From IMG/VR virus record IMGVR_UViG_3300011339_000063, positions 1 through 37,403 of that record: DNA of 37,403 nt; one strand, given 5' to 3'. Position numbers and translations under genes: made by a program. The notes below the pieces were generated by a model. That model ran no database searches. It saw only the letters and a program-made list of their open reading frames with translations, and was not told the DNA's origin. Below are positions 1 through 37,403 of the stretch, piece after piece (the first letter of the stretch is position 1; every line of letters starts with the position of its first letter). The stretch comes from a virus (lineage: Duplodnaviria; Caudoviricetes).

Positions 1-267
1 TGGGTCATTGATAATGTCCCTACCGTAAACCATGAACCAAACCATAGATGTTTTGTTCTTAAAATGTTGAAATTTACTCCAGTGCCTAACTTTCATATAA
101 CCCCCTTAAAATAAACATTCTTCATATTGTGTCATGTCTGGCACGACCTTTGCTTTAGGAATAACCTTTAACTTACAGTTAGGCCTGTTCTCAAGAAACC
201 ATAGTGCAGATGCCTTGATACTAAAGGCTCTTAGCGGTTTTCCGTCAAACTCGTCTAAAATGATAAA
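1..267. repeat. Terminal direct repeat / circular overlap, left copy
   Basis: 1-267 aligns without gaps to 37137-37403, with mismatches at 32, 84, 136, 148, 200, 226 and 258. The repeat cuts through two ORFs, which fits a circularised assembly with a unit genome of about 37,136 bp. Confidence 0.95.
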
Positions 268-282
268 TCTAAGATATTCCAT
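106..282 (-). CDS. Hypothetical protein (58 aa), first gene of the leftward arm, possibly leaderless
   Basis: ORF MEYLRFIILDEFDGKPLRAF...; ATG at 282 lies 8 nt after a predicted -10 box with no SD. The track start at 300 falls inside the promoter. It is followed by AAGGGGG-ATG of the replication gene across the circular junction. Confidence 0.65.
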   Translation of the reverse strand: MEYLRFIILDEFDGKPLRAFSIKASALWFLENRPNCKLKVIPKAKVVPDMTQYEECLF

Positions 283-290
283 AGGTAAGA

Positions 291-319
291 ACGCTATCAC
301 AAGTAAAAATGATTTGCAA
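291..319 (-). promoter_or_regulatory. Leftward early sigma70 promoter
   Basis: Minus strand TTGCAA (319-314), 17 nt spacer, TAGCGT (296-291), with TGn extended -10. Confidence 0.55.
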
Positions 320-329
320 ACTATTTTTG

Positions 330-359
330 TATAAATATTATATAAATATTATATAAATA
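330..359. repeat. A/T-only 11-bp tandem repeat (TATAAATATTA x about 2.7) between the divergent promoters
   Basis: TATAAATATTA TATAAATATTA TATAAATA read directly. Confidence 0.8.
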
Positions 360-363
360 GTTC

Positions 364-391
364 TTGACATATTTTACTAAATCTATAATAT
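364..391 (+). promoter_or_regulatory. Rightward early sigma70 promoter
   Basis: Perfect TTGACA at 364-369; TAATAT at 386-391 (16 nt spacer) overlapping TATAAT at 384-389; GGAG SD before ATG 428. Confidence 0.7.
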
Positions 392-427
392 AACTCTTGT
401 AACACATTTTTAATAACGGAGATTAGA

Positions 428-712
428 ATGAAAAACCAACTAATACAACAAGAAATCTTAAAAAACATTGACCAAAATGCTATTGCGTTTTTTGGACTTC
501 CAACTATCAAAGATATTATTGAAGATTATGTAATAAACTTACCAGCAAATTTAAAGTACATTATTGCTAATGAATCACATGGTTGTGATATTTTAACTGA
601 CAGAGGTAGTGAATGGGCAGATGATGTTATGGGTATTTTAAGTGAATTAGATATGCAAGCTGCAGATGACGCTATGATGTATGAACAATGTTATGCTGGT
701 AATAATTATTAA
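428..712 (+). CDS. Hypothetical early protein (acidic)
   Basis: 94-aa ORF with GGAG SD, first gene after the promoter. Confidence 0.75.
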   Translation: MKNQLIQQEILKNIDQNAIAFFGLPTIKDIIEDYVINLPANLKYIIANESHGCDILTDRGSEWADDVMGILSELDMQAADDAMMYEQCYAGNNY

Positions 713-724
713 AGGGGTAATTTA

Positions 725-931
725 ATGGAAGCAATATCAATCTTAAAAAGCTACATAGATGATCTTCAACACCATGACTGGTACTATAATTTTTCAGATG
801 ATCATCAAGCATGGATGCTTGGATCAGCCACAGAAACTAGATTGCTTGAAACAGCAAAATCTATTGACCCAGAGTTTCAAATCTGGAATACAATAGCTCC
901 AGACCCATTTAAGGATGGCAAAAATGGATAG
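725..931 (+). CDS. Hypothetical early protein (HDWYY.FSDD motif)
   Basis: AAGGGG SD; the HDWYYxxSDD motif is familiar from small phage early proteins. Confidence 0.75.
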   Translation: MEAISILKSYIDDLQHHDWYYNFSDDHQAWMLGSATETRLLETAKSIDPEFQIWNTIAPDPFKDGKNG

Positions 932-1052
932 GTTCTTTAGATTTATTACTAACACAAGGTTACAAAAAAAGTTTACACAAAAGTTTTATGTTGGGGTAAA
1001 ATGGTTTTGTATCATATTTTGGAGTTACTTCATTTATGAATTCATTAGATAA
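924..1052 (+). CDS. Small basic/hydrophobic protein (42 aa), not in ORF track
   Basis: MDRFFRFITNTRLQKKFTQKFYVGVKWFCIIFWSYFIYEFIR*; overlaps the upstream stop, AAGGA upstream, C-terminal hydrophobic stretch. Confidence 0.55.
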   Translation: MDRFFRFITNTRLQKKFTQKFYVGVKWFCIIFWSYFIYEFIR

Positions 1053-1209
1053 ATTAATTGCAGAAATCAAGGCCGCTGCAGATGAGCTAAAGGCCGATAA
1101 CGATAAAGCGGAGCAAAAAGAAAATGGACGATATACAGTTTTACCAGCAGTACCAGCAACAAGAGCAAGAACAATTAGAACAACAACAAAAACAAACGGA
1201 GGCAAGTGA
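1036..1209 (+). CDS. Small hypothetical protein (57 aa), not in ORF track
   Basis: MNSLDKLIAEIKAAADELKADNDKAEQKENGRYTVLPAVPATRARTIRTTTKTNGGK*; its stop overlaps the next ATG (TGATG). Confidence 0.5.
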   Translation: MNSLDKLIAEIKAAADELKADNDKAEQKENGRYTVLPAVPATRARTIRTTTKTNGGK

Positions 1210-1222
1210 TGTCAACAACTAA
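1124..1222 (+). CDS. Overprinted Gln/Glu-rich micro-ORF (32 aa)
   Basis: MDDIQFYQQYQQQEQEQLEQQQKQTEASDVNN* in a different frame from 1036-1209, with GGAG about 10 nt upstream. Confidence 0.35.
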   Translation: MDDIQFYQQYQQQEQEQLEQQQKQTEASDVNN

Positions 1223-1724
1223 ACAAGGTGTAGTAAATATTCGTGGTAAAGAGTACAAAACGGTTGCACTTCGTGTGCAAGAGTTTCGTGAACAGTTCAA
1301 GGATTATTGTTTGACTACTGAGGTAGTTCAATTGGATCAAGAACAATGCGTAATTAAAGCATCTGTAATTGATACCGTTAATCGTGTAGTGGCTACAGGC
1401 CTTGCACAAGAATTTAGAAAGGCATCTCAAATCAATGGTACGTCTTATGTGGAAAATTGTGAAACTTCTGCTATCGGTAGGGCTTTGGCTTGTCTTGGTC
1501 TTGGCGGTACTGAGTTTGCTTCAGCTAATGAAGTGCTTAATGCTATTCACCAACAAAACAATCCAGTTGTTGAAAAGATTTCAGATGAGGATCTTGAGGT
1601 TATTAAAGGCCAACTGATCTTATCTCATGAAGCTGGTGAGTTAAAACAGGCCTTCCATAAGTTAAGTCCATACGCACAAGAAAAATTGCGTGACTTTGCT
1701 AATGATTTAAGAAAGGCTGCATGA
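1209..1724 (+). CDS. Putative single-strand annealing recombinase (Rad52/Erf/Sak-like superfamily)
   Basis: IRGKEY...ENCETSAIGRALA motif; lies directly upstream of an exonuclease and SSB-like gene, the usual phage recombination triad; GGAGG SD. Confidence 0.6.
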   Translation: MSTTKQGVVNIRGKEYKTVALRVQEFREQFKDYCLTTEVVQLDQEQCVIKASVIDTVNRVVATGLAQEFRKASQINGTSYVENCETSAIGRALACLGLGGTEFASANEVLNAIHQQNNPVVEKISDEDLEVIKGQLILSHEAGELKQAFHKLSPYAQEKLRDFANDLRKAA

Positions 1725-2269
1725 GTCACTTAAAGCAAAATGCTAGACACAATCGTATTACCGCTAGTAATACATGGGCAGCGGTTTACGAGAGGCAAAA
1801 ACTTTGGAGGGACATGACGTTTCGTAGCCCTCTATTTGAAGGTAATGAGGCCACAGAATGGGGTCAAGTTAATGAGCCTATAGCATTGAGCCAGTTTGAA
1901 AAAGACATGGATGTTATCTGTGAGTCTGGTAATAAATTAATACTTCACCCAGAGTTGCCATATGCTGCCAGCCCAGATGCATTTATAGAAAAAATACCAG
2001 TTGAGATAAAGTGTCCCTTTACACAGATGGTATACCCAGAGATTCCAGAACGATATTATTTTCAAGTTCAGTTACAACTTGAAGTATGTGACCAACCATA
2101 TGCATGGTTTTATGTTTGGACACCAGATGCAACACAAGTAACTAAAGTAGAACGTAACAAAGCATTCATTAAATGGTACACACCGTTAGCATTAGAGTTC
2201 TTAAAGTACTTAGATGATGACGTTGAGCCAGTAAGATGGAAACGTAAGCCAATTTTTATTAAGGAGTAG
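1721..2269 (+). CDS. YqaJ/lambda-type exonuclease
   Basis: ITAS, WG..NE, ASPD, EIKCP and YY.QVQ.QL motifs. Confidence 0.9.
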   Translation: MSHLKQNARHNRITASNTWAAVYERQKLWRDMTFRSPLFEGNEATEWGQVNEPIALSQFEKDMDVICESGNKLILHPELPYAASPDAFIEKIPVEIKCPFTQMVYPEIPERYYFQVQLQLEVCDQPYAWFYVWTPDATQVTKVERNKAFIKWYTPLALEFLKYLDDDVEPVRWKRKPIFIKE

Positions 2270-2272
2270 TGT

Positions 2273-2494
2273 ATGGCAGAATATGATAATACCAATACTT
2301 TTACATTGTTTTTAAATGATAAAGGTGATAACCCTAAGAGGCCAGATAGATCTGGGAATTTAAATATTAACGGTGTTGAATACAGAATGTCTGGCTGGAT
2401 TAGACAAAGTGCAAGAGGTGAATTTCTTTCTGGTACTGTACAGCTAAAAGAAGCTGCAAAGTCTGTAGAAAACAATGAGGATGTTCCTTTTTAG
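2273..2494 (+). CDS. Small putative single-stranded DNA-binding protein
   Basis: KRPD.SG...SGW...FLS core with an acidic C-terminal DVPF tail typical of SSBs; AAGGAG SD. Confidence 0.65.
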   Translation: MAEYDNTNTFTLFLNDKGDNPKRPDRSGNLNINGVEYRMSGWIRQSARGEFLSGTVQLKEAAKSVENNEDVPF

Positions 2495-2504
2495 GATCAT
2501 CCCC
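2469..2504 (-). terminator. Intrinsic terminator for the antisense pqqA unit (possibly bidirectional)
   Basis: Minus strand GGGGATG-A-TCCT-AAAA-AGGA-A-CATCCTC followed by ATTGTTTT; overlaps the stop of the SSB-like gene. Confidence 0.6.
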
Positions 2505-2546
2505 ATACACACTATACACAACATTACACTAAGTGTAACTTTTAGA

Positions 2547-2618
2547 TTACTTGTTCATAACGTACATAGTTACTTCAAAACCGAAACGCATTTCAGTAGC
2601 TGCTGGAGTTGTCCACAT
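2547..2618 (-). CDS. pqqA: Pyrroloquinoline quinone precursor peptide PqqA (23 aa)
   Basis: Translates to MWTTPAATEMRFGFEVTMYVMNK*, matching the PqqA pattern W-x-x-P...R-x-GFE-x-x-x-Y with the E-X3-Y core; AAGGA SD 8 nt upstream. Confidence 0.95.
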   Translation of the reverse strand: MWTTPAATEMRFGFEVTMYVMNK

Positions 2619-2661
2619 GGTTAGTATCCTTAAAGGTTTCTGGCTTATGCCATTAAGTGAG

Positions 2662-2690
2662 ATTATACACCCAGCAAGCTATCTGGAATA
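2662..2690 (-). promoter_or_regulatory. Putative pqqA promoter
   Basis: Perfect TATAAT on the minus strand at 2667-2662, about 44 nt upstream of the ATG; -35 is weak. Confidence 0.5.
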
Positions 2691-2714
2691 TCAGTAAAAC
2701 CATGAAAGAGGTCT

Positions 2715-2966
2715 ATGTTTAAGTTTGAGTTTAAAGAGTCAGTAAGAGCTGAATTAGCAACAACACCACACGCTAGACTATTTCATGCAATACTATTGCA
2801 GGCTATGAAAGATGCTATAGATGGTTATGGTACTGAACGTGAATCTGCTATTAGGTGGCTTAATGAACACGATAATGTTGTAAAAGACATATGCTTAATA
2901 TTATCTGGATATGATGAGCATTATATTCATGACATTATAGGAAAACGTAATAATGGACATTCATAG
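2715..2966 (+). CDS. Hypothetical protein (LF.AILLQAMKDA helical motif)
   Basis: 83-aa ORF with GAGG SD. Confidence 0.7.
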   Translation: MFKFEFKESVRAELATTPHARLFHAILLQAMKDAIDGYGTERESAIRWLNEHDNVVKDICLILSGYDEHYIHDIIGKRNNGHS

Positions 2967-3333
2967 TTTAGAGCTTGATATTGCCTGCTACAGTACTGCT
3001 GTTTACCATGAAGTTAATACAAGGACACTTGAAGAAAAACTGGGAGTGATCAACGTAATCCGAAACAGACTTAAGTCTGGTAGGTGGGGTAATAGTGTGT
3101 GCAGCGTTGTGTACGCATCTGGCCAGTTCGCTGTGCAAGATGAAAGGCAGCACCCAGTAAATGAGAAGGCATATCTTAAAACAAAGTTATTAGTGCTTGA
3201 CACCATAGTGTTTAACAAGTATCCTAACCCAGTTGCGAACAGTCTGTATTTTCATGATGATTCTATACCGCCAAAAAAAGAATGGTTTGGCCGAAAAAAA
3301 ATTGTACATATAAAACGAATGGTATTTTATTAA
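2953..3333 (+). CDS. SleB-like cell wall hydrolase (Hydrolase_2 family)
   Basis: C...AVYHE...V..VI.NR...W..SVC.VV...GQF...LYFH...FY pattern; catalytic Glu present; no obvious signal peptide. Confidence 0.85.
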   Translation: MDIHSLELDIACYSTAVYHEVNTRTLEEKLGVINVIRNRLKSGRWGNSVCSVVYASGQFAVQDERQHPVNEKAYLKTKLLVLDTIVFNKYPNPVANSLYFHDDSIPPKKEWFGRKKIVHIKRMVFY

Positions 3334-3563
3334 TGAAGCCACTAGCATTTTTAGTAGAAGAATTTGACAGCACAGGACAGCTTGTGTGGTCTGGACTTAT
3401 GACTTCAGAACCAACGTCTTTAGAAATTTGTAAAGATATAAAAAACAAATTACATAATTGGACTATCACGCCATTGCTTCCAGACACAAAAAATATTATT
3501 AAAGTAAATAACATTAAAAAATACAACAGCAAATTATTAACGGAGGCTTACGGTGGCGACTAA
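3333..3563 (+). CDS. Hypothetical protein
   Basis: MKPLAFLVEEFD...; ATG overlaps the previous TAA (TAATG). Confidence 0.65.
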   Translation: MKPLAFLVEEFDSTGQLVWSGLMTSEPTSLEICKDIKNKLHNWTITPLLPDTKNIIKVNNIKKYNSKLLTEAYGGD

Positions 3564-4290
3564 ACCAAATTTATTTATAGCAACACCCATGTATGGAGGT
3601 TTATGTTATGGCACTTATTTAGAGTCTATGCTTAAACTGCAAGCATGGCTTAATGCTAAAGACATAGAAGCATACTTTTCATTTCTTTATAACGAAAGCC
3701 TTATCACTCGTGGTCGTAATACATTAGTAAATGACTTTTTAAAAGGCGATGCTACACACTTAATGTTTATTGATGCTGACATACAGTTTGAGGCAAAAGA
3801 TTTATTAAAGATGATTGATTCTGACGTAGAGATTATATGTGGTCTGTATCCTAAAAAAGAAATTAACTGGGGTGGTGTAGCTTATGCTATTGAAAAGAAA
3901 GTGCCACAGGATCAACTTAAATACTTTACAGGTGAGTATGTGGTAAATATGGTAGGTGATGTTAAGTCACAGTTAGTGCCATTAGATAAACCATTTGAGA
4001 TTAAACATGGCGGTACAGGCTTTATGTTAATTAAACGTGAGGTATTTGATAAACTCAAAGACAAGTGTCCATCGTATATACATAATATGAGTGATGTAAA
4101 CGACAACTCTGATTTAGGTGATAAGATCACAGAATACTTTACCACTAGCATTGATGAGCAAAATCATTTGTTAAGTGAGGATTATCATTTCTGTAAACTT
4201 GCTCGTGATAATGGTATTAAAGTACATGGTGCAGCTTGGACACAGTTAGTACATACAGGAACTTATCAATACAGTGGGAGGTTAGTATGA
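3553..4290 (+). CDS. Glycosyltransferase-like protein (GT-A fold)
   Basis: FIATPMYGG, SLITRGRN, HLMFIDAD (DxD), GTGFMLIKREVF and SEDYHFC motifs; GGAGG SD with GTG start. Confidence 0.8.
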   Translation: MATKPNLFIATPMYGGLCYGTYLESMLKLQAWLNAKDIEAYFSFLYNESLITRGRNTLVNDFLKGDATHLMFIDADIQFEAKDLLKMIDSDVEIICGLYPKKEINWGGVAYAIEKKVPQDQLKYFTGEYVVNMVGDVKSQLVPLDKPFEIKHGGTGFMLIKREVFDKLKDKCPSYIHNMSDVNDNSDLGDKITEYFTTSIDEQNHLLSEDYHFCKLARDNGIKVHGAAWTQLVHTGTYQYSGRLV

Positions 4291-4550
4291 GTAAATACAA
4301 ATTAGAAATGCAAGAAGGTAGCTTTAAAAACACATTAGAATTTGAGGCAGATGGATTAGATGATGTCATAGCAAATATGGAAATATTTTTAAAAGGATGT
4401 GGATTTTTCTTTGGTGGAATATTAGATGTTCATAAAGGTGATGCAGAAACAAATTCTATGCACGCAGTATCATATAGACATACAACTGATAAAGATTTTG
4501 ATGATGTCATGACAGATAGTGATGAATTGGATATGGAAATAAAAGAATGA
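4287..4550 (+). CDS. Hypothetical acidic protein (FLKGCGF motif)
   Basis: GGAGG SD and ATGA overlap with the GT gene. Confidence 0.7.
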   Translation: MSKYKLEMQEGSFKNTLEFEADGLDDVIANMEIFLKGCGFFFGGILDVHKGDAETNSMHAVSYRHTTDKDFDDVMTDSDELDMEIKE

Positions 4551-4702
4551 TTGTTTATCAAGTTACTGGTCTATTTTTTAAAGGAAGAAAAAGATACATA
4601 AAAAGACGAGTGTCAGATAAAAATAAAAGATGGTATGATAAATTTTATAAACGTAGAGGACAAAATTACTGGTGGAAGGATGTAGCAGATGATAATTCCT
4701 AA
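4547..4702 (+). CDS. Small Arg/Lys- and aromatic-rich protein (51 aa), not in ORF track
   Basis: MIVYQVTGLFFKGRKRYIKRRVSDKNKRWYDKFYKRRGQNYWWKDVADDNS*; ATGA-coupled and fills the gap between its neighbours. Confidence 0.6.
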   Translation: MIVYQVTGLFFKGRKRYIKRRVSDKNKRWYDKFYKRRGQNYWWKDVADDNS

Positions 4703-5294
4703 TAACATGATTAGCCATGTAGGAAAGATATTTCAAGGTGAGTATGCTATACTTGGTGCATTAGAAAATCCATACATCATAGATATTGGTGCTAATGTAG
4801 GTGGGTTTGCAGTTTGGGCACATGAGTTTTTTAAGAATCCAAAAATAGATTGCTATGAGCCTATAAAAGAAAACTATAGTTTATTAAGGCAGAATACAGC
4901 AGGTACTGATATAGCCATTAAGAACTTTGCTATAGGTAAAGAAGATGGTGAGCGTCAAATGTATTATGGACTACATAACTGTGGTGAGGCTAGTCTGTAT
5001 AGTGGTGAAGAGCAGGCTAAGGAAGGTGAGATAGTTAAGGTAATGTCAGCCAAACATCTGCCAGAGTGTGACATCATGAAGATTGATACTGAAGGTGCAG
5101 AGATTGAGATACTGGAAAACTTAGTAAACTTTCCATCAATATTTTTGATAGAGTTTCATAGTGCAAATAACCGTAGACGTATAGATGAATTGCTACTTGA
5201 CTACACACTTTTAGAGTGTACAATGCGTGGTTATAATTATGGTGTATTAAAATACTTACGGACTAATTTATGTATACAAGAGCAGACAGCATAA
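4689..5294 (+). CDS. FkbM-family SAM-dependent methyltransferase
   Basis: IIDIGANVG, CYEP, KIDTEGAE and IEFH motifs. Confidence 0.9.
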   Translation: MIIPNNMISHVGKIFQGEYAILGALENPYIIDIGANVGGFAVWAHEFFKNPKIDCYEPIKENYSLLRQNTAGTDIAIKNFAIGKEDGERQMYYGLHNCGEASLYSGEEQAKEGEIVKVMSAKHLPECDIMKIDTEGAEIEILENLVNFPSIFLIEFHSANNRRRIDELLLDYTLLECTMRGYNYGVLKYLRTNLCIQEQTA

Positions 5295-5476
5295 GGCAAG
5301 CGTATTTTATAAAAAATTATATTGAAGATAATCCTAATTGCACGATGAAAAATATTATTGAAAACTGTGTGACAAATGTTCACAGACTTAAAAATCTTGA
5401 AAGACAAGGATACATCAAATTACCTAAACCTACACCATATGGGGAACGCAATGGCCTTTTTAGAAAAACTGCTTGA
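5270..5476 (+). CDS. Small putative winged-helix DNA-binding protein
   Basis: YIEDNPNCT....RLKNLERQGYI resembles a wHTH. Confidence 0.5.
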   Translation: MYTRADSIRQAYFIKNYIEDNPNCTMKNIIENCVTNVHRLKNLERQGYIKLPKPTPYGERNGLFRKTA

Positions 5477-5567
5477 GTTTGTTGTTTACTTATTAATTGT
5501 TAGTGGAATTGTTTGGTTTTTAATTGGCTGTTACACTTTAATTGATTTATTTTTTATGAAAGGATAG
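5451..5567 (+). CDS. Small single-pass membrane protein (38 aa)
   Basis: MAFLEKLLEFVVYLLIVSGIVWFLIGCYTLIDLFFMKG; GGGG SD. Confidence 0.55.
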   Translation: MAFLEKLLEFVVYLLIVSGIVWFLIGCYTLIDLFFMKG

Positions 5568-5569
5568 TT

Positions 5570-5851
5570 ATGTCAGATAATGTATTTACATCGCCAAAAC
5601 ATTATACGGTAGGTGGGGTAGAGGTTATAGATGTGATTGAAGCTAAACTTACTAAAGAAGAGTTTATTGGATATTTAAAAGGCAATATTATTAAATATAC
5701 TTTAAGATCATCTTTTAAAGGTAATTTAGTTGAAGATATGGGCAAAGCAGATGTTTATAAAAACTGGTTACTTCAAATGGTTGTAGAAGAAGATGATGAA
5801 ATAAATCCGCAACATGAAGCACTTTTAAATAGATTTGCTGACGAAGATTAA
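5570..5851 (+). CDS. DUF3310 family protein (T7 gp1.7/SaV-like)
   Basis: V.SP.HY..GGVEVID.I...GYLKGN.IKY..R...K...ED..KA..Y pattern. Confidence 0.85.
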   Translation: MSDNVFTSPKHYTVGGVEVIDVIEAKLTKEEFIGYLKGNIIKYTLRSSFKGNLVEDMGKADVYKNWLLQMVVEEDDEINPQHEALLNRFADED

Positions 5852-7161
5852 TTTTTATAAAGCATATCATTTAATAGATCAAAGTTTTCTATTGTACCGC
5901 TAGTATTTCTATTAAATAATTCATTTGTAGGGTAATCTAATGTAAGTGGATTACCTTGCACATATTCAAATGGATATGTTTCAAGTCTTTGCTTGTCAGT
6001 TAATGGCTGCCTTCTTTCAACTAGCCTTGCCTCAGCTTCGCCACCAAGTCGTTTATATTTTCTAATATCTTGATTTGCAATATCGTTATATATTGCCTTT
6101 AACTCATCTCTATTATATTTATCAAATAAATCCATAGATCCTTTAGCTAACTTTTTATTGGTAACTCTGCTAAATGTATCAGTTAATTTATCTAATGGTA
6201 CACCATGCTTATCTCTTAAAATGTGTAATGCATTAGCCTGCATAATTTGTTTTTCTAATTTTTTATTTGCAGAAGTTTGTGGAAATAATGCTGCAGAGCC
6301 GCCTCTTCCAAAATCATTTTTAAATTGAACAGCATGATTTGTTTCATGCAATACATTTCTAAGTATATTATTTAAGTCTTTTGGATCAATATTATCTTGA
6401 AAACTATAGTTTGGTGGGTAGATTTCTAATCTAATCCTATCTAATGGATTGTTGTAAGAAGCACCTAATGCCTTAGGATTTCCTTTTTTATCTTTAAATG
6501 CTTGTGGCTCAAACTCTATTTTTGTTTCTTTTAGCTCTGGGTGTGCTGCATATAATTGTGGATGATCTAAAAAATCACCAAGTTTATTATATTCATTTTG
6601 TGGAAGAGATTTAACATCATATACAGGCTTATATTTAAATTTAGCAGCATCATCACTTATTTCTTGCCTTAGTTGTTTATCCCATGTGGATCTTCCAGTA
6701 CCAAGTAAAGACCATACTTCTCTAGGATCAGCACCTTTAGCTAACATATCTTCAGCTTTAGCAGCTTTAACAGCATCCCAAGTTTTAGATCCTTTACCTA
6801 CAAATATACCAGCAGCACCAACACCTAACCCACCAGCCATACCTAATGGATTATTTTTTGCAACTGATCTGCCAAATATGTCACCGCCTTCAGCACCAGA
6901 TAGTGGTATGCCAGCTGGAGTAAAGCCAGCAACATTAGCAACATTTTCAGATGTACGTCTAGCAAATCTAGGATCAACGTTTAAGAACTCTAGGCCTTTA
7001 GTTAATGGGTTAGTAACAAGTCTTTCTGTAGGTGTGTATTCACTAGGCTTAAGAACTTGCTTACCTTGAGCAATTAACTTTGATTCAGCTAATGCTTTTT
7101 TCCAGTCAGCGTCTGATCCTTCACTTAAAAATTTTAAATTTTTAAAATCCATTAATGCCAT
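5848..7161 (-). CDS. LPD23-like domain plus zincin metallopeptidase (polyvalent-protein type)
   Basis: LRQEISDD, DHPQLYAAHPEL, LHETNHAVQ (HExxH), GRGG and Y.RL.GEAEAR motifs; Gly-rich hydrophobic N-terminal segment. Confidence 0.7.
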   Translation of the reverse strand: MALMDFKNLKFLSEGSDADWKKALAESKLIAQGKQVLKPSEYTPTERLVTNPLTKGLEFLNVDPRFARRTSENVANVAGFTPAGIPLSGAEGGDIFGRSVAKNNPLGMAGGLGVGAAGIFVGKGSKTWDAVKAAKAEDMLAKGADPREVWSLLGTGRSTWDKQLRQEISDDAAKFKYKPVYDVKSLPQNEYNKLGDFLDHPQLYAAHPELKETKIEFEPQAFKDKKGNPKALGASYNNPLDRIRLEIYPPNYSFQDNIDPKDLNNILRNVLHETNHAVQFKNDFGRGGSAALFPQTSANKKLEKQIMQANALHILRDKHGVPLDKLTDTFSRVTNKKLAKGSMDLFDKYNRDELKAIYNDIANQDIRKYKRLGGEAEARLVERRQPLTDKQRLETYPFEYVQGNPLTLDYPTNELFNRNTSGTIENFDLLNDMLYKN

Positions 7162-8483
7162 TATAGTAATCCTTTTTTACTTTTTTCTATAAATTGCATA
7201 TAGTTGTCTAACCATTGTTGATCAACTGGTTCATATAGGTGACTTGTTCTTAATGCGTTAATTTGATCTGTTTTACTGTACGGTCTAGGAACACCAGCAC
7301 CTTGTGGTTTAGTTAAGAGTTTGCTTGTGTAATCAAAAATCTTTGGGAACATAACTTCAGCAGGAACTGATTTTTCAAGTCCCCCAATATAATTACCAAG
7401 TATGCCAGTATCATAAGATAAATGACCGCTAACTGGATTAAGTTTCCCAGATGGATCTGATGCAAACATAGTATACCCAGCATCGCCTAATTTAACATCA
7501 TTTAATGCTTGACTCTTAAATGTTTTGTTAATATCGTCAACGTTAGGAAATCCAAGATTTTGGAATTTTGCTTTACTTAATGTTTCAACAATGGATTTTC
7601 TTAAATTACCAGACTTTTGCAATTGATCGTAAATTCTATCATCTGTTAATCCAACAAACTTAATGTTTTTATCTTTGCTTTGAAGTGTCTGTTGAATTTC
7701 TTTATTAGCTAATTTAATGTCAGCTACTCGTGGCTTAAGTACGTCTATTTGTCTTACAATTGATTCAGATATTGGTAAACTAAAATTCATACTGTTTTCT
7801 GGTGACATTGCTGAATACACACCAACAACATCTTGGCCAGTAGCTTCTCTAGCTTTATTAAAGTTTAATTGCTTGCCACTAGCTGCGTTATACATAGATG
7901 CCCATGCATTACCTGTACCAAGATTCTTGTGCTGTAATGAATATCCTTCACCACCTTGACCTAGTACTGTATTGCTTAATGGCACACCTTCAATGTTTTT
8001 TACAGCAAGTCCAGTTTCTGATACATCGCCTACAACTGGCACAATTGTTTTGCCTAATAACGATTCTGGTTGAATAACTGTTCTTTGACCTATATCAGAT
8101 TTTGTAATATCTGATTTTCCAGTTTCACGCATTTCTTCACGTCTAGCAAATGCTTTATTTTCTAATGCTTTTTTATATTTTGTAAATGCTGATTTTTCAG
8201 CAGATGTTGCATTAACTGGTAAAATGCCGCTAGGTTTTAAAAATGGATGAGAAATTGATCCAATTAATCCCATAGGTGTAAGTGAGTTTACAGCAAAATC
8301 TGTTATATCTTTAGTCATATTAACAGGTCTTGGTGTGTTTAAATTTTGCCATAAACCTTTTGGATCGCCACGCATCATATACGCTAAAGGTGCATCACCT
8401 TGAATGTACTGATTTAGTAAACGGTCTAATGGCGATAAATTAGATGGGTTTTGTTGACTAGCATATGTATTTAATACTGGCAT
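7161..8483 (-). CDS. Large hypothetical protein, possible internal/ejected virion protein
   Basis: 440-aa ORF on the late strand ending KKGLL; coupled to the LPD23-like gene. Confidence 0.6.
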   Translation of the reverse strand: MPVLNTYASQQNPSNLSPLDRLLNQYIQGDAPLAYMMRGDPKGLWQNLNTPRPVNMTKDITDFAVNSLTPMGLIGSISHPFLKPSGILPVNATSAEKSAFTKYKKALENKAFARREEMRETGKSDITKSDIGQRTVIQPESLLGKTIVPVVGDVSETGLAVKNIEGVPLSNTVLGQGGEGYSLQHKNLGTGNAWASMYNAASGKQLNFNKAREATGQDVVGVYSAMSPENSMNFSLPISESIVRQIDVLKPRVADIKLANKEIQQTLQSKDKNIKFVGLTDDRIYDQLQKSGNLRKSIVETLSKAKFQNLGFPNVDDINKTFKSQALNDVKLGDAGYTMFASDPSGKLNPVSGHLSYDTGILGNYIGGLEKSVPAEVMFPKIFDYTSKLLTKPQGAGVPRPYSKTDQINALRTSHLYEPVDQQWLDNYMQFIEKSKKGLL

Positions 8484-8605
8484 AGAAGTCCTATGTATAA
8501 CGCTGGATAAGCGTGTTAAACAAGTTTAAATTAAGAGTTGATAGATAGGTATACCCATATAATATATATACCAGCTGGGCTACCTTAAAATGCGTTTAGA
8601 TGTAT

Positions 8606-8779
8606 TTAATCGTCTAGTTCTTGAAATTCCATATATATGTCTAAATCCTCACCAGATATTTCCACTAGAGAACTATCTTCAAATTCAAGGTAAATAACTT
8701 GGTCGTTAAAATCAACCTCGCAACTGACAATTGTTTTACCTACTATCTTTTCACATAGTTTTTGAATATCGCCAGACAT
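8606..8779 (-). CDS. Small acidic protein (57 aa), not in ORF track
   Basis: MSGDIQKLCEKIVGKTIVSCEVDFNDQVIYLEFEDSSLVEISGEDLDIYMEFQELDD*; AAGG SD. Confidence 0.7.
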   Translation of the reverse strand: MSGDIQKLCEKIVGKTIVSCEVDFNDQVIYLEFEDSSLVEISGEDLDIYMEFQELDD

Positions 8780-8787
8780 ACTAACCT

Positions 8788-9525
8788 TTAAATGTTTACG
8801 AGAAATTCCTTACCTATCTTTTGTGATTTATTTGATCTTGACCATGCACCACAATCTTGACATTGAAACCGTTGGAATATTGACGTTCTTGATCTTACTT
8901 CACCACGTTTGTGTAATTTGCTTGATCCGCAATTTGTGCAGCATAAATTTGCAGAATACGCATTATGGTTTGGATGTTGTTTAATCCAACCTTTAAGTCT
9001 GTCATACAACTTCTCAAGCAGCACTACGTCATTCTTGTTATATGTTTCCATACGTTTCCATGCTTCACGCTGATTATCCATAACCTTCAGCCACAATTCG
9101 TGGCCTTCATGATCAGTTTTTTTACCAATACCTAAACGCTGAGAAACATAATCTAATTTATTTGAAACAAATCTAAAGTTACTTTTTACTACTCTTAATA
9201 AGTCAATGTGTTTTACTGGGCTTGGTGGATTCATACCAGCTTCTAAGAATTCTTTGTTGAGCATGGGAATGTCAAAACGTAGGCCATTATAGTGGACAAT
9301 CACGTCAGCAGATTCCATCAATTCATGAATGCTCTTTAGCATATGCTTACGATCTGTTTTGTATATTGAGTCAAACATGATCTTTGATTCGCCATACCAT
9401 TTAGCCGCATAGCAAAGTGTATACGATGATTCTAGTAATTGATTTAATGCAACGTTCTGCTGCCAGATACCCCATACAGTTGCAAGGTTTGGAGCACATT
9501 CAATATCAAGTAAAAGTATTTTCAT
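8788..9525 (-). CDS. YprB/RNase_H_2-like DEDD 3'-5' exonuclease with C-terminal Zn ribbon
   Basis: LDIE, YNG.RFD.P and YNKNDV motifs, then CxxC...CxxC. Confidence 0.85.
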   Translation of the reverse strand: MKILLLDIECAPNLATVWGIWQQNVALNQLLESSYTLCYAAKWYGESKIMFDSIYKTDRKHMLKSIHELMESADVIVHYNGLRFDIPMLNKEFLEAGMNPPSPVKHIDLLRVVKSNFRFVSNKLDYVSQRLGIGKKTDHEGHELWLKVMDNQREAWKRMETYNKNDVVLLEKLYDRLKGWIKQHPNHNAYSANLCCTNCGSSKLHKRGEVRSRTSIFQRFQCQDCGAWSRSNKSQKIGKEFLVNI

Positions 9526-9553
9526 AAGTATTCTCTAGTGTTGAGAGAACTTA

Positions 9554-10003
9554 TTATAAACCTTCAAAAAGCCTTCTTTCATCTAAACGTCTGTTTTGTA
9601 AACCTTTTAAGATTTTGCCACCAGCTCTACAGTATTTAACTAACGATGCCATAGCCGCTTCTTTATCGCCACGAAGCAACGCTTGACGGATGGTTGAACG
9701 CTGAAAGCATCCAAGACCCAAATTAAAGCAAAAGCTGACAATAGCGTCAAACTCATGTTGTCGTAAAGGCACGTTAGGTAGCATCTTATGCACTCCCAAC
9801 TCAAAACGTTTGAGGTCGTGTTTAAGAATTGCATCTACTTCACCTTGAGTAAAAGTTTTGTTCCACTCTTTAGGCAAAGATTTACCATTACCGATAAGAT
9901 GACCAAAGCCCACAGTCCACAAACCAGCAGGGCAAGTATAAGGCTTGTAGCGAACACCCTCATGGTGTTTAATAAGTTGTATACCAGCATTAGATACCTT
10001 CAC
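9554..10003 (-). CDS. Endolysin, GH24 lysozyme
   Basis: HEG....Y.CPAG.WTVGFGH, FDAIVSF.FNLG and GL.NRR..E motifs; probable GTG start at 10003. Confidence 0.92.
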   Translation of the reverse strand: MKVSNAGIQLIKHHEGVRYKPYTCPAGLWTVGFGHLIGNGKSLPKEWNKTFTQGEVDAILKHDLKRFELGVHKMLPNVPLRQHEFDAIVSFCFNLGLGCFQRSTIRQALLRGDKEAAMASLVKYCRAGGKILKGLQNRRLDERRLFEGL

Positions 10004-10487
10004 GTTTCTTTTCCCATGTACGAGAGCCAAAGTAAAAGCCAATGATAGATGCAGTAATAGCCATTTCTTCTGAACCAAATACTTCTTGAGATGCTATTAC
10101 AAAGTCTACGCCTGACCACATAGCCCAAACTAATGAGATAAGGTTAATAAGAACTAACTCACCTACAAAGATAAACGCTACTACAGGTCTAACCATAGCG
10201 TTCCAGTTCTTTACTGTTTTACTTGCACCATCTACTAACTTCTTGTCATGGTCATATAGTGCTTCACGTTCTTGTGCGTATGTTTGAACTTCTATTTGAT
10301 CAAGTTTAATTGCTTCAATTTTTTCTTGAGATACGAAACCAGCTTTTGCAAGTTCAAGTTCACGTTCTGTTTGAAGTTTAGCCATTTCTCTTTCATGCTT
10401 TTGGTCACCTTTCTGTTGAAAGAATGATAGTAAACTAGGTAAACCACTTGTGGCAAAGCCTAATATACCTGATAGAATACTTAACAT
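9990..10487 (-). CDS. Putative holin (3TM GTA-holin-like)
   Basis: N-terminal hydrophobic helix, coiled coil, VRP..A and two further TM segments ending IIGFYFGSR; directly upstream of the lysozyme. Confidence 0.75.
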   Translation of the reverse strand: MLSILSGILGFATSGLPSLLSFFQQKGDQKHEREMAKLQTERELELAKAGFVSQEKIEAIKLDQIEVQTYAQEREALYDHDKKLVDGASKTVKNWNAMVRPVVAFIFVGELVLINLISLVWAMWSGVDFVIASQEVFGSEEMAITASIIGFYFGSRTWEKKREGI

Positions 10488-10846
10488 TATAACTCCTTAG
10501 GGTCAAAGCCATACATCTTGGCTACACGCTTTTGTAGTTTTAAAAACAAGCCTTTGTGGCTTGCATACTGTTCTGTTTTAGGTGAGTCTAAATATACACA
10601 CATGTGGATAAGTTCATGGCACAGAGTCATTAAGACAGGATATAGATGAGAATGACGTGCAGTAGATATAGTAATAACATGAGGTTCACCTTTTTCTGGT
10701 GGTTCATATTGTCCACATATAGTATCGTCATGCAATACTACGAAGTCTACTTTAGATGCAGGTGGGAGTTTATACTCATCAAATATGGGCATTTCTATTA
10801 GAGCTGAATATAGGTTTGCTATATTGTTCTCTGTAATAAATGTCAT
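10487..10846 (-). CDS. SprT-like zinc metalloprotease
   Basis: TLCHELIH (HExxH) followed by H...F. Confidence 0.75.
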   Translation of the reverse strand: MTFITENNIANLYSALIEMPIFDEYKLPPASKVDFVVLHDDTICGQYEPPEKGEPHVITISTARHSHLYPVLMTLCHELIHMCVYLDSPKTEQYASHKGLFLKLQKRVAKMYGFDPKEL

Positions 10847-11052
10847 TTGCTAATCCATGAGTGCATCACAAATGTAACAATACCGCCAATAAAAGAAGCT
10901 ATGGTCATACCTGCCCAAAAACCACCTTTAGATTTATTAGCAAGTTCTAAAAGAGTTTTAATATCCACTTCTAAATTTTCTACTTTATCTTGCAGGTTTT
11001 GTACCTGTGCAATTAGTTTGCCATATTGTATAGGATCTATTTCATTACTCAT
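10843..11052 (-). CDS. Small coiled-coil plus single-TM protein, lysis-associated candidate
   Basis: Coiled coil then KGG and a TM helix; at the start of the lysis cluster. Confidence 0.65.
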   Translation of the reverse strand: MSNEIDPIQYGKLIAQVQNLQDKVENLEVDIKTLLELANKSKGGFWAGMTIASFIGGIVTFVMHSWISK

Positions 11053-12623
11053 TGCATTTCGTCCTCTGGGTTAAGAAGGTAGCTTGACAGTAAACCTTGA
11101 GGAATACCATATCCTGCACCAGTAGTTCTTAAATTAATATTTCTAGGTGTAATTTCATATCTATTAGGTTGGCCGCTTCTCATAAAAGTAGCTAAGTCTG
11201 TAATAGCACCTTCACGCATTTTGGTTGCACCCATGCGACCAACAGTTGTAGCACCAGCAAACGCACCGCCAGTAAGAATATCACCTGCACCAAGAGCTAT
11301 TGTTGGCAATGCAGACACAGTAGATGTTGGAGCAAATCTACCTACAAATTTAAGTGTTTGTTGTAAGTCACTACCCTTAGCTGCTTCAATAATTGCATCT
11401 TGTTCACCCTTAGAGAATAAACGCATACGCTTTTCATTTTTAGCTAGCTGCCTCATTTGTTTAGCTAATGAATTTTCTGTGCCAGACTGTGTAAACTTAG
11501 TACGATCAAGTTGAGCTTCATCAAGCATATCTGTAAATATTTCAGACTTCTTAAATTTAGCATAACTATCACGAGCTTCTTGCCATGTTTTAAGAGCTTC
11601 TTTATTACCAATCTTAATATCTCTTACAGGCATATTAGCCATATAATCATCAAACTCATCTAATAATCTTGTAGCAATACGTCTTTCATTTGCATTAACA
11701 GATGCTTGACCATTTTTAATCATGGTTCGTAATGATTGAATTTCAGTAAAGTCTACAGGTTGTTTTCCAGAAGTAAGTTCTTTAATTGCAGCATTAACGT
11801 CTGGGAAATTACCGCTAGGTGTATAACCTTCTTGTCTTAATCTTGATGGCAAGTTTTTCATGTTGGCTTGGAATACATTTTTCTTTAATGTAATGCCTTG
11901 ACTTTGAGCTTGATTAAAAAGATTAGTAGCTTGTTCTTGAAAAAATTGTTGTTCTGGTACACCACCTAAATCTACTTTTGATTGTTTAAATAATTTAGAT
12001 CCAACTGTAGGAACATATAATGGAGCTTTAGTAAATGGTAATTTAATTGGCATAGCATTAAACTCTAGTGATCTAGGATCAGCACCAAATAAACCTTTGC
12101 GTGGTATTGTTTGAGGAACATTACCTACCATTGGAGTTGGAGCAAGTTTGGAAGTTTCTAAAAAACTACCTAGACCTTCCATTGCCTTTTGGCCAATTTC
12201 AGTTTGTGGCCTATATGCAGTTGCTTCCATACCTTTCATCACAGCTTCTTCAGCACTAGGAGCATATTGGTTACCAGTAATACCACCAATAGCTTGTCTA
12301 CCTAAACCATAATAAGCACCTACTGGTGCTGTAACTATTGGACTGACAGCAGCTACACCAGTTTCAAATGCACCTAGAGCTTCTCTTAGAATTGGAATTT
12401 GATCAATGCTGGTTTGTGGCCTTTGTACCGCAGGTTCAGTTGGTTTAACTCTTTGTTCTGGAGGAACTAATAAATCGTATGGAATACTTTTATCGGCAGC
12501 ACCAGCTGGAACACCAGATAATTGTCTTTGAAGCTCACTAAGGCCATCTGTAGAAACCTTATCTAGCTTTTGTGCTTTAAGGTATTCTAAGTCTTTAGTA
12601 GAAAATTTTGAAAAGTCTACCAT
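11049..12623 (-). CDS. Putative DNA ejection / internal virion protein
   Basis: 524 aa, helical, with Gly/Ala-rich hydrophobic segments; last of four large genes following the tail genes. Confidence 0.65.
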   Translation of the reverse strand: MVDFSKFSTKDLEYLKAQKLDKVSTDGLSELQRQLSGVPAGAADKSIPYDLLVPPEQRVKPTEPAVQRPQTSIDQIPILREALGAFETGVAAVSPIVTAPVGAYYGLGRQAIGGITGNQYAPSAEEAVMKGMEATAYRPQTEIGQKAMEGLGSFLETSKLAPTPMVGNVPQTIPRKGLFGADPRSLEFNAMPIKLPFTKAPLYVPTVGSKLFKQSKVDLGGVPEQQFFQEQATNLFNQAQSQGITLKKNVFQANMKNLPSRLRQEGYTPSGNFPDVNAAIKELTSGKQPVDFTEIQSLRTMIKNGQASVNANERRIATRLLDEFDDYMANMPVRDIKIGNKEALKTWQEARDSYAKFKKSEIFTDMLDEAQLDRTKFTQSGTENSLAKQMRQLAKNEKRMRLFSKGEQDAIIEAAKGSDLQQTLKFVGRFAPTSTVSALPTIALGAGDILTGGAFAGATTVGRMGATKMREGAITDLATFMRSGQPNRYEITPRNINLRTTGAGYGIPQGLLSSYLLNPEDEMQ

Positions 12624-13933
12624 TATTTTTTACCTTTTCTTCGTTTAAGTTCTTTTGAAATAGCATCAAGATCTAATACTGATCCACCACCTGCACCTGC
12701 TGGTTGAGTTTGTGTAGGATTAAGTTTATTTGTATACAATTGGATGCCTGCATTATTACTTTGTTGAACTGCTTCAATTGCACCCAATAAACTATCTATG
12801 CTAAACCCACCTTTTATTAATGTAAGAAGTTGGTCTGGAGGTGGAAGTTGTTTCTGTAAGCGTGGCAAATCTTCTTTATTAAGTACGCCAAGTTCAGCAC
12901 CAATACGAAGTTTAGTTAAAGCATCTTCATATAATGATTGTTGTCTTGCACCAGCTACACCAAAACCACCAATTTGTAATCCATTTTGTTTAATATCATT
13001 TTTTAAAGTTTCTAACGATGTATTAAATAATATACCTGAATCAATTTTTTCTTTTGCTTTGGTAGCTTGTTGTTCTGTTAATGCTGTTGGTGCCTTAGTA
13101 ATATTTCCAGTATCTGCTACAGGTGTAGTAGACGGTACTATGGCTGGTACTGTAGTGCCATCATATTTATACTCTGGAGGTAAAATATTTCTTGGAGGCG
13201 GAGCAGGTTTAATTTGCACAGGAATTTGTTTTGTAACACCAGTAACAGGATCTTGTACAGTTTGCATAACTGTTTTTGGTTCAAATGCTTCACGATACGC
13301 AATGGCATATGGTGCACTAGCTCTTACTGCTTTTGCTGTTTCAGAATCACCAGAACCTCTAAGAAGAATATTGTAAGATACGCCTTCTACACTACTACCA
13401 TACAAACCACCTTTTTGAGTAAGGAATTGTTCGTATAAAGGTATCATTGGATTGTTTGGATCTGTTGCTTTCATTTTTTCTAAATTAGCTAACTGTTTAT
13501 CAAATTCAGTCATGCCTGTATATGCTCCAGTTTTTTCAGCAATAGCACGATCATATAAAGCAATGTTTGGATCATTTGGATTTAATTGAGCTAATTTGTT
13601 TTTTTGCATTATTAATTTATCTATTTCAGTCATGCCTTCCATTTCAATTTGCTTGGTAGTTTTGGCAACATTGAGTGCATCAGTTAAATATTTAGCTCTA
13701 GTGTCGTAAATGCCTTGAGCACCTTGTAAGCCACCTAAATATGATCTGGCTAAAATATTAGCAGTACCAAGATTTTGATTTTTTGGAAGCGTAAGATAAG
13801 TTAAAGCTGCATTAATTAATCCAGATTTTGTAGATTGTTTTTGCAAATCTGCATATTTATCGCCAAGCAAACCTTTTAAATAATCTGGTTCTTGTGTTGG
13901 AAATATGTTTGGTAAATTGTCTAATAGTGCCAT
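12623..13933 (-). CDS. Putative DNA ejection / internal virion protein
   Basis: 436 aa with a duplicated internal motif (GMTE.DK.......K...PN.P.I.LY); syntenic with podovirus ejection genes. Confidence 0.65.
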   Translation of the reverse strand: MALLDNLPNIFPTQEPDYLKGLLGDKYADLQKQSTKSGLINAALTYLTLPKNQNLGTANILARSYLGGLQGAQGIYDTRAKYLTDALNVAKTTKQIEMEGMTEIDKLIMQKNKLAQLNPNDPNIALYDRAIAEKTGAYTGMTEFDKQLANLEKMKATDPNNPMIPLYEQFLTQKGGLYGSSVEGVSYNILLRGSGDSETAKAVRASAPYAIAYREAFEPKTVMQTVQDPVTGVTKQIPVQIKPAPPPRNILPPEYKYDGTTVPAIVPSTTPVADTGNITKAPTALTEQQATKAKEKIDSGILFNTSLETLKNDIKQNGLQIGGFGVAGARQQSLYEDALTKLRIGAELGVLNKEDLPRLQKQLPPPDQLLTLIKGGFSIDSLLGAIEAVQQSNNAGIQLYTNKLNPTQTQPAGAGGGSVLDLDAISKELKRRKGKK

Positions 13934-13936
13934 TGA

Positions 13937-14806
13937 CTAGCCTCCGAATAAATCTGGATAAAATTTTCTTAATTCTGGGGTTTGTGCCATCATAGTATAC
14001 AATTGTGGCATACCAGCTTTGTTTATTGGAACTGGTGTAATTTGTGGAGCTACATTGCTTGCTGCCGCTGTAGGAGTGTATCCTTCAAACTGACCTTGAC
14101 GTATTGGACGTTGATCAGATGTATCAATTTTTGTTGGTGTAGTCATTGCCTCTAGACCTTTTAAAGCAAAGCCACCAGTAGCTATAGGATTATTTTTTGC
14201 AAAAGAATATGTATCAGTACCTAACCCTGTAACTTTGTCTAACATTGTAGGGCCAGTATAATTAAATAAACCTGATGTATTCATAGCGTTTACACGATCA
14301 GCTAATGGCATATTCATTGATGGCAATGAACTTCTTAAATCGTCAACAGATAATTTAAGGCCATCAGTAAATGCTTCATTTGGTGTTAAAGATTTTGTAG
14401 GAGGTAATGCCTTTCTTAAATCAAATAATCCACCAGCTATATCTGTATCTATTTTGTTTACAGATGCAGCTAAATCGTCAGCAGAACGTATTGCAAAATC
14501 ATCAAGTGGATTAAATGCAAATCCAGCATAATCATCTGCATAATTTAAACCTTGACCTAAGCCTTGAATACCAACAGATGGAACAGCTTGCGTTGCTGCT
14601 TGACCAGTTGCTGCTTGTACACCTTGTGCAACATTTCCAGACGTTAAACCACTAAATGCATTAGCAATTTTATCGCCAAATAAACTTTGAGATCCGCCAA
14701 ACGCACCACCAGTAGCACCGCCAAGTAAAGCACCTGTTAGTGGGTCTTTGCCTTGAGCAGCAGAACCTAATGCACCAATACCTGCACCAATAATAATTGG
14801 CTCCAT
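13937..14806 (-). CDS. Putative DNA ejection protein with N-terminal glycine zipper
   Basis: MEPIIIGAGIGALGSAAQGKDPLTGALLGGATGGAFGG; start coupled to the upstream TAA. Confidence 0.65.
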   Translation of the reverse strand: MEPIIIGAGIGALGSAAQGKDPLTGALLGGATGGAFGGSQSLFGDKIANAFSGLTSGNVAQGVQAATGQAATQAVPSVGIQGLGQGLNYADDYAGFAFNPLDDFAIRSADDLAASVNKIDTDIAGGLFDLRKALPPTKSLTPNEAFTDGLKLSVDDLRSSLPSMNMPLADRVNAMNTSGLFNYTGPTMLDKVTGLGTDTYSFAKNNPIATGGFALKGLEAMTTPTKIDTSDQRPIRQGQFEGYTPTAAASNVAPQITPVPINKAGMPQLYTMMAQTPELRKFYPDLFGG

Positions 14807-15915
14807 TATTTTCCTACCTTTCCTACTACATAGCAAATAGGTTCAAGAATAAATCTGTAAACCATACCTAAATTATCTCTAGTTTTACCACGTTTTTGTT
14901 TCCATATATCAGCAGTCCTATGTCTTGCGATATGCTCTAAAACACCCTTTAAAATGCGTTGTAGATGGTTCTTTTGACCACTCTTATAAGCATAGTTGAC
15001 TAATGGTAAGAATAGAGTGTGATAACCTTTTTCGTATGCTGGGTCTAAGTCTTTAGATTGTGCTAACCAAATAGATTGACGGAAACTTCCAAATCCATAC
15101 TCTTGGCACATAGCTGTGCAGACTATCTTGCCACCACCTGATTGAGTTGTTTTGGTAACTTGTCCTTGAGGAGCTCCATAAGCCGCACCAAGATAAGCAG
15201 ATAATTTTTGATATGGTTTGTTTTGTTCAAAGTTAAATCTGTCAATATCAGCTTGCAAAGCAGTTTTAGCGTAATCTTCTTGAGTCTTGCCAACATTAAG
15301 AAGTTGTTGAATGTCTTGGTATCTAGCTTGAGCTAGTTGAGGAGCTTGTGCTGCAGCAGCTTCTTGTCTGCCTCGTTCTGTAGCATAGTTTTGATAAGCA
15401 AGTTCACCCGCTTTACCAGTTAATGTTGATGCTAAAGTTTGTGCAGCTCTATTTTGTAAGTCTGCAGCTACACCTGATCCATAACGACCTGCCATAGATG
15501 CTGAACCTTGTGCTGATCTAATAGCATCATTATAAGCTTGTGTAGCTGAAGTAACAGCTGGTCTCATTGCTGCTTCAAAGTATGGATTAGCACCTAGATA
15601 CTGACCTTGTACTGTACCTAATTGTTGATTAAGTGCTGCACCTGTAAGTGGGCTTCCTGCTCTTGCTTGTGCTTCTGCTTGTGCTAATGCAGATTCTGTT
15701 TGAGCAGATGGGCTAATATATGTAGCACCTTTAAAATATTCAGGCGTAGTTGTTTGATATAGATTTTTAGCTTCAGTTAATCCATATTCTACAAATGGTC
15801 TTACAGTAGGATCTAGTTCGCTTTTTGTTTCAGATGTACCACCACCTGAACCACCACCACCATAAAATGTAAATGATTGTACTAATTCTTGTACCCAATT
15901 GTGTAACTTAAACAT
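14806..15915 (-). CDS. Putative pilot/ejection protein (P22 gp7-like position) with a Cys-containing C-terminal domain
   Basis: Short leader then GGGGSGGG, Ala/Gln-rich body, and a GGGKIVCTAM... C-terminal domain. Confidence 0.6.
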   Translation of the reverse strand: MFKLHNWVQELVQSFTFYGGGGSGGGTSETKSELDPTVRPFVEYGLTEAKNLYQTTTPEYFKGATYISPSAQTESALAQAEAQARAGSPLTGAALNQQLGTVQGQYLGANPYFEAAMRPAVTSATQAYNDAIRSAQGSASMAGRYGSGVAADLQNRAAQTLASTLTGKAGELAYQNYATERGRQEAAAAQAPQLAQARYQDIQQLLNVGKTQEDYAKTALQADIDRFNFEQNKPYQKLSAYLGAAYGAPQGQVTKTTQSGGGKIVCTAMCQEYGFGSFRQSIWLAQSKDLDPAYEKGYHTLFLPLVNYAYKSGQKNHLQRILKGVLEHIARHRTADIWKQKRGKTRDNLGMVYRFILEPICYVVGKVGK

Positions 15916-15924
15916 ATTCTTTCC

Positions 15925-16323
15925 TTAAAGTGTATATTCCCATGTTTGAGGTTTAAAACCCATTTGCCTTGCCTTACGTTCCCATCCACGTCTTTCGGAG
16001 TTAAACGTAACTTTAGTTTTACCGCCTTGTTTTGCTATTTGTTGAATCTCTTGAAATGCTTGCATAAAGAGTGTATCGTCATTAAGTAATGACCATGCAG
16101 CCCATACATGAAGCCTGTTTCCTATTGGTTGAAGTACTACGAATCCTACTGGTTTGTGATCTATAATGCCCATAAACAACATAGAACGTTGTTCATAACA
16201 ATCACAATATACGTCTTCAGCAATATAATCTGTGTGACCTTTAGACCTGACTATTTCTAATCCGTGTCTAATGTATTCCCAATGTTGACGTAAATTATCT
16301 TTAGGTATATAATGTAATATCAT
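15925..16323 (-). CDS. GNAT-like virion assembly protein (P22 gp14 / T7 gp13-like position)
   Basis: VGFVVL...LHVWAAW...S.R.GW.R.....GF pattern and position. Confidence 0.6.
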   Translation of the reverse strand: MILHYIPKDNLRQHWEYIRHGLEIVRSKGHTDYIAEDVYCDCYEQRSMLFMGIIDHKPVGFVVLQPIGNRLHVWAAWSLLNDDTLFMQAFQEIQQIAKQGGKTKVTFNSERRGWERKARQMGFKPQTWEYTL

Positions 16324-16637
16324 CCTACTATTATATAACGATAGTTCCTTGAAACACCATGACTTCCATGATTAACTGTGCAACTTCCTTGTGCAAAGTT
16401 AGTAAAGTAAATATCTTTTAGTTCAGCAGCAGAATTTAAGTCTAATGGCATAAATAAGATAACTGAATTAAATCCTATACGTTCGTCTGTAAGTGTCGTA
16501 GATGTTGTGCTTGTTGCTGTAGAAAACTCGCCTGTATTGTTAGACTTACCTTCTACTAAATTGTTTACTATTTCAGCTACACTTCTAGGGTCACCACCTA
16601 AAAAAGGTAGTTTACGGTACATATCACTACGAGCCAT
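16320..16637 (-). CDS. Small tail-associated structural protein
   Basis: 105 aa, between the tail hub and the GNAT-like gene. Confidence 0.6.
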   Translation of the reverse strand: MARSDMYRKLPFLGGDPRSVAEIVNNLVEGKSNNTGEFSTATSTTSTTLTDERIGFNSVILFMPLDLNSAAELKDIYFTNFAQGSCTVNHGSHGVSRNYRYIIVG

Positions 16638-18472
16638 TATCTAGTTCCTTGTTCTGCGTAGTCCACATCTACTCCAATAACTGATGACCAGTTAGCACCT
16701 GTTGGTACGACATTGACTCTATGATAACGACCTGCACTTCTTACACTACATCTGCCTTCTTGTGTAGCTGATACAGATGTGCCAAAGGTTATGGTATCAT
16801 CTAACATACGTCTACTTGCTATTTGCACATTTGCACTACCATTACCGATAGAAGGTCTTAGAGTTGTTACTACAGAATTATAACCATATTCTAAGTCATT
16901 ACTTACAATACTGCCTGTTGCATTTGTGCCTGTGAATGTAATAATTTTAGCATCTCTTACACCACCAAATAAGAACTTACCGCCCTTGTAAAGTCTATCA
17001 TCCATAGTCGTTACAAGTGTATCTATTGTTTTTAGAGCTGCGGCTGAGGCTGCCATGTCTATTGCTACACCTGTGCCTGAGCCTACCCCTGTGGCTGTAA
17101 ATAATACGCCTACTGTATTGGCAACTGCACCTATAAGGGTAAAGTCTGTAGTGCCTACTGTTCTAATGGTATATTGTTTTGTAGCTACAAAAGAACCTGC
17201 TGTTATATCATAAGCAGAATCTATACCATCTAAAGATGTGCCTGAAGTGGCTAGGGTAGATAAAACATCTACATCTGTATCTGCCTCACACCATTTTTTA
17301 GTTTCATAATTATAAATAAGTAATGCTCTAGGACCAGATATAGTTGTGTAGTTCCAAATCACTAAATTACGTTCAGGGTCTACGGCTGCTGAGATAGAGT
17401 CTATATCTGCAATGTTAGCATTATTAAAGAAGTATCTATCTACTTTTTCTGCACCAATATTTTCTAATGTTTGACCATTAGTAGCATAGAATCCATCATC
17501 TGATAAGAAATAAACAAAGCCACCATACTGTGCTATAGAGCCACCTTCTATACAGCCAATGTTTCTAGAGATTGTGTCAAACTGAAAGAATAATGGTGAA
17601 CCTATGTAGGTCATTCTCACAATGGCTTTTTCTAAAAAGACTATACCAAACTCACCCCCAGTAATACCTGTAATGTCACCACCGTCAGGAAGTTCTTGGA
17701 AGTCAGACTGTGATGCACCACCTGAAGTCCAATCCGTTGGGTCGTTTATATCTGACCATTGCACTTTAGCAGGATTTGTACCTGCACCAATATTTGCACA
17801 TACAACAAAATCACGCACCGCAGTTATGAATTTTGCGATAGGTGCTGCTGCTGCTAAATCACCAAAATAAGCAGATGCGTTGACATCATAGTATTGCACT
17901 TTTTCAGAGCCATTAGAGGCTATTGCATAATTACCAAACTGTAGAAATTGCCATCTGTTTGTGCCTGTATAAGCTCCTGCTATAACTGTACCTGTAGCTG
18001 CTGCACTAGTAATATTGGCGTTAGTTCTTGCATAGGTAAAAGTAGTTGCTGTTGGCACAGCTATAATCGTGTAAGTACCATCAAACACGTTATTACTAGC
18101 ATCTACGACTACAGAATCATTTGGACTATACTTATGAGCTGCGGCTGTTGTTATCGTAGCTACGTTAGAGGTGAGTGATACATTACTAATTGTTCTAGCT
18201 ACACTTTTAGATACATCATCTAAAGACAAGTCTGTAGGGTCTAGTTCAAATAGTTTAGTATTGCCACCTGCAAATACTTTGACATCATTGTTAATTCTAG
18301 TAGCAAAACAATTACTTAAATCTTCAGAAGCATTTGCTGAGTAATTTACTGCTGATCTAAACGGACCATATCCTACAGCCAAAGGAACAACATTATTAGC
18401 TTCTGATACAGAGTCTAATATGCTAGGTTGGTCTGGTAACCATTCTTTAAATGCTATACGTTGTGTAGGCAT
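16637..18472 (-). CDS. Tail hub / packaged DNA stabilisation protein (P22 gp10 / tail tubular B-like)
   Basis: EWLPD, WSDINDP..W and G.I..GS motifs; beta-propeller-like; two Thr/Ala-rich insertions. Confidence 0.7.
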   Translation of the reverse strand: MPTQRIAFKEWLPDQPSILDSVSEANNVVPLAVGYGPFRSAVNYSANASEDLSNCFATRINNDVKVFAGGNTKLFELDPTDLSLDDVSKSVARTISNVSLTSNVATITTAAAHKYSPNDSVVVDASNNVFDGTYTIIAVPTATTFTYARTNANITSAAATGTVIAGAYTGTNRWQFLQFGNYAIASNGSEKVQYYDVNASAYFGDLAAAAPIAKFITAVRDFVVCANIGAGTNPAKVQWSDINDPTDWTSGGASQSDFQELPDGGDITGITGGEFGIVFLEKAIVRMTYIGSPLFFQFDTISRNIGCIEGGSIAQYGGFVYFLSDDGFYATNGQTLENIGAEKVDRYFFNNANIADIDSISAAVDPERNLVIWNYTTISGPRALLIYNYETKKWCEADTDVDVLSTLATSGTSLDGIDSAYDITAGSFVATKQYTIRTVGTTDFTLIGAVANTVGVLFTATGVGSGTGVAIDMAASAAALKTIDTLVTTMDDRLYKGGKFLFGGVRDAKIITFTGTNATGSIVSNDLEYGYNSVVTTLRPSIGNGSANVQIASRRMLDDTITFGTSVSATQEGRCSVRSAGRYHRVNVVPTGANWSSVIGVDVDYAEQGTR

Positions 18473-18473
18473 G

Positions 18474-18884
18474 TTATCTCTTTACTTTTAAATAGTTAAT
18501 TGCTGATTGTAATATTGAAATATTATCTTTTGCTTTTCCTAATAAAATATTACAAGCTGAACATAATAATCCACGAACTTTACCTGTAGTATGACAATGG
18601 TCAACAGCCAAACGGTGTCCTGAACCTTTTTCGCAATTTTCTACATTTTCGCCACATATTGCACAACAATTATTTTGTTTTAATAATAAATCATCATAAT
18701 CTTGCAATGTAATATTATATTTTTGTGCTAAATGAGCTTTTCTTGCTGATATTTTACCTTCATTAGATTGTTGCCATTTTTTAAAACACAATTTGCACAT
18801 TGACTGAATTCCTTGCTTACTTCTATTTTCTTTATAAAATTCAGTTTTTGGTTTTTCAATATTGCATTTAGTACATATTTTCAT
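18474..18884 (-). CDS. Free-standing endonuclease VII-family (His-Me finger) homing endonuclease
   Basis: CxxC...CxxC then YNIT..DY....Q...CAICG...LAVDHCH.TGKVRGLLC..CN; more AT-rich than its flanks. Confidence 0.9.
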   Translation of the reverse strand: MKICTKCNIEKPKTEFYKENRSKQGIQSMCKLCFKKWQQSNEGKISARKAHLAQKYNITLQDYDDLLLKQNNCCAICGENVENCEKGSGHRLAVDHCHTTGKVRGLLCSACNILLGKAKDNISILQSAINYLKVKR

Positions 18885-18885
18885 T

Positions 18886-19644
18886 TTATGCTTTTTGAAT
18901 AAATGCTAGTGCATAGTATGGTGGTAAGTTTTGGTCAGTACCACTAGAACCTGTTGTAGAGTTTGAAACTGTAATTCCTGTAGATGCAGCATAAAGAGTT
19001 TCAAAACCAACAGCACCACCACCAGAAGTAGAATTATCATTAGTTCCACCAGCAGTATTTGTGTTTGTGCGAACACTTCCATTCCAACCCCAATGTGAGT
19101 GTGTTGGGTCAGTAACTGTAGCAGTATGAGTATGAGATACTACGATAGCGTCTTTACTACCACCTGTTTGTGTATTAGAACCTGTAATAGTTGTATATGC
19201 TACACCAGAAGTATCAGAATGTGCACCAACAATAAATCTGTTTCGTAAATCTGGAGTTCCGTTAGAACCATTACATAAATACCAACCACTAGGGATAGTA
19301 GCAATAGTGCCTGACCACATAATAATACCACCACTAGGGAATCCTGATCCCCATGTAGGAGTATTACCTGAACCTGCTGATAACAATACTTGACCAGAAG
19401 TTCCTGCAGATCCATCTAAAGTTACGCCACCTGTAACTGCTAGTGTGCCTGAAGATGTAAGTGTACCTGCAACAGTAAATGGGTCACTACCTGTGCCATC
19501 TTGTTGATCTTTTAACTGTGCCATTAAACTACGAATAGCATTGTTTACGTTAGCAGGTGAGCATCCTTCTGCAATATTAATATTACTTATGTCAGTATTA
19601 CTAGCAGCGGTTGCTGAATACTCACTAATTTTTGTCTTTGCCAT
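18886..19644 (-). CDS. Short tail fibre with tail-collar domain
   Basis: GIIMWSG..IPSGWYLCNGSNGTPDLRNRFIVGA...NLPPYYALAFIQK. Confidence 0.8.
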   Translation of the reverse strand: MAKTKISEYSATAASNTDISNINIAEGCSPANVNNAIRSLMAQLKDQQDGTGSDPFTVAGTLTSSGTLAVTGGVTLDGSAGTSGQVLLSAGSGNTPTWGSGFPSGGIIMWSGTIATIPSGWYLCNGSNGTPDLRNRFIVGAHSDTSGVAYTTITGSNTQTGGSKDAIVVSHTHTATVTDPTHSHWGWNGSVRTNTNTAGGTNDNSTSGGGAVGFETLYAASTGITVSNSTTGSSGTDQNLPPYYALAFIQKA

Positions 19645-19647
19645 TTT

Positions 19648-20604
19648 TTACCCTTGTCTTAACCAAATGTCTGTGCTTGGAGTAACTTCAGTCCAAGTTT
19701 CTGTTCCTGCTGTTATTTCTGTCCATGTGTCTGTAGAAACTGATACTGCTGTCCAAGTTTCTGATCCTGCTGATACTGGTGTCCATGTTTCTGTGCCTGC
19801 TGGTACAACTATCCATTCTTCACCTAATATTGTACCTTTAGCTGTTACTGTGCCTACACCTTCTACATAAGCAAAACCTGCTAGTATAGCGTTAGGACTT
19901 GCTGTCACAATAGCAAACCCATTGACTTGTGCATTACCTGATACTACATAACCACCTAATGCTGTGACTGTTGCAGTTCCTGTGATAGATGCACTATCAA
20001 ATGTAAGTCTATTAGCGTTTGCTGTGACTGTTGCATTACTTGTGATACTTGCAGAGTCTGTTCTAGTGCGTTGTGCAGATGCTGTAACTGTAGCGTTAGC
20101 TGTAATAACACCGTTAGCAGAGAATATGCTATTAGCATTAGCAGTAACTGTAGCGTTACCTGTGATAGAACCAATACCAAACTGAACTCTATTACCATCT
20201 GCTGTGACTGTAGCGTTAGCAGATATACTACCACTACCGAATAATGTTGTATTAGCACTAGCACTTACTGTGGCAGTTACATTTACATCTGCTGTGCCAT
20301 AGATAAATGAGAAACCATCTACAGTAATAACAGCAGAGACTGATATAGCAGCACTACCTGTGCGTTCTCTAGTACCGTTAGCAGTAACTGTTCCTGTGCA
20401 GTTTACGACTGCGTTACCAAATTGTAGTCTGTTAGCACTAGCTGTTACAGTTGCATCTGCTGTGATAGAAGCACTAAATGGTAGTATTCTAAAGCCTAAT
20501 GCTGTAACAGTAGCTGTTGCATTTACACTAGCAGAAGCTAGTAGTGTTTGTCCGCCTGCTAAAGAGCTAAATGGGCTTTGCGAAAACGCTGATATGCCAA
20601 ACAT
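19648..20604 (-). CDS. Repetitive Ala/Thr-rich structural (fibre-like) protein
   Basis: About 20-aa repeats (SASIT.NATVTA.A.R) and C-terminal 10-aa Trp repeats. Confidence 0.75.
   Translation of the reverse strand: MFGISAFSQSPFSSLAGGQTLLASASVNATATVTALGFRILPFSASITADATVTASANRLQFGNAVVNCTGTVTANGTRERTGSAAISVSAVITVDGFSFIYGTADVNVTATVSASANTTLFGSGSISANATVTADGNRVQFGIGSITGNATVTANANSIFSANGVITANATVTASAQRTRTDSASITSNATVTANANRLTFDSASITGTATVTALGGYVVSGNAQVNGFAIVTASPNAILAGFAYVEGVGTVTAKGTILGEEWIVVPAGTETWTPVSAGSETWTAVSVSTDTWTEITAGTETWTEVTPSTDIWLRQG
19661..19815 (-). repeat. 30-bp tandem repeat encoding Trp-spaced decapeptides
   Basis: (G/A)TCCA recurs every 30 nt (19691, 19721, 19751, 19781, 19811). Confidence 0.8.
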
Positions 20605-20626
20605 TTATACTCCTTTTGTTAGTTTA

Positions 20627-20821
20627 TTAACCATTTAATAAAGTAATTATGGCATCAACCTCTTCTTGTGTAACTGCTGTTTCGCCATCTGCTGATGTTG
20701 GAATATTTCCTTCTTGAAACCAAATTTTAAATTGTTGGGCATCTGTGTTAGCTGGGTCAAATGGGATAAAAGCTCCATCATTTCTTATAATACCGTTATT
20801 TTTTTCTGTTAATTTATACAT
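20627..20821 (-). CDS. Small tail fibre-associated chaperone-like protein
   Basis: DGAFIPFDPANTD.Q.F..W...GN.P motif, directly after a fibre gene. Confidence 0.65.
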   Translation of the reverse strand: MYKLTEKNNGIIRNDGAFIPFDPANTDAQQFKIWFQEGNIPTSADGETAVTQEEVDAIITLLNG

Positions 20822-20824
20822 AGT

Positions 20825-21973
20825 TTATAACTCCGCAGATGCTGTATAGTTAAATATGACGCTATAACCGCCAGTAGTAATATTTGAACCTGTATTATTA
20901 TAAAAACTAAAACCATCATAAGCAGAAATATTTAATTTGCCTGAATTAGCAGCAAAATCTGCTCCAGTCCATCCATTACTTACTCTTTCAGTTGAGCTAG
21001 ATGACCAACTATATATAGTTACTGTAGGACTTGCCCTTTTGGTAACCCTATACATAATTGGACCTAAAATTTGTTGATTTGCTCCAGCACCACCAGCATA
21101 CGTATTACTTCCAACTGTTGCAGCAGTATAGTAGCTATAAGAATTTTGAGGAATAGTTACACCAGAAAAGTTAGTTTCATAATACCTCTGACACAACGCT
21201 AACTCTGTCCCATAAGGTCTATAGTCAAAAGATGTAGCAGTACTGCCTTTTTCTAGTTGGACACCTGTGATGTAGAAGGTAGCTCCGTTAGTGCCTACTA
21301 CTGATGTTGCACCTGTGGCTGATACATAATTTGCACCTGCCCATGCACTTGCTGTTCCTGAATATGTAGAACCAACCCCTAATCCAAAATTAATTTGAAT
21401 TCCAATTCCATTAGTTGCACCTACCCAAGTACCTGATGTATCACCAGCAATAGTTACAGTTTTTTGTTCCCATGTATTTGCACTAGATATTGTATAAGTA
21501 AATGGATAACTTCTAGTAAAATCACTATTTTGCAAACTTCCACCAAAGGTGCCAGTAAGAGAACTACGAACAAAGAAAGATAAAGTAACTGTAGAAGCAG
21601 ATGCAGTTCCCCATCCTAAATCTGATGTATTAAATCCCTCTATAGGTTGCCGTAATAAAAAATAATCAGATGAAGATACTGAATAAGCTGAACTAGATGT
21701 TATACCAAGATAATTTTTAAACCCATTTGGCGGCGTTACAGAACCAGCATTTTGTTGAACTGTTAATTTTGATGTTTGCGAATTATAAACAACCCATCTG
21801 TCTAATGTGTAAGAATTGTTTGGTGTCACACTAGCACCAGCATTTCTCTGGTCTATAACCATCCCCCCATTTATAATACGGTTACGGAACGCAAAGCCAC
21901 CACCATACGCACTTGTGCTCTGTGTGGTATTGTCGTTAAACGTTATTGAGCTTCCACTAACTATTGTCGTCAT
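20825..21973 (-). CDS. Tail fibre / receptor-binding protein with carbohydrate-binding-like domain
   Basis: FRNRIING.M.IDQRN...YITGVQLE.G..AT.F...ELALCQRYY motifs. Confidence 0.75.
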   Translation of the reverse strand: MTTIVSGSSITFNDNTTQSTSAYGGGFAFRNRIINGGMVIDQRNAGASVTPNNSYTLDRWVVYNSQTSKLTVQQNAGSVTPPNGFKNYLGITSSSAYSVSSSDYFLLRQPIEGFNTSDLGWGTASASTVTLSFFVRSSLTGTFGGSLQNSDFTRSYPFTYTISSANTWEQKTVTIAGDTSGTWVGATNGIGIQINFGLGVGSTYSGTASAWAGANYVSATGATSVVGTNGATFYITGVQLEKGSTATSFDYRPYGTELALCQRYYETNFSGVTIPQNSYSYYTAATVGSNTYAGGAGANQQILGPIMYRVTKRASPTVTIYSWSSSSTERVSNGWTGADFAANSGKLNISAYDGFSFYNNTGSNITTGGYSVIFNYTASAEL

Positions 21974-22245
21974 ACTACACCTTTAGGATATTTGTTTTTT
22001 ACAGCTAGACAAGCGTCTATATAGGCTTGTACTTGTGCGTTATCACCTTTTACAATACCGTCTAGATAGTCTGTAATAGTTGGATATTCTCTTGCTCTTA
22101 GTTCTTTGTATGCTTCAGATGCTACTAGAGCTTCTACAGCGTTGTTATCGTATGTGACTTCTTGTTCGTCTTTATCGTATGCAATATCACCACGAATAGT
22201 GACTATGTTAGGATAAAGTTTATATATGGCTTCGTGTTTATTCAT
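21970..22245 (-). CDS. Tail fibre assembly chaperone-like protein
   Basis: YKELRAREYP...LD......AVK.KYPK motif. Confidence 0.65.
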   Translation of the reverse strand: MNKHEAIYKLYPNIVTIRGDIAYDKDEQEVTYDNNAVEALVASEAYKELRAREYPTITDYLDGIVKGDNAQVQAYIDACLAVKNKYPKGVV

Positions 22246-22847
22246 TATACTGCAACCTCTGTAATTTTAATAAATGAAATCATAGCTCCACCTAAATATC
22301 TAGTGCCTGAAGCTCCATTTACTTGAAAAGTGCCAGCAGAATTTTGTCCACCACGAACTTTAAATGTGGTTGAAGATGTTGTTCCAGAAGTCATTGAATA
22401 AGACATTACCAATGGTGGTGGTGGTGCATTTGCTGAACTTGATACTCCCCAACAAGCAATTAAAGCACTTGCAGTTGAGTCTTGAAATAAAGCAATAGTA
22501 GATAATGCACTTGATACATTACATACCGTATTAAAAACAACATCAATATATAATTTTGATGTAGAAAGTTTAGGTGTAATGCTACAAGTTAAAAACTCTG
22601 CACCTTCTGTATTTTGAGGAATAGTATCATCTAATGGAATTGTATTTGTAGTAGATGCAAAAGTATTTGTTGTAGCTATTACCACCTGTATTACACTTCC
22701 AGCAGGAAAGTTAGTATTACTAGCACTTGTTAGTATTGTCCCTGTATTATCTGGTAGCGTAAGTGTTCTGTCAGTATTACTGTTGGGACTTGCTATTGTA
22801 AAGTTACCTGTACCAGAGGCTGAAGGCGATAGAGAAATTTTAGACAT
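22245..22847 (-). CDS. Tail fibre-like structural protein
   Basis: TLTLPDNTGT, GSVIQVV, SITP...SK..I and ITEVA motifs. Confidence 0.65.
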   Translation of the reverse strand: MSKISLSPSASGTGNFTIASPNSNTDRTLTLPDNTGTILTSASNTNFPAGSVIQVVIATTNTFASTTNTIPLDDTIPQNTEGAEFLTCSITPKLSTSKLYIDVVFNTVCNVSSALSTIALFQDSTASALIACWGVSSSANAPPPPLVMSYSMTSGTTSSTTFKVRGGQNSAGTFQVNGASGTRYLGGAMISFIKITEVAV

Positions 22848-22850
22848 TGT

Positions 22851-23915
22851 TTAACCTATCATTAAAATACATGGCACACAGTATGAACCATCTTCATACG
22901 TTGCACTTACATAATTAGAAGTTACTTTTGCTACTGTAGATGAACGACAGATGTCATCTGCTTGTGGTTTAGCTGTGCCATCACCTGCTGACTCTAGTAA
23001 GTCACCATTCTGAACTACGACACCTTGTGCTATACGAATAACAAAGTCACCAGACTGTGCTACATAGAAGTCGTATGGGTTAGTTTCGTCATCTTCATCA
23101 TATCTGTCAAATACACCAGCAACTGCTTTAGATGCAACTGTAGTAGATACAATAGTCTTTGTAGCTTGTTCGTTAGGTAATGGTTCACCATCTTTTTCCC
23201 ATTCACACATATCGTTTGTAGACTCTAATACTGTGCCACGATATACGTTAGGTTTGCCTGTTTCATTTTGCCATTGTGACCAACGAGATAAGTGACCACC
23301 ATTGTATGATACTGTTGTGCCTGATACAGAAATAGAGCCTTCTGTTGTGCCATCTTGTCTTAAGTCTACTAAAGTGCCATCATTAGTGCTTCTGTTAATG
23401 GAAACTGGTGTGTCAGCACCTCGTGACACAGCTAGTAAATTTCCTGAATTTAATGCAATACCAGTAGATGTACCACCTACACCAGGTAATGAATTAGTGG
23501 TGTTAAAACATAAATTACCACTAGAGTCTATACGCATACGTTCTGCTGATGAAGAACCATTATAAGTAGTAAAAGTCATTACTTTACCACCTGCACCTAA
23601 TGGAGATGTAGCTACATCTGTAACACCTGTAGCATCATTAGAAGTAATATCTAAACCTGTATTACCAGCATTTATTCTTGCATTTAAAGAGCCACTTGCT
23701 CCTGTAACGTGTAGTTTTGTTGCAGGACTCGTAGTACCAATCCCTACATTACCAGATGCGTCTACTCTTACTCTTTCTGAACCACCTGTAGAGATACCTA
23801 CAATATCTGTTCCGTAGAATAAACCTGTGTTGGTATCTGTTCCTTGAAAGGCAGGTGTTGTAGATGAACCGTCTACACCTGAAATGCCTGTTGTACCATT
23901 AATAGTAATACTCAT
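22851..23915 (-). CDS. Tail fibre protein with putative C-terminal chaperone/peptidase-like domain
   Basis: Repeated ER.R.D.SGN(VGIGTTSP) fibre units; C-terminal GDLL.S...G.A..Q.DD domain. Confidence 0.7.
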   Translation of the reverse strand: MSITINGTTGISGVDGSSTTPAFQGTDTNTGLFYGTDIVGISTGGSERVRVDASGNVGIGTTSPATKLHVTGASGSLNARINAGNTGLDITSNDATGVTDVATSPLGAGGKVMTFTTYNGSSSAERMRIDSSGNLCFNTTNSLPGVGGTSTGIALNSGNLLAVSRGADTPVSINRSTNDGTLVDLRQDGTTEGSISVSGTTVSYNGGHLSRWSQWQNETGKPNVYRGTVLESTNDMCEWEKDGEPLPNEQATKTIVSTTVASKAVAGVFDRYDEDDETNPYDFYVAQSGDFVIRIAQGVVVQNGDLLESAGDGTAKPQADDICRSSTVAKVTSNYVSATYEDGSYCVPCILMIG

Positions 23916-24403
23916 ACGACCACCCAATTGCTTCCTGAAGGTATAGTTAAACTTATTCCTGAATTGACTGTGACAGGTCCTGCACTCATAGCATTATAGT
24001 TTGTTTGTATCGTGTAGTTTGCTGATACAGTATTAGCGTTTTCTACAAGACCATTACTTGCTGATAGTTGTGGTGCTATAGCTGTACCATTAGCGTCTTG
24101 GTATGTAGCTTTTTCAGCAGGATATGTTACAAATACGTTTTTAGTGCCTGCACTAAAGTTGACTAGAGAACCACCATTGCTAGACTCTAATACAGTTGTA
24201 CGAGATAAAGTAGTGCCTGAAGATGTATATGTACCTAGACCTACTTCCCATTCTGAACCCATAACAATAGCGTAGTAAGTAGTATTACCATTACCGATAA
24301 CAGAGAATGATTGAAAGCCAGATACTGCACCAGCAAGTGTAAACGTACCTGTGCCTGTAGTGGTAGAACTTTCTTGGACCCTATCTTTGACGACTAATGC
24401 CAT
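23912..24403 (-). CDS. Tail fibre base / structural protein
   Basis: ALVVKDRV.E..TTTGTG...WEVG.GTY...FSAGTKNVFVTYPA; C-terminal SAGPVTV...W.VV. Confidence 0.65.
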   Translation of the reverse strand: MALVVKDRVQESSTTTGTGTFTLAGAVSGFQSFSVIGNGNTTYYAIVMGSEWEVGLGTYTSSGTTLSRTTVLESSNGGSLVNFSAGTKNVFVTYPAEKATYQDANGTAIAPQLSASNGLVENANTVSANYTIQTNYNAMSAGPVTVNSGISLTIPSGSNWVVV

Positions 24404-24429
24404 ATTTAAGTTTCCGTTAGGTTATGTAT

Positions 24430-24816
24430 TTAGCTCAACGTCACAGAAAGATTGCCGCTACTGATTTTGAAAATATCACCAGTATCAATTGTTTTAGATG
24501 TATCTAATGGGCTATGGTATAGAAGGTTACCTGATGTAGAAGCATCATGAATACCAATCCAACCTACTGTTCCCCATGAAGCTGTGCAAGTTGGGAATGT
24601 AACGTCAGCAGAGTTTGTAGTTACACCGTTAGCTGGTGCACCAAATGTAACTGCTGTTCTAGCATATGATCCACCAGATACTTCTGTACCACTACCTGCA
24701 TCTGTAGGGTCTGATGTAAATAAACCTACATAAACTGTTGTAGGTGCTGTGTAAGATGTTGCTCGTAGAGTTACGTTAATTAAAGCGTTCTCTAAATAAT
24801 TACTCATTTCTGCCAT
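24430..24816 (-). CDS. Structural protein (tail/fibre accessory)
   Basis: SNYLEN...YVGLFTSDP.DAG...EVSGGSYAR motif. Confidence 0.65.
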   Translation of the reverse strand: MAEMSNYLENALINVTLRATSYTAPTTVYVGLFTSDPTDAGSGTEVSGGSYARTAVTFGAPANGVTTNSADVTFPTCTASWGTVGWIGIHDASTSGNLLYHSPLDTSKTIDTGDIFKISSGNLSVTLS

Positions 24817-24825
24817 GATTTTTCC

Positions 24826-25437
24826 TTATGCTGTTGTAATTGAAAGATTTCCAGTATATTCACTAGAATCATCTGCTGCTGTTAATGAATTTACACCTCT
24901 ATCGTACAATGCAGCCCAAGTTTGAACCCTTGCGTCATTCATAAGATATGGCTCTGCTTCACCTAATGTTGCGTATAATAATAGATCTGGGCAATTAGCC
25001 AAGAATACATTAGATGAATTTGCTGAGCTTAAATATGCAGGTGCTGCATAATAAAGCATATTTAATGTGTATGCTGAATCTGGAATAGGTGCAAATTGAA
25101 ACTCTGCTGCTAATACTGTGTATTTTGTAGGTACACCAGATTCTGTTGTTCTGGCGTTAGTAAAGAAACTTGGATTACTTAAATATTCAATAGTAGATGC
25201 TGGTGTGGTTTGTAAATATAATCCACGCATAGCTAAAAAGTCGCTAGGTAATGCAACTGTTTTATCGCCAGCTGTCGTTGTTGTAGTCACAACTTTAAGC
25301 ATAAATCTTGCACGAAGATCACGTCTTAATCTATTCTCTGCTAACTGAATAAAATCTGGTATTTGTGTTGTTAAGTCACTACGAGCTAAGTAATCAGCTA
25401 CTGTAGCTTTCAAATCTGTATAGTTTGTAAATGCCAT
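24826..25437 (-). CDS. Head-tail adaptor (tail tubular protein A-like)
   Basis: YTDLK..VADYL.R.DL...IPDFI.LAE...PDLLLY..L.EA..YL.ND pattern; position after the capsid gene. Confidence 0.75.
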   Translation of the reverse strand: MAFTNYTDLKATVADYLARSDLTTQIPDFIQLAENRLRRDLRARFMLKVVTTTTTAGDKTVALPSDFLAMRGLYLQTTPASTIEYLSNPSFFTNARTTESGVPTKYTVLAAEFQFAPIPDSAYTLNMLYYAAPAYLSSANSSNVFLANCPDLLLYATLGEAEPYLMNDARVQTWAALYDRGVNSLTAADDSSEYTGNLSITTA

Positions 25438-25745
25438 TATACTGTGCCTTCTCGTGTACGAAACACTTTGTTGTCTGGGTCATTAAGAAATCGTCTAAAT
25501 GCTTTTTGGTCTATGACATGGAATCCACGCACAATACCTCTTTTGTTTAATTCGTCAAAGACAGTCATAGGAATACTAGCTATCTTATTATCAAATAAAT
25601 CATCACCCCAACGGGTGTGTTTATCTGTGTGTTTTCTTTGGTTGTAATTATTATCTATAATATCTGTAATGTCTTGTTTAGTTTCAATGACTAAACCATT
25701 ATCAGTATCATGCACAACGCTTGTTCTAAATGTTATTGGTTTCAT
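25437..25745 (-). CDS. Hypothetical virion-morphogenesis protein
   Basis: IASIP...FLNDPDN..FRT motif; lies between capsid and adaptor. Confidence 0.7.
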   Translation of the reverse strand: MKPITFRTSVVHDTDNGLVIETKQDITDIIDNNYNQRKHTDKHTRWGDDLFDNKIASIPMTVFDELNKRGIVRGFHVIDQKAFRRFLNDPDNKVFRTREGTV

Positions 25746-25761
25746 TTTAAAATGTAATCAT

Positions 25762-25802
25762 AAAAAGAATAACAGAGGTGTAGGCATGACCTATCACCTC
25801 TG
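25762..25802 (-). terminator. Intrinsic terminator after the major capsid gene
   Basis: CAGAGGTG-A-TAGG-TCATG-CCTA-CACCTCTG then TTATTCTTTTT; a second hairpin (TAATGGA/TCCATTA) lies at 25810-25829. Confidence 0.75.
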
Positions 25803-25837
25803 CACTCAATAATGGATAAAGTTCCATTAAACCTTTA

Positions 25838-26788
25838 TTACTCTGCCAAGTCAGCAATAATTGCGTGAGCAGCTTGATTACGCACTTCTAGTGTGTATTC
25901 TACTAAAAGTTGTGTAACATCTGCGTCACCAGATTTAGCCAATTCATTTGTTTGGAATGGGCGTAAATATGCAACTGCTGCGTACTCTGGATCAAGAACA
26001 AATGCTTGTTCACCACTATCACCAGAATCTGCAGTCATAAATCTGTTAGGTACAACAGATAATGTGCCGAAGTCTGATAAGTAAACATCTGCTGCACCGA
26101 TAATGGTTGTTGGTTTGTCACCAGTAGCCATATAACGTTGAGCTGCAACACCAGTAAATGCTGATACGTTTACTTTTTGTGTTGGAGTTGTCATAAGAAC
26201 TGTTGGATTACCACCATTTGTAAATGCAGATTTTACTGCTGTTTTAAGCATTGTTTCTGAAAAAGCTGCGTCTGTACCAGATACACGAGCTGTAGTGCCT
26301 AATGAACCAGCAGTACCGTTAGTGCCACCAACGTAGTTAGAATTTAACCAAGTTTGTAAACCACCAAGTGTACGAGCTGTTGTAGCATTACCTGCTGATG
26401 CAACTGTGTTGCTTAAAAGTGCTTTTTCCATGTCACGTTTAATTTCAGCAGAAACTTTAGCTAATTGGTAAGCCTTTTCAGATTTACGACCAGCTTTGTT
26501 AATTGCTTCCATAGTACCAGAAATCTTAATCGTTTTAGATGAGATTTGAGTTCTGTTACCTACTCGTGTTGTTGGACTAATTGTAATGTCAGAAGCTGTG
26601 TCACCTTCAACTACAGCGTTAGCTGCTGCTGCTGCAAGTGAATCAGTTTGCCATTCGTGATATGTTGCTGTTGCTTTTGTCTTACCAATAGAACTCATAA
26701 ATGGAGTTTCTGTTGGCGAAATGTTATAAATAACATCTGACAAATCTTCTCTATTACCAATAGAGGTATAGGTTTGATACGTTGCCAT
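25838..26788 (-). CDS. Major capsid protein (DUF5309/SU10-like)
   Basis: GNREDLSDVIYNISPTETPF, HEWQTD, N.TQI, KRD.E, SDFG and LAK.GD motifs; follows the scaffold. Confidence 0.9.
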   Translation of the reverse strand: MATYQTYTSIGNREDLSDVIYNISPTETPFMSSIGKTKATATYHEWQTDSLAAAAANAVVEGDTASDITISPTTRVGNRTQISSKTIKISGTMEAINKAGRKSEKAYQLAKVSAEIKRDMEKALLSNTVASAGNATTARTLGGLQTWLNSNYVGGTNGTAGSLGTTARVSGTDAAFSETMLKTAVKSAFTNGGNPTVLMTTPTQKVNVSAFTGVAAQRYMATGDKPTTIIGAADVYLSDFGTLSVVPNRFMTADSGDSGEQAFVLDPEYAAVAYLRPFQTNELAKSGDADVTQLLVEYTLEVRNQAAHAIIADLAE

Positions 26789-26797
26789 GATTTTTCC

Positions 26798-27790
26798 TTA
26801 TTCTAAAAATTGTTCAAATAAAGCTGCGGCATCTCGGACTCTGCCTGTTTGTCGCAACTGTGCTTTTTGTTTTTTCATTGTTTCGTTGTTACCTGCTTTT
26901 GCTACAGTACCAGACTTCATCATCTTAGGTGCTTCAGCTATTTTTTTTGTCAAGGCTGGTTTTGACTTTTGCAATTTGTCATACATCATAGCCTTGTGCA
27001 ATGCAACAACGTGCCTAGAATCATAGACCGAAGATAATTCTTGATCTGTAAATCCTAAACTTTGACCATAAGCACGAATCTCTTTTCTGAGGTTATCGCC
27101 TTTGGTTGGATCTGAAAACTCTGGTAGAACTTGAGTCAATTTTTGTGCTTCTTGAGCAACTCTTTGTTGCATGGCTTGAGCTTGTTCCGCTTGTTGCATT
27201 TGTGCAATGCGATCCTGCTCTGCTCTTATAGCTTGGAGTTGTTCTTTCTTTTCAGAAAGTTCAGCCACTTTGACTGCATATCCTATAGGGTCGTTTTCCT
27301 TTAGAGAAGCTAAATCCTCTTGTGGTGCTTGTGATACTATGAATTGCTCCATAGCTTGCAAGCGTTGAGCATACAAATCACGAGCATACTTGGCTTCTTC
27401 AATTGCTTGACGTTCAGCTTCAACAGCCTTACGTTGTTCAGCAACTTCAGTAGTTTTTTTCGTATAGTCAGCACCAAGTTGATAACCTTTAATTAATTCA
27501 TCAAGGGTAACATCCTTTTCTTCGCCAGCAGCTTTTACCTTGTAGCGTGGTTGTTCCTCTTCTTCAACTTCTGTTTCTTCTTGTTCTTCAGCTTCGCCTT
27601 CTTCTGTTTCTACTTCTTCAGTTTGTGGCTCTGCTTCTTGAGCTTCTACTTGTTCAGTTTCTTGTTCACCTTCTAATTGCTCCGTAGAGTTAGCTGGGGT
27701 GTTCATTAGACCTTCAAAAGCATTGGCTGCTTGACCTACAGTAAGCGTGCCACTTCCAGAATTTTCTGGAGTCATGGTTGTTTCACTCAT
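26798..27790 (-). CDS. Capsid scaffolding protein
   Basis: Acidic N-terminus, VTLDEL..GY...DYT.KT motif, coiled coil and basic C-terminus. Confidence 0.85.
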   Translation of the reverse strand: MSETTMTPENSGSGTLTVGQAANAFEGLMNTPANSTEQLEGEQETEQVEAQEAEPQTEEVETEEGEAEEQEETEVEEEEQPRYKVKAAGEEKDVTLDELIKGYQLGADYTKKTTEVAEQRKAVEAERQAIEEAKYARDLYAQRLQAMEQFIVSQAPQEDLASLKENDPIGYAVKVAELSEKKEQLQAIRAEQDRIAQMQQAEQAQAMQQRVAQEAQKLTQVLPEFSDPTKGDNLRKEIRAYGQSLGFTDQELSSVYDSRHVVALHKAMMYDKLQKSKPALTKKIAEAPKMMKSGTVAKAGNNETMKKQKAQLRQTGRVRDAAALFEQFLE

Positions 27791-27840
27791 TTTTATTTCC
27801 TATATTACCTCTATGGGAGGTGTACCAAATGTAGAATTGT

Positions 27841-28074
27841 CTACAATATTTTCCACGACTTACTTTTAATTTCGCCAGTTTTAGCGATTGATTCTAAGTG
27901 AGCCATGAGTTCGTTGTAACAAGCTATGCGTTGATATGCTTGTTCTCTTATGTCTTTATCTTGATCGTGAGAGTATACAATGGTGTTAATGTGTTGTTGT
28001 TTTAACTCTTCCATTACATCAAGAAAATGTTGATCTTGTAATAACGCTTTAATTGCAGCTAATTTATCTTGCAT
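27841..28074 (-). CDS. Small hypothetical protein between portal and scaffold
   Basis: 77 aa, TAATG-coupled to the portal. Confidence 0.7.
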   Translation of the reverse strand: MQDKLAAIKALLQDQHFLDVMEELKQQHINTIVYSHDQDKDIREQAYQRIACYNELMAHLESIAKTGEIKSKSWKIL

Positions 28075-30125
28075 TATTGTCCTGTTTGAGCTTTGTTAAA
28101 CTTTTCTAATGTATCTATAACTGTTTTAGTTTGTGAGTTACGAGTCATCTCTGATTGATTAGTAGCGTCAGATTGAATTTTAAATGCTTGCATTTGTAAT
28201 TCTAATTGTTTACGAGCATTATCTAATTCCATTTGTTGCTTCTCTAATTGAAGTTTAGCCATTTCAGTTTGTGATTTAAGTTGAGCTTTTTCACGTTCAA
28301 CTTGGGCCAAGATTTCAGCTGCCCTAGTATTTGGGTCTGGTTTTTCTTGTGATGCTTGTTGTATAATTTGCTGTTCAACTTCTGGAGTAATTTCATTCAT
28401 AAACGCTGTAGCATCTTTGAACCCTGCCATATGTACAAACTTAGCCAATGTATCTCTGTATTGTTTTAATGAGATAAGAGGATTGCTTACACCATAAGCC
28501 TGTAAGATTTGCTCTTGTTTACCTAAAATCATTTGCATAGTAGCTAGTTGTTCTTGACGTGATCCAGTACCTAAGCCTACATTAATTGTAACGTTGTATT
28601 CTGTATCCCATTCACGAGGATCAAACGGTACAAATCTACCATTAATACGAAGTGTTCTTACTGTGTCTTGATACTTGCATAGTAATTGTAGAATGCCTTT
28701 AAATAATGACTTAACGCCTGTTTCTGCAAATATACGAGCAATAAGTTCTAACTTACCATAAGATGCATTTGACATTGCAGAAACTGCTGCGGCTGTAACA
28801 TTTTGCAATACATCTGGATTTAATCCTTGTTGAGCATCACTAACACCAGTACGCTTAGCTTGTATACCGTCTAAGTATTCTAGCATAGGGAATGATTGTG
28901 ATGCACTTGATTGTACTGTTAACGGTACAAGTGCACCTGCACTTTTAACACGAATTACACCGCCTGCTGTTGATGTCAGTAAGTCATCTAAATTTACTTG
29001 GCCTTCTACAGCTGCAATTCTAGAATTATTTGTTAAATATAAGTTATCTAGCATTTGACGAGTAACTGTAGACTTAATAAGTTGAATGTCTAAAGTACGA
29101 TCCGCTAATGATTGGCCATAGAATTTATGTGGAATTGGTATTGGACAGATTGAATGAAATGGTACATAGTCACACTCCATATCTTCTAAAATTTCATTAG
29201 ATGCATACACAATACGTCTAAGCTCTGCAATACCATCTTCATTATAATCAACTTTAATGTAGCATTCGTAAACTTCTACCACTTCCATAGATTGATCTTG
29301 TGAACCCATGCTGTTAGGTTGCTCACCACGAGAGTAACGAGCAATTCTATCTGGACTAAACTCTAAAGTATCGCCAGATCCTAAAGAATCTACAAGATCT
29401 TTGTCAAAACCCATAGCAACTAATTCAGAACGAGTAATCATTCTGCGGTGTGCTACAAATGGTGAGTCTTGAATTGTTTTAGCACGTTTAGATATTAAAA
29501 ACTCTTCTGGAGGAACATTCTCTACAACTATTTTTCCTCTGTTCTTTGTGCGTTTTAATGTAACGTTATTAGATTTGCTGAATGTTGTTTGGCCAGTAAG
29601 TTCATCTACTGTTGACTCTTCAATAATTTCTTGTGATATAAGTTCTATTTCTGGATCTTGCATAAGCATCATTAGCTCATCATCTGATAGGCCTTCATAC
29701 TTTTCTTTTGTAACATCTAGTGCATCATTCCAGTATGCTTTTACAACACCAGTCTTTTGTAGCAATGCATCTTTAAACCAATTATGAAGGATTAAGAATC
29801 CATCGTTATCTTTATAGAATACATGATTAACTAATTGTGTGGCTTGTTCAGCTTTTAACTCGTCACCATCTTTAGCTGGAGCAAATTCTACAACATTATC
29901 ACTAGAGGTAAAAACACGAATCAACTGAGGCAATGCACCATCCACCGCTTCTGCAACTTCACCTGTAACAATAGTTGATTTACCCTCAACTTCGTTACCG
30001 TATGGTTCACGCAAATAATATTCTAGTGCCTGTTGACGTTCATCTGTAGTATCTGTTTCTAGATAACCTAATGAGTCATCTATTTCAGATTCAATAATCG
30101 TCTTTAATTTGTTAATATCAATCAT
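28074..30125 (-). CDS. Portal protein (P22-like)
   Basis: 683 aa with a C-terminal Gln-rich coiled-coil barrel; follows TerL. Confidence 0.88.
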   Translation of the reverse strand: MIDINKLKTIIESEIDDSLGYLETDTTDERQQALEYYLREPYGNEVEGKSTIVTGEVAEAVDGALPQLIRVFTSSDNVVEFAPAKDGDELKAEQATQLVNHVFYKDNDGFLILHNWFKDALLQKTGVVKAYWNDALDVTKEKYEGLSDDELMMLMQDPEIELISQEIIEESTVDELTGQTTFSKSNNVTLKRTKNRGKIVVENVPPEEFLISKRAKTIQDSPFVAHRRMITRSELVAMGFDKDLVDSLGSGDTLEFSPDRIARYSRGEQPNSMGSQDQSMEVVEVYECYIKVDYNEDGIAELRRIVYASNEILEDMECDYVPFHSICPIPIPHKFYGQSLADRTLDIQLIKSTVTRQMLDNLYLTNNSRIAAVEGQVNLDDLLTSTAGGVIRVKSAGALVPLTVQSSASQSFPMLEYLDGIQAKRTGVSDAQQGLNPDVLQNVTAAAVSAMSNASYGKLELIARIFAETGVKSLFKGILQLLCKYQDTVRTLRINGRFVPFDPREWDTEYNVTINVGLGTGSRQEQLATMQMILGKQEQILQAYGVSNPLISLKQYRDTLAKFVHMAGFKDATAFMNEITPEVEQQIIQQASQEKPDPNTRAAEILAQVEREKAQLKSQTEMAKLQLEKQQMELDNARKQLELQMQAFKIQSDATNQSEMTRNSQTKTVIDTLEKFNKAQTGQ

Positions 30126-31418
30126 CTATACTATCCATTTGTTATTTACGTTTAAGGGCTGACCCCAATCAGAACCACTTTCATCTAAGCCTATTGCTAA
30201 ATATCTAAATGCGTCAGCAGAATGTGAACACCAATCATGTAGTGGTGTATCAAAGAATACATTACGCTTCTCATCATATGTTCTACGATAGTTTCGTAAT
30301 GCATCTATACCTTGCTTAACGTCTTTATCAAACCAGCATCTAGGAAGTAATCTGCGTACTGCTTGAATTCCATCTGCAACTGGTAGTTTTTTTACTACTG
30401 TGATCTCTAGTCCTGCATCTTGTAACATCTCTTTACGAGATTTACCTGTACCTAACTCTCTTACTTCTACATCATGAGGTAACAACTGTACAGCACCAAT
30501 CCAACCATTATCACGCAACCAAGCAACATAAGTATCTAATCCTTGTCCATGATTTTCATAAAAATCTACAAGTCTGATTTCTTTACCTACTACTTGTGCT
30601 ACCCAAATTGCTGTGCTATCTGATATACCTAAGTCCCATGCACAATATGTTTTTGCTAGTTCTTCTCTAGGTATAGATGTTATCTTGTTATTCTTTTCTA
30701 AGTCATTAATGATCTGGCCATAGTATGAACCTTCTACTGCTGCATTAAATGAGCATTCAAACTCTTGATTGTATTTATCATCACCCATTTCATTTTTAGC
30801 TGAAACCAATTCATTTGCATCTAATAACTTTGTTTCAGATGCTTTAAACTCTAACAGTTTCCATTGATCGTCACCTTTATTAGCACGATCTCTTAAATCT
30901 TTAAAATGATTATTACCTTTAGGTGTACCAATAAACATTGCCCAACCTAACCGATCAGATAATGCTGGTCGTACAACTTCACTAAATATACTTGGATTTA
31001 CATCACCAATCTCATCAATTACTACACCATCTAAATAGATGCCACGAAGAGAATCTGGTGAGTCTGCTCCGTACAATGAAATACGTCTACCCATGAAATC
31101 AACTCTTAACTCCGCTATGTTAGCAATAGCACCTAGTGGCCTTGTATAGTTAAGTAAGTAATCCCATGCAATACGTTTACATTGTGAGTACGTTGGAGCA
31201 ATATATGCAAATCTTGGATTAGGTTTATCACACAGTAGCGATGAATGTATCAACTGGTTTATAGCTGATACAGTTTTGCCCATACGTCTATGAGCCACCA
31301 CTACTGTGAACCTGTTGTCCTTCACCATTTGGTGAATCAACTTCTGTGGAGCACGAGGTATGTAATCGGTAGATACTATGTCCTCGTCATCGTAAACTGT
31401 TTCAATTTCTTCAGACAT
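30126..31418 (-). CDS. terL: Terminase large subunit
   Basis: HRRMGKT (Walker A), VVIDE (Walker B), GTPKG, WDLG and SH.ADA motifs. Confidence 0.95.
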   Translation of the reverse strand: MSEEIETVYDDEDIVSTDYIPRAPQKLIHQMVKDNRFTVVVAHRRMGKTVSAINQLIHSSLLCDKPNPRFAYIAPTYSQCKRIAWDYLLNYTRPLGAIANIAELRVDFMGRRISLYGADSPDSLRGIYLDGVVIDEIGDVNPSIFSEVVRPALSDRLGWAMFIGTPKGNNHFKDLRDRANKGDDQWKLLEFKASETKLLDANELVSAKNEMGDDKYNQEFECSFNAAVEGSYYGQIINDLEKNNKITSIPREELAKTYCAWDLGISDSTAIWVAQVVGKEIRLVDFYENHGQGLDTYVAWLRDNGWIGAVQLLPHDVEVRELGTGKSRKEMLQDAGLEITVVKKLPVADGIQAVRRLLPRCWFDKDVKQGIDALRNYRRTYDEKRNVFFDTPLHDWCSHSADAFRYLAIGLDESGSDWGQPLNVNNKWIV

Positions 31419-31653
31419 CTATGCCTGTTATAACTTTAATGGATACTGGCTGATCAGCATCGCCTGTAATTTCAGTAGAAGATAAATCTGGTAGACTCTT
31501 CTTCAATAGTAGCTCAATTGCTTTCATTCTTGTTGCTGAAATCTCATTTTCAGTCAAGCCAAGTGCATGATTTTGAAGAACATTTACGAGCTGACTGGTT
31601 TGAATCTTAGTCCTTACTTCTTCTTGATGTCTTTTGCGTAATCTCTCTGCCAT
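31411..31653 (-). CDS. Putative terminase small subunit
   Basis: 80-aa helical protein overlapping the TerL start; LLKK.LPDL...EITG motif. Confidence 0.65.
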   Translation of the reverse strand: MAERLRKRHQEEVRTKIQTSQLVNVLQNHALGLTENEISATRMKAIELLLKKSLPDLSSTEITGDADQPVSIKVITGIDV

Positions 31654-31697
31654 GATTGTAACTCCATTACTGGGTCATTACCTTTGTTGTTAAATGT

Positions 31698-31949
31698 TTA
31701 CCACTTTACTTTGTTAGCCCAGTAAGCTGCACTCATCTTACCTTTAGCTATATTATCAGAATGTCTTGCCTTAAATGATTTAGATCTTGCTGTATCTTTT
31801 TTATCGCCACTAACACCTTGCTGGCCAAAACGGATAAGTTTCTCTTTGTCACCTACCTTAGCTAATACTGCATGGCTTTTAGTAGGATGGTTTGGAGTTC
31901 TCTTAGGCTTATTAACTCCAGAGAATGTTTCTTTACCCTTCTTAATCAT
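31698..31949 (-). CDS. Basic hypothetical protein (RFGQQG...FKARH...YWA...KW)
   Basis: 83 aa, Lys-rich, ATGA-coupled to the upstream micro-ORF. Confidence 0.8.
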   Translation of the reverse strand: MIKKGKETFSGVNKPKRTPNHPTKSHAVLAKVGDKEKLIRFGQQGVSGDKKDTARSKSFKARHSDNIAKGKMSAAYWANKVKW

Positions 31950-32095
31950 TTCTTTTTCGCTTTTATGTTTTTATAGTGTAAAAGTTTTACAGAAGTCTTA
32001 CTATGTTCTTTACCTGTAAACAAGCCACTAGGCATTTTATGAGTAGCACCTGTCCACTCTTTACCATTAGGCAAGTAATGTTTAACGCCTTTCAT
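31946..32095 (-). CDS. Lys-rich microprotein (49 aa), not in ORF track
   Basis: MKGVKHYLPNGKEWTGATHKMPSGLFTGKEHSKTSVKLLHYKNIKAKKK*; ATGA overlaps at both ends. Confidence 0.75.
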   Translation of the reverse strand: MKGVKHYLPNGKEWTGATHKMPSGLFTGKEHSKTSVKLLHYKNIKAKKK

Positions 32096-32259
32096 TTCTT
32101 TGCTTTTTTAACAGGCTTGGCTGTCTTTGCAGCTTGTTTAAATGCCATAGCTGTAGGAGCACCTTTAGATCCTACCTTACGCATTTTTTCGCCAGAACCC
32201 TGAGCAATACGTTTTTTCTTTGCTGCGATGTTGGCATAAAGTCCAATTTTAGTAGCCAC
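32092..32259 (-). CDS. Lys/Ala-rich microprotein (55 aa), not in ORF track
   Basis: GTG start: MATKIGLYANIAAKKKRIAQGSGEKMRKVGSKGAPTAMAFKQAAKTAKPVKKAKK*; AAGGGG SD. Confidence 0.8.
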   Translation of the reverse strand: MATKIGLYANIAAKKKRIAQGSGEKMRKVGSKGAPTAMAFKQAAKTAKPVKKAKK

Positions 32260-32380
32260 TTTTCATCCCCTTTTTTGCAGGTTCAGCAACCATCTTTTTG
32301 CCTGTCTTTTTAGCTTCTTTTTTTGCAGCTGCAACACCAGCTTTTGTATAACTAAATTTTTTACCATTAACGTTTGGCAT
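32249..32380 (-). CDS. Lys/Ala-rich microprotein (43 aa), not in ORF track
   Basis: MPNVNGKKFSYTKAGVAAAKKEAKKTGKKMVAEPAKKGMKSGY*; AAGGGG SD. Confidence 0.8.
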   Translation of the reverse strand: MPNVNGKKFSYTKAGVAAAKKEAKKTGKKMVAEPAKKGMKSGY

Positions 32381-32402
32381 TATTTTCCCCTTATTGTATA
32401 AA

Positions 32403-32576
32403 TTACTTTTTCTTTTTCTTACTCATGCCTGCTTCGCTTAATGCAATAGCAATACCTTGAGCTTTAGATTTAACTACCTTGCCACCCTTACCAGAATGAA
32501 GTGTACCAGCCTTATATTCACCCATCACCTTTGCTACCTTCTTCATCTTTCCTGCTTTTGTTGTTGGCTTCTTCAT
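32403..32576 (-). CDS. DUF6496-like Lys-rich microprotein (57 aa), not in ORF track
   Basis: MKKPTTKAGKMKKVAKVMGEYKAGTLHSGKGGKVVKSKAQGIAIALSEAGMSKKKKK*; KV..VM.E.K.GTLHSG...Q.IAIALSEA motif; AAGGA SD. Confidence 0.8.
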   Translation of the reverse strand: MKKPTTKAGKMKKVAKVMGEYKAGTLHSGKGGKVVKSKAQGIAIALSEAGMSKKKKK

Positions 32577-32682
32577 TAGGTATCCTTAATTTAAAATGAG
32601 TTAGGCTTGTACAGTCTAGACAAATATTATAGCCTGTAGTGTCAAACGGTTGGCCGCACTCAGAACAAATAGATACTTGCAT
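32518..32682 (-). CDS. Small Zn-ribbon protein (54 aa)
   Basis: MQVSICSECG...CLDC; ATG at 32682 just after the terminator. The track start at 32727 lies just upstream of the terminator, so that longer ORF would run through it. Confidence 0.5.
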   Translation of the reverse strand: MQVSICSECGQPFDTTGYNICLDCTSLTHFKLRIPNEEANNKSRKDEEGSKGDG

Positions 32683-32692
32683 ACACTTTACT

Positions 32693-32717
32693 AAAAAAAT
32701 GCCCACAGAACGTGGGC
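32693..32717 (-). terminator. Intrinsic terminator in the late leader (tR'-like)
   Basis: GCCCAC-GTTCT-GTGGGC-ATTTTTTT on the minus strand. Confidence 0.85.
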
Positions 32718-32777
32718 TAATAAACAACGGAGGTTGTTGAGTACGAAAGTAATAGATACAATTATCCCAACCCCCAG

Positions 32778-32806
32778 ATTATACCACCAAATGTTATTGA
32801 TGTCAA
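32778..32806 (-). promoter_or_regulatory. Consensus sigma70 late promoter (pR'-like)
   Basis: TTGACA (32806-32801), 17 nt spacer, TATAAT (32783-32778), with TGn extended -10. Confidence 0.9.
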
Positions 32807-32809
32807 GTT

Positions 32810-33133
32810 CTAGTTAGGTATTCTGCGTGTAGCAATAGTTAAAAGGTTATCTAATGCTTGGTTCATGTGGTAATCTTGCAACACTTCTGCCTTTGATCCT
32901 AAGTATCTATGATACACAGCATTCTGCTGCCTCTCTGGTAATGAATGTATTATAGCGTCAATAGTTCTAACGTGATCAGATGTCATAGATTCATAAAGCT
33001 CATCAAACGAAGTACTCGTTCCACCACCATACATACCAGATGACTTTGTTGGATACCCAAGTTGTTTTGATGTACTCTGTTTCATGTAAACAGACCATGC
33101 CTTTAATAAATCAAGTAAATGATCCATTGTCAT
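32810..33133 (-). CDS. Putative Q-like late antiterminator / sigma region-4-like regulator
   Basis: L..W..Y.....LGYP..S...ID..I.SLP..Q..AV..RY pattern; ends 3 nt before the promoter and terminator unit. Confidence 0.7.
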   Translation of the reverse strand: MTMDHLLDLLKAWSVYMKQSTSKQLGYPTKSSGMYGGGTSTSFDELYESMTSDHVRTIDAIIHSLPERQQNAVYHRYLGSKAEVLQDYHMNQALDNLLTIATRRIPN

Positions 33134-33258
33134 TTACATAATTCCTTTTCAATTAATCTTGCAAATAAAAATACTTGATCAATAGTTGACAGGCCACCTA
33201 AATTTCCAATGCTGACCTTAAATGCTTTTAATATTTGTTCGTCTGTTAATGGGTTCAT
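33130..33258 (-). CDS. Small hypothetical protein (42 aa), not in ORF track
   Basis: MNPLTDEQILKAFKVSIGNLGGLSTIDQVFLFARLIEKELCK*; AAGGA SD and ATGA coupling. Confidence 0.7.
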   Translation of the reverse strand: MNPLTDEQILKAFKVSIGNLGGLSTIDQVFLFARLIEKELCK

Positions 33259-33259
33259 G

Positions 33260-33658
33260 CTAATCCTTTATATAATATAATGCACTTGCGTTAAAACTTT
33301 CAGCGTGTTGCATTCTAAAGTTATTGTGTTTATCTTTATTTTCAGTATGTTTATATATACTTTTAATCCGACCTTCAAAGTTTGGCTCTGGATGAAATAT
33401 TTGTTGTAATAAACATGGACTGTTTACATAATAAACTGTTTGACTTTTTGTTCCACTAGAATTTAACATACGATATGCAACCATTGTTGTAATAGCACCT
33501 TTTATATTGTTATACTTTGCATTTATTCTTCTTGCTATTTCAGTTGATGTTATTCTTTCGTCACTTATAGCCTCAATAATTAATTGCCTTAATTTAGTAA
33601 CGTTAATATTTTCACCATCAACTAAATATAACTTTTGTACTTTAGAGTTGTTATTCAT
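33260..33658 (-). CDS. Putative winged-HTH DNA-binding protein
   Basis: ITSTEIARRINAKYNNIKGAI resembles an HTH. Confidence 0.55.
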   Translation of the reverse strand: MNNNSKVQKLYLVDGENINVTKLRQLIIEAISDERITSTEIARRINAKYNNIKGAITTMVAYRMLNSSGTKSQTVYYVNSPCLLQQIFHPEPNFEGRIKSIYKHTENKDKHNNFRMQHAESFNASALYYIKD

Positions 33659-34140
33659 AATGACATAAACTTAACGTATTTAATTGGGCATATATAAAAG
33701 TTTTGTTTAACATCTTCATATCTTTTATCTTTATAACTTTTAACAATCCAATGCTCTTTTGTTTCTGTTTTAATAATAGCAACGTGAGTTCTTTCTTTGT
33801 TTAAATAAATATAAACGTATGGTTTTGGATTTGAATAATCATAAGAATATTGTGCACATACCATAAAATGTTCTTTATATGGCCAATCTTCTGCACAGGT
33901 AAAACTTGCACCAAGATTTTTTACTTCAACTCGCTTTAATAATTCACTATCTTTTGATATATACATATCACCATCATCAACATTTTCTTTCCAATCTTTG
34001 TAATGCTTTGACCTTTTAATTGGATTAACAGTTACTGCATGGCCAAGATTATTTAACCATTGTGCAATAATCCAAACACCTTCTTGGCTTTTCTCTAAAA
34101 AATCTAAAAATCTTTTATGATCTGTTTCATTGTTAATCAT
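33655..34140 (-). CDS. Putative PD-(D/E)xK nuclease-fold protein
   Basis: DDGD.....RVEVK motif. Confidence 0.55.
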   Translation of the reverse strand: MINNETDHKRFLDFLEKSQEGVWIIAQWLNNLGHAVTVNPIKRSKHYKDWKENVDDGDMYISKDSELLKRVEVKNLGASFTCAEDWPYKEHFMVCAQYSYDYSNPKPYVYIYLNKERTHVAIIKTETKEHWIVKSYKDKRYEDVKQNFYICPIKYVKFMSL

Positions 34141-34460
34141 TAACTAACATCCACTTCTTTTATTTGCCAACGATTGTTTTGTTTATATGTACCCCAAACA
34201 AGTATCTTCCATCCTGCCTTGCGTACATACTTAACAGATTCGCTGTCAGCTATTTTTTTTATTCGTGAGCCCATATTACTTTTAGATGTAACCTGCACCG
34301 CTACTACTTGACCCTCTTCAGTTATAGCAAGGATGTCAATAAACGTAAAGAGGTCTTTTCGTACACCAGCATGAAAATTAAATGTTTCCACTATCTGTAC
34401 TAGTGGGTAGTTTTCCCTCTTCATCTTTGCTAGTGCTACTTGTGTCGGTGACATTGCCAT
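34140..34460 (-). CDS. Putative Holliday junction resolvase-like PD-(D/E)xK nuclease
   Basis: DLF.FIDILAI....V.AVQVT motif; Nin-region position. Confidence 0.6.
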   Translation of the reverse strand: MAMSPTQVALAKMKRENYPLVQIVETFNFHAGVRKDLFTFIDILAITEEGQVVAVQVTSKSNMGSRIKKIADSESVKYVRKAGWKILVWGTYKQNNRWQIKEVDVS

Positions 34461-34659
34461 TAAATTGTTCCTCGTTAGGTTTACTTATTCCATTTAAAAA
34501 TCTTTTTTCTACGTTTCCACTAGATTTATTCAGTTCGTATTCATAAGCGTGTGGTGATACGTCATGACTATTTTTTTTCTTTTTAAATATTTTATCCCAA
34601 TTATCTTGTGCTTTTTGTTCAGAAATTAATAATGGCCTTCTTCCAGATCCCTTACCCAT
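34378..34659 (-). CDS. Hypothetical protein (MGKGS.RRP...NWD.IF motif)
   Basis: GGAGG SD 6 nt upstream of ATG 34659. Confidence 0.65.
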   Translation of the reverse strand: MGKGSGRRPLLISEQKAQDNWDKIFKKKKNSHDVSPHAYEYELNKSSGNVEKRFLNGISKPNEEQFNGNVTDTSSTSKDEEGKLPTSTDSGNI

Positions 34660-34774
34660 CATCATCCTCCATAATATGAATTTTAATATATTTATAAGCT
34701 GCTTCAATTGCTACAAATGGAATTAAGAATGGCACTAACATAAAACCAGTAATGCCTACAATAAACCTTAACAT
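34652..34774 (-). CDS. Small membrane protein (40 aa), not in ORF track
   Basis: MLRFIVGITGFMLVPFLIPFVAIEAAYKYIKIHIMEDDDG*; GGAGG SD and TAATG coupling. Confidence 0.65.
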   Translation of the reverse strand: MLRFIVGITGFMLVPFLIPFVAIEAAYKYIKIHIMEDDDG

Positions 34775-35061
34775 TACTTTACCTCCAGATGTCCGTTATC
34801 AAATAACCAGCCAATTGTTTTACGATGTGCATCTTCCCACATCTCAACTTTTTCTTCTCTGCTTAATTTTCCACTATCAATCATAAAATGATGATGATAA
34901 CAAAGGTATGCGATTCTATAATCGTTTGACTTCATGGACATTGATTTGCCATCCCTTGATTGATTTGAATGTGCAGCAACAACTGTTCCGTCACTTGATC
35001 CACATAATACACATGGAGCATCTCTAGCAAGATTAAGTATTTTTTTATTTCTGTAGTTCAT
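34774..35061 (-). CDS. DUF1364/YbcO-like HNH-fold protein
   Basis: AR..PCVLCG...TVVAAH....K..D...AYLC..HH motif. Confidence 0.75.
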   Translation of the reverse strand: MNYRNKKILNLARDAPCVLCGSSDGTVVAAHSNQSRDGKSMSMKSNDYRIAYLCYHHHFMIDSGKLSREEKVEMWEDAHRKTIGWLFDNGHLEVK

Positions 35062-35401
35062 TAAAATGAAATCCTAATCCAATTGCAAATCGTTGAATGT
35101 CATGAATGTATTCTGCAAACTGATCTACATTTAAAGACGTAGTACTCTTTATAGCATAGATTTCAGATCCTGCAACTGTTTTCTTTTCAGACAGATATTT
35201 AAAACGAAACATATCATGAAGTTCTAAATCTGAGTACCCAGTATAATCACTTAGCTCTTTAAGCATTGCCCAGTACAAATCGTTCTGAGAGTTAGAACGT
35301 TTGTTCTTAAATTTACCAAGTTCTAAATCACCATTTTTTTCAAAATCATGACGATGTATTTTTGCTACTGCTGACAATATGTTGTGTTTCGTTATCCTCA
35401 T
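35045..35401 (-). CDS. NinB/Orf-like recombination mediator
   Basis: RS..QN.LYWAM...STTSLNV.QF.EYI..I..FA motif. Confidence 0.75.
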   Translation of the reverse strand: MRITKHNILSAVAKIHRHDFEKNGDLELGKFKNKRSNSQNDLYWAMLKELSDYTGYSDLELHDMFRFKYLSEKKTVAGSEIYAIKSTTSLNVDQFAEYIHDIQRFAIGLGFHFNELQK

Positions 35402-35534
35402 ATTTTTTGCTCCAGTTACTAGATTTGTAAACCATTCCATTTTTTAATGTTACCTTCCATTCAGTAGGTGATAAAAGTTTTCCTTCTTCATCAATGTCAA
35501 AACATTTAAACCATTCAGTTGTTTTATAATTCAA
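35346..35534 (-). CDS. Hypothetical protein
   Basis: 62 aa, overlapping the helicase stop. Confidence 0.55.
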   Translation of the reverse strand: MNYKTTEWFKCFDIDEEGKLLSPTEWKVTLKNGMVYKSSNWSKKYEDNETQHIVSSSKNTSS

Positions 35535-36442
35535 ATTGGCTTGTCCCTATATCTTAATGATTTTGGTTGAAACCATAATGGTATAGATCCTTCCCATTCA
35601 AAATGCCTTTGTTTGTTCACAGCCATAAATCCATCTGGAACAATCCTTGCATCTTCCTCAGAAAGTTTACCTTCCATTAAGTCTTTTTCTTTTTTCTTAT
35701 TACGGTACACCGAAACGCAATTATCTGCAAGGTTAGTTATTGTCGCAGAACCTGCCACGTCAAACTTACTTGGTGTGTGTGTGGTTTCGTCTATTGTTTT
35801 TCTGCTGTGTGCGATAAGGTGAATGTGGACATTTAAATCTCGTGCAGCGATACAAAGTTGATCAACAAACTTCTTCTGGCCATTGTAATCGTCCTCATTA
35901 ATAGAGCACTTCATAAGACTATCCACTACAAAATGCTGTATACCTAATTGCTCAGCTCCGTAGTAGATAACAGATAATACTGCTGTAGGATTTGTGCTGC
36001 CTAACTGGTCGTACAAAAATAATTTCCCAGTTGAGTCTGTGCAAAATTTGGTGATCGCACTTTCTGTGGGCTCGCTAGTACCTACTGACTGGCGAATGTA
36101 TCTGGCCAATGTACTTCTGCAAGACATCTCAAAAGAACAAATCATGACCTTGTAGTTTTCAATCAGCTTAAGGGTCACATAGCTCAGTAACATGCTTTTA
36201 CCATGCCCGCTGTACCCCGACCAGATTGTAGTTTCACCTAAACGAAGTCTGAAATTTTCTGCTTTATCAAACGGTAGATACGCACCGCTTTGTATCTCGC
36301 CAGAGAAGTATCCAATAGTAGATTCAATAAAAATATCTGGACTTTTAATTTTACGGTATTCATCACTATCCCTTCTAAAAAAATAATTTTTAATTTTATC
36401 CTCATCAACAATGAGGCTCTGTACTTTATCTTCTAATGACAT
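35531..36442 (-). CDS. SF4 replicative helicase (DnaB / T7 gp4 / Twinkle-like)
   Basis: SGYSGHGKS (Walker A), SFEM, VVDSL, HLIAH.RK, GS..I..LADN and KQR motifs. Confidence 0.92.
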   Translation of the reverse strand: MSLEDKVQSLIVDEDKIKNYFFRRDSDEYRKIKSPDIFIESTIGYFSGEIQSGAYLPFDKAENFRLRLGETTIWSGYSGHGKSMLLSYVTLKLIENYKVMICSFEMSCRSTLARYIRQSVGTSEPTESAITKFCTDSTGKLFLYDQLGSTNPTAVLSVIYYGAEQLGIQHFVVDSLMKCSINEDDYNGQKKFVDQLCIAARDLNVHIHLIAHSRKTIDETTHTPSKFDVAGSATITNLADNCVSVYRNKKKEKDLMEGKLSEEDARIVPDGFMAVNKQRHFEWEGSIPLWFQPKSLRYRDKPI

Positions 36443-36843
36443 AAATCGTATGCCTTTCTTAATCTTTGTGATGCTACCATTAACCTATCGTGATCTTCTA
36501 GTGGTAGCTTTTTCCCATTAGCAATATCAATAGCCGCTAATGCCACAAGCAATGTTTCATTAGAGATAGATTTTAAAACAGAATACGGATTAAATGGTTT
36601 TGATACTGGCTTAAAATCACCAATACGCTGAGGAATAATATCATCAAAAGTTAATCCAATAGCACCAAGTATATCATTGGCTGCACATCCTGCAAAGCAA
36701 TTAATTAAAATTCTACCGTCTGGCAATTCTTTTACCCCTAGCGATGCTGTTCTATCGTCATGGGCTGGGCAGATACATTGGTATTCGTCTTTGCCAGATT
36801 TATAAGATTTTTCAAAGTGACCGATAAATTCATAAATATTCAT
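36433..36843 (-). CDS. Primase-type CHC2 zinc-finger protein
   Basis: CPAHDD..ASL.......CFAGC motif; no TOPRIM domain seen. Confidence 0.8.
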   Translation of the reverse strand: MNIYEFIGHFEKSYKSGKDEYQCICPAHDDRTASLGVKELPDGRILINCFAGCAANDILGAIGLTFDDIIPQRIGDFKPVSKPFNPYSVLKSISNETLLVALAAIDIANGKKLPLEDHDRLMVASQRLRKAYDLCH

Positions 36844-37232
36844 GCTATATCCTTTATAAAGGTTATCTTCTTATCTTCTATCTTCTCATATCCTATCTTT
36901 TCTTCTTCTCTCTTCTTCTCTCTAGCATACTCCGTATACTCACCGTATATAGAATTGGCTGAGTCGCTTTCAAACCAAGAGTTTAGAGTGATTAACATAT
37001 TCTGGACAAACTCTTTATCCTTATGCAATCTGAAGCATAGTTTTTTGAGATCTGGAAGTTCACCGTTCTTTTCAGAAGCCAAGCACCAAAGTTCAAAAAG
37101 TGTGGCCTTTTGATCTGAACTTAACTCGTGCCAGTCTGGGTCATTGATAATGTCCCTACCGTAAACCTTGAACCAAACCATAGATGTTTTGTTCTTAAAA
37201 TGTTGAAATTTACTCCAGTTCCTAACTTTCAT
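36840..37232 (-). CDS. Putative replication initiator (lambda O-like N-terminal helical domain)
   Basis: NW.KFQ...WFK.Y......W..L......L..LW.LAS motif and an REEK-type linker; upstream of the primase and helicase genes. Confidence 0.6.
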   Translation of the reverse strand: MKVRNWSKFQHFKNKTSMVWFKVYGRDIINDPDWHELSSDQKATLFELWCLASEKNGELPDLKKLCFRLHKDKEFVQNMLITLNSWFESDSANSIYGEYTEYAREKKREEEKIGYEKIEDKKITFIKDIA

Positions 37233-37403
37233 ATAACCCCCTTAAAATAAACATTCTTCATATTGTGTCATTTCTGGCACGACATTTGCTTTAGGAATAA
37301 CCTTTAACTTACAGTTAGGCCTGTTCTCAAGAAACAATAGTGCAGATGCCTTGATACTAAATGCTCTTAGCGGTTTTCCGTCAAACTCGTCTATAATGAT
37401 AAA
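37137..37403. repeat. Terminal direct repeat / circular overlap, right copy
   Basis: Matches 1-267 with 7 substitutions. Confidence 0.95.

What the first reader, a model, noticed from the sequence alone, without database searches (positions are those of the whole stretch)
2469..2690. Self-contained, antisense phage pqqA unit encoding a RiPP cofactor precursor
Seen: in a gap the ORF track leaves empty, the minus strand encodes MWTTPAATEMRFGFEVTMYVMNK with its own TATAAT (2667-2662), AAGGA SD and terminator (2504-2469). It is the only well-supported gene opposing the early arm. Known: PqqA supplies the Glu and Tyr of its E-X3-Y motif that PqqE/PqqD cross-link, so one peptide is consumed per PQQ. 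PQQ is the cofactor of MxaF/XoxF methanol dehydrogenases. No pqqB-E genes are visible here. Inference: the phage supplies only the stoichiometric, translation-dependent substrate to keep host methanol oxidation running during infection. This suggests a Methylophilaceae-like host (Methylopumilus/OM43). I recall pqqA being noted in metagenomic freshwater phages, so the gene may not be new, but I know of no functional test.
Basis: partly seen in the sequence, partly recalled or inferred. Interest (0 to 1): 0.9.

Follow-up and report, generated by a model that had tools for sequence, protein, structure and literature searches.

The report
Phage pqqA with host-type control box
This phage carries an intact 23-codon pqqA gene whose peptide is identical to the one that methanol-eating Methylophilaceae bacteria use up to make the cofactor PQQ, and it likely uses it to top up PQQ during infection; viral pqqA was reported in 2020, but the gene also sits unannotated in six cultured phages of these bacteria, so the idea can now be tested.

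Summary
Confirmed: 2618-2547 (-) is a real pqqA (TIGR02107 38.8 bits, cut-off 20), identical to the peptide of three Ca. Methylopumilus universalis copies. The phage has no pqqB-E or methanol dehydrogenase. Viral pqqA is in print (Coutinho 2020), and this scan found it before on other phage DNA. Added here: (1) it is a fixed gene of this lineage, not a passenger (78 of 78 and 70 of 70 informative neighbour-anchored loci; pN/pS 0.01 over codons 9-23); (2) it lies unannotated in six named cultured Methylophilaceae phages, among them P19250A, for which Coutinho stated absence; (3) the unit reaches to 2705: a 15-bp box found upstream of most host pqqA genes is the top-scoring site of the whole window, 38 nt before a TATAAT that lacks a -35. 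Stand-alone design copies the host's own scattered pqqA copies. Most likely the phage adds precursor for host PqqB-E to raise PQQ for methanol dehydrogenase. Transcription, PQQ gain and fitness gain are untested; RNA contigs were uninformative, and PQQ is recycled, so 'keeps methanol oxidation running' is not self-evident. New member of a known kind; interest 0.5.

The parts
2547..2618 (-). pqqA coding sequence, 23 aa plus stop; core E15-x3-Y19
   Evidence: peptide identical to P19250A and to three Ca. M. universalis copies; pN/pS 0.097 among 58 distinct alleles of relatives
2627..2631 (-). Shine-Dalgarno-like AAGGA, 8 nt before the ATG
   Evidence: sequence; similar purine-rich tracts before the start in related loci
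2662..2667 (-). -10 hexamer TATAAT of the predicted pqqA promoter; no recognisable -35
   Evidence: conserved in relatives; not called by the two-hexamer scan
2691..2705 (-). 15-bp near-palindromic box shared with host pqqA promoters; predicted activator site, regulator unknown
   Evidence: host-only weight matrix ranks it first in the window, 18.5 bits against 10.7 for the next site; cross-validated specificity
2523..2539 (-). small 7-bp hairpin right after the stop codon, in a variable spacer
   Evidence: a hairpin of this type in 4 of 87 syntenic units, window included
2467..2506 (-). 3' hairpin with T-rich tail (terminator-like); one arm is formed by the last codons of the convergent ssb gene
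   Evidence: z -4.3; 60 of 65 distinct segments fold at -12 kcal/mol or better, T-tail on the pqqA strand in only 20 of 60
2273..2494 (+). flanking phage single-strand DNA binding protein gene, convergent with pqqA
   Evidence: phrog_18154, E 1.7e-12
2715..2966 (+). flanking 83-aa ORF of unknown function, divergent from pqqA; present in only part of the relatives
   Evidence: no family hit

Best explanation
The locus is an intact phage copy of the Methylophilaceae PQQ precursor gene pqqA with host-type promoter box, ribosome site and 3' hairpin, and it likely works as an extra, separately transcribed source of precursor that the host's PqqB-E enzymes would turn into PQQ for the host methanol dehydrogenase during infection. 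Shown: gene, peptide identity with host copies, fixation and purifying selection in the lineage, the box, absence of pqqB-E and of a dehydrogenase in the phage. Inferred: host RNA polymerase with a host activator bound at the box (centre about -42, where a -35 is missing) makes a monocistronic mRNA of about 190 nt against the recombination arm; PqqD/PqqE cross-link E15 and Y19; one peptide gives one PQQ; precursor dose limits PQQ, as the hosts' 3-12 pqqA copies per single pqqB-G set suggest; more holo-dehydrogenase gives more energy and formaldehyde for phage production.
For: HMM hits above cut-off. Same peptide in 68 of 122 host copies recovered with a pattern built on it and in all three copies of G001, which also holds pqqB, pqqE and a PQQ methanol/ethanol-family dehydrogenase. 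Present in 78 of 78 informative ssb-anchored loci (80 fetched, the best of 517) and 70 of 70 informative hydrolase-anchored loci (72 examined), 38 of 38 informative replication-gene-anchored loci (67 fetched, 29 too short) and 14 of 14 close exonuclease relatives, but 0 of 9 distant ones; the sets share contigs. pN/pS 0.011 for codons 9-23; E15 and Y19 invariant in 58 of 58 alleles. Six named cultured phages of at least four described groups carry it (groups from PMC10580990), whereas no pelagiphage with a related terminase appears among the hits: the gene follows the host, not the phage lineage. Box upstream of 53-62 of 64 held-out host pqqA genes against 2-4 of 361 other host genes, of pqqB in G001, and of 59 of 105 viral pqqA genes against 1 of 487 random windows. 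Multi-copy pqqA in Methylophilaceae: PMC4109929, Table 4 passages. Latent period of 17-20 h in MEP401/402 (PMC10580990 section 6) leaves time for cofactor supply to matter.
Against: No transcript of this unit was shown: all runs were contigs without strand, and the deep cover over the coding part came from contigs with non-phage flanks. The phage has no dehydrogenase, and the box is missing upstream of the host dehydrogenase gene in G001 and G002, so nothing ties the peptide to methanol oxidation except host physiology. PQQ is a recycled cofactor, and the host already has three or more copies. PMC9851590 (passages) says that raising pqq gene expression gave limited PQQ gains in engineered strains. 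The box is not universal: 27 of 87 syntenic units reach 10 bits (62 reach 6), MEP401 has none within 250 nt and MEP402 only a distant one. The T-tail of the hairpin is kept in only 20 of 60 relatives.
Confidence: 0.68

Rival explanations
1. The peptide is made and converted to PQQ, but the benefit is not methanol oxidation: PQQ would serve as a redox or radical scavenger, or supply another quinoprotein, in the infected cell.
For: The host box also stands before a rhodopsin, a cytochrome b561 and a beta-propeller gene in G001, and not before the methanol/ethanol-family dehydrogenase. G001 has a second PQQ-dehydrogenase-like gene below the family cut-off. Antioxidant chemistry of PQQ is recalled, from no call.
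Against: XoxF is the most transcribed gene of OM43 strain NB0046 (PMC5120137, abstract and passages), so it is the likely main PQQ sink; Baikal T4-like phages carry pqqA together with methanol dehydrogenase (PMC7678222).
Confidence: 0.17
2. The unit acts on host regulation rather than on cofactor supply: replicated copies of the box would titrate a host regulator, or the antisense transcript would tune the phage's own ssb/early-arm mRNA, the peptide being secondary.
For: The box is kept in unrelated phages (P19250A 20.4, Melnitz 19.1, MEP301 18.0, Venkman 14.7 bits). The unit is antisense to both neighbours in the window, MEP301 and Venkman, and its hairpin overlaps the ssb end.
Against: The strongest constraint is on the peptide (pN/pS 0.011); the box always sits at fixed spacing to a -10 in front of pqqA; in P19250A, MEP401 and MEP402 the gene is co-directional with a neighbour.
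Confidence: 0.08
3. pqqA is an attachment or recombination site remnant, a recent neutral pick-up, or host DNA misassembled into the contig.
For: Only 3-4 nucleotide differences from the closest host alleles over 72 nt.
Against: No tyrosine integrase in the genome; 0 tblastn hits of 75 window ORFs in 141 host pqqA loci; phage genes on both sides; same position in dozens of other contigs and in cultured phages; synonymous divergence with peptide conservation.
Confidence: 0.03

Closest known systems
Viral PqqA of Lake Baikal population VP_266 (Coutinho et al. 2020, PMC7678222; passages read)
   Same: Phage-borne pqqA, Methylophilaceae host inferred, proposed to raise PQQ and methanol oxidation, untested.
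   Different: That virus is T4-like and also encodes methanol dehydrogenase; this is a 37-kb phage with SU10-type capsid and portal genes, related to Venkman, with pqqA alone. The passages read describe no promoter, prevalence or selection, and state that P19250A encodes none of those genes, whereas it has an identical peptide gene at 28085-28153.
Stand-alone pqqA copies of Methylophilaceae (3-12 per genome; Beck et al. 2014 [author recalled], PMC4109929, passages)
   Same: Identical peptide, monocistronic layout with ribosome site and 3' hairpin, same upstream 15-bp box.
   Different: Host promoters mostly have the full box 60-61 nt before the -10 (93 of 128) plus a half-site 23 nt further on; this phage has one full box 38 nt before the -10. 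The phage hairpin borrows the ssb tail instead of the host's hairpin-plus-T-run (106 of 115 host copies).
Cyanophage psbA-type auxiliary metabolic genes (recalled, no call)
   Same: A host energy gene kept by unrelated phages of one host group, thought to replace a consumed or turned-over part.
   Different: PqqA is a sacrificed peptide precursor of a cofactor, not a protein subunit; expression and fitness data exist for psbA (recalled) and none were found for pqqA.

Membership tests
PqqA (TIGR02107 / PF08042) | Score above curated cut-offs | tested here: met
   38.8 bits vs 20; 40.3 vs 21.1
PqqA (TIGR02107 / PF08042) | Short peptide with Glu-x3-Tyr core near the C-terminus | tested here: met
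   23 aa, E15 and Y19; invariant in 58 of 58 alleles; Glu-16/Tyr-20 of the studied PqqA in PMC10906245 passages
PqqA (TIGR02107 / PF08042) | Conversion to PQQ by PqqB-E | not testable with these tools
   Inferred from identity with the three copies of a genome that holds pqqB and pqqE
Complete pqqABCDE cluster | pqqB, C, D, E beside pqqA | tested here: not met
   No pqqE in the genome; no tblastn hit of host PqqB/C/D/E or dehydrogenase in the window or in loci L001-L279
Phage auxiliary metabolic gene | Host-derived metabolic gene between viral genes, away from contig ends | tested here: met
   ssb and exonuclease on one side, cell-wall hydrolase on the other; genome with a 267-bp terminal overlap
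Phage auxiliary metabolic gene | Maintained by selection in the viral lineage | tested here: met
Phage auxiliary metabolic gene | Expressed during infection | tested here: inconclusive
   Only unstranded contigs; cover over the coding part came mostly from other pqqA copies
Phage auxiliary metabolic gene | Alters host flux or raises phage yield | not testable with these tools
   No experiment found in 10 paper searches
Consensus sigma-70 promoter | -10 and -35 hexamers 16-18 nt apart | tested here: not met
   -10 perfect, -35 position has 2-3 of 6 matches; not listed by the scan
Intrinsic terminator | G+C-rich hairpin followed by a U-tract | tested here: inconclusive
   Hairpin strong and conserved; tail 6 T of 8 in the window but kept in 20 of 60 relatives; scan did not call it
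Host pqqA promoter box (undescribed in the papers searched) | Match to a matrix trained on host pqqA upstream regions only | tested here: met
   Rank 1 in the window, 16.8-18.5 bits across four half-set matrices
Host pqqA promoter box (undescribed in the papers searched) | Bound by a host activator | not testable with these tools
   Regulator not identified

The most novel reading that the evidence does not exclude
pqqA is the signature auxiliary gene of Methylophilaceae phages, a psbA of methylotroph viruses that annotation missed because it has 23 codons: unrelated tailed phages have each kept it, many wired into an undescribed host pqq regulon through a 15-bp activator box moved to the promoter-proximal position, and phage-made precursor sets PQQ supply, and so methanol turnover, in infected lake and coastal methylotrophs.
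Probability: 0.4. Interest if true: 0.72.

Novelty: new member of a known kind. Interest (0 to 1): 0.5.

Why it matters
The gene itself is known from viruses. What matters is scope and testability: six cultured phages with cultured hosts carry it unnoticed, so a standing metagenomic guess (phages boost methanol oxidation through PQQ) can be tested in existing phage-host pairs. About 1500 IMG/VR stretches hold the motif (estimate), so the 23-codon gene with its Methylophilaceae-type sequence could also serve as a host marker for uncultured phages. The box points to an unidentified regulator of PQQ synthesis in Methylophilaceae. If true, it is a case of a virus supplying only the consumed peptide of a ribosomal-peptide cofactor pathway.

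Tried and rejected
RNA evidence: four RNA-labelled runs with small shares (0.05-0.07) and one of unknown kind were laid. All were contigs; no strand, start or level. Cover over 2546-2621 was very deep but its flanks were not this phage's; one flank in X3 and X4 is, by eye, the upstream sequence of host copy L408. Two relative-type contigs join the ssb end to pqqA at depth 7.7 and 16.7, which shows presence only. Not used as evidence, nor for habitat. Covariation of the hairpin: RNAalifold found only 3 pairs and 0 compensatory pairs on 35 segments, because the pairing register slips between alleles; conservation rests on single-sequence folds. The T-tail count used that wrong structure and was discarded. 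Rfam: 0 matches in the window and five loci. PHROGs has no match for the peptide. tRNA: none. Genome-wide box search in G001: the strict pattern gave 22 matches against 13 for the reversed control, 19 places, 10 of them inside ORFs, so the regulon list is only a lead. A methanol regulon that includes the dehydrogenase gene was rejected (no box within 250 nt). Fur was considered by recalled resemblance of the palindrome; no iron-uptake gene stood among the 9 intergenic sites, but this was not tested further. The two 'Acinetobacter phage MD-2021a' hits were set aside: the one opened is a bacterial pqqABCD(E) operon beside ppk. PMC11118758, PMC12397222 and PMC13188868 (passages): the last lists viral pqqA among phosphorus-related genes in reservoir sediment; the others do not describe phage pqqA in the passages found. 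No complex or structure prediction was run (23-aa peptide, textbook pair).

Full report
Observation. It scores above the curated cut-offs of both PqqA models (TIGR02107 38.8 bits; PF08042 40.3 bits) and has the E15-x3-Y19 core. AAGGA lies 8 nt before the start, TATAAT at 2667-2662, and a hairpin at 2506-2475 folds far better than shuffles (z -4.3). The consensus scan listed neither promoter nor terminator here: there is no -35, and the stem has a mismatch. No other minus-strand ORF tested in the early arm has a Pfam hit.

The genome. The window is a whole phage record (CheckV 100%) with a 267-bp terminal overlap bearing 7 mismatches, SU10-type capsid, portal and adaptor genes, no tyrosine integrase, no pqqE and no PQQ dehydrogenase. 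pqqA sits between a single-strand binding protein gene and an unknown ORF followed by a cell-wall hydrolase. Its terminase is closest to OM43 phage Venkman (72%) and a Manatee Spring genome (71%); pelagiphages follow at 47%. That supports a Methylophilaceae host without using pqqA.

Host side. A pattern built on the peptide hit about 1100 stretches of GTDB genomes (estimate); the 80 titles shown are mostly Methylophilaceae or unclassified proteobacterial bins. Of 122 distinct copies, 68 have the window's peptide (the pattern favours it). Five genomes held 3-5 matches each. In G001 (Ca. Methylopumilus universalis by the title of L307) all three copies are identical in peptide to the phage's and stand alone, away from pqqB-E. 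PMC4109929 (passages) reports 3-12 pqqA copies per single pqqB-G set. The stand-alone layout is therefore the host's own.

Phage side. Relatives were fetched by neighbouring genes, not by pqqA. It was present in 78 of 80 ssb-anchored loci and 70 of 72 hydrolase-anchored loci, the four others being cut short; in 38 of 67 replication-gene loci, the other 29 judged too short by my thresholds; in 14 of 16 close exonuclease relatives (2 short); and in 0 of 9 distant ones at 33-36% identity. The sets overlap and are related, so these are not independent events. Among 58 distinct alleles pN/pS is 0.097, 0.011 for codons 9-23 and 0.41 for codons 2-8. A motif scan of IMG/VR gave 120 loci, all with an intact short ORF, and an estimate of about 1500 stretches; none of loci L001-L279 has pqqB-E or the dehydrogenase within its flanks.

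Cultured phages. tblastn of 50,697 phage records gave 12 hits: P19250A (identical), Venkman, MEP301, MEP401, MEP402, four Melnitz records, the Manatee Spring genome, and two Acinetobacter records of which the one opened is a bacterial operon. In the seven regions opened the gene is unannotated or covered by an ORF called on the other strand; all seven peptides pass TIGR02107. These are the five OM43 phages named in PMC10580990 plus P19250A; I could not list the collection by host, so other isolates lacking the gene may exist, and a 23-aa query can miss divergent pqqA. The string pqq does not occur in the main text of the MEP301, MEP401/402 and Venkman papers and occurs once, as a medium component, in the Melnitz paper; nor in the supplements searched (10 of 19 Venkman files were not searched). 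The P19250A paper was not in the listing and was not seen.

The control box. A 15-bp matrix trained on host pqqA upstream regions alone (119 sites in 128 regions) ranks 2691-2705 (-) first among all positions of the window, 18.5 bits against 10.7. Matrices from half the set find the box in 53-62 of 64 held-out host pqqA regions and in 2-4 of 361 other host upstream regions (held-out copies are homologous, so not fully independent). It is upstream of 59 of 105 viral pqqA genes against 1 of 487 random windows, and of the P19250A, Melnitz, MEP301 and Venkman genes, but not close to those of MEP401/402. In hosts it mostly starts 60-61 nt before the -10, with a half-site 23 nt on; in many phages, this one included, a full box starts 37-38 nt before the -10. 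That is the position of an activator that stands in for a missing -35 (established promoter geometry; binding is inferred). In G001 the box also precedes pqqB, a rhodopsin and a cytochrome b561, but not the methanol/ethanol-family dehydrogenase. The regulator is unknown, and my searches found no description of the box.

The 3' end. One arm of the hairpin is the last codons of ssb, the other lies in the spacer. Sixty of 65 distinct segments fold at -12 kcal/mol or better; of the five that do not, one was cut by my slice and four have a separate hairpin with a T-run in front instead. A T-tail on the pqqA strand is kept in 20 of 60, so the hairpin may protect the mRNA end as much as terminate. 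Alignment folding gave no covariation support.

Mechanism. Most likely (0.68) the phage adds a host-regulated pqqA copy whose template multiplies with the phage genome, and host PqqB-E turn the peptide into PQQ for the methanol dehydrogenase, the most transcribed gene in an OM43 strain (PMC5120137). An inhibitory look-alike is excluded as far as the peptide equals the host's. The weak step is the benefit: PQQ is recycled, the host has its own copies, and nothing here measures expression or flux. Rivals: PQQ for redox protection or another quinoprotein (0.17), a regulatory role of box or antisense RNA (0.08), remnant or artefact (0.03).

Novelty. Coutinho et al. 2020 (PMC7678222, passages) reported pqqA in a Baikal T4-like phage with the same proposal, and PMC13188868 (passages) lists viral pqqA. 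This scan has reported phage pqqA on other genomes. So this is a new member of a known kind. What I did not find in ten searches of an open-access library is its fixation in a phage lineage, its presence in the cultured isolates, the shared box, or any functional test. Interest 0.5.

Noticed in passing
window 1-267 and 37137-37403: Terminal overlap of 267 bp with 7 substitutions (all to A or T in the right-hand copy); the record is a circularly permuted whole genome of about 37.1 kb that the database classes as linear.
   Followed up: partly
KX815270.1 28085-28153; MW452941.1 3316-3384; MT375522.1 9977-10045; OP830906.1 41902-41970; OP830907.1 43050-43118; MZ577097.1 near 76140-76205: Unannotated pqqA genes in cultured Methylophilaceae phages; in Melnitz and MW202481.1 a hypothetical ORF is called on the opposite strand instead.
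   Followed up: yes
L424, L425, L463, L469, L472 (G001): The pqqA box also precedes pqqB, a rhodopsin gene, a cytochrome b561, a beta-propeller gene (TIGR03866 below cut-off) and a molybdopterin oxidoreductase: a possible undescribed energy/PQQ regulon.
   Followed up: partly
L001, L035, L197, L198, just after the pqqA stop: A shared structured element (hairpin followed by a terminator-like hairpin) occurs behind pqqA in siphovirus P19250A and in relatives of the window's phage, which suggests exchange of the whole unit between phage lineages; no Rfam match.
   Followed up: partly
L171, L177, L209, between pqqA and ssb: An insertion of about 85 nt with a long imperfect inverted repeat; no Rfam match.
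   Followed up: partly
L160 (IMGVR_UViG_3300020047_004060): Two pqqA units with different promoters and alleles about 2.3 kb apart, each beside an ssb end.
   Followed up: no
syntenic relatives, e.g. L147, L157, L179 versus window, L036, L158: Two promoter types alternate at the same locus: box close to the -10 without a -35, or a farther half-box with a -35-like hexamer.
   Followed up: partly
window 3553-4290 and 4689-5294 (+): A 245-aa ORF (phrog_1574, weak Anp1 hit; 66% DNA match to a gene annotated dpG-synthase-like in MW202753.1) and an FkbM-family methyltransferase in the same arm.
   Followed up: no
window 18474-18884 (-): Endonuclease VII-domain ORF inserted among tail genes.
   Followed up: no
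CAKLQF020000010.1 (L568): A record filed as 'Acinetobacter phage MD-2021a' is a bacterial contig with ppk and a pqq operon.
   Followed up: yes
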